From a virus, in IMG/VR virus record IMGVR_UViG_3300017731_002846, positions 32,001 to 96,000 of that record: a DNA stretch of 64,000 bases, one strand, 5' to 3'. Position 1 is the first letter of the stretch; each line of letters starts with the position of its first letter. Below are positions 1-64,000 of the stretch, one piece after another. The position numbers and the translations under genes were made by a program. Under the pieces are notes generated by a model. It searched no databases. It worked only from the letters and a program-made list of their open reading frames with translations, and was not told the DNA's origin.

Positions 1-224
1 AAGGACTGTTTTAACATTTTGTAAGTTTTTTCAGGAAGCCTACTACGATCCTCGCCCAAATCGGGAGAGCAATCCCGGGTATTTTTCATTGATTTAGACT
101 GAGCTAAGTCACCATAAAAAAAATATTCATGAGGGCTTTCAATATCTTTTATCCAAGTATTTAAGCAAGCATCGGCCTGCTCTTGTGTTTCGCTGCAAGT
201 CAATATATAAACTAGTATTTTCAA
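1..224 (-). CDS. Partial glycosyltransferase, GT31/fringe-like; runs off the window start
   Basis: Hand translation from TTG at 224: MKILVYILTCSETQEQADACLNTW...DRSRLPEKTYKMLKQS. The LPEK motif matches ORF 48000-48650. Not in the ORF track. Confidence 0.55.
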   Translation of the reverse strand, partial: MKILVYILTCSETQEQADACLNTWIKDIESPHEYFFYGDLAQSKSMKNTRDCSPDLGEDRSRLPEKTYKMLKQS

Positions 225-263
225 TTACCTTTTCCTTATATGTTTTACAAATATTATAAAACT

Positions 264-851
264 TTATCCTCCAAACTTATACCCAAAAATCTCAATATCC
301 TTTGCATATTTTCGCGCGACAATATCACGAGTTTCGTCATCGTAGTATTCAGTGTAATGTTTGTGTTTTGACACATGTTTTTGTGGAAGTTCTTTATGAG
401 GAATTCCAATGTTGTCACAGACGATGTTAAAGTCTTCTTGAAGGTTTTCAAAGCGACCTATGTAATTAATTTTATCTAATGGTTCTAAAATATTATATTG
501 ACTGTAAAGGTGGCACGGATCACCTGGGGACTGGGCCGGGTGTAAAGTTGTGAATTTAATTACAAATGTTTTAAAATCTACACCTCTATAATATTCTCTG
601 CAATGAGGGAGATTCCATTCATTTAATTGATCTGTAAACCATTTAAACTCTGACACCATTTTGTCATATGGATTTCTAACGAAAGAAAATTTATAATAAT
701 TTTTATACTTACTATTCTGTAGTAAATTTCGATGGGTTGCGTGATAATGACCTTCAATATGAAATTCAAAATTTTCCAAATATGCCTCTATGCTTGTGCC
801 AGCGCATTTAGGTACATGTATAAAAACAACTCTATGTTTATTACTTATCAT
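264..851 (-). CDS. Sulfotransferase, Sulfotransfer_2 family
   Basis: VFIHVPKCAGTS (5'-PSB), FSFVRNPYDKMVS (3'-PB), YIGRFENL, D..IFGY. Likely start ATG 851 (MISNKH). Confidence 0.9.
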   Translation of the reverse strand: MISNKHRVVFIHVPKCAGTSIEAYLENFEFHIEGHYHATHRNLLQNSKYKNYYKFSFVRNPYDKMVSEFKWFTDQLNEWNLPHCREYYRGVDFKTFVIKFTTLHPAQSPGDPCHLYSQYNILEPLDKINYIGRFENLQEDFNIVCDNIGIPHKELPQKHVSKHKHYTEYYDDETRDIVARKYAKDIEIFGYKFGG

Positions 852-1623
852 ACAGGTCATTGAAGTAGGCTTGTTCTTTTCTACCATGTGGACCTAATCC
901 ACATTCTATATTTTGCTTGAAATATTTGCAATGATCTATATTAAGAACACTAGTCCACTTTTTTTTAGATAAATCAGCTTTATTATATACATCATGATGC
1001 CCGTGGCAGTGCTCTAAGTGACCGCGCGTTATGATAACTTTCTGCGTAGCGCGCTTCGCTAAACCCTTTGTAATATCAACTGTCTTATTTAACTGCTCAA
1101 AAATATCTACTTGTTTGTTTAAGGTGGCAAGATTTCCATTAGATCCTCCAATTCTATCTCTTAAAACACCTTTACAAAACTGAATTTCGCTGCTCTCTAT
1201 TAATTTTAATTCGGTTGAAGATAGTTCAACAAACTCATCCAGATCAAGTATGAAACACAATTCATTTTCAGTTATATATTGTTTTTTTAAATCGTTCTGT
1301 ATAATCCACAGAGGGCATGTGTTTGGATTAGGAGGAGGGTGCTGATATTCTTTTAACCTTTTGGTATCTTTTAAAGTATTGTGCATGCTCCAGTCACGAT
1401 TTTTGTATTCGTAAAACTTTTCACTACATATAGGGATAAATTTTATATTGTATCTGCTACTGTAGGTTGGTTTGATTGTATTAATTACTTCGTTGTTACC
1501 ATGTAGTATAAATTCTGTAACCCCAATATCATCATAATGCTTTAAGAAATGATGCAGTAAAATATCAGTCACATCAATTTTGATTAATTCTGGATTTGTT
1601 CCTATGTCTGCTATTAATTTCAT
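841..1623 (-). CDS. Glycosyltransferase, GT2/GT92-like
   Basis: FLKHYDDIGVTEF, LDLDEF DXD motif, HGHH. Confidence 0.7.
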   Translation of the reverse strand: MKLIADIGTNPELIKIDVTDILLHHFLKHYDDIGVTEFILHGNNEVINTIKPTYSSRYNIKFIPICSEKFYEYKNRDWSMHNTLKDTKRLKEYQHPPPNPNTCPLWIIQNDLKKQYITENELCFILDLDEFVELSSTELKLIESSEIQFCKGVLRDRIGGSNGNLATLNKQVDIFEQLNKTVDITKGLAKRATQKVIITRGHLEHCHGHHDVYNKADLSKKKWTSVLNIDHCKYFKQNIECGLGPHGRKEQAYFNDLYDK

Positions 1624-1624
1624 T

Positions 1625-2383
1625 TTATATTCCTAATAAAATTTTTACTACATCAATTCTTAACTGGCTTGCGCCACACTGTTTATATTGACTGTATTTT
1701 TCTTGTAAAATTCCGATATTTTCATGCGACACATGAAGCACACCATATTTTTCGTTTTCAATATAGCTGATACTAGGACCTGCTAATATTTTGTTTTTCA
1801 CGGGATCGATATATCCACCAAATTCATACCTATTCCTTGTCATTAAAATATTATATTGGTTTCTTAGTTGCATATACGAATCATTGTATTTTGGCACAAA
1901 ATTATATGTAAAAAATTCCTGGTCATGGTAATGATCAGCTTGCTGTTTTAAAATTTCGATTCGCTCGTTGCTTACATTTACAAATGCTTTGCACAAATTT
2001 TCAAATTGCTTTCGTGTTCCGCTTGCAAGAAAAGGACAATCAGCATCCATCAAATGAAGCTTGTCACCCGGTTCTGTAATCGGAAAATTAAGATTAATTG
2101 CATCATAATCCGAAACATAAAATTTTTCTTCTGCTTGAGTTGCATATGCCAGCCAACGAAACCAACAACTCATGCCGTATTCTGTAATTTGTTTACTCGT
2201 TATCTCATTGAAAATTCTACGCATTTCTGAGTTTAAAGTTGCAAAATACGGATGCTTTTTTGCATCTTCTAAGTTCAAGACAATAGGTTGGTATCCGTGT
2301 CGTAACCAGCTAATTTTCCACAAGTCAATAAGTTCGTTTTGGGAAGAGTGGTTGATATTCTGGTAGTATGTGTAGATTTTCAT
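1625..2383 (-). CDS. Putative glycosyltransferase-like protein
   Basis: VSDYD DXD-like motif, RWLAY; glycan cluster context. Confidence 0.45.
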   Translation of the reverse strand: MKIYTYYQNINHSSQNELIDLWKISWLRHGYQPIVLNLEDAKKHPYFATLNSEMRRIFNEITSKQITEYGMSCWFRWLAYATQAEEKFYVSDYDAINLNFPITEPGDKLHLMDADCPFLASGTRKQFENLCKAFVNVSNERIEILKQQADHYHDQEFFTYNFVPKYNDSYMQLRNQYNILMTRNRYEFGGYIDPVKNKILAGPSISYIENEKYGVLHVSHENIGILQEKYSQYKQCGASQLRIDVVKILLGI

Positions 2384-2991
2384 GCTGAATTTACCCCGTG
2401 CGGAAATCCTACTTTTAAAAACATATCATGATCTTCTTTTGAAAAATATTCCCAGTCAAAATGCTCGCAAATTAACTCGAGCAATTTCAAGAAATAATTA
2501 GATGGTGGGTGGTTAGGTTCGCCTTTTCTTAAAGGCAGCATATCGTTTTTATTGTGTTGGTTTATGATTTGATCGATTTTGATTTTTATATTTTCCTCTT
2601 TGTCTTTATGCTGTGTTCTCTTGAGAGTTTTATCATAATTATTAATATCAATGTAATAGTTTGTCACTGTTAATAGCTTACAATGCTCATTTACGATCAA
2701 CTTGATTTTATCGATAGAGTATTCAGGTGAAGCATCAGGATGCATGTCTAGGCATATTATATAGTCACAAGAATTTATATAGTCTTTATCGTCGTGAGGA
2801 CACCTTACATTATCTATAAAGTCTTTGGTGAATAATTCGAGGTTTACTTCATTCAATTTTCCTTTGAAATCATATCCTCCATATCTTTCGTTATTAAAAG
2901 ATATCCACCAACATTCATCATTTGGCGATAAATATTTAATATACCAGCAAAGCGACTCTAGTTGACAATTTCCTATGCAAGCAATTTTCAT
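2380..2991 (-). CDS. WcbI-like polysaccharide modification protein (putative acyltransferase)
   Basis: N-terminal IGNCQ and C-terminal NHP motifs typical of the WcbI family. Confidence 0.55.
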   Translation of the reverse strand: MKIACIGNCQLESLCWYIKYLSPNDECWWISFNNERYGGYDFKGKLNEVNLELFTKDFIDNVRCPHDDKDYINSCDYIICLDMHPDASPEYSIDKIKLIVNEHCKLLTVTNYYIDINNYDKTLKRTQHKDKEENIKIKIDQIINQHNKNDMLPLRKGEPNHPPSNYFLKLLELICEHFDWEYFSKEDHDMFLKVGFPHGVNSA

Positions 2992-2997
2992 AGTTAG

Positions 2998-3090
2998 TTA
3001 TGTATATTCTTTTAGCATTTTTTCTCTAAACCCTGATCCAGTTTTTGGCGGATTTAGGCATACGAATTTATATTTGTGCGATAATATCAT
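2998..3090 (-). pseudogene. Collapsed sulfotransferase remnant (30 aa)
   Basis: MILSHKYKFVCLNPPKTGSGFREKMLKEYT*: N-terminal PSB motif resembling the neighbouring paralogue, then an immediate stop. Confidence 0.75.
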
Positions 3091-3105
3091 TTAATCAAGT
3101 AATTT

Positions 3106-3753
3106 TCATATAGTATAACCTTTTAACTCTATTACATGCTTTTCTTTTTGCGCTACAAGATCAATTAGTTGTTGATTGTAAATTTCATGCATATTTTGCA
3201 AGTTTAGGCTTTTGTTCCCGTGCTCCAAGGCCGGGGGGGTTATGTCAACTTGATCACATAATAAAGTGAATTCATTCTGAAGATTTTCAAACTCGGCGAT
3301 ATGATTAATTACAGCCTCATTGTTAATAATATAATATTCGTGTTGAGGTTTGTTGTTTTTGATTAAATTTCTCATTATTGTTTTTTTATCTTGATTTTCA
3401 AACATTTTAAGGCACATTTTACCTTGATTTATTTCAGGAGCATTCCATTTTATACTTGCGTCTTTGTTTTTGTATTTTTCCGCATATTCTTTAAAATATT
3501 TGAAGAAACTATAATAACGATCCCACGGATTACGAACAATAGTGAATGAAAAATACTCTGAGAAGTTTTTGTTTAGTTTCTGCAACGAATCACGACATTG
3601 TCTTGCAGTTCCGTGTTGATAAAAATCAGCATTTAAGTTTGGTTCACCAACAATATCAATAACACCCAATGGCAACAAGCTTTCACGAAATGATCTTGTT
3701 CCAGTTTTTGGAATGTCAATTGTTATAAATTTATGTTTATGTGATATTAGCAT
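3106..3753 (-). CDS. Sulfotransferase, Sulfotransfer_2 family
   Basis: IDIPKTGTRS, FTIVRNPWDRYYS, FENL. Confidence 0.9.
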   Translation of the reverse strand: MLISHKHKFITIDIPKTGTRSFRESLLPLGVIDIVGEPNLNADFYQHGTARQCRDSLQKLNKNFSEYFSFTIVRNPWDRYYSFFKYFKEYAEKYKNKDASIKWNAPEINQGKMCLKMFENQDKKTIMRNLIKNNKPQHEYYIINNEAVINHIAEFENLQNEFTLLCDQVDITPPALEHGNKSLNLQNMHEIYNQQLIDLVAQKEKHVIELKGYTI

Positions 3754-4651
3754 TTTTACAATATCTCTCCCATAATTTTCTATCCCAATATGTACGATCT
3801 AGAAATTTTTGTTGAATAGTTAGGTCTAAGTCAGAAAGTTTGCGCTTCAATTTTTTGCTAGTTTGGTTCTTGTTAATGTGAGTAGCTACAACCTCGGGCT
3901 CAATATCTGACTGAAGAATACCATAAGCACCGTGAAATACATTATTAATTAATCCATCTACTTCGCTCATATCAGATATTCTGAAATACTGAAGGTATTC
4001 ATTTGCTAATGTAAAATGCCTGGGCTCAATCACTTGAGAGTCTTGCATGTCAAGCAAATGCCTTATTAGCCAACTATCTTCTAATTCGCTAGATTGAATA
4101 TACTCAAGAAAATTATCAGAACTAATCGAATTGTGAGTCGGTTCATGCTTGCTTTTGTCGCTCTTTATATAATGATATATCGAGATAGATCTTGCAAAAG
4201 GATCCCGTAAAACTGTAAAGTTCAATACATGATTTCTTTTTGAGGCATGTTTAATCTTTTCTACAGCATCTCTTTGTATTGATGCTCCGGGAACAGTAGG
4301 ATCGACACTAATCGAAAAAACTTCAACATCTCCATTATTAATAGAATCAATAAAAGGTTCTAAATCAACATAATCCGTTACTTCATCGCTAAATTTATCT
4401 TTTTTGAAATTATTATTTATTGTTGCAACATCTGTTGGAGTATGAATACAGCAGGTCAGTTGTTTTCCTTCTTTTAATAAAACAATAGATCTCCTTATCC
4501 TCTTAGAGGTCCACCCTGGTATTTGATGATTGTCTAAATACAGATTGTATTTTCTGCACAACATCATCATCCAGCTTAAAACATAAGTCCCTGCATTCTT
4601 AGCTATATGATAAAAAACAGGAATATGTTCAGGCTCTTTAATAATACTCAT
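3737..4651 (-). CDS. Sulfotransferase
   Basis: FYHIAKNAGT, FTVLRDPFARSISIYHY, C-terminal D..LW. Confidence 0.8.
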   Translation of the reverse strand: MSIIKEPEHIPVFYHIAKNAGTYVLSWMMMLCRKYNLYLDNHQIPGWTSKRIRRSIVLLKEGKQLTCCIHTPTDVATINNNFKKDKFSDEVTDYVDLEPFIDSINNGDVEVFSISVDPTVPGASIQRDAVEKIKHASKRNHVLNFTVLRDPFARSISIYHYIKSDKSKHEPTHNSISSDNFLEYIQSSELEDSWLIRHLLDMQDSQVIEPRHFTLANEYLQYFRISDMSEVDGLINNVFHGAYGILQSDIEPEVVATHINKNQTSKKLKRKLSDLDLTIQQKFLDRTYWDRKLWERYCKNANIT

Positions 4652-4663
4652 TGCCTTACTAAT

Positions 4664-4670
4664 TACACTT
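4664..4670 (-). promoter_or_regulatory. GTGTA phage promoter-like motif (representative copy)
   Basis: AAGTGTAATT upstream of ATG 4651. The same core lies upstream of 10 other genes (see findings). Confidence 0.55.
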
Positions 4671-4688
4671 TATTAAAATGAATCCTAC

Positions 4689-5522
4689 TTAAGATGAGAA
4701 TCTATTTTTTTGATGTAAAATTACTAAATCTCTATTTTTTTGGCAAATATAACTTTCTTTTAGCTTGCTATCTACACCCATAGACATATTAGAAATTAAT
4801 TTTATATCTTTATAACCAGGTTTATATTTATTTATGTTTTCTTCTGAGGATTCGATGGTATAATAGATACCAATGTCGTAATTAACGAAATGGTCATGAA
4901 CACCTTCTTTAACCAGCCGTTTTACTTTAGACAGAGATTCGTTAAGTAATTCTTTGGATAAATCACAGTTTTTATAAATAGCCACCCCATTTAAATGATC
5001 TTTCCATTCGCAATTTTCTGGAAGCTCAACGATGCCTTCATAGCAACTTCCAGCTATCAAAAAATCTTCTTGCTCACAATACTTATACAAACGATCAAAC
5101 CAGTGATATTTGACGGGTCTAGTGTCAGACTCTAAGATCAAAAAGTTTTCATAATCATTCTGAAAAAGAAAGTCTAAGCCTTGAAAAAAAGAATTATTGG
5201 GCCCAGAAGATAGCCCCAAAATAGGAAATCCATGCTCTTCGTATAATTCATAAGAATGGTCAGCTCGAAAATAAAGATTTTCTTGCTCGCTAAGATCTAA
5301 AGAATGTATGTAGATTTTATTTATATATTTTAAAGATTCATATTTTAATAAATCTTCATATCCTGTAGGATCACCTTGATCAAAAACAAAAAATAAATCA
5401 AATTTATATTTTGCCGAAGCTCCTAGCCCAATATAACCCTTTAAACAATTATGGATATATCCTTCTTGGTATTCTTTTTGGGAAGATAGGAATGCTATAG
5501 CTAATTTATTTGTATACTGCAT
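4689..5522 (-). CDS. Putative glycosyltransferase-like protein
   Basis: LILESDTRP (E/DxD-like), HLNGVAIY; cluster context. Confidence 0.5.
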   Translation of the reverse strand: MQYTNKLAIAFLSSQKEYQEGYIHNCLKGYIGLGASAKYKFDLFFVFDQGDPTGYEDLLKYESLKYINKIYIHSLDLSEQENLYFRADHSYELYEEHGFPILGLSSGPNNSFFQGLDFLFQNDYENFLILESDTRPVKYHWFDRLYKYCEQEDFLIAGSCYEGIVELPENCEWKDHLNGVAIYKNCDLSKELLNESLSKVKRLVKEGVHDHFVNYDIGIYYTIESSEENINKYKPGYKDIKLISNMSMGVDSKLKESYICQKNRDLVILHQKNRFSS

Positions 5523-5656
5523 ATCGTAAAATTATTTACCTTTAAATAATTCTAATATTATAATATATATATAGAGTTTAATCTATATTAATTACCACTT
5601 GTATTTTTCCCAAATACAAAAAGTATATAAAACGGTCAATATAGCTATAGTTATCA

Positions 5657-6160
5657 TTAAACAAGTCTGTCGGTTATAATTTGATGGGCAAATTTTTTAT
5701 CATGCCAATCATGGACTTGAACTTTGTCGCCTGACATAGATAAGTCTTTATAATGGGCAAAGAAATTTTTTGAAATCTGAAGGAAACTCTCTTCTAGGTC
5801 TTTTAAATTAGAATATTTTCTTGTATAAAAGCTTGGGACACCTACCAATTTATAATCTTTTTCTCCCTCGTCATCCATGTCTAATACCCCTAAAATTTTG
5901 GCCTCTACAACAGTAGCTCTTTTGATTGGCTCGGGGCTGATAACTAAAATATCAAGAGGATCTCCATCTTCGCATAAAGTACCAGGAACGAAGCCGTAAC
6001 TTGCTGGGTAAACCATTGCGGAGTTTAGGCACCTATCATACATGAAAACCCCAAGTTCTCCATCGTACTCATACTTATTTTTTGAGCCTTCCTCAATCTC
6101 AATAACAGCATTAACTATTTGGGGCGATTTTTTGTGTGTTGGTAATTTATATAAGTTCAT
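5657..6160 (-). CDS. ppa: Inorganic pyrophosphatase, family I
   Basis: NKYEYD, YPASYGFVPGT, DGDPLDILV, DEGEKDYK. Confidence 0.95.
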   Translation of the reverse strand: MNLYKLPTHKKSPQIVNAVIEIEEGSKNKYEYDGELGVFMYDRCLNSAMVYPASYGFVPGTLCEDGDPLDILVISPEPIKRATVVEAKILGVLDMDDEGEKDYKLVGVPSFYTRKYSNLKDLEESFLQISKNFFAHYKDLSMSGDKVQVHDWHDKKFAHQIITDRLV

Positions 6161-6555
6161 TTTATTCCAGTTAAATCAGATGAAGAGCGAATTTTGTCGC
6201 CAAGCCCGTCAATAACTTGCGTTCCGTTTTCTTTGCAAATTTTGTATTCAGGTATTTCTCCGTTACTACGGTCACCACCATTGGCGAAAATATCGGGTTT
6301 AAGTAAATCAAGGGTCTTGCATACAGTTTTGTCGTCGTCAATAGACATAACAGCTTCATCAACGCCTTTAATTTGAGAGACAATCATTAAACGATCATCT
6401 TCGCACATAAAAGACCTTCCCTTTTTTAGGGCGGCCTGCCTGTCATTATTTACAATAACAATTAAATAATCGCCAAGCTCTCTCGCCATTTTAATATATT
6501 CCAAATGCCCGATATGTATCGGGTCAAAGTACCCACTAATTGCAATTTTTTTCAT
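6157..6555 (-). CDS. Cytidylyltransferase-like protein (TagD/RfaE C-terminal type)
   Basis: SGYFDPIHIGH (HxGH), FANGGDR, KIRSSS. Confidence 0.9.
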   Translation of the reverse strand: MKKIAISGYFDPIHIGHLEYIKMARELGDYLIVIVNNDRQAALKKGRSFMCEDDRLMIVSQIKGVDEAVMSIDDDKTVCKTLDLLKPDIFANGGDRSNGEIPEYKICKENGTQVIDGLGDKIRSSSDLTGIK

Positions 6556-6929
6556 ATAATGCTTTTTTGAATTTGTCTAAATATATAAGCCATGCATTCA
6601 CTATCCGTCATCTTTAATGCCCTGTAAATTTCTAAATCTATAACTTGCTCGACATCCAATTCATTGAAAGAGATTAACTCATCTTTTTTATCTTCATACA
6701 GACATACATGAATGATCTCGTTTGTTCCAGCAGGTTGAGTTACATAAATTTTATATATATCCATGTAACTTTTAGGGAATTTTAATAGTTTTTTATATAA
6801 TTTACCATGAGCAATAGTTAATTCAATAACTTCAGACTCTGTAAGCCCTTCATCTTTATAGTAGTTTTTATACAAATGATTAAACATTGATTTAAATGTA
6901 ACTTTCTGAACTAGATCTCTTAATGTCAT
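6552..6929 (-). CDS. Hypothetical protein
   Basis: 125-aa ORF overlapping the next gene by 4 nt. Confidence 0.7.
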   Translation of the reverse strand: MTLRDLVQKVTFKSMFNHLYKNYYKDEGLTESEVIELTIAHGKLYKKLLKFPKSYMDIYKIYVTQPAGTNEIIHVCLYEDKKDELISFNELDVEQVIDLEIYRALKMTDSECMAYIFRQIQKSII

Positions 6930-6935
6930 AACTTT

Positions 6936-7154
6936 TTATAGGAAATTCGGGCGAATTGGTCGGTGTTTCCCGTAGCTCATAGAGTGAATCCGTGTTGCCT
7001 GTATATCAATCAATAATTTCTGCTTCAGGATAGCTTCGTGTTGAATATCGAGGGTCTCGTAAAGAGAATCAAGCCTCTGCTTCTGATTATAAGCAATAAA
7101 GGATAATGCTATTATCAGTAAAACGAGAATTACTTCTATGAAAGAAAACTTCAT
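6936..7154 (-). CDS. Small protein with N-terminal membrane anchor
   Basis: Hydrophobic N-terminus; GTGTA motif 9 nt upstream. Confidence 0.65.
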   Translation of the reverse strand: MKFSFIEVILVLLIIALSFIAYNQKQRLDSLYETLDIQHEAILKQKLLIDIQATRIHSMSYGKHRPIRPNFL

Positions 7155-7201
7155 AAGAATGATTACACAAGACTATATTAACTTGCAAAAAAAAAGAATA
7201 G

Positions 7202-7345
7202 CTATTTTTTCTTTTTAGTCCAATTAATTTGGTCGTAATTCTTTTTGAATTTCTTTGAATGATTATTTCTTGGCGCATCCCCTTTGCCATTGCCAGAAGA
7301 TTTATTAATATTACATTTTCCTGTTTTGCAATTCTTTTTATTCAT
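7202..7345 (-). CDS. Small basic phage protein (47 aa)
   Basis: Hand translation MNKKNCKTGKCNINKSSGNGKGDAPRNNHSKKFKKNYDQINWTKKKK. GKG..PR...F..N.D.I.W pattern; ATGA overlap with the upstream ORF. Confidence 0.6.
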   Translation of the reverse strand: MNKKNCKTGKCNINKSSGNGKGDAPRNNHSKKFKKNYDQINWTKKKK

Positions 7346-7506
7346 TTCCATTTACAATAATTTGGGTTTTCAGATCTTTTCCTGCGCATATATTCTTTTT
7401 TTTGCTCTCTGCGCTTATCTAAATTTTCATTATCATATTTTTCTTGAGCTTTTTTTTGTGCAGCCTTGCCCTTTTCTGATTTCCTGTATTTTGACTGAGA
7501 GTCCAT
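7342..7506 (-). CDS. Small basic helical protein (54 aa)
   Basis: Hand translation MDSQSKYRKSEKGKAAQKKAQEKYD...RRKRSENPNYCKWK; preceded by AGTGGACTATATA. Confidence 0.6.
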   Translation of the reverse strand: MDSQSKYRKSEKGKAAQKKAQEKYDNENLDKRREQKKEYMRRKRSENPNYCKWK

Positions 7507-7527
7507 AATGTATATAGTCCACTGCGG

Positions 7528-8118
7528 TCAAGCTGTCGCATGTAAATTTTTTTTAATTTGAAGATTTTCGACCAAACCAGAATTTAATATACAATCATTG
7601 CAATGGTCAAGATAATTTTCTTGGAATGTAGGCCAAGAAATTTTGTGATCAATTAAATGTTTAAGCAGTTCGTATTGCTCTTTCTCATCTTTATTGGCAG
7701 GGCCGACACCTTCTCGGTTGACATTAATTAATATGCCCCCCTTGTTCTTGATCCATTTAGCCTCGTTAAGAAAGCGAACATCCGTAATGAAGACATGTTT
7801 ATTAAGACCCAAGTCAAGATCTATGCCGTCAGAAATTTTTTCGATCCAGCAGTTTTCATTTAACTTGCGCCTAACATCAGTGCCGTAAGTGACTAGTAAT
7901 GGGCGAACAATTTCTTTCTCTTGATTGTTTTCGGTAAAAGCAGAAATGCCAGTATATTTAACAAGCAATTCATCAAGCTCGTTTTTTAATGCATCTGCGA
8001 AAGAGTAGCGCTTTGACTCTTCGCCAACTGAAGACAAGATTTGCTTGCAGCGTTCATAGAAAGTATCTTTGCCTGAACGGGCAAAGCCGGATATTCCAAT
8101 TAATTTATTATTCATCAT
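7528..8118 (-). CDS. Deoxynucleoside monophosphate kinase
   Basis: GISGFARSGKDT, SFADALK, R.LL..YGTD.RR, W, ITDVRFLNE. Confidence 0.9.
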   Translation of the reverse strand: MMNNKLIGISGFARSGKDTFYERCKQILSSVGEESKRYSFADALKNELDELLVKYTGISAFTENNQEKEIVRPLLVTYGTDVRRKLNENCWIEKISDGIDLDLGLNKHVFITDVRFLNEAKWIKNKGGILINVNREGVGPANKDEKEQYELLKHLIDHKISWPTFQENYLDHCNDCILNSGLVENLQIKKNLHATA

Positions 8119-8287
8119 CTAAAAGAATGTCGTCAGATTCAAAATTACCATCATTAGTTAATTCTATAATCTTCTCTTGTAAAGCCCCTATCATGGTTAT
8201 TGTGTTGATATCAAATTCATGTAAGTATCTCTCGACTAAATTGTCGATATCAAATCTAAATGCATCTGTTTGTTCGTCGTAATCCAT
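8108..8287 (-). CDS. Small acidic protein (59 aa)
   Basis: Hand translation MDYDEQTDAFRFDIDNLVERYLHEFD...FESDDILLDDE; preceded by AGTGGACTATATA. Confidence 0.65.
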   Translation of the reverse strand: MDYDEQTDAFRFDIDNLVERYLHEFDINTITMIGALQEKIIELTNDGNFESDDILLDDE

Positions 8288-8348
8288 GACCTTGTTATAT
8301 TATAATATATAGTCCACTATAATTCAATTGATCTGTTGGAAAATTTTT

Positions 8349-9119
8349 TCAATTCACAACTTTGCTATACTGTATATACTCAAAAGAGCTTTGTAGGTTT
8401 GTTTTATTTAATTCAAAAGCAGGGAGATTGTCCCAATTTTTAAATTCTGTACCGCCAACCTTTTGATATCTACTGAATGCTTTAATTTCTTCGACAGGGT
8501 TAATGTCAAGCCTGCCTGCATACTCATAAGCATGGTATAAATAATATTTCATATGGTTCGGGCAAAGAATAAATAAAAACATTTCCTCTTCAAGAATGCG
8601 ATCCCATTTGCCATACCTTAGATGAAATACATCTCGTTCCAGAGAGTAGCCTAAGTTGTCTACTGCAAGCTCAATAGAAGCATTACCAAGGGTGAAGTCG
8701 GCCCCAGAGTTAATAGACTTGCCCTTCTCTAACATATAATCATAGTCACATCCAGATTTCTCAAGCCCGAAATTTTTAAAAATAATTAATTCAAATATCC
8801 ATCCAATAATTAAATCAAAAGCAAAATCTTGCTTGTTTCTTCCTTGTAGATTTCTGTTATGATTGAATAAATTGTCTATATATTGCTGGCTTTTTTTTGT
8901 GTGACATTTAAAGAAGATAGAGGCGAAAAGATAAGGGACAAATTTGCAATCCCCTTCTCTGCATAAAAATATCTTTAGGTCTTGTTCAAAATTAAATGCA
9001 TCAACCAAAGCCCAAACTGACCTGAATTTTTTAATACTTGAGTGGTTTGTAAGCCGAGAACTACGAGTGGAAAATAACTCGCCCAGAGTATTCTTTAAAT
9101 TAACTTCGTCAATTATCAT
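8349..9119 (-). CDS. Hypothetical protein, possible PD-(D/E)XK restriction-type endonuclease
   Basis: ATGA-coupled to the C5 methyltransferase. GW.FE...ADF...IEL resembles a nuclease core, but the Lys is not evident. Confidence 0.4.
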   Translation of the reverse strand: MIIDEVNLKNTLGELFSTRSSRLTNHSSIKKFRSVWALVDAFNFEQDLKIFLCREGDCKFVPYLFASIFFKCHTKKSQQYIDNLFNHNRNLQGRNKQDFAFDLIIGWIFELIIFKNFGLEKSGCDYDYMLEKGKSINSGADFTLGNASIELAVDNLGYSLERDVFHLRYGKWDRILEEEMFLFILCPNHMKYYLYHAYEYAGRLDINPVEEIKAFSRYQKVGGTEFKNWDNLPAFELNKTNLQSSFEYIQYSKVVN

Positions 9120-10264
9120 AAGAAGTGAAATTCAAGCTGAGAATTATCTAAAGAAGGAGAAGGTTGCAAAGGAATTGACATTACCATGGCCAAAGCCATC
9201 TTTGGCAAGAACAGTTCGCCAAGAACCTTTCGTATAAAATTAGGAGAGTATTTATAACTAAATGTTCCGTCAGAATTTATACTGCAAAATTTATCAAGGC
9301 AATCGGTTGGTAGCCCGCAAAGAGCTAGTATTTCTCGAACCGAAAGCACTCGAGCGTCAGACTGAGTACCATCCGAAAGCTTGTGGCCGGGATGCACATT
9401 GTTTTGACTTGAGATAGACCCATTGGTCATAGTAACTGTTGGAGCAGGGTCATTCCAACTCATTCTTTTATAGGTGGTTTTAAAGCCAGATATAACTCTT
9501 TTTTGCCCATCCTCTACAACATGCGGGAAATGTACTGGATTGTTAAATGCAGTTTCGCCTTCTGACGTATGCTTCATCCAATCAATATGATTTTTATTAT
9601 GCTTGGATGCAAAATGCCAAGGCATGTTAGAATGCTGACCACTCTCTAAACTTGGAAATTCTGATGAGTCACCTATAACGTCTTTAAGCGTTAATAGATC
9701 GTCTTCTGCCCCTGGGTGCTCCCATTCTCCGTTTTCGGAGATTAAGCATATAGATCTACTACGAGATTGAGCCGTGCCAAAATGCTTGCCGTTCAAAACT
9801 TTTGATTTGCACTTGTGATTATTTGGAATCTTTGAATTTATAAAATCAATAATTCTTACAGGCTCATCTTCGTAATTAATATATGTATTAAGCATTGCAG
9901 GAACATTCTCAATCATCATATATTTAGGCTTGAGGGACTCATAGATTTCCATAGCATAAACAATAAGTTTATTTCTGATGTCATCTGATGACCTCTGTGC
10001 ATTTGCTATGCTCATGCCTTGACAAGGGGGAGTGGCAATAATTAAATCTATTGGCCCGGCTTCTTCGCATGCTTGAATAATCGATGCCCTAGTCGATGCC
10101 TTGCATATATCCCCGCAAATAACATGAGAAGTATCAGGGTATAATTCTTTATAAAAATCAACACGATCTTGTAGTAGTTCATTCGCAACCACTACATTAA
10201 ATCCGTGCTCTTTTAAATAGAACTCACCGAAACCTACATTAGCAAATAAAGATAAAACTTTCAT
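9116..10264 (-). CDS. DNA (cytosine-5)-methyltransferase, M.HgaI-like
   Basis: SLFANVGFGE, ATPPCQG, ENV, QSRSR, ISSQNNVHPG, DARVLSVRE. Likely start ATG 10264. Confidence 0.92.
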   Translation of the reverse strand: MKVLSLFANVGFGEFYLKEHGFNVVVANELLQDRVDFYKELYPDTSHVICGDICKASTRASIIQACEEAGPIDLIIATPPCQGMSIANAQRSSDDIRNKLIVYAMEIYESLKPKYMMIENVPAMLNTYINYEDEPVRIIDFINSKIPNNHKCKSKVLNGKHFGTAQSRSRSICLISENGEWEHPGAEDDLLTLKDVIGDSSEFPSLESGQHSNMPWHFASKHNKNHIDWMKHTSEGETAFNNPVHFPHVVEDGQKRVISGFKTTYKRMSWNDPAPTVTMTNGSISSQNNVHPGHKLSDGTQSDARVLSVREILALCGLPTDCLDKFCSINSDGTFSYKYSPNFIRKVLGELFLPKMALAMVMSIPLQPSPSLDNSQLEFHFL

Positions 10265-10270
10265 ATAAAT

Positions 10271-10307
10271 AAAAAAAAGAGGATCAGCCATTATAGCTGA
10301 TCCTCTT
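10271..10307 (-). terminator. Intrinsic terminator-like hairpin overlapping a promoter
   Basis: Minus strand AAGAGGATCAGC-TATAATG-GCTGATCCTCTT followed by a T run. Confidence 0.75.
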
Positions 10308-10318
10308 AGAGAAGTCAA
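10290..10318 (-). promoter_or_regulatory. Sigma70-type promoter for the methyltransferase
   Basis: TTGACT-17 nt-TATAAT. Confidence 0.75.
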
Positions 10319-10331
10319 GAGTAAATATTAT

Positions 10332-10592
10332 TTATTTACTCTTTGAGCATTGCCCTTCGGTGCAGCTAAGTTTGCTAACCAAGGCAACTACAAGGATTAA
10401 GGTCACAAAAGAAGTGAACCCAGCTCCAGCTCCCACGAAACCGCCAAGCAAAGCTTCGAGATTACCGATAACATTAACAGGAGCAGCAGCTCCGAATACA
10501 GCTTGAACTACAATCAAGAGCCCAAGAACACTAAGAAGTGTTGCGGCAATTCCTTTTACCGCACATGTGATATTACTTAATACGTCTTTCAT
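10332..10592 (-). CDS. Small two-TM membrane protein
   Basis: Two hydrophobic segments. Confidence 0.75.
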   Translation of the reverse strand: MKDVLSNITCAVKGIAATLLSVLGLLIVVQAVFGAAAPVNVIGNLEALLGGFVGAGAGFTSFVTLILVVALVSKLSCTEGQCSKSK

Positions 10593-10603
10593 ATTTTTAT
10601 TTT

Positions 10604-11284
10604 TATTTTAGGGTTAAATTAGAATTGAAATGTAAGTGCGCCAGCAAATACAAACTCACGATCAATGTCGTCGGAATCAACCAGGTCGACACCTAAAGAT
10701 GCGACAGCAGAACCAATCGAGCGAGATAGTTCAGCTCCTACAGAATAGTAGTCACGAGAATTAGACTCTGTCACTTCGGTATTACCAATGCTTGCATCAA
10801 GGCCTAGATCAGCAATCTTTAAATCAATGTCGTGAGAGACCGAACCTTCAAATGTATAAAGCTCGTCATCAATATTGCGGAAAACAGCCAAAGATGGATC
10901 GAGCAAAGAATCAACAGAGATCTTTACTGCCACTTCAGACAAGGCAGATCCTGGAACATCTTCAAAGTGATTGAATCCTACATAGGTAGATAGGAGTCCA
11001 TCGAGAACACTTGTTCCAAGTCCGGCAGCTAATCCATAACTGTCGACACCAGAATCAACCGATTGGTTGGTGCATGCATGAATCGATGCATCTAGACCTG
11101 CGACTTGTGCCCCGACATCAATCGATGATTGAAAGGACTCAAGGGCTTTTTGCTCTCCACGATAGAAGAAGTCAGAGGCATACCCAACCTTTGCAGAATT
11201 GCCAAGAACGGCGACGTTAGTAAGAAGCCCGAGGGCTGTGAACAATGATACGATTTTAATTTTCATATATTTTAGGGTTAAATT
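10604..11284. repeat. 17-bp direct repeat flanking the porin-like gene
   Basis: tattttagggttaaatt at 10604-10620 and 11268-11284. Confidence 0.8.
10619..11266 (-). CDS. Outer-membrane beta-barrel / porin-like protein (TorF/Gcw_chp-like)
   Basis: Signal peptide, ASDFFYRG near the N-terminus, alternating beta pattern, C-terminal Phe. Confidence 0.75.
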   Translation of the reverse strand: MKIKIVSLFTALGLLTNVAVLGNSAKVGYASDFFYRGEQKALESFQSSIDVGAQVAGLDASIHACTNQSVDSGVDSYGLAAGLGTSVLDGLLSTYVGFNHFEDVPGSALSEVAVKISVDSLLDPSLAVFRNIDDELYTFEGSVSHDIDLKIADLGLDASIGNTEVTESNSRDYYSVGAELSRSIGSAVASLGVDLVDSDDIDREFVFAGALTFQF

Positions 11285-11874
11285 TATTTTATTCTAACTT
11301 CTTTCCAAGCGATTAGTTTGCCTTTTACAAGATCCCTAATATGCCTTTGCTTTTTATTAAGCTGGCTATTACCACTTTTAATTTCGATGAATGTGATTTC
11401 ATCATCTCCGAATGATATATAATCAATCGGCTTGCCAAGGAATGTACAGTTTTCGGGGTCAAAATCAAATTGATCTAGGAATGGAGCCAGCGTTTCAGCT
11501 ATGTGGCCTAATCGAACTTCACTGCTTTTCTTTTGAGAAGTAACTTTGCGGCGAGCCTCAGTTTCTTCTGACAGTTGTTTCTCTAGATCAGAAAATTCTT
11601 GTAAAAGTTTTTGTTCTTTTAATTGTATTTCAAGCTTGCGTTCTTTGATTGACTCCTGTTCTTTATCGAAACTAGATTGTAAATTTTGTATAGTTTGATT
11701 AAGTTGAGATTCGCGCTCTTGAAATTCAGAATGATTTTGGGTTAATTGATTCTTTAAAAATTCGTTTTCTCGATTTAAAGATTCAGCATTAAATTGTTTT
11801 TGTTTTAAATAATATATTTTATAACTTGTAAATATTATACAACCTACGAGGAAGATTTCTATAAAAAAATTCAA
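11284..11874 (-). CDS. Holliday-junction-resolvase-like endonuclease with TM anchor and coiled coil
   Basis: G.IAE.LAPF, LGKPIDYI, FIEIKSG, L...Q..IRD.V. Confidence 0.85.
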   Translation of the reverse strand: MNFFIEIFLVGCIIFTSYKIYYLKQKQFNAESLNRENEFLKNQLTQNHSEFQERESQLNQTIQNLQSSFDKEQESIKERKLEIQLKEQKLLQEFSDLEKQLSEETEARRKVTSQKKSSEVRLGHIAETLAPFLDQFDFDPENCTFLGKPIDYISFGDDEITFIEIKSGNSQLNKKQRHIRDLVKGKLIAWKEVRIK

Positions 11875-11877
11875 AAC

Positions 11878-12123
11878 TCACTTTTTAGCCAAAGAAATAA
11901 TTCTGTCATGCCTAAATGATCTAACAGATTTTCTGGCAAAACAATAAGCCCTAAAGCCTGCATTGTCTCTTTGTTCTCCCTTATTACCGAAGGATTTGTA
12001 TAAATTAATATCACCTATTAAATAAGTTTTAATTTTATCATTATGGTTTCTGTATACTACATAGTATTTGTCACCAATAAGACTGCTTTTAATTTTTTTT
12101 AATTTATTAAGAAATGTTCTCAT
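11878..12123 (-). CDS. Stand-alone WYL-like domain protein
   Basis: AYCFARKSVRSFRHDRI matches the WYL C-terminal motif. Confidence 0.55.
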   Translation of the reverse strand: MRTFLNKLKKIKSSLIGDKYYVVYRNHNDKIKTYLIGDINLYKSFGNKGEQRDNAGFRAYCFARKSVRSFRHDRIISLAKK

Positions 12124-12323
12124 TATTTTAATTTAATATTGTTGTTTTCACAAAAAGATACCGCATAACCAGTTTTAAAAGAGAACTTATCAATAAAAAT
12201 ACAAGCTCCAATGATTAACGTTGACCTGAGGATATCTAAATTAGACTCATAGAATAATAAAAAAAATATTATTATGTATGGGCAAAATTTATTTAAGGAG
12301 TAATTCACTATTATATTATTCAT
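12123..12323 (-). CDS. Small membrane protein
   Basis: Hydrophobic segments; 1-nt overlaps with both neighbours. Confidence 0.6.
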   Translation of the reverse strand: MNNIIVNYSLNKFCPYIIIFFLLFYESNLDILRSTLIIGACIFIDKFSFKTGYAVSFCENNNIKLK

Positions 12324-12751
12324 TATCTTCCTGAACTACCAAAGCCACCTTGGCCACGAGTGCTAAAACTTAATACATCAGTTTCGATTAATTGAACCGC
12401 CGGCATGCGGATGAAGACAATTTGACCAACCCTGTCCCCTATTTTATAACAAGTATTGCTCTCGTCTAAAGAAAAACGTAACTTAAGTTCTCCCCTATAA
12501 CCGCAATCTATAACACCAACAGAGTTTCTTAAGAAGTGTTTTGTTCCACTAATACTAGAGCGTGGAAAAATAAATCCGGCATATCCTTTGGGTATTTCCA
12601 ATGAAATACCTGTGCAGATTTCCACGAACACACCAGCAGACCCAGAAGGGTGAGTAACCGCAGTTGCATATAAGTCAAAGCCAGCGTCCTTAGGGTTGGC
12701 TTGAGTAGGAACCTTAGCCGCAGGGTTTAATCTTTGAAATTTTACTTTCAT
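12323..12751 (-). CDS. dut: dUTPase (trimeric)
   Basis: AGFDL, PRSS, GVIDCGYRGE, GDRVGQ, RGQGGFGSSG. Confidence 0.97.
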   Translation of the reverse strand: MKVKFQRLNPAAKVPTQANPKDAGFDLYATAVTHPSGSAGVFVEICTGISLEIPKGYAGFIFPRSSISGTKHFLRNSVGVIDCGYRGELKLRFSLDESNTCYKIGDRVGQIVFIRMPAVQLIETDVLSFSTRGQGGFGSSGR

Positions 12752-12963
12752 TAATAAACTTTATGTGGGGAGTTGGTCTGGATTATTGCGACTTTATTAA
12801 GAGTGGTCTTGTCCCACCTCTTTAACATGTCGCAAAGCCTCAAAGCACGGCTTTCTGCCTCTGATTTAACACGATAATTAGTGTCTTCAATTCTGCGACC
12901 ATCTCTGGTTACAACATAAAAGCTATCACTATCTTTTGATACATTTCTTCGGATTAATTTCAT
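12751..12963 (-). CDS. Hypothetical protein
   Basis: First gene after a sigma70 promoter; coupled to dut. Confidence 0.7.
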   Translation of the reverse strand: MKLIRRNVSKDSDSFYVVTRDGRRIEDTNYRVKSEAESRALRLCDMLKRWDKTTLNKVAIIQTNSPHKVY

Positions 12964-12972
12964 ATGGAGAAC

Positions 12973-13001
12973 AGTTTACCAGAAAAACTAAGAACTGTCA
13001 A
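12973..13001 (-). promoter_or_regulatory. Sigma70-type promoter
   Basis: TTGACA-17 nt-TAAACT, 9 nt before ATG 12963. Confidence 0.7.
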
Positions 13002-13053
13002 GTTTTTAAAAAAAAAAATTCGATTTATAGGATAAATACTGTAATATAAAAAT

Positions 13054-13860
13054 ATGACAAAGAGAAAAATTCTTATTATGGGCTTACCAGGATCAGGCAA
13101 AACTACTTTAGCTGAAATCTTAGTAAGAAAATTAAATGCCGCATGGTTTAATGCAGATGCAGTAAGACAAGAGATCCACAAGGACTTAGGTTTCACTGCA
13201 GAAGACAGGCTCGAGCATTCAACTCGCATGGGCAAACTATGTGATTGGGCAAAACTCGGGGGGTCTTATGTAATCGCAGACTTTGTATGCCCAACTAAAG
13301 AAGCAAGGGAAGCTTTTAATCCTGACTTCGTCATCTGGGTAGATAGAATTCAAGAAGGTAGATATGCAGATACAAACAAAATGTTTGAAAAACCAGAAAA
13401 TGCTGACGTTATATTAAAAGAAGGAACTCCTGACGAATGGGCAGAGCAAGCACTCGAAGGTTTATATAAAACAGAAGCATGGGACGATCAAGCCCCAACC
13501 GCATTACTCATAGGCCGGTATCAACCTTTTCATATCGGACACAAAACATTAGTAGCAGAGTCTGTTAAAAGAACAGGTCAATGCTGTATAGCTCTAAGAA
13601 ACGTGGCAGGTATAGATGAGAAAAATCCATACAATTTCGAGCAAGTTAAAAAAGAAATCGAAGCCGCTTGTGTTGAGTTTGGAGATAAAATAAAAATCGT
13701 TGAACTGCCAAACATTACAGATATATTTTATGGACGCGGAGTTGGTTACAATATCGAGCAACTTGAATTAAGCAAAGAACTGCAAGCAGTTTCGGCAACT
13801 AAAATCCGTGCAGGAGAAATCGGACAAGATGGTAAACCATTAGGCAAGAGGCCCGAATAA
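13054..13860 (+). CDS. cysC: Adenylylsulfate kinase fused to an HxGH nucleotidyltransferase domain
   Basis: N-terminal GLPGSGKTT, NADAVR, DLGFTAEDR, DFVCP; C-terminal IGRYQPFHIGH and VSATKIR. Confidence 0.85.
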   Translation: MTKRKILIMGLPGSGKTTLAEILVRKLNAAWFNADAVRQEIHKDLGFTAEDRLEHSTRMGKLCDWAKLGGSYVIADFVCPTKEAREAFNPDFVIWVDRIQEGRYADTNKMFEKPENADVILKEGTPDEWAEQALEGLYKTEAWDDQAPTALLIGRYQPFHIGHKTLVAESVKRTGQCCIALRNVAGIDEKNPYNFEQVKKEIEAACVEFGDKIKIVELPNITDIFYGRGVGYNIEQLELSKELQAVSATKIRAGEIGQDGKPLGKRPE

Positions 13861-14162
13861 TGGCATACGTAGTAACTGAAAAATGCGTGGACTGTAAGTT
13901 TACTAGCTGCGTTTCGGTATGCCCTGTAGATGCTTTTCACGAAACCCCAGATCGTTTATACATCAATCCAGAGTCCTGCATTGACTGCAATGCCTGTATG
14001 GATGAATGCCCTGTCGAAGCCATATACCCAGACATGGATGTGCCTGAGGAATTACAAGATTGGATCGAGCTAAACGAGCAAGCAGAGGAATACCCTCAAT
14101 TGTTTGGGGAGAAAGAGCCTCTCAAGGGCCCTAAATGCGTTGACCCACAAGCGGACGAATAA
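13860..14162 (+). CDS. fdxA: 7Fe ferredoxin (FdxA type)
   Basis: CVDCKFTSCVSVCPVD...CIDCNACMDECP. Confidence 0.92.
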   Translation: MAYVVTEKCVDCKFTSCVSVCPVDAFHETPDRLYINPESCIDCNACMDECPVEAIYPDMDVPEELQDWIELNEQAEEYPQLFGEKEPLKGPKCVDPQADE

Positions 14163-14198
14163 ATTATTACCCGTTAGCAAAAGCTAACTCTTCAAGAG

Positions 14199-14229
14199 AA
14201 AAAGCCCCCTAGCAATAGGGGGCTTTATT
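14199..14229. terminator. Likely bidirectional intrinsic terminator between convergent units
   Basis: aaaaagcccccta-gcaa-tagggggcttt hairpin flanked by A and T runs. Confidence 0.85.
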
Positions 14230-14380
14230 ATTTAGATTTTTTCTTAGTCTTTTTAGACTGCATACAGACAGCGATCCTCTGCTTTACATCAGGATACTCT
14301 TTTCGCATGACCTTGTCAGCAATACATCTTGACATAAATCCAGAATCTGTTTCTGTTTTTGTTTTCTTTGGGATAGGCAT
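14228..14380 (-). CDS. Small basic phage protein (50 aa)
   Basis: Hand translation MPIPKKTKTETDSGFMSRCIADKVMRKEYPDVKQRIAVCMQSKKTKKKSK. Confidence 0.7.
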   Translation of the reverse strand: MPIPKKTKTETDSGFMSRCIADKVMRKEYPDVKQRIAVCMQSKKTKKKSK

Positions 14381-14392
14381 AATAAATTAAAA

Positions 14393-14756
14393 TGGTGGAC
14401 GTGGCGGTAGTCGAAACCGCGTCTTTAAATCTTCAAGAAATATACATCTACAAGTTTAGTTTATTTTTTTTATAGTTATGATATAAACATCTAACTACTC
14501 GTTTCAGTTATTTACAGTTTGTGGAACAAGTAAACTTTTTCTGTTTTGCAGATACATAACCCCGCAATCTCAATATCTGCGTCAAGAGTTACGAGGTAGC
14601 GGATACTAGGCCGCTAAAGCAAGCTCTTCGCTTTTAGGCGAGTAAGCTTTGATACGTGACTTATTGCCATGTAAACTTTTGTGCCTTTTTAAGGAGCCAG
14701 ACACACTCCTACTTGCAGTATACCAATTCAATTTAAATCAAATCCAGTACACGCCC
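14393..14756 (-). ncRNA. ssrA: tmRNA (one-piece)
   Basis: 5' GGGCGUG pairs with 3' CACGUCC-ACCA with a G3:U wobble. T-arm GCGGU-UUCGACU-ACCGC. Tag ORF 14668-14606 reads GNKSRIKAYSPKSEELALAA*. Confidence 0.95.
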
Positions 14757-14792
14757 ATAAAATATTAAAGAACTAAATAATAATTACACTAG

Positions 14793-15917
14793 CTATTGCC
14801 CCTTAGTAATTTCTTGTTCGCCATCTTGGCTCACAATACTTGTTTGAGATCTAGCGGCTTCATATAATGCATTATAGTTTTTTGTAACCTTCTTGTATCT
14901 CCCGCGAGTGATTTCACGAAGAGATTCTTCAGTGATCCTACTAGGGCCTTCATCCTCAAACAACTTAAGTATTGCAAGATCTTTAAGAGTTACATCAACT
15001 TCCCATTTAATTTGATACCCAAAATCAGGAATAGCCTGAGAGAGTTCGGGGGCAAATGCCCTTGGCTGATCTGCACTTTTAGACTCTGTCCAAGTAAATA
15101 CAGGTACAACCCCATGCCAAGTTTCATGAAAAGCTCCAATATTAATTTTTTGCTCGACTATAGAGCCGTCAATCTTAGATGGATTGAGAGCATCAAATAA
15201 ATTATTATAAGCCAATGGAAAACCAAAGTCATGTTCTTCGTAACAATAAATATGCAAGTATTTAAACAAATTAAATGCTGACCAAGAACCATGATCTGCA
15301 TTTTTTAATACAAGCCTCCTTTGAGCCGAAGGGTCAAGCTCTTTAAAGTTACCATAAAAACGATCAGTAAAATCGCAATAAGCATCGTGATCCTCTTTGC
15401 TAGGTTGGGAATTTAAATGCAAAGATATTGGCGCGGAAATATTTTCTTGAGCGCCTATTTCATCAAGGAACCAGGAATAAAAATTAATCTCTTTGATCGA
15501 TTTTTCAACCACCGAGTCGTCGTCGTCAATTAATTTACAGAATTTATCAGGCTGAATAGACAAAGAAACCCCTTTGGTTACAGCCGTCCTGCCGATCTCT
15601 TTAATTGCATTTAAAAGTTCACCATGTTCTGGCAAATCTGTGATAGATAAATCAGATGAAGGATCAGAAAGAATACCAAATACGGATGTATTTAATCGAT
15701 AATGATCGATTCCACTATCTCGGCAGAAATCAATAATCTTAACAGTAAGATTTAAATTACTTAAAATCTCGTCTTTTAATTTCTTGAGGGCAGCTTGATC
15801 ACCCTGCTGCGAAGACAGCTCGGTGTAAGCTTTGCGGGTCATGCCCACAAAAGTGTTTGCCGGATCCTCTTGCTCGAGGATTTTTGAAGTGCAGACTAGT
15901 CCGTATTTGGTATTCAT
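14793..15917 (-). CDS. UvsE/UVDE-like TIM-barrel protein with degenerate active site
   Basis: YGLVC, N..L...II.F, HYRL, SIQPDKF and LHL follow the UvsE layout; most metal ligands are replaced. Confidence 0.75.
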   Translation of the reverse strand: MNTKYGLVCTSKILEQEDPANTFVGMTRKAYTELSSQQGDQAALKKLKDEILSNLNLTVKIIDFCRDSGIDHYRLNTSVFGILSDPSSDLSITDLPEHGELLNAIKEIGRTAVTKGVSLSIQPDKFCKLIDDDDSVVEKSIKEINFYSWFLDEIGAQENISAPISLHLNSQPSKEDHDAYCDFTDRFYGNFKELDPSAQRRLVLKNADHGSWSAFNLFKYLHIYCYEEHDFGFPLAYNNLFDALNPSKIDGSIVEQKINIGAFHETWHGVVPVFTWTESKSADQPRAFAPELSQAIPDFGYQIKWEVDVTLKDLAILKLFEDEGPSRITEESLREITRGRYKKVTKNYNALYEAARSQTSIVSQDGEQEITKGQ

Positions 15918-15931
15918 TAAATCCTTATATA

Positions 15932-16201
15932 TTAGATAAGATCAACTTCTTCGACTTCTTCAACTTCTTCAGCAACCTTGCCAGAAGACTTAGATCCACC
16001 TTGATCCTGATCTTTTTGCTTATAGATCCGAAAGTCAGGAGCCTTAGGATTATCATCCTTAAACTTATTCTTAAAAAGAATAACTTTCTCTCCATTAACT
16101 TGACCGGTCAGGTACTTCTCATTGGAACCCTGCTTGACGTTTACCCAAAGTGCACCCATTTCTCGGTTGCTCCACTCTTTATTTTCAGTATTTTCACTCA
16201 T
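15932..16201 (-). CDS. DUF736/PC4-like putative ssDNA-binding protein
   Basis: MGALW...YLTG...FKN...KAPDFRIY with an acidic C-terminal tail. Confidence 0.65.
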   Translation of the reverse strand: MSENTENKEWSNREMGALWVNVKQGSNEKYLTGQVNGEKVILFKNKFKDDNPKAPDFRIYKQKDQDQGGSKSSGKVAEEVEEVEEVDLI

Positions 16202-16316
16202 AATTTATTATATAGTATATTAATATTTAATTTAAAATTTTCTAAGTTCACCAGTATTTTTACAAAGTATATATGCCGCAAATAGCATAATTATTATTTT
16301 GATTATTATCATGTCT

Positions 16317-16853
16317 TTATCTGTATTGTTTTCTTAGTAGTCGCCAGCGATCAGAATCTATAGGTTTGCTGCCATTATCTATAGCATACAACATATCTAT
16401 GATTTCGTCAAGCGAATTATAAATATATTTATGTGGCATCATACCAAGCATCCATAGTGGGGTCTTTGCTTTGCCGCCTTCCATGCTAATAAAGATTGGC
16501 TTTTTCATGCGTACTGCCGTTACAATTTCTTCACCGCTACCCCAACTTGCAACCTCTGGAACAAGATGAGCAATAATAAAGTCACTGCGATCAACAAGGT
16601 TCAAATCATATGAACGAACGGTCTTCATTTTCTCCGCAACACGATCATATTGCTTGGTCTTCATCCAAGTTTCCATCTCGATGCGAGAAGCTTCATCCTC
16701 TTCTACATCCTTAATAAAAGGTTTTTCGTAGGGATTAAAGCAAGTAATATTAAGGTCCGAAAGTTTTTCGGTTACTTCTTGCCGCCAATCTCGGCCACTC
16801 AAATACTGCATGTGGCCAACTAAATATGTTTTTGTTTTATATAAGAGATTCAT
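16317..16853 (-). CDS. Nucleoside 2-deoxyribosyltransferase-like protein
   Basis: TYLVG.M, DWR, FNP, DLNLVDRSD, SWGSGEE, KKP. Confidence 0.8.
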   Translation of the reverse strand: MNLLYKTKTYLVGHMQYLSGRDWRQEVTEKLSDLNITCFNPYEKPFIKDVEEDEASRIEMETWMKTKQYDRVAEKMKTVRSYDLNLVDRSDFIIAHLVPEVASWGSGEEIVTAVRMKKPIFISMEGGKAKTPLWMLGMMPHKYIYNSLDEIIDMLYAIDNGSKPIDSDRWRLLRKQYR

Positions 16854-16863
16854 CTTGCCATAT

Positions 16864-16892
16864 AATATAGCAAAAATGAATTAAGTTGTCAA
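16864..16892 (-). promoter_or_regulatory. Sigma70-type promoter
   Basis: TTGACA-17 nt-TATATT, 10 nt before ATG 16853. Confidence 0.75.
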
Positions 16893-16895
16893 GTA

Positions 16896-17141
16896 TTAAT
16901 TATTATTTAAACTTTCTAATATAACTTTTAAATCATCTGCATCAGAGCAAGCATCAATGTCCTCTTGGATTTTATTATATTTAACACGAATTTCTGCACG
17001 AGATTTTTCCGCTTCAGCCGCATCATTCCCGGGAATTTGCTTCATAATGATAGCATCATATGGTTCGAATTCTTTTTCCCTTTCCACACGTCGAGAAGAG
17101 TGAACAATTTCTTTCGCTTTGTTTAAATTAATTTTTATCAT
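16896..17141 (-). CDS. Tail fibre assembly-associated protein
   Basis: MIKINLNKAKEI..R..R...F...D pattern typical downstream of fibre genes. Likely start 17141. Confidence 0.6.
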   Translation of the reverse strand: MIKINLNKAKEIVHSSRRVEREKEFEPYDAIIMKQIPGNDAAEAEKSRAEIRVKYNKIQEDIDACSDADDLKVILESLNNN

Positions 17142-17949
17142 CGGTAACCTCCTCAGTTTCTGCCACAACATGTCCCCTTCGGCTTTCTGGGGGTAATTTA
17201 TTAAATAATTGAAGTAATTTTTGCTGGTGTGTGCTGACCGCAGCCTGTGATTCAGCAACTAAAGAATTTGCATCAACAATAGAAAATTTAACTTGATTTA
17301 TTTTATTATTCTGATTGTTTAATTTTTCAACGAATTGATCGGATTCTAACCTGGCATTTGCTGCCTCTGTTTTATTATTAAATAATTTATCTTGGGCTTT
17401 GAATGCATTTTTTGAGATCTTTCGAAGGTCAACGGCGGATTGTTTTTCCTCTTCGCTAGCTTCCTCTCCTTTATCTGCTACAATTTTCTCTGCATTTTCG
17501 GCGGCCAACTTTTTCTCTTTCCAATCAGACTTAGCAGCAAAAGCAGAATCCTTGGTGCCTGCCCATACTTTTTCTTTTTCGGTGGCTAAATTATTTAAGC
17601 TGGCATGTTCAGCAGAAAGCTCTTCTAGTTCTGTCTCTAAGGCTTTTAAATTATTTTCAAAAGATTCTAATTGTTCTTGGCGGCTAGATAAAAGTTGTTT
17701 ACTATTAGATAGTAATTGTTTTGCGTTCGTTTCTCCACCGATGCCGTCATTTAAGTCGGATTCTTCAATGTCCCAAGCCGCACGGAATACACGATCCTGC
17801 GGAAGCTCCTCGGTTGTACCGACCCTGTATAGCACACCAAATGGCAACATTTTTTGAGCTTGTTCATGCACCCCTTCAACATCCAAAGAATCAACAAAAT
17901 GAGTGATATGTAAATTGCCTTCTTGTTTATATATTAAAATGTTTTTCAT
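17128..17949 (-). CDS. Tail fibre assembly-like protein with long coiled-coil extension
   Basis: LPQDRVFRAAW motif followed by a heptad-rich region. Confidence 0.6.
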   Translation of the reverse strand: MKNILIYKQEGNLHITHFVDSLDVEGVHEQAQKMLPFGVLYRVGTTEELPQDRVFRAAWDIEESDLNDGIGGETNAKQLLSNSKQLLSSRQEQLESFENNLKALETELEELSAEHASLNNLATEKEKVWAGTKDSAFAAKSDWKEKKLAAENAEKIVADKGEEASEEEKQSAVDLRKISKNAFKAQDKLFNNKTEAANARLESDQFVEKLNNQNNKINQVKFSIVDANSLVAESQAAVSTHQQKLLQLFNKLPPESRRGHVVAETEEVTDDKN

Positions 17950-17961
17950 GACTCTTGAGCG

Positions 17962-20900
17962 TTAATGAATGACTACAGAAACTTTCTGATCAGCTGCTTG
18001 ATTCGGGAACGTTCCGGCATCTCTACCCACTAGTATATCAACCTTTGTGGATGTGGCATTTCTATAACATGGATCGAACGGGGCAGTGGCCAATTCAATA
18101 CCAATAGTTACCACAGGGTTTGGGGTTGAGTTCGTATAGTTGACAGTATAATCGCCTGTGCCATTATCCGTTATACTTGCTACATTATAACTATTTGTTA
18201 TGCTTGCAGTTAAATCTGCGCTGGCTCCATCAAATGCCACATAGGCACGTGGCCCGCCGCCAGTGCTATCGAAGTACCCATCTAGCCGGACCGCAGCCAC
18301 GTTATTAAAGCTCAAGTATATCCCTCTATCGCCAGCATTATTTGTAAATACCGGAGCAATTAATTGTTTAGAATTTGGATGACGAGGGCGGTTATATGTA
18401 GTTGAAGCTTGGTCCTCGACTAATTGAAGGGAGCCTAGATATGAACCGTCTAACTCTTGTTTTTGTGATGCATAAAGAGATGCAGTGGTCCAGGAATCGT
18501 TGGTTCTAGCCCAAAAGACCACCGACGATGCAGTGTCAGGTATACCCATGGCGGTCGTGGTGGTAAACCCGGAGCTAAGTGTTACCTGACTATCTAGGAA
18601 AATTGGCCCGCCGCCGGAACCTCCTCCGCCATTTGTTTGCACCCAACCAGTTCCATCTATATAAACATAAAGCTTGCCGACCGATTCATTGAACCACAAA
18701 TCTCCATCTGATGGGTTAGTTGGAGCCACCGTACCTGTTGAGACATTTGTGCCGCCGCTACCGCCGCTGACAGCTTTCATATGACCGATAATTCTTAACC
18801 AATTTTTATTGAGTGTTGAAATAAATATACCTCTCGTTCCAGCGCCTGTTTCTTGCACCGGAACCAGATATTCTGAAGTCTCATATACATTGCCACCCCC
18901 GTCGCCAGCACCTCTTCCAGAATAATGAACCAATTGATCAGTCCAACCAGTTGCCGTATCTGAACCTGTATGTGTTTTGTGTGTTTTAAAATGTGCATAT
19001 TCCTGCCAGCCCAAAGAAAGATGCTGAAAAGATATATGCAAATATTCAATGTCTGAATCCGTTACTTCGTAAAATCCATCTGCTAAATCTTCATGAGGCC
19101 AGACTTGCGTTAATTCAGTGCCGCCGCCAGTGCCGCCGCCAGTGCCGCCGCCATTGGTTTGAACCCATCCAGTGCCACTTATATAAACATAGAGCTCACC
19201 TGTTGTTTCATTGAACCATAAATCGCCCTCCGATGCCCCAGTTGGAGCAGGCTCTGTTGAGACTATTACACTTGAGCCGCCACCTGGAACAGGCGCCCAG
19301 TTTCCGTCGGCACGTAAATATTCGCCGCCAGAAACTTCAAGAGCAGTTGGGCCAGGAACCAATCCTTTTGTGTCTTGAGAAAAAACCTCAGTCTTTACTT
19401 TAATGGCCAGCTCATTAATTTTATTGCGAATATCCTCTAATGTGATTTCAAGACCCGGGCCTGGAATAGTACCAACTCCGCCAGGAGAAGCAGGAGAGCC
19501 ATCATCAACATCCTCGCCAAAAACAATTATAGAGCCAGTCATCGCATTTGGATGATTGTCGCATTGATATGTATAGTTGCCAGCACCAACACCAGCCAGT
19601 TTGATGATATGCCGACCCTCTCCTCGTCCGTGGTTTAGGTAATGGTCTGCTCCCCATACACCTTTTGTGTCGGTTCCTCCGCCGCTAAGATAAGCTGCAT
19701 AAGCAGCAGTTAAATCTGCATGATTATCGACATATGAATCATAATTATCCGAACGTAATACTGCAGTAAATAAATCGTTGTCATTATAAATATAAATCGG
19801 ATGATTAATGATCGAGTCCGTATGATTGATGTATTCTGCAGTGCCATCAACAAAATCAGCAACATCATTCATTGTAGGATATGTCCCTGGATCGTTTAAG
19901 AAAAAGTCTTCTTGGCCAGTAGTTGCGCCACGTAGAAGCAAAACTCCATAAAGTTCCTGAATTTTAGAAGCATCAGGAGTGGATGCTAAAAATGTACTAG
20001 TAAAAGCTGCCTTGCTTCGATAATCAGCTATATAAAAATCATCGCCTGTGCGAAGATAAAGAGTCGAGTCGCTTGCAGCTGAAGGGCTATCTACTTCAGT
20101 CAGCAACTTCGACCAATCGTTTGGATCAAGCGTCACATCTTTATACCATAAATAGGCACCAAAAGAAGGGTCGTTGGTAATCAAATAAGCACCTTCAGTA
20201 TCATGAGAAGAAATAGAAAGACCTTCATCCCTCCATGCAGGAGCCCCAGCACCATCAGTCTTCCATACCTTGTTAAGATTACCAGCACCAGCCGCTACCA
20301 CCCCATGTTTGTCGACTGAATTTGGAAAACTAGAGAGAGGGTAAAAATTGTTGTCGGCCGCTAACAGTTCAAGGTCGGTAATTTCTTGCGAATCAGGAGC
20401 ACGAACGAGGCCAGATACTCCTACTGAGAATAAATTAGCACCGCCGGGTAAAACTGCCCAGTTGCCGTCTGCAGCAAGATATCGATCATCCGCTGTGGTG
20501 GAGGCTGGTACAAGACCAGAAGCTGTAGTGCTAAATAGATCGTATGTCGCATTTTCATCATCTCTCCATGCAGGAGCCCCAGCACCATCAGTCTTCCATA
20601 CCTTGTTAAGATTACCAGCACCAGCCGCTACCACCCCATGTTTATCGACTGAATTTGGAAAACTGGAGAGAGGGTAAAAATTGTTGTCGGCCGCTAACAG
20701 TTCAAGGCCGGTACTTTCTTGCGAATCAGGAGCACGAACGAGGCCAGATACTCCTACTGAGAATAAATTATTTACTGTATCTTCATCTTCTCTCCAGCCG
20801 GGTACTCCAGCATTATCAGTCTTCCATACTTTATTAACTTGTCCAGCGCTAGAGGGTACAATGCCTGAGACAGTATCAGTGTTAACTGGCAATAAATCAA

Positions 20901-21027
20901 ACAAATTAGAAATACTAAACCTATATGTGTCCCCACCATCAAAATCGCAAACAGCTAACACATCGTTTGTTGTTATTGTGCTTATAGGATCTGGAAGATC
21001 TATCTCTCTAATTGTTTTAAATGACAT
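17962..21027 (-). CDS. Tail fibre / virion protein (1021 aa)
   Basis: GLVP...YL.ADG.W repeats; two GDLWFNE..G.LYVY...WV modules; C-terminal RAYVAFDG...SYNVASITDNGTGDYTVN domain. Confidence 0.85.
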   Translation of the reverse strand: MSFKTIREIDLPDPISTITTNDVLAVCDFDGGDTYRFSISNLFDLLPVNTDTVSGIVPSSAGQVNKVWKTDNAGVPGWREDEDTVNNLFSVGVSGLVRAPDSQESTGLELLAADNNFYPLSSFPNSVDKHGVVAAGAGNLNKVWKTDGAGAPAWRDDENATYDLFSTTASGLVPASTTADDRYLAADGNWAVLPGGANLFSVGVSGLVRAPDSQEITDLELLAADNNFYPLSSFPNSVDKHGVVAAGAGNLNKVWKTDGAGAPAWRDEGLSISSHDTEGAYLITNDPSFGAYLWYKDVTLDPNDWSKLLTEVDSPSAASDSTLYLRTGDDFYIADYRSKAAFTSTFLASTPDASKIQELYGVLLLRGATTGQEDFFLNDPGTYPTMNDVADFVDGTAEYINHTDSIINHPIYIYNDNDLFTAVLRSDNYDSYVDNHADLTAAYAAYLSGGGTDTKGVWGADHYLNHGRGEGRHIIKLAGVGAGNYTYQCDNHPNAMTGSIIVFGEDVDDGSPASPGGVGTIPGPGLEITLEDIRNKINELAIKVKTEVFSQDTKGLVPGPTALEVSGGEYLRADGNWAPVPGGGSSVIVSTEPAPTGASEGDLWFNETTGELYVYISGTGWVQTNGGGTGGGTGGGTELTQVWPHEDLADGFYEVTDSDIEYLHISFQHLSLGWQEYAHFKTHKTHTGSDTATGWTDQLVHYSGRGAGDGGGNVYETSEYLVPVQETGAGTRGIFISTLNKNWLRIIGHMKAVSGGSGGTNVSTGTVAPTNPSDGDLWFNESVGKLYVYIDGTGWVQTNGGGGSGGGPIFLDSQVTLSSGFTTTTAMGIPDTASSVVFWARTNDSWTTASLYASQKQELDGSYLGSLQLVEDQASTTYNRPRHPNSKQLIAPVFTNNAGDRGIYLSFNNVAAVRLDGYFDSTGGGPRAYVAFDGASADLTASITNSYNVASITDNGTGDYTVNYTNSTPNPVVTIGIELATAPFDPCYRNATSTKVDILVGRDAGTFPNQAADQKVSVVIH
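20231..20770. repeat. 207-bp near-identical direct repeat inside the tail fibre gene
   Basis: 20231-20437 versus 20564-20770; offset 333 nt, about 4 mismatches. Confidence 0.9.
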
Positions 21028-21069
21028 TATGTTTATTGTTCTTCGGTATATTTATATACACATGAATAG

Positions 21070-21846
21070 TTACAGTTCATAGATTAAAATAGTTACTATA
21101 CCTGTGTCGACATTGGTTCCATCTGTTAGTTTAATATTTAAGTCCAACTTATTGGCTGATTTTGTTATATGTAGATTTGCGAAATCACTAGTATTACAAA
21201 TAGATGCAATAACCTGATAGTCATTAATTGAAGCGAAAGCGCTGAAATTAAATCCTACTCTATAAAAACCGCTACTGATCTTATTTACAGCGAAACCCGA
21301 GCTACCCCTTACAGTAGGTGATGCAGATAAGGTAAAATCTATTCCATACTTTGGGGATAAAGAATTACTAATTTGTCCATCTATATTTACATCTCCATGG
21401 ATATCGACCACTCCGTTATCCATCTCAACAAAAGTGTCGTTTTGCAGTTCACCAACAATCAGTTCATCTGTTAAGTGGCCAGATATTCCATCAATATCTT
21501 GATAGTATCCACTAACACCGCTAACCAGTTGTTGATTATAATCATAAATAAAATTTTCAGAACCAACAAGAGATGAACCGCTGACGAACTGAATATATTG
21601 ATCCCCAACAAGATTAGATGCCGCCCCTCCACGAGGCTCACCAAGTTCAGCTATTTTAGACCAATCAGTGTTGTTATTCTCTCCGGTTTTTTCGTATAAA
21701 AAATTAGTAGAAAGATCTAAAAACTTAGAACCCCGCATGCCGGCCGCTTTTAAACTCTTACCTTGACCAGTAGGCGGAGCAAAGTCAGAAATAAAAGGTT
21801 GACGTATACCTAAATTTGAGTTTACAAAATCTTCAAAAGCTCCCAT
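21070..21846 (-). CDS. Virion/tail-associated protein
   Basis: Lies between fibre genes; GS..LD....LYEK...W motif; C-terminal G.Y.V.F beta domain. Confidence 0.6.
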   Translation of the reverse strand: MGAFEDFVNSNLGIRQPFISDFAPPTGQGKSLKAAGMRGSKFLDLSTNFLYEKTGENNNTDWSKIAELGEPRGGAASNLVGDQYIQFVSGSSLVGSENFIYDYNQQLVSGVSGYYQDIDGISGHLTDELIVGELQNDTFVEMDNGVVDIHGDVNIDGQISNSLSPKYGIDFTLSASPTVRGSSGFAVNKISSGFYRVGFNFSAFASINDYQVIASICNTSDFANLHITKSANKLDLNIKLTDGTNVDTGIVTILIYEL

Positions 21847-21848
21847 AA

Positions 21849-24545
21849 TTAATCCTCTTTTATGATATATTTAGCTGGATTGTTTACATCAGCATTGGCT
21901 GCTCTAGATAATGCATCTAAATTAAATACATGGTCTCCATCATTGTCAACTACTCCACTACTGTTACAAATACAAAATTTATTGTCATGGTTGAATGAAA
22001 AATCTAATTGAACCCCTTCCGACAACTGCAAGAAACTGTATATAGTACCGCCATTAGGACCAGAGCCGCCTTCACTGACGTTCTCAAAGAAAACATTACT
22101 AGGGTTTGTAACTGTCGTGCCGATAGATGCTAATCCAGCGGCGAGACTATTAGGTGAGGCCAGGATTTCTCTTTGATTAAACCCAGATATTAAATAATTG
22201 GGATTAGTGAAAACAGTATTTGTTTCAATATTCGCTAAATTAAATGCAGAAACTTCCCAAAGAAACTGTCCTTTTTGGTCAATATCTTTCACGGTAATTC
22301 TAAAAGAATTTGAGCTCAATCCAGTGCCGCTATTTGTTTGAACCAATTGAGAAGCTGGGTTTTGAGATGAGTCGGTAGACAGTAAAGGTAATGCATTATA
22401 CGATTGATCGCTCACTAAGTTGAACAAATCAGAAAGACCCGCACTTGAACTAGACAGGCTCGAGGCAAGGTTGGTTATCGACAATTTTAACGGCTCGTTC
22501 GCTATTTTAATAACCGTCGATGTGCTAACTTTTAATCCATTACTATCTTTTATAGCAACTATTTTAAAATTATCACTATTAATATTGTAAGTGCCACTAT
22601 TATAATTGCATGTTTTAACTGCTTCAAATGTTGATGGGCTATTAATAGAAATTTCTTTTGTGCCTAATGTCGGGTCGATGTACGAAATGGAATCGTAATT
22701 GGATGCGGTGTGATTAACTGTGGCAGATTCGTTAAGTTTAATAGCTTGCTGGCCGGACGGGTAAGACACTGAAGATATGTTAACTGACGGTCCGATGTTA
22801 TTATTTAAAACAGTGTTCGATAAAGCTTCGTTGCCATCAATAGAGTATTGATTTTGAGCCTGTAATTTTACAGAAAGATTACCGTTCCTTGAACTGGTGA
22901 CAACTACCGGTACAGTGTAGCTATAAATGTCCCCATTAACCAAAGTGGAGTTGTAGCTAGCAAAAGAGGTTTGGGAACCATCTGCGAGTCCCTCGTTAAA
23001 GACTTTGATTTTAATTGAATTGTTGGTTTCACCTTGGGTATCAATTAAAGCAGTAACATTAACGGTGTCACCTCCTTTTAATTCAGACAAACCAATGTTA
23101 TGCCCGGAAGCAGAAGAAATAGCAGGAGTTGCGACAGACACACTATTAATAATAGGGGCGTTGGCCACTTTAATTGTCAAATCTTTTGAATCTGTAGCTC
23201 CATTTGCGCCACGAACTACTTTTATGTTTAAATTATCTTGATCCGCATGCACCCCATTGACATAAGAAACAGTTTTAGAGCTTTCGAAAACAGAAGGCAA
23301 GTTGATAGATATAGTCGAATTATTAACTACAGAAGCGGTATAAGAAATAACGTCAATAGAGTCATCAAAATTAGATACAGTATTATTAAAATTGGTTGAC
23401 TCCGTTTCCCTCAAGCCATCAGTCCTGCCATTATAGGAAGACGGAGAAGATGCAGAGATAATGGGGTAATCTTGATCTAGTAACCTAGAGTCATTGCTTC
23501 CTGCGAAATCTATATCAGATGTTTGATATATCCCAGTAGAACCCATATTGTTTGTAGCCCTTAATTTTATTCCTTGTTCGCCAACTCTATCAGAAACTGT
23601 AATTGGGATAGTTGCTCTTTTAATGGAGCCTCCTACATCAATAAAACTATAACTTGAAAAGGGTATAGCATTTGAAATCCCATAATCATCAACTGCGATT
23701 TGACTAGGGCTAGTCAATTCAGTATCAAATAAACTAGAGTCATAATCAATAAAAATATTTATAGAATCCCCAGCTTTTAATGCTGAAGATCCTAATTCTT
23801 CACCGTTTTTTGGTGTTGCATTATTAATAGTATCTATAGATATATTAGAAGCTGATGGCCCTGAACCTATTGTGATTAAATCAACAAGCCCAGTAAAGCC
23901 ATTAACAACTCCAGTAAGTTGAGTTGAGTCCTGAGCATTAAAATTATCTATATAACCTTCGAACCTTCTTGTTCCGGGCCCTAATTCCTGTATATTTGAT
24001 TTAGGTATTTCAATATTGTTAATATATCCAGTACCCATATAATCGTTATTCGGGCCATCCCAGCGAAGAGAAACCCTTAAATTGCTTGAAGATTCAACGA
24101 AAGAACCAGAAAGATGAGTACTTGGGGTCGGGGTATCGTAATATGTGGATATTTCTGCCCCATTATTATTAATAATAGAATTAAAAAAAACAAAAGAGCT
24201 GTCCGTATTACCACCAATAATGTTGATATTATTTATACTTTGTTCGAAGTAACCGCTCACATCGTTTAATTGATCAGCGAGGTCTGCGCCATCAATGTCG
24301 TCGATTTCTCCTTGAAGGTGACCGCTGATATCATTTAATTGATCAGCGAGGCCTGCGCCATCAATGCCGTCAATTTGATCCTGGAAATAACCGCTGAAGC
24401 CATCAAGGTTAAGGTCAGCCGTAATGGCATTTGATAAATCAGGAAAAGTTACTCTATAATTCTCGTCTAATGTGGCTACTAAAAAATTGTACCCTTCTTT
24501 AGGGGAAACCTTTTCCAAGTCAGTAATTTTCTTGCTCTGGGCCAT
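21849..24545 (-). CDS. Large virion structural protein with Ig-like repeats (898 aa)
   Basis: N-terminal KKITDL, tandem GIDGA.LADQLND.SG repeat, S/T/N-rich beta modules. Confidence 0.7.
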   Translation of the reverse strand: MAQSKKITDLEKVSPKEGYNFLVATLDENYRVTFPDLSNAITADLNLDGFSGYFQDQIDGIDGAGLADQLNDISGHLQGEIDDIDGADLADQLNDVSGYFEQSINNINIIGGNTDSSFVFFNSIINNNGAEISTYYDTPTPSTHLSGSFVESSSNLRVSLRWDGPNNDYMGTGYINNIEIPKSNIQELGPGTRRFEGYIDNFNAQDSTQLTGVVNGFTGLVDLITIGSGPSASNISIDTINNATPKNGEELGSSALKAGDSINIFIDYDSSLFDTELTSPSQIAVDDYGISNAIPFSSYSFIDVGGSIKRATIPITVSDRVGEQGIKLRATNNMGSTGIYQTSDIDFAGSNDSRLLDQDYPIISASSPSSYNGRTDGLRETESTNFNNTVSNFDDSIDVISYTASVVNNSTISINLPSVFESSKTVSYVNGVHADQDNLNIKVVRGANGATDSKDLTIKVANAPIINSVSVATPAISSASGHNIGLSELKGGDTVNVTALIDTQGETNNSIKIKVFNEGLADGSQTSFASYNSTLVNGDIYSYTVPVVVTSSRNGNLSVKLQAQNQYSIDGNEALSNTVLNNNIGPSVNISSVSYPSGQQAIKLNESATVNHTASNYDSISYIDPTLGTKEISINSPSTFEAVKTCNYNSGTYNINSDNFKIVAIKDSNGLKVSTSTVIKIANEPLKLSITNLASSLSSSSAGLSDLFNLVSDQSYNALPLLSTDSSQNPASQLVQTNSGTGLSSNSFRITVKDIDQKGQFLWEVSAFNLANIETNTVFTNPNYLISGFNQREILASPNSLAAGLASIGTTVTNPSNVFFENVSEGGSGPNGGTIYSFLQLSEGVQLDFSFNHDNKFCICNSSGVVDNDGDHVFNLDALSRAANADVNNPAKYIIKED

Positions 24546-24554
24546 AAGGCGAAA

Positions 24555-26039
24555 TTACTGTTCAGACTCTAATCGGTCCATGCGAGATTTTAGCGACTTG
24601 TTTTCTTGAGATAATTCTTTTATCGATTCAATCAATACGGGTATCATTTTATGGTAATAAACCGCAAGGTTTCCGGCCGCATTTTCTGCAACTATTTCAG
24701 GCAAGACAGCTTGAACTTCTTGGGCTATAACACCAACATCTTTTTTGCCAACAAGAGAAGCATGTGCGGACTTATTCCAGGTAAAATAAATACCATTAAT
24801 TTGATTTAATTTTTCAGTGGCAGAATCAATTTTTATTTTGTCATCTTTTAAATTAATATCAGAGACCCAGAGAGCCGCCTCCGTAGCGGAAGACCAATCT
24901 GCTATTTTTAAATAGCCATTATCCATAATTAGGCCGCCATAGTTTGTCGTATCGATATCTAGAGCTATCTTAACTCCGCCAGATACAACGTCACTGGCAG
25001 CATTTATACCTTCAAGGAAAAAACCTTCACCGTAAACATGAAAATTTGTATTAATTGTCCATGCATCACAAGGTTTTAGCCATGAAATATTTTTGTTGAA
25101 ACCATCTTGGCCTTGGCCGTTTTCCAAAAACTTTCTGTAACAAGTATCAGCCAAGGGAGTATTGCGATCAGAGGCAACCGCGCTCACCAAGTGTCCGGCA
25201 TGGCAATTCAATAAGTCTGCAAAATCCCCTTGAGTTTTTTCTGATATTTCAGAATCGACTCCAAACATAATTGATATGTCTGTACGCTCCCACTTAGAAT
25301 CTCCATGTAAATTATTGGGGTCGGTAAGTATTACACCGTCTTCCAGAGAAAGCCCTGGCAAGGTAAGCATTGTTATCGATATATTATTGCCAAATGTACC
25401 GGCAACTTGAGAAGTGATAGTTACCCCCTCAATGACAACCGATGCAAAAGAATCATTATCATGAGTTTTTAAAGTAATACCGCCAAAGTTTGCTGTATCT
25501 TCTGTGGTTAATTCTTTATGGTCACCTATTTCAATATTGCTATCTTCAACAACCAGCCTCTCGGTGTCTACGGTTGTGGTATTGCCAAGAACAGTAAGGT
25601 CTCCGCTGATAGTCGTATCATGTTTAACAAAAGCATTTCCATGAACATAAAGATCAATGAAATCAGCATTTCCAGATGCACTAACGTCTCCAGTGATTGA
25701 CACATTTTGATCAAAAAAAGCATTACCGTTAACGTGCAAGTCGCTTTCAGTATATAAATCACCAAGAACATATACATCGTCTTGAAGCTCAACAGGTCGA
25801 TCATCTCCGGGCTCAATGGATCCGATTCTTATTTTTAACCCATTTGCATCTATAACACTAGCACCCCCTCCAAAATCCTTAAGAATATCAGAAGATAGAC
25901 CTGTAAAAGGAACTCTATAATTTGCAGCGTCTCTTGTTTCTGATGCTAGGCCACTAGCTACAACATAATAAACATCTGAATTTTGAGAAACTTCATGGTG
26001 CGGAAAGATTGGGAGTTCCGATATTTTACGATCTGCCAT
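24555..26039 (-). CDS. Tail fibre/spike with C-terminal peptidase S74 intramolecular chaperone
   Basis: MADRKISELP; G.L.V.G repeats; SDINLKDD...GVIAQEVQAVLPE...L.ESIKEL coiled coil. Likely start ATG 26039. Confidence 0.88.
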   Translation of the reverse strand: MADRKISELPIFPHHEVSQNSDVYYVVASGLASETRDAANYRVPFTGLSSDILKDFGGGASVIDANGLKIRIGSIEPGDDRPVELQDDVYVLGDLYTESDLHVNGNAFFDQNVSITGDVSASGNADFIDLYVHGNAFVKHDTTISGDLTVLGNTTTVDTERLVVEDSNIEIGDHKELTTEDTANFGGITLKTHDNDSFASVVIEGVTITSQVAGTFGNNISITMLTLPGLSLEDGVILTDPNNLHGDSKWERTDISIMFGVDSEISEKTQGDFADLLNCHAGHLVSAVASDRNTPLADTCYRKFLENGQGQDGFNKNISWLKPCDAWTINTNFHVYGEGFFLEGINAASDVVSGGVKIALDIDTTNYGGLIMDNGYLKIADWSSATEAALWVSDINLKDDKIKIDSATEKLNQINGIYFTWNKSAHASLVGKKDVGVIAQEVQAVLPEIVAENAAGNLAVYYHKMIPVLIESIKELSQENKSLKSRMDRLESEQ

Positions 26040-26077
26040 AATATGTTTATACACATATAACAGATGAAATAATTAAT

Positions 26078-28486
26078 TTATTCTAATAATTCGAACTCTA
26101 TATCACCTTTTAATACATAGAAATTAAAATTTAACCCTTTTTGAATCTCTGCATTAAAATAATGATCAACTATTACATCTTCAATATACTGCTTAATTAA
26201 TCTTTTTAGGGGCCTCGCTCCCATTTTTTGCTCTGCAGCTAGACCACATACATGTTTAACTACATCTTGGGAGTAATTAATTTTAATCTTTTTCTTGCGG
26301 AGTTTCTTTTGCATGGATTGCAGCTCTTTTTTGAATATTTTATGAAGATCCTTATCTTTCAGGTGGCTAAAGACAACTATGTCGTCCAGCCTATTAATTA
26401 ATTCAGGACTAAGAACTTTCTTGGCAGAAGATATAATCTTTGGGCCATTATCTACGGGCTCAGGAGAAAAACCAAGAGTACTTTTCGTGGTAAGGTCGGC
26501 TCCGATATTGCTGGTCAAGATAATAATTGCGTCACTAAAATAAGACATTACCCCATTATTGTCCTTTAGCGACCCCTCATCCATTACTTGCAGTAATATT
26601 TGCTGAACAGATGGGTCAGCTTTTTCAATTTCATCAAAAAGCACAACAGAGTGAGGGTCTCGCTTTATCTTTTCGGTCAAAAGCCCTCCTTCTTCATAAC
26701 CCACATACCCTGGAGATGAGCCAATTAATTTATTCGCAGAAATCTTATCAGAGTATTCAGACATGTCAAACCTGATAATCTTCTTTTCGGAACCAAAATA
26801 ATGTTTGGCAAGCATTTTAGCCGTCCATGTCTTTCCGACGCCAGAAGCTCCCAGAAATAGAAATGAACCAATAGGCTTGTCAGCATCTTTAAGACCTATT
26901 TGCGACCTTAATATTGATTTACTGATAGCAGATGTAGCATCCGTTTGATTAACGACGTCTCGAGTTAAAAGTTTTAAAAGGCGGGATGCCCTGTCGCTCT
27001 CTTCATCAATTAAGTTATCAATAGGAATCTTAGATTTTCGAGAAATAATAGTCAATATATCATCTTTAGAAACATTCCTAATAGGAGCCTTTTTCCAATC
27101 ATTAGATAATTTTTCGTAACGTTTTAAAAGCATTTCCTCTTCGTTGGCAGAGCAAGTATTTAAACTAAAACAATCATACAGCTTATTCTCCAGATCTTTT
27201 ATCTCATCAGGAGCAGTAGAGTTTGCAATCTTAACCATCGCGCCGCATTCGTCAAGGACATCTATAGCTTTATCCGGAAACTTTTGAGCTGGCAAGTACA
27301 GGTCGCAAAGATTAACGATGTTTTTTAAGATTTTTTGATTGTATTTTGTTCCATGAAAATCCTCATAGTGACCTTTTATACCTTTCAGTATATCAAAACA
27401 TTCCAATGGTGTCGGCTCGCTAACAGCTATAGACTCAAACCTACGAACCAAGGCCGAATCTTTTTCAAAATTTTTCTTATACTCAGAAAAGGTAGTGGCT
27501 GCGATTAATTTAATTTTACCACGAGCCAATGCTGGCTTTAAGATGTTAGCAGCATCCATAGCTCCTTCAGCACTGCCAGCTCCAACCAAGGTGTGAGCTT
27601 CGTCTATAAATAAAATAACATTAGGCTTTTCTTTACACTCCTTTATTAAGGATTTAACTCTTTGCTCAAACTGACCACGGTATTTAGTTCCAGCTATCAT
27701 TGATGCTAAATCAATGGAATAAATTTCCTTATTAATTAAAAAATCAGGAACATCAGCTTTTGTTATTTTATAAGCAAGCCCTTCAACGATGGCAGTCTTA
27801 CCAACACCAGGATCTCCTAGTAATATAGGGTTGTTTTTATTTTTTCTGGCTAAAACCTCACAAATTCTTGAAATTTCAAAATGTTTACCAATGATCGGGT
27901 TGATTTTTTTATCACGACATTCAGTATTTAAATTAGTAGCAAATGAATCCAGGATACTTTCAGTAGTTTTGGTGGACGCAGGGCCTTGGGATTTAGAACC
28001 AAAAGGAAAGTCTGGGGACTCATTTTTATCATAAAGGTCGCCAGACTTCATCCTAACCAAGTATTCTTCAGCAGCTTTACGGGCATCTACCCCTTCGGAA
28101 GTAAAGAAATGATATATAGGGCCATTTTTAGAATTTAGAAAACAAAAGAATATGTGATCGATACTAACATAATCGTTACCTATTTGGGATGCTAATTGAT
28201 GCACCGCAGCAAGGAACTGTACGAGATCATCAGAATAAGAGCAATCCTCAAACTCATCAGGGTCCTGTTTTTCGAGAGAGAAAAAAGAATTAATAAACAA
28301 AACTAACGAATCAAGATCGATACCTAAGTCGGCCAAGAAATTATCTATATTAAAATCATTAGACTTTAACAAAATAAGTAAAACATGGCAAGGCTCTACC
28401 TCCTGATAGTTTAGCGCTTTAGCTAAAGTTTTAGCCTGTCGGATTATTTTTTGAGCTTGAGGTGTGAAATTAGGAGAGATTTCCAT
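26078..28486 (-). CDS. clpC: ClpC/ClpA-family AAA+ chaperone
   Basis: Clp N repeats, GDPGVGKT, IDEAH, GASGVGKT, FDMSEY, FDEIEKA, LGF loop, GARPLKR. Confidence 0.93.
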   Translation of the reverse strand: MEISPNFTPQAQKIIRQAKTLAKALNYQEVEPCHVLLILLKSNDFNIDNFLADLGIDLDSLVLFINSFFSLEKQDPDEFEDCSYSDDLVQFLAAVHQLASQIGNDYVSIDHIFFCFLNSKNGPIYHFFTSEGVDARKAAEEYLVRMKSGDLYDKNESPDFPFGSKSQGPASTKTTESILDSFATNLNTECRDKKINPIIGKHFEISRICEVLARKNKNNPILLGDPGVGKTAIVEGLAYKITKADVPDFLINKEIYSIDLASMIAGTKYRGQFEQRVKSLIKECKEKPNVILFIDEAHTLVGAGSAEGAMDAANILKPALARGKIKLIAATTFSEYKKNFEKDSALVRRFESIAVSEPTPLECFDILKGIKGHYEDFHGTKYNQKILKNIVNLCDLYLPAQKFPDKAIDVLDECGAMVKIANSTAPDEIKDLENKLYDCFSLNTCSANEEEMLLKRYEKLSNDWKKAPIRNVSKDDILTIISRKSKIPIDNLIDEESDRASRLLKLLTRDVVNQTDATSAISKSILRSQIGLKDADKPIGSFLFLGASGVGKTWTAKMLAKHYFGSEKKIIRFDMSEYSDKISANKLIGSSPGYVGYEEGGLLTEKIKRDPHSVVLFDEIEKADPSVQQILLQVMDEGSLKDNNGVMSYFSDAIIILTSNIGADLTTKSTLGFSPEPVDNGPKIISSAKKVLSPELINRLDDIVVFSHLKDKDLHKIFKKELQSMQKKLRKKKIKINYSQDVVKHVCGLAAEQKMGARPLKRLIKQYIEDVIVDHYFNAEIQKGLNFNFYVLKGDIEFELLE

Positions 28487-28508
28487 ATGTATATTATATA
28501 TATTACAC

Positions 28509-31088
28509 TTAAGATTTTATATCTTTTAACTTCATGTAAATCATTTCGTCAATTATTTTCATGTTATTAACAAATATTGCATCTCCATCTCTAGTTTTTT
28601 CTCCGTTTATAGTTATAATACTTCCCTCTTTGGGGACAGGGTTCTTTTTTAAAAAGTTTGTGCACTTTCTTTCTCTAGCGGTATCGCAAAGAATTGCATC
28701 TACCGTACCAAACTCATCTTCCAACTCTAGCTTGATGTAGGTGTTGCCATTCCGGGACTTATCTTTCTTTGAAAATGCGACGCTAAATATATATTTAGCA
28801 GTAGAGCGAGGTTCCAGTGAATTAAAGTATATAGAGTTTTGAGGCGGATGATCTACATTGTGGAAAACTTTACACAACTCAGATGAATAACTAAAGCCTA
28901 ATAGCTGTTTTTCAAAATACCAATTAGCAAATTTTTGACTCTTACTATTTTTATAATATATCTTTTTATATGGATCGTATTTTTTCTTTAAAGTTTGGTA
29001 GCGAGATTCCTTTATCAAAGGCTTATTGTCATCCCCGACCGCTTTAAATTCAGAATCTGTTACATTTTTAAAAATAGTAAATAGGTCTTTACCTTCTTTT
29101 TCCGAGATAGATATGAAGTTTCTTTTTTCCCTATCAGTTAGGATATTAAATAATTGAGCCTCAAGTACAAGCTTGGATCGATCTTCGCTTGGATCGTCAC
29201 TGAGAGCCCCCGCCTGAATCAAAGCACTTAAGACCCCGATGTTTAATCCAGCCTGCTTTGCAGCTAAAAACAATTCAAACTTTGTGCTACTCTGCTCGTC
29301 TCTGAATTTACGAAGAGAATCAAGAGATTTCTCACTGATACCTTTAATACTGCTAAGGCCATAACGAATATTGTTGCCCTCAATTGAAAAATTCATTTTG
29401 GATTTCAATAAGCTCGGAGGTAATAATTTAATACCAAAAAATGGCAGCTCTTGACTAATCCTTGCAACTTCTGCCTGAGGTGTTGGCTCGAACTGGGTCA
29501 TCTTGAGTAGGGACAAAAAGAACTGCTTAGGGTGATTGAACTTTAGATATGTGGTCCATGCAGCCAAGGTGCTATAAGCGATAGAGTGAGATTTATTAAA
29601 AGAATAGTTAGCACTATCCTCGGCGACACTCCAAAGTACATCAGCAGCTTCAATCGGGAGTTGGTTTTCTATGATTTGTTTCTCAATTTTAGCTTTCCAT
29701 TTAGGCATTTGGTCTATCTTTTTCTTGCCAACAATTCTACGAAGTTGCTCGGCCTCATCCAGGGTGAACCCTACTTGAACCGCCATCTTCATAAGTTGCT
29801 CCTGATACAGCGGAATCCCGCCAGTATAAGATAGTACTTCGTCGTACAATTCATGCTGACTTTGAAAATCACCAGTGCGGACATAGTCTGCATATTGATC
29901 GGTAAAATCAAGTGCCCCGGGCCTTGCAATAGCAACAACCGCGCTTAATTGTTCTAAGTTTTTGGGTTTAATCTTTTTGCAAACACTAAAATTAGTATGA
30001 GCCTCAATCTGAAACAATCCGTGGGCATGCTCAAGCTCCTGAAGGGGTAGGTATGTTTTCTCGTCATCTAAGGGTATGGACATCGGGTCAATCTTAATAG
30101 CTTGACAGGCATCATGAATGACGCTTAGAGTCCTTAGACCTAAGATATCAAACTTAACCATGAGCTCAGCCACCCAGTTCATGTCGTATGCAGTTACTAA
30201 TGCCCCTTCATTTGTAGCCTGCAGGGGACAGATACTAGATATCTCATGGTGAGAAATTGCAATCCCAGAAGGATGCACCCCGCTGTTTTTATTTAGGCCT
30301 TCTATCTTTTGGGCAATACGAAAAACTTCTTGGTTTGTATCTACCCACTCTTTGAATTTTTCGCTATCATCTGCCGCATCACAAAGACCAACAACCTTCC
30401 CGAAGTTTTTCGGGATTAAAGCTGTCACCGCATTAATATCTGATTCATTATAACCCCCGACGATTTTACCGCACTCACGAATACAAAGCTTACTACTCAA
30501 TGTATTAAGGGTTAAGATCTTAGCGGTTCTTCCGGGGTACTTGTTCTCGATATACTCAATAACTTTATGGCGATGTTCGTAAGAAATATCGTTATCGACG
30601 TCTGCTAAAAGGCTCCCATCTAAATATGTAATACCATCTTTTTCGGTTTTCTTAGCCCTGCTCTTACTCACGAACCTTTCAAAGAACAAATCATACTTAA
30701 TTGGGTCAATTTTTGTGACATCAATTAAATAAAGAACCAAAGACCCAGCGGCACTACCGCGCCCCGGACCCGTGGGTATATCGTTTTCGTGACAAAAATT
30801 TAGGATATCCCAATTCAGCAATATATAATCAATGAACCCAAGCTCTTTTAATATAGTTAACTCTTCTTTTACTCTGTCGTAATATTCCTGCTTATTTTTT
30901 TGCTTATCAATTTTTTTATCCTTTACCCCACGAAGGCAAAGTTCACGCAGGAAATCATAGTTTGAAGTATCTGGAGATTTATTTAAGTCAGAATATTGTT
31001 CCGAGCTAATTTCAATCTCTGGAAGCTGCACCCCCGGGGGGACACAGTCTTCATAGGCAGTAAATTGTTCGATGAAACTTGTTGTCAT
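28509..31088 (-). CDS. dnaE: DNA polymerase III alpha catalytic core lacking the N-terminal PHP domain
   Basis: GPGRGSAAGSLV, LFFERF, DVDND, HPSG, KFDILGL, YSFNKSH, HhH and OB fold. Confidence 0.95.
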   Translation of the reverse strand: MTTSFIEQFTAYEDCVPPGVQLPEIEISSEQYSDLNKSPDTSNYDFLRELCLRGVKDKKIDKQKNKQEYYDRVKEELTILKELGFIDYILLNWDILNFCHENDIPTGPGRGSAAGSLVLYLIDVTKIDPIKYDLFFERFVSKSRAKKTEKDGITYLDGSLLADVDNDISYEHRHKVIEYIENKYPGRTAKILTLNTLSSKLCIRECGKIVGGYNESDINAVTALIPKNFGKVVGLCDAADDSEKFKEWVDTNQEVFRIAQKIEGLNKNSGVHPSGIAISHHEISSICPLQATNEGALVTAYDMNWVAELMVKFDILGLRTLSVIHDACQAIKIDPMSIPLDDEKTYLPLQELEHAHGLFQIEAHTNFSVCKKIKPKNLEQLSAVVAIARPGALDFTDQYADYVRTGDFQSQHELYDEVLSYTGGIPLYQEQLMKMAVQVGFTLDEAEQLRRIVGKKKIDQMPKWKAKIEKQIIENQLPIEAADVLWSVAEDSANYSFNKSHSIAYSTLAAWTTYLKFNHPKQFFLSLLKMTQFEPTPQAEVARISQELPFFGIKLLPPSLLKSKMNFSIEGNNIRYGLSSIKGISEKSLDSLRKFRDEQSSTKFELFLAAKQAGLNIGVLSALIQAGALSDDPSEDRSKLVLEAQLFNILTDREKRNFISISEKEGKDLFTIFKNVTDSEFKAVGDDNKPLIKESRYQTLKKKYDPYKKIYYKNSKSQKFANWYFEKQLLGFSYSSELCKVFHNVDHPPQNSIYFNSLEPRSTAKYIFSVAFSKKDKSRNGNTYIKLELEDEFGTVDAILCDTARERKCTNFLKKNPVPKEGSIITINGEKTRDGDAIFVNNMKIIDEMIYMKLKDIKS

Positions 31089-31312
31089 AAATTTTTAATG
31101 GAATCATTTTTGCACTGTTCCAGTGCATTTTTGCTCGATTCAATTGAGTTAATTTGATCAACTATAGAATTAAACTCAGATCTATTCTTAAACCAATAAT
31201 CATTAGGTTTGGATGTAATTGTATTATACAAGCAGTGAGCCTCATCTATCAGGATTGATAACTCATTAGTATATAAATCAAGGTGCATATTAATTTTATC
31301 TTTTAATTTCAT
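31085..31312 (-). CDS. Hypothetical helical protein
   Basis: ATGA overlaps on both sides; likely start MKLKDK at 31312. Confidence 0.55.
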   Translation of the reverse strand: MKLKDKINMHLDLYTNELSILIDEAHCLYNTITSKPNDYWFKNRSEFNSIVDQINSIESSKNALEQCKNDSIKNL

Positions 31313-31950
31313 ATTTTTATTGTCCACATCATTTTTTTAAATACTTCATAGTTTTTTTGAATGTCATATAATGCATCATGCAGCTTTTCAGGGTCAAATT
31401 CAACATCATATGTTTTGCAGCATGCCCCCAAGTTTAATCTCATACCCCTTTCATATACCGAGTTCAACTTAAACTGCCAAGAAAGGAAATCAATTTCTTT
31501 GTCATATTCTATATCTTTATGAATCGCTTTAGCTATAGAGAGTGTGTCGATAGATTGTTTTAAATAAGAATAGTCAGTAGGGCGACCTAAAAGTTTTCGG
31601 AATATATTATGTATATAAATATCAAAACCAAGAATATTATGCCCTAAATTAATATAATCTTCATTATATAGGAATTTCTCAAAATGATCAAGAACTTTTT
31701 CCGCTGGTTGCGATAATTTTTTATACTTAGCATCATTGAACCCGGTAACCTTTCGAGCCCCGTCAGACATTCTAAGGTCATCCCAATGAATATGATAATC
31801 ATTAGACTCCACCAACTTGTCACCATGGTAAATCAAAAATGCAAGCTGCCAGGGCTTGTTATGCTCTGAGACTAAATTCAAATTGCAAGTTTCAAAGTCA
31901 AAAACAATATACTTTTGATTTTTTTTAAATCTTAATAAGTCTTCTATCAT
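31309..31950 (-). CDS. DEDDh 3'-5' exonuclease (DnaQ/epsilon-like)
   Basis: VFDFET, GHNILGFD, DTL, LHDALYD. Confidence 0.92.
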   Translation of the reverse strand: MIEDLLRFKKNQKYIVFDFETCNLNLVSEHNKPWQLAFLIYHGDKLVESNDYHIHWDDLRMSDGARKVTGFNDAKYKKLSQPAEKVLDHFEKFLYNEDYINLGHNILGFDIYIHNIFRKLLGRPTDYSYLKQSIDTLSIAKAIHKDIEYDKEIDFLSWQFKLNSVYERGMRLNLGACCKTYDVEFDPEKLHDALYDIQKNYEVFKKMMWTIKI

Positions 31951-31953
31951 AAT

Positions 31954-32736
31954 TTATGAACTTTTATTTTTTTCCAAGTAACTTTCCCAACAAAATTGAT
32001 CACTGCCTAGGTGGTCGAAGTTAGGCTTTTCAATCGAAAGATCTCTACCCGCAAAAGAATTCCTGCCACATATTAGTTTGTAAGTTAAGTAAGCGGAGAA
32101 GTCTTTTTTGTTCTTGTAAAATATTGACTGAGCCTCTTGCATTGCGAAGCCATTAGACTCACAATACTTTACCACTGCATCTTTAGTTATAAAGTCAAAT
32201 GGGAGACCGTTGTCTTCTATAAAAAAAGTAGGCTTTGTGAAAGTAAAATGAGCAAAGCAAGACTGGAATGTTGTTAAGTTTTTAAATATAAACGAATCGT
32301 AAAAAGGAATAGCTAAGGATAGCTGATCTTCTTTCCAAAACTTCTTTAATAAATTAAAGTCTGCCCAACCAAAATACTTTGTTTTACACTCGGTGTAAAT
32401 TTCGTTTAAGAGCTTGCAGCCGCCTGAGTTTTTTGGGAAAATAATAACCTTATGCTTGCATTTAATTAGTTTTGAATCTTCTGCATTAGCGATATCATCA
32501 CAAACGTCAAGCCTTAAACCAAAAATTAATTGCTTGCCAAGGTCATCGCAAACTTTGCGAGCCTGCAGGAAACCCATAAAACTGTCCTCTATAAGAATGA
32601 CTTTATCAAGACAACCTTCTTCTGCTATATCAAAAACAGAATCTGGACTGTTAGCGTTCTCGTCTATCTTAGGGGAATCTAACGTAAGTATAGATTTTCC
32701 TATGGAAAAATGGCTTTTAAATAATGGAAGCGTCAC
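31954..32736 (-). CDS. Stand-alone PHP domain of DNA polymerase III alpha (degenerate)
   Basis: FKSHFSIGKS, ED..MGF, IFGLRL, KN..G...L: homologous to the DnaE N-terminus. Likely GTG start at 32736. Confidence 0.8.
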   Translation of the reverse strand: MTLPLFKSHFSIGKSILTLDSPKIDENANSPDSVFDIAEEGCLDKVILIEDSFMGFLQARKVCDDLGKQLIFGLRLDVCDDIANAEDSKLIKCKHKVIIFPKNSGGCKLLNEIYTECKTKYFGWADFNLLKKFWKEDQLSLAIPFYDSFIFKNLTTFQSCFAHFTFTKPTFFIEDNGLPFDFITKDAVVKYCESNGFAMQEAQSIFYKNKKDFSAYLTYKLICGRNSFAGRDLSIEKPNFDHLGSDQFCWESYLEKNKSS

Positions 32737-32742
32737 ACATAC

Positions 32743-32771
32743 AAAGTAACGCAATCTTAACAAAAAGTCAA
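32743..32771 (-). promoter_or_regulatory. Sigma70-type promoter, likely leaderless transcript
   Basis: TTGACT-17 nt-TACTTT, 6 nt before GTG 32736. Confidence 0.65.
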
Positions 32772-32772
32772 G

Positions 32773-33936
32773 CTATTTCTTAACCCGTTCGATGAAGTGG
32801 TCAGCCAGGCCTCCTTCGTTCAAATACTCCTCAAGCTCAATTAATAATTTATTCCTAATTTCTTTGACATCAGGAGGCAGCTCTTCTTTTTTGCTCTGAC
32901 TATATGTCATCGTCGAGGCAATTAATAAAAGTATCGCTAGCGGATCAAATACAAAAATTAAGGTAATAATAACAATACGAATAGCTTGACTAGTCTCTAT
33001 ATCAGCCCCCGCCCACTCATTGAGTAAATTCGCTATATACAATATAGGGCCGACCTCAACCTCTAGAGCTCTAAGCTTGGATCCATATTGGAATTTCTCT
33101 GCCTCCAATTTAGAAATGCGGTCATATGCCTGCTCAACCTCTTTTTGCACTCCAGAATCGCTAGTAATACCACTAGGTTGACCTGCTCTGAGGCTAAGAC
33201 TAGAGTCAATCTTGTCCCTAGATTCGGCTACCTTTTCATCAAAATAGCTGGAAATCTCTTGGATTTTATTTTCGGCGGCAGATTTATTATTATTAATTAA
33301 TTCTCTTTCTTTCTCTTGAACTAATAACATCTTGTCGTATTTACTGCTTGAGCCAAGGAAGCCGCTGGATTTTGCTGAAGAAAGTTTTTTATCCAATTCA
33401 GATAATCTATCGTTTAATTTATTAATTATAGATTCTTGTATTTGAATCGATTCAGTCTTCTCTACCTTTAAAGATTCCACCCTCTTTTGCAATGTCTGTA
33501 CTATACTGTCAGAGTTATCTTTTTGGAAGTTTTGGTTAGTGTTTAATAAATTTAGCCGCTCTTTCTTTCGAGAGATAAGCTCTTGCTCTCGAGCAATCTT
33601 TTGGTCAATTTGAGATATGGTTGCCTGCTCCTTTTCCATGGAAGCATGATGCTCAACATGAGAGCGAGACAAAAACCCGAAGATACCCATGCTTGTAATT
33701 AAACTAAGTACAACAACCGAGAATAAGAGGTACCTCTTTAAGAACTTGAATGAATCATTCCAGTTATGATGCAACCAGACTGAGGCAATTAACTTTCCAA
33801 CCTCAAGTACCCCTCCCATTATAATAATAGCTTCTTTAGAGCCAGGGAACATAGTAGCTAGACCAATAACGCTAAAGTATGCTGCGGTTAATGAAATCGA
33901 TACAGCCGATAAGAAAATGAGTGTTGCGAAAAACAT
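32773..33936 (-). CDS. Phage membrane protein with coiled coil
   Basis: AAYFSVIGL, LEVGKL, TSMGIFGFLS, EVGPI, IFVFDPLA. Confidence 0.8.
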   Translation of the reverse strand: MFFATLIFLSAVSISLTAAYFSVIGLATMFPGSKEAIIIMGGVLEVGKLIASVWLHHNWNDSFKFLKRYLLFSVVVLSLITSMGIFGFLSRSHVEHHASMEKEQATISQIDQKIAREQELISRKKERLNLLNTNQNFQKDNSDSIVQTLQKRVESLKVEKTESIQIQESIINKLNDRLSELDKKLSSAKSSGFLGSSSKYDKMLLVQEKERELINNNKSAAENKIQEISSYFDEKVAESRDKIDSSLSLRAGQPSGITSDSGVQKEVEQAYDRISKLEAEKFQYGSKLRALEVEVGPILYIANLLNEWAGADIETSQAIRIVIITLIFVFDPLAILLLIASTMTYSQSKKEELPPDVKEIRNKLLIELEEYLNEGGLADHFIERVKK

Positions 33937-34203
33937 TTAAATTTCCCCAAGCCTGTCTTGATTATTGCAGTCAATAATTTTTTTATTTAATAATTCAAAA
34001 TGAACTAAAGTAAAATATTTACCGCTTTTTTTGTTTGAAGAGTATTCATATCCATAATTAGACAAGAATCTACTAAGCTCTGCTATATATTCATATTTAA
34101 TATGAACAATTATTTTAAATGGAGCCCCGCACTCTGAAACATCTTGAGAAAACAAGGAATCTTCAGCATATTCGTGGCAAATTGCCTCTATTGAATGTGT
34201 CAT
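33937..34203 (-). CDS. Hypothetical protein
   Basis: Likely start ATG 34203, downstream of a GTGTA motif. Confidence 0.55.
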   Translation of the reverse strand: MTHSIEAICHEYAEDSLFSQDVSECGAPFKIIVHIKYEYIAELSRFLSNYGYEYSSNKKSGKYFTLVHFELLNKKIIDCNNQDRLGEI

Positions 34204-34242
34204 TAAAATAATGTACACGCACAATTGCAATAATATACAAGA

Positions 34243-35550
34243 TTAGAAGTCTAGCACATCAAGCAAGGGCTCTCCATCATGAGCTATCTTGAAAGGCCGA
34301 CCAGAAGGAGAATATTGGATATCATTAAGAGGAAGACCCATTGCATAACCAATTGTAGCATTTAACCCAGCTGGATCCACAAACCTACCTTCGACTGGGT
34401 TCCTGCCTATTTTATCCATCTTACCATAAACAGTTCCGCCTTTTACTCCTCCACCAGCAAGGAAAGCTGAGAACCCGTAAGGCCAGTGGTCTCTGCCATT
34501 TCCATTATTAATTCTTGGAGTACGACCAAATTCCGAAACAAGGACAACCATTGTGTCTTGTAATAACCCTCGAAGCTCTAGGTCAATAAGTAAGGCACTG
34601 AGGCCTTTGTCTAGGTCGGCACAGTTATTAGCAACCGACTCGAAGTTGTTTGAGTGAGTATCCCAACCGCCACGATTCACTTCAATATAGCGAACCTTGT
34701 TTTCAACCAAACGCCTTGCAAGCAAACAGCCCTGTCCGAATGCGGAACGCCCATAAAGGTCTTTCATCGCGTCGGGTTCAGAAGCCACATCAAATGCTTT
34801 TAAGTCTTCACTACGCATCAGTTTGATCGCATCATTGTAAAGGTCCGTATAAGCACGAACCTGTTTTTGATCATAGTTGTCTAAAAAGCTGGCATTCATC
34901 TTTTGTGCCATGGCTAGTCTGCCGTCGAACCTAGATTGGTCGAGGTAATCCGCAGCTTTACTGTTTGCTAATCCTGCCGCTGGGTTGCCAATGGGGAGAG
35001 GACCAAACTTAGATTCCAGAAATCCTGAACTACCTGAGCGTCCGTTAATAGCAATGTTCATCGGGATTGTCGAGTTAATCGGGCCAGACATTTTTGCGAT
35101 CCAACTACCAAAGGTAGGGTGAGTAATCGTTCCCCGCATTTGATAACTTGTGTGCATCAGGTAATTGCCCTGCATGTGCGCACCTTGACTCGTCATCATT
35201 GTACGAATGATAGCTCCATTATGCATATGCTTAGCTGTCTCCGGCAAGTATTCAGACAAAAACACCCCGTCTACGCTAGTCGGAATGGGGTTAACAGGCC
35301 CTTGGTAGGTATCTTTATCTGCATCAGTGTTGGGGGCAAATGTATCCATGTGAGACATCCCTGCAGACATGTATAAATAGATCAGATGTCTCGCCTTGGC
35401 TGGACGGGTGCCAGGTTGAAGAGCTTGGGCAGGGGTATGGACATAAGAACCAGCCATAGGCAGTAGCCCAACACCTAAACAAGCTTTGGCTGCACTAGCA
35501 ACAAATTCCCTACGACTTAATTCGCTTAAATTCTTTATATCAGATTTCAT
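34243..35550 (-). CDS. DUF1501 domain protein with Tat signal
   Basis: SRREF twin-arginine signal, AGMSHMDTF, GQGCLLARRLVE, GWDTH, SEFGRTP, GRDHW, AGGGVKGG. Confidence 0.92.
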   Translation of the reverse strand: MKSDIKNLSELSRREFVASAAKACLGVGLLPMAGSYVHTPAQALQPGTRPAKARHLIYLYMSAGMSHMDTFAPNTDADKDTYQGPVNPIPTSVDGVFLSEYLPETAKHMHNGAIIRTMMTSQGAHMQGNYLMHTSYQMRGTITHPTFGSWIAKMSGPINSTIPMNIAINGRSGSSGFLESKFGPLPIGNPAAGLANSKAADYLDQSRFDGRLAMAQKMNASFLDNYDQKQVRAYTDLYNDAIKLMRSEDLKAFDVASEPDAMKDLYGRSAFGQGCLLARRLVENKVRYIEVNRGGWDTHSNNFESVANNCADLDKGLSALLIDLELRGLLQDTMVVLVSEFGRTPRINNGNGRDHWPYGFSAFLAGGGVKGGTVYGKMDKIGRNPVEGRFVDPAGLNATIGYAMGLPLNDIQYSPSGRPFKIAHDGEPLLDVLDF

Positions 35551-35555
35551 TCGCC

Positions 35556-36620
35556 TTATAGTAAGTCATCTATATCTATTTTAGGCTTATTCCAATACGG
35601 ACAACCTTTGTATTCCATTAATTCTAATATTTCGCCTTCTTCTTTATTTAAGATGATAGTATCTTTATCTTCTTCAAAGTAAGATTTAATAATCTTGCCG
35701 TCAGAATTTTTAACAACATAGTAATTCATTGGCTTCCTGTAGGAGCAAATATAAGCAACAACTGGATTTCCTTCTTTGTCAAGCAATGGGCTGCCTTTAG
35801 ATATTTTATATCCATCTTTGCCGCACATAAGTGGACCACCAAATGTTCCATCAGAGGGATAACCTTGAGCCCCTGCAAAATTAGACACCGCATCGTCTTC
35901 ATCAAAATTGTCAAGAAATGTCTGTATGCCCGTCAGGAAGAGCTCGACACCTTCCAACTCTTCTTCACTAATTTCCGACATTTTAACACAGCCTGATGCA
36001 TGCAAATCAAATTTAAGAAATAAGAATTCAACTTGACGTTTTTTAAAGTGAGGAAAAAGTTTACGGACGGCTAGGGTATAAAGAAGATCTTGTAAATTAT
36101 CTGTAACCTCTTTGCCTTTAAAGACAGACTTACTACTCTTGAAGTCTCTAATTACAGCTAAACTTGAGTCCTCATAAAGGAACAACTTATCAATAAACCC
36201 TCGCATCCTATAAAGTTTTTTACCTTCATCTACAGTAATATTAAACTCCTGCTCAGATATAGCTTGATCTGGTTCGCCTCTTGCTCCACCAAAAAAATCA
36301 AAATGAAGTCCGGCCAAAGTCATGTCATTAATCATCTCTAAGTTTTCCGGGTCATTAACTTTTAGCTTTTTAGCATGGTACAAGACCAATCTCTTTACTG
36401 GTTCACATGCAAAAATAGAGTCTTTTAGTATGATTTCATCATAAATTTTCCGATGCTTGTCGGCCCCGAGCAATTCAAAGATTAAGTGACAAATCCACCC
36501 CCTGCTTGCTCCATCATTACTACGATCAGGGACTTTTAAGATATATGTGGCCCAGTAGCTCCAAGAGCAACTTTGGGCCTTCTTTATACGACTTGCGGAA
36601 AGGGGTGTTAGATTACTCAT
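35556..36620 (-). CDS. PD-(D/E)XK exonuclease (RecB/Cas4-like)
   Basis: LSASRI...C, G..CH, SEQEF, RGFIDKL, IRDFKSS, Q.L.Y; several Cys residues. Confidence 0.88.
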   Translation of the reverse strand: MSNLTPLSASRIKKAQSCSWSYWATYILKVPDRSNDGASRGWICHLIFELLGADKHRKIYDEIILKDSIFACEPVKRLVLYHAKKLKVNDPENLEMINDMTLAGLHFDFFGGARGEPDQAISEQEFNITVDEGKKLYRMRGFIDKLFLYEDSSLAVIRDFKSSKSVFKGKEVTDNLQDLLYTLAVRKLFPHFKKRQVEFLFLKFDLHASGCVKMSEISEEELEGVELFLTGIQTFLDNFDEDDAVSNFAGAQGYPSDGTFGGPLMCGKDGYKISKGSPLLDKEGNPVVAYICSYRKPMNYYVVKNSDGKIIKSYFEEDKDTIILNKEEGEILELMEYKGCPYWNKPKIDIDDLL

Positions 36621-37662
36621 TGAAGAATTTATTTTTGTAAGAACTAGATGCTATCTCTTTCTGTTCGATTAATTCCAAAATTTCTTTTTGGTAAGAAGGT
36701 TGATCAAAGATGTAATCTTCTTCATCCAAATAAGACTTCCATTCAGGAAACTGATTACTAGACATATCCCCAAAATCATTTTCGAGAGGCGAATGTATTA
36801 TTATATTATCCTTATTGAAGTAATTCAAAAGTTTCAAGTAACACTTATATGCTCCAATCTTACCTCGGTTTTGATCTTTATCTTTGTCGTTGTTAAGCGA
36901 TAGTATAACTTTAGAGCAACCAGAACTAACCAAGAAGCATGTCATAGCAGAAGATATTGATGTACCAAATAAAACAAGAACGTTTTTTATACCATTTTGA
37001 TTAAGGTTCAATAAGTCACCTATGCTTTCGACTAAAATCACAGAGCCTGATTCGGAGATTGCTGATTGCACAGATTCTCCGCTGGGGTTTGGAGCATAAA
37101 AAGGATAAATCCATGATGATTTCTTCCCGACATGTTTCCATTTAGGGCGATTGTTTGGGCTGGGGGACATGTCGCGACCACTAAAACCGCAGATTGATCC
37201 CTCGGCATTATAAATAGGGAAGACAAATCTTTGATACATTGCTCCTTCTGTTGCTAAGCCTGAACTTAGAGCTTTCAATACAGATGAGTCAATTCCCCTG
37301 TCATTATAAAACTTATAGTGAGGGAGTAGCCGATCAAGCATTGAAGGTGGGTATGTTTTTTCCATAACTAATTTTGGTTTTTCAATAGTTTCAGTAGGGG
37401 TATTGGCGAAGTCATATCCTCCTAGGATTTTTTTAAGCTCACCTTTGTCATTCGTCTGTAGGGTAGCAGAAACCAGTGACTCGAGAGGTAAGTAAGAAGA
37501 ATTTTTAACAAAATCCACCCAAACACCCGAGTCTTTATAAACTTGAAGCGCGGTTGGGTTTTTACCTCCTCTGTATAAAGCACTTGTTCTCCAGTGATTA
37601 CCAAAATCAGAAAGCTTATAACCTAGATTCGTTAGAATATCTTTAATTTTATCAGCCGTCAT
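36613..37662 (-). CDS. DnaG-like primase (TOPRIM)
   Basis: RFVFPI, GFSGR, PKWK, VESIGD, GT, NND, NDFGD. Confidence 0.85.
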   Translation of the reverse strand: MTADKIKDILTNLGYKLSDFGNHWRTSALYRGGKNPTALQVYKDSGVWVDFVKNSSYLPLESLVSATLQTNDKGELKKILGGYDFANTPTETIEKPKLVMEKTYPPSMLDRLLPHYKFYNDRGIDSSVLKALSSGLATEGAMYQRFVFPIYNAEGSICGFSGRDMSPSPNNRPKWKHVGKKSSWIYPFYAPNPSGESVQSAISESGSVILVESIGDLLNLNQNGIKNVLVLFGTSISSAMTCFLVSSGCSKVILSLNNDKDKDQNRGKIGAYKCYLKLLNYFNKDNIIIHSPLENDFGDMSSNQFPEWKSYLDEEDYIFDQPSYQKEILELIEQKEIASSSYKNKFFNE

Positions 37663-39161
37663 AATTCAATAGATAAGTCTCTGTTGTTGTTGTCAGTTAA
37701 AGAAACATCTACTTGAGCATCAACCATGTCTTGCAAGTCTCCAACTTCAGTGATATCAAAATTTTCAAAATTCAAGTTAATGAAATTTCTTCTTAAGTCA
37801 GTTCCGTTTGGCATTCTGACCGGCTGAATTGCTCGATGGATGTTTTCCCCTAAGTGCCTATACTTGAAGCAAGTAAGCCTATGGGTTCCGTATTGATTGT
37901 CTTCTTCGGCCAGCTCATCCATTGTCTTTTGACGTAATGAAAATAAATGAGAACTAAACTGAGTAATGCGATCAGAAAGAGAAACAATGCTTTCATCCTC
38001 AACGATATTATCAGACGTACGATTATTGGTTATTCCAGAACGATTACTTTGGACACTTGTCATCATGGAAATTACAGGCTCGCCATCAAAAACGATATCT
38101 CTCTGAATCAACTTCTTGAATTTATCAACCATCTCTCCAACTATTTGCCACTCAGATTTATTGCCAGCTTTTTCAGCGGTTGTTTTAATGTAATCAAAAC
38201 TTAGAATCATTTTATTACCCCTTTTAATATTTCCATAGTAAAAATGCTTTACCACTTGAATCATTGAGTCAATAGGCATCCCTCCTACGTTTTGATAGTA
38301 AAACTTAAACCTCTTGATGATAGGCCAAACACTTCTGACCTTATTGACAATCTCCTCTCCGGCATGTCTCCATTGACCTGTCTCTAGTAAATGCATAGGC
38401 ACTTTAGATAAGGCCGCACACTGACGCATCATTAACTCTTCTTTACTCATTTCGCCGTTATCAAGGTGAAGCACGGGTATATCTTCTTCCTTGGAAACTT
38501 TTAGACAGAAGTCCATAACAAACTGTGTTTTACCCACACCGGTCCTAGCTACAAGTGTAGTGATATTTCCGGGACGCAATAAAGAACCATAAAGATTGTG
38601 CAGTCTTGAATGCGGGCCCTTGGGTCCAAATTCAGTTCGTGGGTTGTTTCCTCGAAATTCGATAACCTCTTCCATCTCAGAAAATATATTTTTAGGAGAG
38701 TTTTCTCCATTCTCATAAAGATTTATATTCTCAGCATAAATTGAATCAGCTTTATTGATGATATCCGTCAAGTTTTTTGACGAATCTATACTTTTCATTT
38801 CTTTAATTATGCCTTGTGCACTTTCTGAAATCTCCCGACGAACAGAAAACTTTTTAAGCTCTTTTGCAGACTCAATGACAGAAGACTGTGATGAACGCTT
38901 TAACTTTAAAGCCTTAATATAGTCCGAGACATTAATATTGTCTTCGAAGGTTATTCCGGAGAGCCTAATTCTTTCAGATAATATAACTTCGTCAACAAAA
39001 TTACCAGACTCATAGTCTGATTTGAGGAAACTATAGATTATTTGATTTGGCTCAAAGAAAAAATCGTTAGAGGATACAAATGCAGCAATTTCAACATACT
39101 TGTCGGGATAATTTAAGAGCCCAGCAAGCAATTGCTTTTCAACTTCAGCGGAGAATACCAT
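37659..39161 (-). CDS. dnaB: Replicative DNA helicase
   Basis: E..LL..L N-domain, ARTGVGKT, EMS, DYIK, Q.NR, KYRH. Confidence 0.93.
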   Translation of the reverse strand: MVFSAEVEKQLLAGLLNYPDKYVEIAAFVSSNDFFFEPNQIIYSFLKSDYESGNFVDEVILSERIRLSGITFEDNINVSDYIKALKLKRSSQSSVIESAKELKKFSVRREISESAQGIIKEMKSIDSSKNLTDIINKADSIYAENINLYENGENSPKNIFSEMEEVIEFRGNNPRTEFGPKGPHSRLHNLYGSLLRPGNITTLVARTGVGKTQFVMDFCLKVSKEEDIPVLHLDNGEMSKEELMMRQCAALSKVPMHLLETGQWRHAGEEIVNKVRSVWPIIKRFKFYYQNVGGMPIDSMIQVVKHFYYGNIKRGNKMILSFDYIKTTAEKAGNKSEWQIVGEMVDKFKKLIQRDIVFDGEPVISMMTSVQSNRSGITNNRTSDNIVEDESIVSLSDRITQFSSHLFSLRQKTMDELAEEDNQYGTHRLTCFKYRHLGENIHRAIQPVRMPNGTDLRRNFINLNFENFDITEVGDLQDMVDAQVDVSLTDNNNRDLSIEL

Positions 39162-39168
39162 GACGGTT

Positions 39169-39197
39169 ATATTAGCAGAAAAAAATTAATTAGTCAA
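39169..39197 (-). promoter_or_regulatory. Sigma70-type promoter, likely leaderless transcript
   Basis: TTGACT-17 nt-TAATAT, 7 nt before ATG 39161. Confidence 0.7.
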
Positions 39198-39468
39198 GAC
39201 CATTTTCTGGGTCATCATTCTCTGCGCCATACATATGATCAGCTTCTTCTAAGCTAATCAAGTATTTTTCGAGAGATTTTCTTAATCCCATTTCAATGAT
39301 TTGACTTTGACACCGAGTATAAACCATAGGATTTCCCTGTTGGTCTACATATGCTAGAACGAAACCTTTATTATGGTCTGCATCACCAGTCAGCTCGAAA
39401 AGTTTCTCTAGGATACTTTCCGGAAGCTGAAAGGAGTTAAAACTATCTGGGTTTATTTCTTCGCTCAC
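39190..39468 (-). CDS. Hypothetical acidic protein
   Basis: 92-aa ORF with a GTGTA motif upstream. Confidence 0.7.
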   Translation of the reverse strand: MSEEINPDSFNSFQLPESILEKLFELTGDADHNKGFVLAYVDQQGNPMVYTRCQSQIIEMGLRKSLEKYLISLEEADHMYGAENDDPENGLD

Positions 39469-39488
39469 TATATTTAGTTACACATGTG

Positions 39489-39899
39489 TTACAGGACAAT
39501 ACCAAAAGATTTAAACAAATCTTCTGACAAAACATCCTTGGGGTAAATTTCAACAAGCTTTATATTATTCAATTCGCAAAATTTTTGTTTGTCATTGTCC
39601 CTTCTTATTTGACTAAGGAAGGTAGACTTTGATTTTCCATGAAAAAATGGAGTATACTTTAAGTGCTGGCCTCCTTGGACTTCTATAGCTATGTTTTTAT
39701 TAGAGTTATAGAAATCAAAACTCATTTTAGTGCCAGCTATAGGGAACTCTTCAAATACGATATCCATATCCCAATAAGGCTGAATAAACTCTTTAACAGA
39801 GTACTGTAGCTTGCTTCGACTGGAAGCAGTCCATTTGATTAAGTATTTTTTAGGCTTCTTTACTCGTTTAGTTGAACCAACTAATGTTTTAAATATCAT
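39489..39899 (-). CDS. DUF559/Vsr-like PD-(D/E)XK endonuclease
   Basis: S.LQ, FDFY, AIEVQGGQH, RD..K..FC..N.I.LVEI. Confidence 0.8.
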   Translation of the reverse strand: MIFKTLVGSTKRVKKPKKYLIKWTASSRSKLQYSVKEFIQPYWDMDIVFEEFPIAGTKMSFDFYNSNKNIAIEVQGGQHLKYTPFFHGKSKSTFLSQIRRDNDKQKFCELNNIKLVEIYPKDVLSEDLFKSFGIVL

Positions 39900-41024
39900 T
39901 TAATTATTTTCTTGGTAAATAAGTTCTTTAAAATGTTTTATTAAGAATGATGTTAAGTCAGGTGAGTCTTCAAGTAAAGAATTTAATTTAGGCTCACCTT
40001 GAATCTTCTCTGGAAACTCCAACTTCTCCTTGGCAAGTAAATCTATAAAGTCTTGCTCAACAGAAATCCATGCACCTTTTTTATTTATATAACCCCAAAG
40101 ATATAGCATATCAATAACTTCTCTTTCAATCCATATAGATGTCCCATTTATTCTTCCATACTTGATTGGGTATTCCAAAGTATAATTGGTCTTTTCGTTT
40201 GGAGATTTTTTAACTGTAATTTTAGCTATATGACCTATGATTTTATTTTTCTGTTGATCGATAGGCTGAGTTTGGTTTTCAAGTATTAGATCCTTCTTAA
40301 ACCTGGGCTCGAACTCAAGAATGTAGTTGGCGAAGTGAAGTAAAGCATTACCCCCTGTAGCAGTAGTCTGCCTGACTGGAGCCTTACTATAAGGGTCGAG
40401 TTTGATGTCGGCACGAACTTGAGATATAAATATAGCCATATGACCCCTCTTGGCTAAAGCGATACTCATCTTTTGCATAAATTTAGCACCAAGAAGTGCT
40501 CCGCCTGCAACCTTATGAGAATCTTCAAAGCCCTTTTTTAGGTCATCTTTCATGATCAAGCCGTCAAGAGAGTCTAGGATAAAGCAATACTTTGTGCCCT
40601 CGGGATTTTTAGCCACCAAGATCCTCATTAAGTCAAGTACTGTCTCGTAAATATTACAGTCAAAAACAAAGCATTTGCCGGCATCCCAGCCATCTTCTTT
40701 ATCTACAAAGTCAATACCGCACCGTTTTCGCATCTCTTTTGAAAGCCTTCCTTCGGCCTTAATGTAGATGCCTTTAGAGTTAGGCATTTGTAGGAAATTT
40801 TTCATAACCTCGAGAGCTTCAGAGCTTTTACCACCCTCATTCATACCAGTGAACCTATGTAGGCCGGGGCCTAAACCGCCATTAAGCTCAAAGTCAACCT
40901 TTAAGCTTCCACAAGATACTTTGTAATCAATTTCATCTTCGAAATTATAATGATGCTCTTCGTTTTGCTTTAAGAACGATGTTAATGCCTGCTTAGTCTC
41001 TGCAACTTCTTTTGTTTTACTCAT
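39900..41024 (-). CDS. recA: RecA/UvsX-like recombinase
   Basis: GSL..D..L.GG, G.NEGGKS, ILDS, FISQVR, TGGNAL, G.I.K.GAW. Confidence 0.85.
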   Translation of the reverse strand: MSKTKEVAETKQALTSFLKQNEEHHYNFEDEIDYKVSCGSLKVDFELNGGLGPGLHRFTGMNEGGKSSEALEVMKNFLQMPNSKGIYIKAEGRLSKEMRKRCGIDFVDKEDGWDAGKCFVFDCNIYETVLDLMRILVAKNPEGTKYCFILDSLDGLIMKDDLKKGFEDSHKVAGGALLGAKFMQKMSIALAKRGHMAIFISQVRADIKLDPYSKAPVRQTTATGGNALLHFANYILEFEPRFKKDLILENQTQPIDQQKNKIIGHIAKITVKKSPNEKTNYTLEYPIKYGRINGTSIWIEREVIDMLYLWGYINKKGAWISVEQDFIDLLAKEKLEFPEKIQGEPKLNSLLEDSPDLTSFLIKHFKELIYQENN

Positions 41025-41353
41025 GATAAAAAATCTCTCAATGTCTTCGGTTTTTTGTCTATATTAAAATCTTCTCCGTATTTTTCTCCCAATTTAATTT
41101 CTTTTTTAGTAGGGATATTATACTTAAATAGATTGTATCTTCTTTTTAATTCGTTTTGGTAAAAACCAGAACGGAATAGAATCATACTATCAAGTTTCTG
41201 AGGAAAAGTCAAGCCTTTCCAGAATTTAGATTCAGGATAAAGCTCTAATAAAATATTAAGAGTCTTAATTTCTCTGCCCCAAAATAAACGTTTTTGCTTG
41301 TCTGGAACATTAAGTAATTTCTCGATAACTTTTTTCTTTTCAGTATGAGTCAC
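41021..41353 (-). CDS. Hypothetical basic protein
   Basis: First gene of the recA unit; GTG start 6 nt after a -10 box. Confidence 0.7.
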   Translation of the reverse strand: MTHTEKKKVIEKLLNVPDKQKRLFWGREIKTLNILLELYPESKFWKGLTFPQKLDSMILFRSGFYQNELKRRYNLFKYNIPTKKEIKLGEKYGEDFNIDKKPKTLRDFLS

Positions 41354-41359
41354 TTAACC

Positions 41360-41388
41360 ATAATAGCATTCAGTGACAAATTAGTCAA
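41360..41388 (-). promoter_or_regulatory. Sigma70-type promoter, likely leaderless transcript
   Basis: TTGACT-17 nt-TATTAT. Confidence 0.7.
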
Positions 41389-41395
41389 GGTAAAA

Positions 41396-41641
41396 TTAAA
41401 AATCTTCCTCAGGGAACCAAGAAGGAGAAGACTCCTCGACTGTATAAATAGAGTCACCTAATACATCAAGATAAGGAACAATATATTTCCCGTCAGTGAT
41501 TCGAGCTTGCTCGAGGGCCCAGGATGTAGTTGTTAAGGTATATTCTTCGGGGGCATCGTTTAAACTTGATATATATGCATTATGGCATGCATCTAGGCAA
41601 GCAGATGAGTCTTCTTCAGAGTCTAGAATGTAATATTTCAT
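41396..41641 (-). CDS. Small acidic protein downstream of a virion protein
   Basis: MKYYILDSEE..., starting at an ATGA overlap at 41641. Confidence 0.65.
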   Translation of the reverse strand: MKYYILDSEEDSSACLDACHNAYISSLNDAPEEYTLTTTSWALEQARITDGKYIVPYLDVLGDSIYTVEESSPSWFPEEDF

Positions 41642-43173
41642 ACGGCGAGAGGCTGATCTGTTTGATATACATGCCCGACTGGAAGTGTTTGACCCCATTT
41701 ATATGCCAAGTAGCCTTCTGTTTTTTTACGTAAAGAATCGCTGACAACAATATTATAATTAATAAATTCCCCTAATTGGAAATTAGTCCTGTTGCCCAAT
41801 CTAAAGGATGCTGTGGCTGACGGCTCTATCGTTTTGTTGGTACCGGTTCCTTGTGTAACATCGACCCCGTTTTTATAGTGTTTCCTTAGTGTTCTTGATG
41901 CACTATTTTGGAAATTAATAATATATTCATCGTTTGCAGAGACTGAGGGACCAAACGAACGGCCCGTTGCATCGTTTTCATTAATATCAATATAGAAAAC
42001 TCCATTTTCCCAAGGGGTATGTGCATTAAAATAAGATGTACTGCCCTTTATGGAATCGGTTAAAGAGAAACCATTACTTCTTGTCAAGGTTAATGTTTTT
42101 ACTACACAAAAAATAGACATTTCATTTATTGAAGATGTGTTGCCAAAAATGTTGAAGCCTGATGATGTCCCTAAGAAAGAATTGTTTGTGCTGGCAGCCT
42201 GATTCCATGTAAATTCAACTGTATCAAGCCCGTTAATAGCAGAAGAAGCCACGGTTGGTTGCAGTGAAGCTGTTGATTGAGTGAAATTAGAGTTTGAGCC
42301 TAGTGTGCCTAAATTTTTCCAAGTAGAAACAAGAGACGAACTCTGTATGATCTTGGATGTATCAGAGCTGTCAGATGCATCAAACCATGAAGCCGTAGAA
42401 ACCTCACTTGGTGTCCATGCCTTGGTTGTAATAGACTCGGCATTTGACCAATCAGTAACTGTTGCGCCAGCTTCTGCTCTGGCACGATAGTAATATGTGG
42501 TAATTGAATCCGGGGCATGCTCAAAGACTATGTCATTGGTAGCATTAGGAAGTTCTGTGAGAGTATTGATTATATTTGCAAAATCAGAAGATTTTGAAAC
42601 TTGCAATCGATACAAGCTGGCAGACTCCGTGTAAGGAACGCTAATTAAGATCTTAAGCTTATCATCTTGGTTGTCTTGGGCTGATATAATAGGCGCGGCG
42701 ACTATGCTGTAATTCGCAGTGATGGTAACATTACCCGCGCCAACAGTAAAAGTTGTGTTGGCTGAAGTGGTACTGCCAATTTCGCCAGGGCCGACAACAG
42801 CCCAGGAATCAAATTGATAAAGATCATTTGGGTTTGCAGTAATATTAATAGTTGTGCCGATCTCTATATCTCCGCCTCCCGTTTCAGCTCCATTATTACC
42901 GTTAACCGTAACAGTAAATGTCTGAATTCCAGATTCAAGAATCGGACGAAACCCAGAATCATAAGGGTCTGTAATTAAATACTCAAGCCCATAATTATAT
43001 AACTTGCGGAAAAGTTCTCTACCCGTATGATTAATGTAATAGCTCTCCTCGGAGGGTTGCTCGAATAATACTGTAGCGATTCGAGACTGAAACTCAGGAA
43101 AGCGAGAGTTCAACTCACTGGGAGTTTCAACGGAATGAATTTCTTGCAATAATTTTGGTAATGTGTCGGACAT
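41638..43173 (-). CDS. Virion-type protein with InlB B-repeat, FN3-like and LamG-like domains
   Basis: I.ITA.P...Y.F..W; Y.LQVS..SDF...TYYYRARA; WTPS...WFDASD...EGYLAYKWG. Likely start ATG 43173. Confidence 0.75.
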   Translation of the reverse strand: MSDTLPKLLQEIHSVETPSELNSRFPEFQSRIATVLFEQPSEESYYINHTGRELFRKLYNYGLEYLITDPYDSGFRPILESGIQTFTVTVNGNNGAETGGGDIEIGTTINITANPNDLYQFDSWAVVGPGEIGSTTSANTTFTVGAGNVTITANYSIVAAPIISAQDNQDDKLKILISVPYTESASLYRLQVSKSSDFANIINTLTELPNATNDIVFEHAPDSITTYYYRARAEAGATVTDWSNAESITTKAWTPSEVSTASWFDASDSSDTSKIIQSSSLVSTWKNLGTLGSNSNFTQSTASLQPTVASSAINGLDTVEFTWNQAASTNNSFLGTSSGFNIFGNTSSINEMSIFCVVKTLTLTRSNGFSLTDSIKGSTSYFNAHTPWENGVFYIDINENDATGRSFGPSVSANDEYIINFQNSASRTLRKHYKNGVDVTQGTGTNKTIEPSATASFRLGNRTNFQLGEFINYNIVVSDSLRKKTEGYLAYKWGQTLPVGHVYQTDQPLAV

Positions 43174-43189
43174 GCATATATAATATACA

Positions 43190-43624
43190 CTATCTTCTCT
43201 TACTTGGGATGGCATAAAACCCTACAACCATAAAACATAAATCAATAAACGAAGAAAGCATGAGCCCGCCCGTTAACTTAACCACCTCCCAGTCTTTACC
43301 CCCGAAAATCCAACTAAAAAACCCCCACTTTGAGCTATCTCCCCTTGGTACGATAATTTCATAAGAAATATCAGGGTTGTGGGCATAATAAATCATGAGG
43401 TAACACATAGTAAAAGTAATAGACATGAATAGCATGCGGCGAGTAATCTTAACAAATGGATCACTGGCCTGCCGAGATTGATTATCTAGAATCGCCTTCA
43501 TCATTTCAGTATCTCTAGCGGCCAGCATCATTTGATCTTGCCTTTTTTGCTCCAGCCAGGAATTAATTAAATTGCAGGCCAGCTTAATACCAGCCCCTAA
43601 GATTGTGTTGAAGATTGGACCCAT
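43190..43624 (-). CDS. Membrane protein, possible holin
   Basis: Amphipathic N-terminus, DPFV..TRR, two TM segments, basic C-terminus. Confidence 0.5.
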   Translation of the reverse strand: MGPIFNTILGAGIKLACNLINSWLEQKRQDQMMLAARDTEMMKAILDNQSRQASDPFVKITRRMLFMSITFTMCYLMIYYAHNPDISYEIIVPRGDSSKWGFFSWIFGGKDWEVVKLTGGLMLSSFIDLCFMVVGFYAIPSKRR

Positions 43625-43815
43625 TAATCAGGTAAGTTATCGTAGTCAGCCTTACTACAAAACCTGGTCAACTTGGTTCCTTCATCAACAGCCTTAAGGC
43701 AGTACCTGATAGAAAGCTTACCTGTTTTGGTAGTTTTTTCGATAGTATGCTTGGTTACGTCTGACTCAGAGATTTGAACCTTTTCTTTTTTCTTTACATT
43801 ATAAAACTCAATCAT
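43624..43815 (-). CDS. Small basic protein, DUF5679/CC1-like
   Basis: MIEFYNVKKKEKV...G......KA...GTKLTRF. Likely start ATG 43815. Confidence 0.55.
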   Translation of the reverse strand: MIEFYNVKKKEKVQISESDVTKHTIEKTTKTGKLSIRYCLKAVDEGTKLTRFCSKADYDNLPD

Positions 43816-43829
43816 AGTGATATGTACAC

Positions 43830-44822
43830 TTAATAGCCTTCGGACTCGCCACAATTTTGCATTTGATCATAAATCCAAGAGTAAGTTTTCTCGAGGCCAT
43901 CTTCAAGTGTGATGGATGGCGCCCACCCAAGAACTTCTTTAATCATGTTGTTGTCACTATTGCGACCACGAACCCCTTGGGGGGCATCTAAATTATAATT
44001 TCTTTTTAACTTAATCCCTCCAATTCCTTCAACAATATCAACAAGCTGATTAATTGATACCATGCGATCACTACCAAGGTTTAATGGGCGAGTGTCGCCT
44101 TTCGCCCACATTAACTCCATACCAGTAATGCAATCATCGATGAACATAAAAGAGCGGGTTTGTTCGCCGTCGCCCCAGATCTCGATTTCATGTTTGCCGC
44201 TCATTTTAGCCTCAATAACCTTGCGGCATATTGCAGCAGGCGCTTTTTCACGACCACCACGCCATGTTCCGAACGGCCCGTAAACATTATGATAACGGCA
44301 GGTACGAGAGTCGATACCAAAATCTTTTCCGTAATAATGAGTAATAAGCTCGCTGAATAATTTTTCCCAACCATACCCATCATCTGGATTTGCTGGAAAC
44401 ACATCAGACTCTTTGAGAGCTTGAGAAGATTGATCTTTAATCTCAGACTGAATAGAAGCTGGATAAACACAAGCTGTAGAACTATAAAGAACTTCCTTTA
44501 CACCATTGTCTCGTGCGGCCATCATCATGTGAGTTTGAATCAAAACATTCTCCATGCAAAGAGCTTGATTGTTTTCAACAAAACCCATGCCGCCCATATT
44601 ACAGGCAAGATTGTAGATTCGATCAACCCCTTTACTTAATTTGTAACAGTGACCCTTCTCCTGCAGATTGCAATCAGCATGATTTTCGGCGGCATTAAAT
44701 GTCTGATACCACATGTTGGCCGGCTTGATATCTGCCGCAACAACTTCATGGCCTTGAGCTAATAAATCTTTAACTAAATAACCGGCAATAAAACCGCCTG
44801 CTCCTCCAACTAGTATTTTCAT
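43830..44822 (-). CDS. NAD-dependent epimerase, GDP-mannose 3,5-epimerase-like
   Basis: GAGGFIA, NLACNMGGMGF, SSTACVYP, YGWEK, GGREKAPAA.CRK, GVRGRNSDN. Confidence 0.93.
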   Translation of the reverse strand: MKILVGGAGGFIAGYLVKDLLAQGHEVVAADIKPANMWYQTFNAAENHADCNLQEKGHCYKLSKGVDRIYNLACNMGGMGFVENNQALCMENVLIQTHMMMAARDNGVKEVLYSSTACVYPASIQSEIKDQSSQALKESDVFPANPDDGYGWEKLFSELITHYYGKDFGIDSRTCRYHNVYGPFGTWRGGREKAPAAICRKVIEAKMSGKHEIEIWGDGEQTRSFMFIDDCITGMELMWAKGDTRPLNLGSDRMVSINQLVDIVEGIGGIKLKRNYNLDAPQGVRGRNSDNNMIKEVLGWAPSITLEDGLEKTYSWIYDQMQNCGESEGY

Positions 44823-45397
44823 TTTTTTTCTAAGATGTATTGATATTTAAGAGTTTGAAAGTTTGATATTTCATCAAAATGATGTTCAAGAAAAGCATCG
44901 ATAGCTGGAATAATTCCAAAATCTAATAACCTAATCTGAGCATCATTATCTTGATATGCATTCCCGCATAAATATCCTCCAGGTTTTAATTTATGCCACC
45001 AGGTTTCCAGATCTTGTTGTATGAAAGAAAAAGAGTGATTCGCATCTAGGTATATCCAGTCTAGCGAATTGTCGTCAAAATTATCAAGGGCATCGATGGA
45101 GTGTTTCTGAATAACATCAACCCTAGAGTCAGTAGAAAATCTGTCAATAACACTTCGCTTGATTTCATCCATATCAGACTGAGGGATGGCATGCCATCTT
45201 GCAGGTATATCGATAATGCTAACCCATGGATCTATTAAATGAAGTTCAGACGGCTCCATTTTTAATATAAATTCAGAAAAATCGCCTTTAAAAACACCAA
45301 TTTCAGCACACCTGTATCCAGGTTTTATCTTCTCTAACAAAAAGAGTCTCGAATCATCTAATTCGAATTCATAAGGCAGTGGTAATTGCTTATCCAT
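44819..45397 (-). CDS. Class I SAM methyltransferase (Methyltransf_24-like)
   Basis: AEIGVFKG, IDPW, DWIYLDANH, KLKPGG. Confidence 0.9.
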   Translation of the reverse strand: MDKQLPLPYEFELDDSRLFLLEKIKPGYRCAEIGVFKGDFSEFILKMEPSELHLIDPWVSIIDIPARWHAIPQSDMDEIKRSVIDRFSTDSRVDVIQKHSIDALDNFDDNSLDWIYLDANHSFSFIQQDLETWWHKLKPGGYLCGNAYQDNDAQIRLLDFGIIPAIDAFLEHHFDEISNFQTLKYQYILEKK

Positions 45398-45402
45398 GAT
45401 AT

Positions 45403-45990
45403 TTAAAATTTATAATTATATTTTTTAATGTCTTCTTGATATATATTATACACAACCCTCTTGCTATCTTCTATATATAATTGTCTATAATTTAAATTAT
45501 TTGTTGAGTTGACTTTACGAAGATTAGCGTTGGGCAATTTAAGCTTTGCCAAGATGAATGCATAATCTTGTTGAATGTTTTCAAATTTACCAAGAAAGTC
45601 AATGCTTGAGTCGAGGAAATAATTATAGGGTTTGAAGTGAATGCCAGACTCAAAAGAACCTTCTTCTCTTTTCATCAACTTCATAAAATCAGGTATATGA
45701 TTCACAAATTCATTAAAATCCATTTCATTAGCGGCATCCGATATTATACTGTTTCTTTTGTACCAACGATGGCCTTGTTTTAATTTCTGGAAATATTTAT
45801 ATGCAGAAGCTACTCTATCGTATGGGTTTCTTACAAAAGTAAAAGAAAAATAATCTTTATGTTCAGAATGATGGGATGCTGGCGCATGTCCAGAGAAACC
45901 TAATGATTCCAGTTTTAATTGCTGGTTTATTGAGCTGCCAGCACATTTTGGGATGTGCACAAAAATGCACTTCAAAGAATGAGAAATCAC
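45403..45990 (-). CDS. Sulfotransferase, Sulfotransfer_2 family
   Basis: FVHIPKCAGSS, FVRNPYDRVAS, GKFEN. Confidence 0.92.
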   Translation of the reverse strand: MISHSLKCIFVHIPKCAGSSINQQLKLESLGFSGHAPASHHSEHKDYFSFTFVRNPYDRVASAYKYFQKLKQGHRWYKRNSIISDAANEMDFNEFVNHIPDFMKLMKREEGSFESGIHFKPYNYFLDSSIDFLGKFENIQQDYAFILAKLKLPNANLRKVNSTNNLNYRQLYIEDSKRVVYNIYQEDIKKYNYKF

Positions 45991-46529
45991 TTTTTTTGAA
46001 AAACGAATTGGTCCTTAATTAATTCCGAATGAGAAATCTCGGATTCTTTTTCCTCCCTAAACTCATCAACCGCCTGAACCACTCCAAATTTTAATTGCTC
46101 TACTTGATATTTGCCATCAATGTAATCATCTCCGCATAAGTATCCGCCACTTTTTAGTTTGGGCCACCATCCATTTAAGTCTTCTTTTACAAATTCGTAG
46201 CTATGGTTGCCGTCAATGTATATCCAGTCTGCAGAACCATCTTTAATATCTGACATGGCATCGGCAGAAAATTTACGGATCAATTGGACTTTATTATTAA
46301 AAAAGAAACGACGACGAACCTTATTATGGATATCGTCAAGTATTTTTTGGTCAGTGTTATGAAGCCTGCCTTCTACATCATTAATTGACTTCCAGGGGTC
46401 AATAAGATAAAGCCTCGATATTGGTAGTTGAGTTATCTGGCGAGAGAGATCCCCCTGCCAAACTCCAACTTCTATGCAGACAGCATCGTGCTTTATAAAC
46501 TCTAAAGTAGCATTGTTACCTAAACTCAT
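45987..46529 (-). CDS. Class I SAM methyltransferase (Methyltransf_24-like)
   Basis: EVGVWQG, IDPW, DWIYIDGNHSY, GDDY. Confidence 0.9.
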   Translation of the reverse strand: MSLGNNATLEFIKHDAVCIEVGVWQGDLSRQITQLPISRLYLIDPWKSINDVEGRLHNTDQKILDDIHNKVRRRFFFNNKVQLIRKFSADAMSDIKDGSADWIYIDGNHSYEFVKEDLNGWWPKLKSGGYLCGDDYIDGKYQVEQLKFGVVQAVDEFREEKESEISHSELIKDQFVFQKK

Positions 46530-46531
46530 AA

Positions 46532-47236
46532 TTAATCCTTATATATCATTGTTTTATTGCAGCGAGAAATGTTTGGTATTTTAAATTTATCCTCATTCAT
46601 ATGGTACACTAAATTAGATGTTAATTTACCCTGATCAAGAGACTCGGCGATATTAATATAGTTTTCTTGAAATGAATACAAATCTTTAATTGGCTTAAAA
46701 CCCATAATCGGATATAACTCTGATAAGGGATAATGCTCTGAAAGTCTATTATTTAAATATAAAAATTCTATAATTTCTTTTTTTATTAGCTGTGGTTGAA
46801 ATATCTGATGGTGGTTTCTTTTTTTAACTAGTTTATATGGGCCAAAGTCATGTTTTGTTTTAAGAAAACTTTTGTGAGCATCCGCATTTTTTGTAAACAT
46901 AAACCCGCCGATATCATTAGAATTAAATTCGTATAAATCTGTGATCATCTGCTTATTCTTGAAATCCAGAATGTATTTGTCATCTTGAGCCCACCATATA
47001 AATTCATTTTCATTAACAACTGAAAGAAGTGTTCTGATAGTCGGTTTAATAGCGCTGTCTGTTTGCAGTAACTTAATTTTATCTGAACCGTATTGGCCGA
47101 TTAAGTGTTGAGGTTTAGTCTTGTTCCAGGGAACATAAAATACAAAAGGATTATCTGGCCAACACTTAAAATATGTATGCAGAACATACTCCATAATCGG
47201 TATATTACGATCAAATGTAAAACAAAGAGCTTTCAT
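46532..47236 (-). CDS. Putative glycosyltransferase
   Basis: WWAQDD motif; cluster context. Confidence 0.5.
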   Translation of the reverse strand: MKALCFTFDRNIPIMEYVLHTYFKCWPDNPFVFYVPWNKTKPQHLIGQYGSDKIKLLQTDSAIKPTIRTLLSVVNENEFIWWAQDDKYILDFKNKQMITDLYEFNSNDIGGFMFTKNADAHKSFLKTKHDFGPYKLVKKRNHHQIFQPQLIKKEIIEFLYLNNRLSEHYPLSELYPIMGFKPIKDLYSFQENYINIAESLDQGKLTSNLVYHMNEDKFKIPNISRCNKTMIYKD

Positions 47237-48003
47237 TAGAACTCAGGCAAGTAATAATCAGGAAACCAATTATTTTTACACTCATTAACTCGATACATTT
47301 CTAGGTCAGGATTAATTATCTTTGCCCAGCTGGAAAAGGCAGAGTGAGATTTTATAACACACCCACACTTTGATAGAAGTAGCATTTCTATAATAGAATT
47401 TTTGGTAATAGTGAGTTTATCGGGATTGGAGGATAATGTCTTGTGGAAATGTGGAGATGAATCGGTTGATAAAACTGCAAGACCTAAATTTTTAAGAAGT
47501 CTTATAATGGTTTGCTTACTATCTTCATCATCTGATATAACAAATACTGAATCGAAACAACGGCCTTTTAAAAAAGAATTTAATTTTAATAAAAAATTAT
47601 CCAAATCAATGACTTTGCAATCTTTATTGTTGGTTAATTTATCTGTACCTCGAAAGTGAATGCCAAGGCATTTTTGTGGTATAAAATCAATATCAAGTTG
47701 ATCTGTGATGCTTGAGCAAAACCGAAAGTACTCATTAAAGTAAAAGTTAGCTTCCTTGAAATCGGTATATTTGTGTCTTTCTATATCTAATAGCTCTATT
47801 GTTTCCGTTGAGCTTTTCGATTGCTTTTTTGGCTTAATAATGTGGGGGATAATTCTATCTTGATCTAACGGGTTTCCGTGGTTTATATTTCTAATATCCC
47901 ATTCAGGGTATATTTTATTTTTATGTAAATAAGGTAGTCTTGCATTGATCCAGTTTAAAGACGAACCAAATAAACCTTCCTTGCTCTCATTGAAAATTTT
48001 CAT
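47236..48003 (-). CDS. Fucosyltransferase-like protein (NodZ/GT23-type)
   Basis: GIHFRGTDK, FVISD, E.LLLSKC, SAFS. Confidence 0.8.
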   Translation of the reverse strand: MKIFNESKEGLFGSSLNWINARLPYLHKNKIYPEWDIRNINHGNPLDQDRIIPHIIKPKKQSKSSTETIELLDIERHKYTDFKEANFYFNEYFRFCSSITDQLDIDFIPQKCLGIHFRGTDKLTNNKDCKVIDLDNFLLKLNSFLKGRCFDSVFVISDDEDSKQTIIRLLKNLGLAVLSTDSSPHFHKTLSSNPDKLTITKNSIIEMLLLSKCGCVIKSHSAFSSWAKIINPDLEMYRVNECKNNWFPDYYLPEF

Positions 48004-48650
48004 TTGTTGATGTTAAACTTCAATACAGGCTTATCTTTCCATGGATTGATTTGCATTGGTAGTATGCCTGATTTTTCTAAATGCTTGGCTACAGCAAGAT
48101 CTTCATAAATATCGCGATATCTAACTTCTGAAAGATTGTTAAGATTTTTGAATTTATTTAAAGACCGAGAACTAAGCAAATAAGTTGTACCTCCGTCAAT
48201 CCAGTCTACATACTCGCCGTTGTATCTTTTGTTATACCAAGGAGAATCTTCTGCAACTCTTCCTATGTGCCAGCCCCGCTTGCCTTCCTTTTGCATTAGT
48301 TTGAAACCTGCATAATCAAGGCCCCCTAGTGAATCTATCAGCCCCTGCTCACGTCCTTCATTCCAGCGCATAAAATCAACATCATCATCTATCTTCCAAA
48401 AATAGTCATACTGATCTGTATAATTATTGGCGGCCAAATATTTATATATGGCGAACATTTTTTCTGGCAGATCTTCGTACAAATCGCGGCATTTTAATTG
48501 AATTACATTTTCTTCTAATTGTTTTTCTTCTTCGCCACCGACAAAAATTAAGTAATCACCAAGCTTCCATTTGTTGACGCGAGCTTTTATATCTTCAACT
48601 CTGTGGATATACTTATGGCAACACACAAAAACTTTAAATACTTTTTTCAT
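48000..48650 (-). CDS. Glycosyltransferase, GT31-like
   Basis: DLYEDLPEK, KIDDD, DGGTTYLLS, YEDL.V. Confidence 0.8.
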   Translation of the reverse strand: MKKVFKVFVCCHKYIHRVEDIKARVNKWKLGDYLIFVGGEEEKQLEENVIQLKCRDLYEDLPEKMFAIYKYLAANNYTDQYDYFWKIDDDVDFMRWNEGREQGLIDSLGGLDYAGFKLMQKEGKRGWHIGRVAEDSPWYNKRYNGEYVDWIDGGTTYLLSSRSLNKFKNLNNLSEVRYRDIYEDLAVAKHLEKSGILPMQINPWKDKPVLKFNINK

Positions 48651-49276
48651 ACTAGCCAGTGATTAAATTGTTTCATTTTATCCATCTTTCCTTCTATAGA
48701 GTCTATACTATTATAATGAATAATAGATGGATTCAATTTTTTATGCCATTTATACCATCGATAGCCATTAGGGAAATTATCTCGATTAAGCTTGTGAACC
48801 TTTAAATCAGAATATTTATCTAGTTGTAATTTAGTGTGAATATAATTTTGATCGCCTTGCTCGCCGTCCAGGATAAGTTGCTCGCTCGTGTCAAAAAGAT
48901 CTATCGTTAAATCAGAAGGCTTAGCCATATAAAAGCCCGTACAAAGTCTATCGAAATCATTTTGCCCAACGATATCAAAATTATTAAGCAACTCATACAT
49001 GTATTCTATCGGGTCTTTTAGGTAGAAAATATCCAAATCAGTGCAAAAAACAGTATAACCTTGTTTTAATAATTGATGGGTATATTCTAATTTTTTATAT
49101 ACAGTATCGAGAAAACCCTGGCTTTGCCAGTCTCCTGATTTGGTATCGACAGTTATTACCTTAACACCAGAAATGATTGAGTTAAAGGAGGATATGTTAG
49201 CTAAAAAATTATCATGAATAGGTTTGTATTCATTATCTCCAGAGCTAATTACAGAAATTAACTTTAAATTAGTCAT
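48647..49276 (-). CDS. Glycosyltransferase, GT77 / nucleotide-diphospho-sugar transferase
   Basis: TDLDI, CTGF, DQ, FPNG, HYN, K...MK...W. Confidence 0.82.
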   Translation of the reverse strand: MTNLKLISVISSGDNEYKPIHDNFLANISSFNSIISGVKVITVDTKSGDWQSQGFLDTVYKKLEYTHQLLKQGYTVFCTDLDIFYLKDPIEYMYELLNNFDIVGQNDFDRLCTGFYMAKPSDLTIDLFDTSEQLILDGEQGDQNYIHTKLQLDKYSDLKVHKLNRDNFPNGYRWYKWHKKLNPSIIHYNSIDSIEGKMDKMKQFNHWLV

Positions 49277-50066
49277 AGGTTATATGATCTTTGTAAGCCG
49301 GATAATCTTTATTAAAATTTTTTGATTTCTTTTTACCTTGAATGTCAAGGCCTGATTCAAGCCTGTCTTTAACAAGATCAATATTTTGCAGCAATTCATC
49401 AACCCATTCTTCTCCGTTATGAGCAAAGCTTTGTAGTTTAATAATTAAATCTTCAGGTTTCATGAACCAAGATGCATGCCACCCAGATAATTCTTCTCTT
49501 TTAATTGGTTGAGGAAATTTAGGGTGATCCCAGCGCCAGCCGCATTGCATGCCTTTCCATCGAGCCATCCTTTTTTTAAGCTCACCCCAATAGGAAAATA
49601 TAATACTATAATGATCCCATGCGCCAAGATAGCAATCCCATGATACATTAAACCAGTGAGGGCAAACTAAAAGTGGAGCATCTTGAGGCAACTCTTCTTT
49701 GTAATTTAAGATTAATCTAGGATCAATAATTTCGTCTAAATCACAAAATGAAACAATGTCTTTATCATTCAAGTTAAGAGAGGCCACACCTTTAGATAAG
49801 ACCTCATATCTTTGGGCATACTCTCTCTTCCAGTTATCTTTCCCTCGAGTGTTGCTTTTTATATGAACTATCTTGTCGGAAAATTGAGAAAACCTTTTTT
49901 TGTTTTCTTCGAAGTGCAATGGTTTTTTGTTGCCGCTAAAAGTCCATGAGTTTTCATAGACAACAAACTTATCTACATAATCGTTTAATTCATGTAGCCT
50001 GAAATTAAGTATATCAAGCTCATTATTAAACATAAAGGCATCTATTATCTTAGGCTTCATGACCAT
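49269..50066 (-). CDS. Glycosyltransferase family 17 (GlcNAc transferase-like)
   Basis: DAFMFNNELDIL..R, TFSG.KK, RE..QR, DLDEI, GWH.SW, K..SFAH. Confidence 0.88.
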   Translation of the reverse strand: MVMKPKIIDAFMFNNELDILNFRLHELNDYVDKFVVYENSWTFSGNKKPLHFEENKKRFSQFSDKIVHIKSNTRGKDNWKREYAQRYEVLSKGVASLNLNDKDIVSFCDLDEIIDPRLILNYKEELPQDAPLLVCPHWFNVSWDCYLGAWDHYSIIFSYWGELKKRMARWKGMQCGWRWDHPKFPQPIKREELSGWHASWFMKPEDLIIKLQSFAHNGEEWVDELLQNIDLVKDRLESGLDIQGKKKSKNFNKDYPAYKDHITYD

Positions 50067-50671
50067 TTTTTATAATTAAGAAATTTTAAGTCATTCAAAT
50101 AAACACTCTCTAAGATATCGAGAGATTCTTTGTTTAAAATTTGATTTTTATCCTTATTGACACCTTGATTTTTATGAGGTATAGCAATATTAAACTCAAG
50201 TGTAGACAAAATTTTAGGTAGTTCGTAGCTAATGTTTTCTAGCCTAATTAAATGATCAACAAGAAGGTTGTTTTTAAAGTAAAAAGCATTCCATTGGAGC
50301 TGAAAATGTAAATCTATTTTGTTTGGGTTAGATTTTTTTGTTAAATTTTTAGCAACGAAATCATTTATGTCAGAACATGGGTCTATTCGATTTTTTTTAG
50401 CAAGATAAAAATAAGCTGAGATGAATTTATCTAAGGGGTGCCTGCATATGGCAAAAGTATTTAATCTCTGCCATTCTTTCTCGTTTAAATATTTTTCAGA
50501 ATAAGAAAGCCATAAATCTTTATCATCTTTCTTTACAATAGCTCTATCTCTTAGTATGTTTCTTGTTATGCTAGTTTGAGCTGCTTTATTTATAGGTATA
50601 TAAGCAAATGCACCAAGCTTGTCAAAGATAATGGGATTTGGTAATTTAGATAAATATTGAAATTTATCCAT
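50057..50671 (-). CDS. Sulfotransferase, Sulfotransfer_2-like
   Basis: YIPINKAAQTS, RHPLDKFISAY, HF, RLEN. Confidence 0.82.
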   Translation of the reverse strand: MDKFQYLSKLPNPIIFDKLGAFAYIPINKAAQTSITRNILRDRAIVKKDDKDLWLSYSEKYLNEKEWQRLNTFAICRHPLDKFISAYFYLAKKNRIDPCSDINDFVAKNLTKKSNPNKIDLHFQLQWNAFYFKNNLLVDHLIRLENISYELPKILSTLEFNIAIPHKNQGVNKDKNQILNKESLDILESVYLNDLKFLNYKKWS

Positions 50672-51473
50672 TTGGAAAAACCTCCGAATAGGCTTTTAAT
50701 TTTGCAGAATCTTCAGAAAAGCCTTTTGATATTAGGTCCCATTTTTTATTAAAATATGATTTCCCTAAATGACTTGTAAATTGTTTAGGATTTTTATCGT
50801 GATCTAAATGAAAGCCAATTGTTTGAAGACAAAATTTAATCGACTTACCTAACCTTGATAATCTTCTAGCAATGTCAAAATCTTCTCCGCCCCAACCTTT
50901 AAAATTTTCATCTAAACCCCCAACTTCATCGAAGTCTTTTCTGGAACAAGACCAATTTCCTCCGTGCATCCTTCTTGCAACGGTATCTTTACCGTCAAAA
51001 ATGTAGGGTTTTTCTGTTTTTTCGATAAACCGAGACCTCCTGTCTTTATTTGATAAAGACCTGATAAATGAAAAATTATTCTTGATTAAATCTTTAGTCA
51101 CAAGAGGGACTTTATTAATTGGTATTGAAGGGTAAGATCCTGCTACTACATCACCCGCGAATTGTAAATGAGAATAGATGTGATCTGGAGACCATATAAT
51201 ATCTGAATTACCAAAAATTAATCTATCTCCAGTTGCTAGTTCGGCGCCTCGATTCCAAATATATGCAAGCCTGTAACCCTCATTTGGGCGGTTAAAATAT
51301 TTTATCCCCTCTTTTTTTAAATATTCTACGGTTCCATCTGTTGATCCATCATCAGCTATAATAATCTCAAAATCTTTTTCTGTTTGATACTTCAAGCTTT
51401 CAATACTTAACTCAAGTGCGGATAGGTTATTGTAAGACGATAATATGATAGAAACTTTAGGCATAACTGACAC
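50664..51473 (-). CDS. Glycosyltransferase GT2 with GT7-C-like motif
   Basis: VSII..SYN, IIADDGSTD, GGLDENFKGWGGED, FHL.H. Confidence 0.92.
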   Translation of the reverse strand: MSVMPKVSIILSSYNNLSALELSIESLKYQTEKDFEIIIADDGSTDGTVEYLKKEGIKYFNRPNEGYRLAYIWNRGAELATGDRLIFGNSDIIWSPDHIYSHLQFAGDVVAGSYPSIPINKVPLVTKDLIKNNFSFIRSLSNKDRRSRFIEKTEKPYIFDGKDTVARRMHGGNWSCSRKDFDEVGGLDENFKGWGGEDFDIARRLSRLGKSIKFCLQTIGFHLDHDKNPKQFTSHLGKSYFNKKWDLISKGFSEDSAKLKAYSEVFPNG

Positions 51474-52119
51474 TTTCTCCTATTTTGTTTTTATTCCATT
51501 TTTTTAAATTATATTGCTCGCCCCATTTTCTGCCAGCATCTTCAAATACACCGTTAAAGCTAATCCGATTTACATTTTTTAAGTGATTAGGATCTTTAGA
51601 TTTCGTTTGTTTGTGGTGATTAATAAGTAGCTGTTCTGGATCAATAGACTCTTCTGAAGCTGCAAAGGGTTTGTATACATTTTTCACAAAGAAATCTTTG
51701 CTCCACATAGTTGGGTTGAACGAAAACTCAAAAAAATGATGAAAATGAAAGCCAATATATTCGTAGTCGCTATCAACTAATTCACCCATATTAAAGGGAA
51801 TGAGTAAATCCCAGTCATCTTCAAGCCACATAACATAGCCGTCTAAGTTTTGAAGCTCGTTGTATGCCGAAGTGATTACATGCTTTGCCGCCGAATAAAA
51901 GCAAGCCTTGTCTGATATATGTAAATCTTGAGTGCCTCCGGTAAAGTGTTTAAAATTATCTATAGCTTCTTGTGTTTTTTTAAATGGAGAATCTAAATTA
52001 ATAAACCATTTATAATTAATATCTTGATCTTCAAGTATATCGAAGAATGGTGGCAAGGTCTGATTGTGTAAATCAGGCCTATCAATTGCTGTAGTTAATA
52101 TGTAAAGATCGTAATGCAT
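51457..52119 (-). CDS. Putative glycosyltransferase
   Basis: TAIDRP, WLEDDW, FSFNP, D.GR.W. Confidence 0.65.
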   Translation of the reverse strand: MHYDLYILTTAIDRPDLHNQTLPPFFDILEDQDINYKWFINLDSPFKKTQEAIDNFKHFTGGTQDLHISDKACFYSAAKHVITSAYNELQNLDGYVMWLEDDWDLLIPFNMGELVDSDYEYIGFHFHHFFEFSFNPTMWSKDFFVKNVYKPFAASEESIDPEQLLINHHKQTKSKDPNHLKNVNRISFNGVFEDAGRKWGEQYNLKKWNKNKIGESVSYA

Positions 52120-52121
52120 TG

Positions 52122-52643
52122 TTAAGATTTTCTGTGAGAGCCATGTAGCCCGTATATTGGATCAACATAAGACCTGGGTAGTGTGGAGATTTCAGCATAT
52201 CTCTTGTTCATTTTATCAATTCTTGTAAGCATTTGTTGCTTAATGGATTCAGTGCTTTGATTAGGTAATAAGCTTGTAGGAAAAAAATTCAAAAAAGAGT
52301 CGAAGATATAATCCGTATCACGTAATTTATTAAACTCTATAATAAGAATATTGTCTCTCGATAAATATTTACTATCTAAATTTCTGAAAACTCTTTTTGG
52401 TCTAAGTGGATCGTTTTCACGATAAGAGCTTACAAAAAATAATTCATACCTAGGGCCAAATCTTCTTTCAAAATCATCCAGTTTTAGGTAGTGAGTTTTG
52501 GTAACAAGATTATCTTCAATGTTAGAGTCTACGCCAAAGACGGCGGGAGAATCGGGGCAAAAAAAACCAACCAGATAATTGATTAGTAAAGTGCTTCCAG
52601 TAAACTCTCCAGAAGCCTGTATGATTCTGGCATTTGATTTCAT
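52122..52643 (-). CDS. Possible sulfotransferase-like protein
   Basis: QAS...TGSTLL.N and KTH resemble the sulfotransferase PSB region. Confidence 0.5.
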   Translation of the reverse strand: MKSNARIIQASGEFTGSTLLINYLVGFFCPDSPAVFGVDSNIEDNLVTKTHYLKLDDFERRFGPRYELFFVSSYRENDPLRPKRVFRNLDSKYLSRDNILIIEFNKLRDTDYIFDSFLNFFPTSLLPNQSTESIKQQMLTRIDKMNKRYAEISTLPRSYVDPIYGLHGSHRKS

Positions 52644-52644
52644 A

Positions 52645-53508
52645 TTAAAAGAGAATTGTTTGATTGAATTTAGGCATAAAGAGTCTGGGCCAATAATTAA
52701 AGTTAGATTGATTGCAGATTAAAAAATCAGAATGATTCTTCATCAAAAACATACATGTTGCTGCTTCATTTATTTTCTTTAAGGAGTCATTTTCTTTTGT
52801 CAAGTGTAAGGCTTGGTTGTTATCGGGATAAGAATTTAAAGTATCAATGCACTCGTATTCTTCTGATAATAATTTTGCAAAATATTGACAATCAGTAAAT
52901 ATCATAACCAGTAAATCACTATTAAATGATAATAATTCATCTATTTTTTTCTTGTATAATTTAAAGCAGTTGATTATGTTGTTTTGTTTTGTATCCCCTT
53001 CAGAAAAACCTAATAATCTGAATTGCTTGCGATTGCCTCTAAATAAGAATTGATCGTGATCGCCATAGCGAAAATGAACAGATAATATTTCGCGCCCTTT
53101 TAGTTTTTTTTTATAAAAATTTTTAATGGTGTTTCTAATTGATGTATTTAAGTTAAGTTTTTTAAGAAAATTATATGCAATGAAGTCCTGCTCTAATTCA
53201 TCGAATTTATAATCTTTTAGCATCATTTTTGAGTATTGATTTGAAAATTTATTTTTAATTTGAATATCATAATCATTATTAAAATCACAAGGTTCAAAAA
53301 TCTGAACCCCATCAATGCTTTCATTATTAAATATGGTGCTAAATAAATTAACTGGAGTTTTATAATTATTGTAAACGGTTTTTTGCCAATCGACTATTAA
53401 ATCAGAATTAGATTTTTTTGCAAGATACCAGCATAATGCCGCATTACCCAAGATATCCCCGAGGCCGCAATTTCTGTTAGCTATAAGAAAGGGTTTACTC
53501 ATGCCCAT
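52645..53508 (-). CDS. NodZ-like fucosyltransferase
   Basis: GLGD, VDW, SVHFRYGD, IFTD, SNF. Confidence 0.78.
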   Translation of the reverse strand: MGMSKPFLIANRNCGLGDILGNAALCWYLAKKSNSDLIVDWQKTVYNNYKTPVNLFSTIFNNESIDGVQIFEPCDFNNDYDIQIKNKFSNQYSKMMLKDYKFDELEQDFIAYNFLKKLNLNTSIRNTIKNFYKKKLKGREILSVHFRYGDHDQFLFRGNRKQFRLLGFSEGDTKQNNIINCFKLYKKKIDELLSFNSDLLVMIFTDCQYFAKLLSEEYECIDTLNSYPDNNQALHLTKENDSLKKINEAATCMFLMKNHSDFLICNQSNFNYWPRLFMPKFNQTILF

Positions 53509-54244
53509 TGAAACCTCTCATATGGAAAATTTTAGTTTGATTAAAGTCCCAGTCGCTTTCTAGCAAGTGTTTGTATTGAGCATTTCTGCAATTCCAAATT
53601 TTGTTGTCTAATATATTCCAGTGTAGCGACCTGGCAATGTTAATCATATTCTTGATAGAATAAGGTTTGCCATCTGGGTTTTTATGCTGCATCCTTAATA
53701 TGCCATTGAAGCACCCCTGGTCATCGGGAGTTTTGTTTGAAAACTTTTTTTGCTCAGAGATAACCTTCGCTTTTGTTGATAGCATTTGATCTAGCCATAA
53801 TTCAAGAAAATTCACAAGAATATCGTTATTTTTGTTAAAAGCTAAAACTCCGGTATTTAAAATTTCTTTATCCAAGAATTCCGTACCGACACAAAAATCA
53901 AAACTTTCAAGCTGATCAAAAAGGTCAGAAATATTTTGTGCAATATAAGTATCGCAATCTAAAAAGACAGTTTTTTCATATGGACTATTTTTGATACCAA
54001 AAACCTTTGGGATAAAACCAAAGTCATTTTTTATTGGGATTATTTTATCAGCTGAAGATTCGCAAAACAACTCCTTATTAAAATCAGAAAACACAGTTAT
54101 ATTTAAATCTGGATTAGATTTTTTAAGGGAATTTATTGAGTTTAAAACATCTCTTAGTATAGATTTTTTACCACTGTTGAATTTAAAAGGAGATGGTGAG
54201 GTTTCCGGATCAACCGCTACATAAATAACTCCGCAATTATTCAC
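53495..54244 (-). CDS. Glycosyltransferase, GT8-like
   Basis: SPYEKTVFLDCDT, NTGV, DQ, WN.R, IFH. Confidence 0.8.
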   Translation of the reverse strand: MNNCGVIYVAVDPETSPSPFKFNSGKKSILRDVLNSINSLKKSNPDLNITVFSDFNKELFCESSADKIIPIKNDFGFIPKVFGIKNSPYEKTVFLDCDTYIAQNISDLFDQLESFDFCVGTEFLDKEILNTGVLAFNKNNDILVNFLELWLDQMLSTKAKVISEQKKFSNKTPDDQGCFNGILRMQHKNPDGKPYSIKNMINIARSLHWNILDNKIWNCRNAQYKHLLESDWDFNQTKIFHMRGFNGHE

Positions 54245-55961
54245 TTTTTTGTTTTACTTGAGAATACTTATTTTCATAGAAATCACTAATGCTTTCATCT
54301 ATATCTGAGGGTCTAGCTAGTGGGTTTCTATACATAGAAATTTCTCTAATCAACATTTCAGATATATGTAATGATAAAAGAAAAGGCGAGTTTTCTTTGT
54401 AAAGTCTTTGAAATTTTGGATTCCCGTTATTAATTAATATTGTAAAGTCAGATATATCATCAACTTTAGACATTAATTTTTTTTGATCTTCTCCAAAGTC
54501 AATAATTTTATACCTTAATCTTTTGGATTGTTTGGGTTTTTGGTTTTTGAATTTATCCCAAAGAGGCGGGATATTGTTTTCAGGCTCAGGCTCTTGTTCT
54601 TCCTCCTCTTCTTCTGGTTCAAGCTCTTCGGGTTCTGGCTCAAAAACCCATTCTTTGTCGATAGTAAATTCAGCAAATTTTTCCAATTCTTGACGCTCTT
54701 CCTCTTCTTGGATTTCTTCTTCGCTTAAGTCTTCATCATCTTCTTCTTCCTCTTCGTCATCCCAGAGGTCGGAGAAGTCTTCATCTTCAAAGTATTCCGC
54801 CAACATACTTGAGACTTCATTAGCCAAAGCATCAAGGATGTTCATTTTCTCTTCTTGATTTAATTTAATATATTCAACAATCCATTCGATTATAACTTTA
54901 TAAACTCGAGTATAGAAAGGTATCGTTACTGGATGATCGTTACGTAGACCGTGATGCGATAAATCTTTGGCGGGCATTCCGGTGTTATCCATTACTTCAG
55001 ATAATTCATTGCACGAAATAAAACCAATTAATTGATTAAATACATTATGAATCTTATCTTTGTTTTCAATTGCCTCTCCATTTTTATCTTCTAACCAATT
55101 AAGGGTTGATTCAATCCTATCTTGATCTGATTAATGCAAAGGGCAAATTTTAACTTTAGAAATAATGTCAATATTTTTAAGGGGGTGGTTTTTAATCAAA
55201 GATCGATTATAAATCAATGAAAGCCTAAACTCAATGTTTCCTGTTTTCGTTTCACCATAATACTCATAATCAAAAGAACGACGAATAATAGGGATGTTTG
55301 AGCCAGGAAGTTTGTATGAAAAATCTAAGCTTTTACCATTAAGATAAATATTGAAACTCTTTCCTTCTTTCTCTAATTGGGGAAGCAAGAAGCCAAAGAA
55401 TGTGCAAAGCTCGTTACTGATTGCCCCAGATGGCCATCCATTTTTTTGAATGTCCTCTTTTAAGGTAACTATTGTAATTTTAGTGCCAGACTCCGTCTCG
55501 ATAGAACAATCGTCTGCGGCAATTTCTTTTAAAGAAGGAGAATATTCATTTAAAAACTCAGTTCCAGAGGGTTTATATTCAACCAAGAAACACTTGCCGT
55601 GCCTGTTTTTTGTTTCAATAGTCCAATGTATATCTGTTTCATGCGAAAGTTTGTCGTTGGCTAATTTACCACCGATCCCCATTTGGCCAAGCTTAACCCC
55701 TTTTCCACCAGTTAAGTCATAAGAGTTTCCAAAAACAAAATATTTTTCGAACCCACTCATGCCGTTTTCGTCTTCAAGATGATCAAAACCTTGACCGTCA
55801 TCAACCATAGTAGCGCTTGATTGATCAAAGTCAATTTTGCAGAAAGTTGAAAAATTTTGGATTGAGTTCTTAACTAACTCTGTGAATGCTTGAGGTATAT
55901 TTACTGTAGATTGAAGCAGCCTGCTTAAGTTGGCTCCTGTTTTAATTTGTATATTATTCAT
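54237..55961 (-). pseudogene. GHKL (MORC/Hsp90-like) ATPase gene interrupted by one in-frame TAA (ORFs 55131-55961 and 54237-54992)
   Basis: ELVKNS, DDGQG, GQMGIGGK, GTKI. After TAA at 55133-55131 the same frame stays open for 46 codons into ATG 54992. Long acidic tract. Confidence 0.7.
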
Positions 55962-55966
55962 AGTAT

Positions 55967-56440
55967 TTATATTACACTATATAGAAGTTCAGTTCTGTTT
56001 TGTTTTACAAATTTAGCTTTATTTTGCATAAACGACTCTATGTTTTTTTTGTTTTGTTTAAAGTCTTTTGTTTTTACTGGGTTAATAGCAATGCAGAAAT
56101 ATTTAATTGTATACTTGGAGAAATCGATAGACTCTAAAACTTCAAGTGCAATATCGGGGTCAAGTATAGATAGGAAATCAATAGATGTTGGAGAGTCGGA
56201 CAAAGATTTGTAAACTTTATACCCTAAGTATTTCTCGCCTACAGATGTATTTGAGTCTTTGTTATTTTTAAACGGGCTAATTTCAACACATGTTAAATCT
56301 TTCGCAAAGCCTGTTTCGCGTAAGAACCAGCGGTCACTCAACCATTTACTTGTCGAGTTAACAACTTCGCCGCTATCAAGTTTTATTAAATTAATAACAT
56401 GCTTATTTGGGCCTTCAAGATGTGATGTTAAATTTTCCAT
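55967..56440 (-). CDS. Degenerate FkbM-like methyltransferase
   Basis: IDFLSI...LESIDFSKYTI resembles the FkbM C-terminus. Confidence 0.45.
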   Translation of the reverse strand: MENLTSHLEGPNKHVINLIKLDSGEVVNSTSKWLSDRWFLRETGFAKDLTCVEISPFKNNKDSNTSVGEKYLGYKVYKSLSDSPTSIDFLSILDPDIALEVLESIDFSKYTIKYFCIAINPVKTKDFKQNKKNIESFMQNKAKFVKQNRTELLYSVI

Positions 56441-57120
56441 TCTCTGCTATGCCTGCCTTTCCAGTTAGTTCCCGTGGCACCCAAGTGAACACAGTATTTT
56501 CCTTCTTTTAAATTGATACATTCGCCGCCTTTTCTTTTAAAATTTTCGGAAACAAAAAGATGATCTGATTTGCCAGCATGACCAAAATCTTCAGACATTC
56601 GAATATTTTTTCGGAACTTAAAAAGCTGCATATACCCGATGCCAGCAAGATCCGGCCCAGCCCTTCTGTCGACTCCTGTATCATGAGACTTGCCCGACTT
56701 AATGTGCTCTAAATATCTATTGAATTGATTTTCGTTTTGACAGAAAGCTCGAGATAATGAATATAGGTTTTTATCTTGTAAGTTAGATATTAAAGATTTT
56801 AATTCAGGGGGAAAAATAATATCAGAGTCAGTTAAGCAAATTAAATCATTAAAATTTTGATCATTTAAAAAATCAAAAAATTTATTATAAATTGCTCCCT
56901 TGTTGAAGTTGCCATGTTTTTTAACAATGTTATTGTCAACTATAAAGCATTCCACATTATCGTATTGTGAGCATATATCTATGCATTTTTTCTCTTCTCT
57001 GGTAGTGATGACATAAATAGTGTCAAATATTTTAGTATTAAATGGCAAAACTAATCCTAGGAAATCAGAATAGTTTACAGAAATTAATGCTGCAATTAGT
57101 TTTTTATTCAAAGTAGCCAT
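56428..57120 (-). CDS. Glycosyltransferase, GT2-like
   Basis: VNYSDFL, FNKG, TDSDI, GYMQLF, SD, HLG...NW.GR. Confidence 0.7.
   Translation of the reverse strand: MATLNKKLIAALISVNYSDFLGLVLPFNTKIFDTIYVITTREEKKCIDICSQYDNVECFIVDNNIVKKHGNFNKGAIYNKFFDFLNDQNFNDLICLTDSDIIFPPELKSLISNLQDKNLYSLSRAFCQNENQFNRYLEHIKSGKSHDTGVDRRAGPDLAGIGYMQLFKFRKNIRMSEDFGHAGKSDHLFVSENFKRKGGECINLKEGKYCVHLGATGTNWKGRHSREWKI

Positions 57121-64000: not shown

What the first reader, a model, noticed from the sequence alone, without database searches (positions are those of the whole stretch)
13054..13860. APS kinase-HxGH fusion: a candidate minimal PAPS synthase
Seen: an APS-kinase domain fused to a short HxGH nucleotidyltransferase (IGRYQPFHIGH...SATKIR), plus a ppa gene at 5657-6160. 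Known: ATP sulfurylase belongs to the HxGH superfamily, eukaryotic PAPS synthases fuse APS kinase with sulfurylase, and the sulfurylase reaction depends on PPi hydrolysis. Inference: the roughly 125-aa C-terminal domain may be a stripped-down ATP sulfurylase, so this 268-aa protein could supply PAPS to the many sulfotransferases.
Basis: partly seen in the sequence, partly recalled or inferred. Interest (0 to 1): 0.85.

Follow-up and report, generated by a model that had tools for sequence, protein, structure and literature searches.

The report
Phage mini PAPS synthase candidate
A marine phage rich in sulfate-adding enzymes encodes a 268-residue protein that joins a trimmed APS kinase to a tiny NMN-adenylyltransferase-like domain. 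Gene neighbourhoods and presence/absence patterns in phages and in SAR86, SAR11 and alphaproteobacterial genomes suggest, without any enzyme assay, that it makes the sulfate donor PAPS using an undescribed kind of ATP sulfurylase.

Summary
ORF 13054-13860 (+) encodes 268 aa: an APS-kinase-like P-loop domain (about 1-140) and a roughly 120-aa HxGH nucleotidyltransferase (GRYQPFHIGH ... SATKIR).

The kinase half is a divergent APS kinase. All top sequence and fold hits are APS kinases, and it keeps the APS-binding Asp, two Arg and Phe, but its lid is shortened.

The C-half is not a Sat-type ATP sulfurylase by sequence. It is closest to NadM/archaeal NMNAT and PPAT, lacks their acceptor-binding helices and has family-specific invariant Arg182 and Gly227-Arg228.

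The functional reading is supported by comparative genomics:
- Phage relatives place the gene beside sulfotransferases and pyrophosphatase in several gene orders.
- In Inquilinus it sits in a sulfotransferase/sulfatase cluster.
- In a sample of 61 SAR86 genomes the split pair is in 55 and sulfotransferases in 59, with no Sat. The only strong CysD hit, next to a CysNC-type kinase, is in a genome that lacks the pair.

Exceptions exist: Sanovirus phages, one complete phage record and an Acetobacteraceae chromosome show no recognised sulfotransferase. No assay exists. Other agents of this scan reached the same reading on related phage DNA. Confidence in PAPS synthase is about 0.6.

The parts
13054..13860 (+). 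Gene for the 268-aa kinase-nucleotidyltransferase fusion (candidate PAPS synthase)
   Evidence: ORF; PHROG 10255 end to end, E 7.5e-55; AlphaFold pLDDT 93
13054..13473 (+). N-terminal APS-kinase-like domain (residues 1-140) with P-loop G10-T17, D35, R38, F47, R52, V78-C79-P80 and a shortened lid
   Evidence: PF01583 E 1.9e-13. The best PDB sequence hits are APS kinases, and Foldseek ranks 1-42 are all APS kinases or PAPS synthases. Residue roles are taken from PMC4373884.
13474..13860 (+). C-terminal minimal HxGH nucleotidyltransferase domain (residues 141-268): GRYQPFHIGH, invariant R182, YGRGVGY, SATKIR
   Evidence: NadM-type NMNAT is the best sequence hit. VIA-align gives Z 10.2 to PPAT, NadM and M. 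jannaschii NMNAT, and Z 8.3 to T. thermophilus ATP sulfurylase.
13860..14162 (+). 2[4Fe-4S] ferredoxin gene whose start overlaps the stop of the fusion gene (TAATG). It is co-transcribed here but not conserved next to the gene in relatives.
   Evidence: Pfam Fer4 families; the overlap is seen; no ferredoxin lies downstream in the other loci
14201..14226 (.). 11-bp-stem GC-rich hairpin after the two-gene plus-strand unit; terminator-like on both strands
5657..6160 (-). Inorganic pyrophosphatase (ppa), the candidate pull for the PPi-releasing step
   Evidence: PF00719 E 4e-47. ppa lies within 2 kb of the fusion gene in six related phage loci, in different arrangements.
264..887 (-). Sulfotransferase (PF03567), presumed PAPS consumer
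3106..3753 (-). Sulfotransferase (PF03567)
3737..4651 (-). Sulfotransferase (PF03567, weaker match)
45403..45990 (-). Sulfotransferase (PF03567)
57844..58548 (-). Sulfotransferase (PF03567 match at G000:C1:89850-90482)
61218..61904 (-). Sulfotransferase (PF03567 match at G000:C1:93227-93904)

Best explanation
The protein is a compact bifunctional PAPS synthase.

Inferred step: the C-terminal HxGH nucleotidyltransferase domain adenylylates sulfate (ATP + sulfate -> APS + PPi). The phage pyrophosphatase removes PPi and so pulls this unfavourable reaction.

Well-supported step: the N-terminal APS-kinase-like domain phosphorylates the 3'-OH of APS to give PAPS. PAPS then feeds the phage's many sulfotransferases, and a CysQ-like phosphatase elsewhere in the record would clear the by-product PAP.

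The domain order (kinase, then sulfurylase) matches animal PAPS synthase. The sulfurylase, however, would be a roughly 120-residue NMNAT-like domain rather than a Sat or CysDN enzyme.
For: Kinase half:
- PF01583 scores above its gathering score.
- The best PDB sequence hits and Foldseek ranks 1-42 are all APS kinases or PAPS synthases.
- Family-conserved D35, R38, F47, R52 and the V78-C79-P80 strand align with the Asp480, Arg483, Phe492, Arg497 and Ile523-Ser524 that hold APS in M. tuberculosis CysC (PMC4373884; conservation).

Link to sulfation in phages:
- 11 of 13 virus records at least 90% complete that carry the fusion have a sulfotransferase.
- Only 50 of 50,697 phage records, about five lineages, match the window's sulfotransferase. 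Three of those lineages (DLP6, phiRSL1, LR756500) also match this kinase.
- In phiRSL1 the kinase sits in a glycosyltransferase/sulfotransferase cluster.
- In related marine phages the gene lies 0.8-2.3 kb from sulfotransferases in nine loci and within 2 kb of ppa in six, in different orders.
- A CysQ-like gene is present in this record and in three relatives.

Bacteria:
- Inquilinus limosus has the gene followed by an arylsulfotransferase-like gene, an unassigned ORF, a Sulfotransfer_3 gene and a sulfatase.
- 19 of 25 genomes carrying it have Sulfotransfer_3, against 2 of 14 control genomes.

No other source of APS:
- None of the 16 phage records searched has Sat or CysD.
- The complete SAR86 genome has no Sat, CysD or AprA, and its only APS-kinase hit is this gene.
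- Of 61 SAR86-family genomes, 55 have the adjacent kinase+NTase pair, 59 have Sulfotransfer_3 and none has Sat. The single strong CysD hit, with a CysNC-type kinase beside it, is in G073, which lacks the pair.

C-domain:
- The catalytic HxGH and SxTxxR motifs are invariant, so the domain is probably active.
- The NMNAT 'IGS' motif is replaced by invariant R182, and a further invariant G227-R228 follows strand 4. This adds positive charge where the acceptor should bind.
Against: - No enzyme assay exists for any member of the family.
- The C-domain has no specific sequence similarity to Sat. It gives no PF01747 hit, and hhalign against real Sat sequences gives probability 3.7%. Its nearest relatives are NMNAT and PPAT.
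- Some carriers have no recognised sulfotransferase: Sanovirus phage Bhz60, where the neighbour is a NADAR-domain gene; the complete phage record G012; the Acetobacteraceae chromosome G025; and three SAR11 single-cell genomes.
- Inquilinus also has a canonical cysD-cysNC region, so there the gene would be redundant or dedicated.
- phiRSL1 keeps only the kinase, so the nucleotidyltransferase is not always needed.
- Two SAR11 copies lie in sugar-nucleotide clusters, which also fits a sugar-activating enzyme.
- The kinase lid, which is needed for activity in M. tuberculosis CysC (PMC4373884), is shortened.
Confidence: 0.6

Rival explanations
1. Only the kinase half works in sulfate activation (APS -> PAPS, with APS supplied by the host). 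The nucleotidyltransferase half does something else, for example NMN/NaMN adenylylation or a regulatory nucleotide-binding role.
For: NadM-type NMNAT is the best sequence match for the C-domain (E 6e-8; E 1.8e-5). phiRSL1 has the kinase without this domain in a sulfotransferase cluster. Stand-alone kinase and stand-alone NTase forms exist.
Against: SAR86 genomes have no Sat, CysD or AprA to supply APS, yet keep the pair as overlapping adjacent genes together with sulfotransferases. The domain lacks about 45 residues of NMNAT, and NMNAT's IGS motif is replaced by Arg. The same streamlined genomes have further strong CTP_transf_like hits in frames of CoaD/NadD size; I did not tell CoaD from NadD.
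Confidence: 0.17
2. A kinase-then-nucleotidyltransferase enzyme that activates a sugar or another small molecule for glycan synthesis. It would be analogous to HldE (heptose kinase/adenylyltransferase) or NadR and unrelated to sulfate.
For: Fused copies in two SAR11 genomes sit among UDP-glucose dehydrogenase, CMP-sugar cytidylyltransferase, epimerase, NTP-transferase, a GmhA-like SIS protein and GT2 genes. Small cytidylyltransferases and HldC are also fold neighbours (Z 7.6-8.4). The phage island is a glycan-building island.
Against: The kinase keeps the specific APS-binding residue set of APS kinases, not that of sugar kinases. The distribution is complementary to CysD/CysNC in SAR86. In Inquilinus the gene sits with sulfotransferase and sulfatase genes, and no sugar-nucleotide gene was identified among the neighbours scanned.
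Confidence: 0.12
3. An NAD-salvage or counter-defence enzyme (permuted NadR-like nicotinamide riboside kinase + NMNAT) that rebuilds NAD+ during infection.
For: The C-domain carries the NadM signature GRxQPxHxGH. In Sanovirus phages the gene overlaps a NADAR-domain gene. Some JGI annotations read 'nicotinamide riboside kinase'.
Against: The kinase resembles APS kinase, not the NadR kinase domain: its matches to NadR-type kinase models cover only the P-loop stretch (AAA_28 at residues 5-56; TIGR01526 at residues 4-36). The NMN-binding part of NMNAT is missing. The pair is a near-universal chromosomal gene pair in SAR86, which does not fit a phage counter-defence role. No link to NAD genes was seen in any neighbourhood examined.
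Confidence: 0.05
4. An alternative PPAT/dephospho-CoA kinase pair (the last two steps of CoA synthesis), as some automatic annotations suggest.
For: PPAT is a top fold match (Z 10.2). APS kinase and dephospho-CoA kinase both phosphorylate the 3'-OH of an adenylate. JGI names such as 'phosphopantetheine adenylyltransferase' occur.
Against: The SAR86, SAR11 and alphaproteobacterial genomes that carry the pair all have CoaE and a strong CoaD-sized CTP_transf_like hit, so nothing is missing for this pair to replace.
Confidence: 0.02

Closest known systems
Metazoan bifunctional PAPS synthase (PAPSS1/2; PDB 1x6v, 1xjq)
   Same: One polypeptide with an N-terminal APS kinase followed by a C-terminal HxxH-superfamily adenylyltransferase. 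The kinase domains are structural neighbours (Foldseek E about 3e-8). The proposed overall reaction is the same.
   Different: PAPSS is about 620 aa with a Sat-type sulfurylase (PUA-like domain, QxRNPxHxxH, GRDHAG). Here the second domain has about 120 aa, is NMNAT/PPAT-like and gives no PF01747 match. The kinase lid is shortened.
APS kinase CysC (PF01583; e.g. M. tuberculosis CysC 4bzp/4bzq, P. chrysogenum 1m7g)
   Same: Same fold, P-loop, Asp-x-x-Arg, stacking Phe, second Arg and ISP-type strand.
   Different: Only 46.6 bits against TIGR00455, whose cut-off is 138.7. The Pfam match covers half of the profile. The lid segment between the last strand and the second aromatic residue is much shorter.
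NadM / archaeal NMN adenylyltransferase (PDB 2qjt, 2qjo, 1f9a, 1ej2)
   Same: The GRFQPxHxGH signature, the NP(F/Y)xxxE stretch, the SxTxxR motif and the first beta-alpha-beta-alpha-beta unit. Identity to F. tularensis NadM is about 30% over the first ~85 residues (Foldseek 30-31%; alignment). VIA-align Z is 10.2.
   Different: About 45 residues shorter and lacking the helices after strands 3 and 4. 'IGS' is replaced by invariant Arg182, and a new invariant YGR(D/G)VGY motif is present. Scores are far below the NCBIfam cut-offs.
Sat-type ATP sulfurylase (PF01747; PDB 1v47, 1j70)
   Same: Same nucleotidyltransferase superfamily and chemistry. The catalytic core superposes at Z 8.3 over 119 residues. 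There is a G-R-D-type motif after strand 4 and an S-x-T-x-x-R motif, as seen in real Sat sequences.
   Different: No significant sequence or profile similarity. The motif is GRxQPxHxGH instead of QTRNPxHRxH. There is no PUA-like N-domain, and the domain is less than a third of the size.
CysD/CysN(C) sulfate-activating complex
   Same: Apparently the same physiological role. In the SAR86 sample it is found only in a genome that lacks the kinase+NTase pair.
   Different: CysD is a PP-loop ATPase driven by the GTPase CysN, so fold and mechanism are unrelated. No GTPase is associated with the pair.

Membership tests
APS kinase (PF01583 / CysC) | Walker A P-loop GxxGxGK[ST] | tested here: met
   GLPGSGKT at residues 10-17; G10, G15 and K16 are invariant in 52 relatives
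APS kinase (PF01583 / CysC) | APS-binding Asp-x-x-Arg, stacking Phe and second Arg (Asp480, Arg483, Phe492, Arg497 in M. tuberculosis CysC) | tested here: met
   D35, R38, F47 and R52 align to these positions in solved APS kinases and are invariant or at least 90% conserved. Roles are from PMC4373884.
APS kinase (PF01583 / CysC) | Full-length lid carrying the conserved Lys and the second stacking Phe | tested here: inconclusive
   The Pfam and HMMER matches stop at about residue 88. The segment is shorter than in CysC. An aromatic residue (Y103) followed by DTN..FE.P is conserved, but I set its equivalence to Phe576 by eye, not by a structural alignment.
APS kinase (PF01583 / CysC) | Scores above the curated family cut-offs | tested here: inconclusive
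   Pfam 51.2 bits against a cut-off of 21.1 (met); NCBIfam TIGR00455 46.6 bits against 138.7 (not met)
APS kinase (PF01583 / CysC) | APS kinase fold | tested here: met
   Foldseek ranks 1-42 are all APS kinases or PAPS synthases, E 1.5e-9 to about 2e-7
Sat-type ATP sulfurylase (PF01747) | Profile match and the QxRNPxHxxH motif | tested here: not met
   PF01747 does not appear in the Pfam scan at E<=1. The motif is GRYQPFHIGH. hhalign against eight real Sat catalytic domains gives probability 3.7%.
Sat-type ATP sulfurylase (PF01747) | GRDHAG loop | tested here: inconclusive
   The family has an invariant G227-R228 (consensus YGRDVGY; YGRGVGY here) after strand 4. I could not test topological equivalence to GRDHAG residue by residue.
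Sat-type ATP sulfurylase (PF01747) | Sulfate adenylylation activity | not testable with these tools
   Needs an enzyme assay. It is inferred only from comparative genomics.
NadM / archaeal NMNAT | GRFQPxHxGH and SxTxxR motifs | tested here: met
NadM / archaeal NMNAT | Full-length domain with the NMN-binding region, and scores above family cut-offs | tested here: not met
   The match to 2qjt stops at residue 87 of the domain. The domain has about 120 aa against 165-180. NCBIfam gives 32 bits against a cut-off of 397 and 21 against 181. 'IGS' is replaced by R182.
Metazoan PAPS synthase | Kinase-then-sulfurylase order in one chain | tested here: met
   Domain order seen. That the second domain is a sulfurylase is inferred.
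NadR (NMNAT + ribosylnicotinamide kinase) | NMNAT-then-kinase order and a NadR-type (AAA_28) kinase | tested here: not met
   The order is reversed. The matches to NadR-type kinase models cover only the P-loop stretch: AAA_28 at residues 5-56 (E 2e-4) and TIGR01526 at residues 4-36.

The most novel reading that the evidence does not exclude
The roughly 120-residue NMNAT-like domain is a third, previously unrecognised type of ATP sulfurylase. Paired or fused with a lid-less APS kinase, it would be the only route to activated sulfate in SAR86, a route in many SAR11 and Alphaproteobacteria, and one that large marine phages carry to fuel their own sulfation of glycans. In SAR11, which has AprAB but no Sat in the genomes searched, it might also run in reverse (APS + PPi -> ATP + sulfate) to complete sulfite oxidation.
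Probability: 0.55. Interest if true: 0.85.

Novelty: new variant of a known kind. Interest (0 to 1): 0.78.

Why it matters
Sulfate activation is the entry point to all biological sulfation and to assimilatory and dissimilatory sulfate metabolism. To my knowledge only two enzyme types are known for it: Sat and CysDN. If the small domain is a third type:
- Some of the most abundant ocean bacteria (SAR86, part of SAR11), currently read as unable to activate sulfate, could make PAPS and sulfated products.
- Abundant marine phages would bring their own donor supply for sulfating glycans.
- A 268-aa single-chain PAPS synthase would be a handy tool for enzymatic sulfation.
- Genome annotation would need correcting, since the halves are now named 'adenylyl-sulfate kinase' and 'cytidyltransferase' or 'phosphopantetheine adenylyltransferase'.

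Tried and rejected
- CoA-synthesis reading: rejected, because CoaE and a strong CoaD-sized CTP_transf_like hit are present in the streamlined genomes that carry the pair.
- Ferredoxin as a functional partner: rejected. It overlaps the stop codon here but is not downstream in any related locus.
- Sat ancestry of the C-domain: rejected by Pfam and hhalign.
- Foldseek on the C-domain alone gave only weak, half-length matches (E about 2e-4). VIA-align gave a generic HxGH-superfamily list that does not tell the acceptor.
- A class-level sample of 80 other genomes held no copy of the pair, so it gave no extra independent test of complementarity.
- SAR11 neighbourhoods (DMSP/glycine-betaine catabolism genes), the Acetobacteraceae neighbourhood and most of the SAR86 neighbourhood were uninformative.
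- The unassigned 374-aa ORF downstream in Acetobacteraceae has no PDB sequence relative.
- Literature searches for a phage or SAR86/SAR11 PAPS route, or for a non-canonical ATP sulfurylase, found nothing relevant.
- A first genome-contig scan with the 52-sequence alignment failed for lack of a conserved stretch.
- I did not run complex prediction, because no claim here rests on binding.

Full report
**What is there.** ORF 13054-13860 (+) encodes 268 aa. Its stop overlaps the start of a 100-aa 2[4Fe-4S] ferredoxin gene (TAATG). A strong hairpin follows at 14201-14226. The two genes form the only plus-strand unit in a minus-strand region. The window is part of a 105.9-kb IMG/VR virus record, estimated 68% complete, from a tailed phage with a contractile tail. 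Relatives are 150-222 kb marine phage genomes.

**The two domains.**
- Pfam finds APS_kinase at residues 6-87 and a weak CTP_transf_like match at 152-180.
- NCBIfam ranks APS-kinase models first for the N-half and NadM-type NMNAT models first for the C-half, all far below their cut-offs.
- PHROG 10255 ('kinase') matches end to end.
- The AlphaFold model built on 52 relatives has pLDDT 93.
- In that alignment the invariant or nearly invariant residues are G10, G15, K16, T17, D35, R38, F47, R52, P80, R85, D106, T107 and P114 in the N-half. In the C-half they are G154, R155, Q157, P158, H160, G162, H163, R182, P219, Y226, G227, R228, V230, G231, Y232, S247 and R252.

**The kinase half is a divergent APS kinase.**
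- All of the best PDB sequence hits are APS kinases.
- Foldseek ranks 1-42 with the whole model are all APS kinases or PAPS synthases (E from 1.5e-9).
- In M. tuberculosis CysC, APS is held by Asp480 (2'-OH), Arg483 and Arg497 (phosphosulfate), Phe492 and Phe576 (adenine stacking) and the backbone of Ile523-Ser524 (PMC4373884).
- In the alignments these positions correspond to D35, R38, R52, F47 and V78-C79. All are conserved across the family.
- The lid is much shorter. I consider Y103 the likely second stacking residue, but only by eye.
- I conclude that the domain binds an adenosine 5'-phospho-anion and phosphorylates its 3'-OH. APS is the obvious candidate.

**The C-half is a minimal HxGH nucleotidyltransferase of NMNAT/PPAT type, not a Sat.**
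- phmmer finds F. tularensis NadM (E 1.8e-5) over the first 85 residues only.
- Foldseek gives weak, half-length hits to PPAT and NMNAT.
- VIA-align gives Z 10.2 to PPAT, NadM and M. jannaschii NMNAT, Z 8-8.4 to small cytidylyltransferases, and Z 8.3 (119 residues aligned) to T. thermophilus ATP sulfurylase. This is a superfamily-level picture that does not reveal the acceptor.
- Eight real Sat sequences fetched here show FQTRNPMHR[AS]H, GRDHAG and SGTxxR. Profile comparison with the C-domain is not significant (probability 3.7%).
- Compared with NMNAT the domain is about 45 residues shorter. NMNAT's 'IGS' is replaced by invariant Arg182, and it carries an invariant Gly227-Arg228 in a YGR(D/G)VGY motif.
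- The catalytic histidines and the SxTxxR arginine are invariant, so the domain is probably active, on a different and probably small anionic acceptor. This last point is inference.

**Evidence from phages.**
- The window and its record hold 11 PF03567 sulfotransferase matches. They also hold ppa and, just outside the window, a CysQ-like gene at G000:C1:22823-23503.
- All ten complete marine relatives have sulfotransferases: nine of the PF03567 type and one of the PF00685/PF13469 type.
- A complete 108-kb phage from a clade only 48% identical also has one. So does Stenotrophomonas phage DLP6.
- In the 50,697-record phage collection only about five lineages match the window's sulfotransferase. 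Three of them also match this kinase.
- In Ralstonia phage phiRSL1 the same kinase subfamily, with an unrelated C-terminal piece, sits among glycosyltransferases and a sulfotransferase.
- Among 45 related marine loci the gene has moved around, yet it lies 0.8-2.3 kb from sulfotransferases in nine and within 2 kb of ppa in six.
- No Sat or CysD is found in any of the 16 phage records searched.

**Evidence from cells.**
- The family is not phage-specific. It occurs at 40-59% identity in many Alphaproteobacteria, SAR11 and SAR86, often on megabase contigs.
- In SAR11 and SAR86 it is frequently split into two overlapping genes of about 136 aa and 124-130 aa. NCBI names these 'adenylyl-sulfate kinase' and 'cytidyltransferase'.
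- In Inquilinus limosus the fused gene follows a two-component system. After it come an arylsulfotransferase-like gene, an unassigned ORF, a Sulfotransfer_3 gene and a sulfatase. In a Rhodospirillaceae genome a Sulfotransfer_3 gene lies 2.7 kb away.
- 19 of 25 carrier genomes have Sulfotransfer_3, against 2 of 14 controls.

**The SAR86 test.**
- In the complete SAR86 genome the only APS-kinase hit is this gene. There is no Sat, CysD or AprA. CoaE and several strong CTP_transf_like hits are present.
- In a sample of 61 genomes of that SAR86 family, the adjacent pair is in 55 and Sulfotransfer_3 in 59. Sat is in none.
- A strong CysD hit (E 1.5e-56), with a CysNC-type kinase in a 649-aa frame about 1.5 kb away, occurs only in G073, one of the six genomes that lack the pair.
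- This is the pattern expected if the pair and CysD/CysNC are alternative ways of making PAPS.
- In 80 other genomes of the same class the pair was not found.

**What argues against, or limits, the reading.**
- There is no biochemistry.
- Sanovirus phages (where the gene overlaps a NADAR-domain gene) show no sulfotransferase of the three families searched. Neither do the complete phage record G012, the Acetobacteraceae chromosome G025 and three SAR11 single-cell genomes.
- Two fused SAR11 copies lie in sugar-nucleotide clusters, one next to a GmhA-like SIS gene. This keeps an HldE-like sugar-activation reading alive.
- Inquilinus also has canonical cysD-cysNC.
- The ferredoxin is peculiar to this phage.

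**Verdict.** The kinase half is an APS kinase with about 0.8 confidence. That the whole protein is a self-sufficient PAPS synthase, with the NMNAT-like domain acting as a new kind of ATP sulfurylase, is the best-supported explanation, at about 0.6. It would be a new variant of a known kind of enzyme: the PAPS synthase architecture, with a non-homologous-at-family-level sulfurylase module.

Other first readers and two follow-up agents of this scan reached the same reading on related phage genomes. I treat that as a lead, not as evidence.

Noticed in passing
window 13860-14162 (+): A 100-aa 2[4Fe-4S] ferredoxin gene is translationally coupled (TAATG) to the fusion gene. It is absent downstream of the gene in all related phage loci, so it looks like a recent insertion. 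Its role is unknown.
   Followed up: partly
window 6157-6555 (-) with ppa at 5657-6160 (-): A separate 131-aa cytidylyltransferase-like gene (PF01467, E 5e-17) overlaps the start of ppa. SAR86 genomes carry a homologue fused to a mannose-6-phosphate-isomerase-type cupin about 7 kb from their kinase+NTase pair. It is probably a sugar- or polyol-phosphate nucleotidyltransferase of the glycan island.
   Followed up: partly
G000:C1:22823-23503 (about 8.5 kb before the window start): A CysQ/inositol-monophosphatase family gene (PF00459, E 1.7e-51). It is also present in three of the ten complete marine relatives, all sulfotransferase-rich. It would remove PAP, the inhibitory product of sulfotransferases.
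   Followed up: partly
L129 (Cellvibrionales MAG contig, 210 kb) and L086 (Halobacteriovorax MAG contig, 34 kb): L129 shares the window's gene order (ppa, cytidylyltransferase, dUTPase, small ORF, fusion gene, UvdE-like). Its fusion protein is 74% identical to the window's. It is almost certainly a phage contig binned into a bacterial MAG. L086 (also 74% identical, with a dUTPase nearby) may be one too.
   Followed up: partly
G073:C1:1246644-1249170 (SAR86-family genome): This is the one genome of 61 with a canonical CysD and a CysNC-type kinase. It lacks the kinase+NTase pair and shows no CysH-type match. Its Sulfotransfer_3 matches are fragmentary, with stop codons.
   Followed up: partly
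L158:7049-7948 (SAR86 complete genome), L154:6049-6954: A PF03601 (YeiH/UPF0324) membrane protein lies directly upstream of the pair in one SAR86 genome and one gene away in another. From memory, this family is annotated by NCBI as a putative sulfate exporter. I did not check this name.
   Followed up: no
P0121, P0175, P0205, P0192, P0196, P0216 (metagenome proteins): The same kinase subfamily is recurrently fused to a DUF4118 membrane domain, on either side of it. In P0121 all three parts (DUF4118, kinase, NTase) are joined in one protein. This may point to membrane-associated forms, or to gene-calling fusions.
   Followed up: no
G024 (SAR11, 1.2 Mb): aprA at C2:36827-38623: This SAR11 genome has AprA (994 bits) but no Sat, and it carries the kinase+NTase pair. 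The NTase could also serve to turn APS from sulfite oxidation into sulfate + ATP.
   Followed up: no
L001 (Stenotrophomonas phage Bhz60) 5559-6735: In Sanovirus phages the fusion gene overlaps a NADAR-domain gene, with a DNA methyltransferase downstream and no recognisable sulfotransferase in the genome. The PAPS reading does not explain this.
   Followed up: partly
window 14793-15917 (-): A UvdE-family (UV damage endonuclease) homologue of 374 aa with a long C-terminal extension lies next to the cassette. I did not examine it.
   Followed up: no
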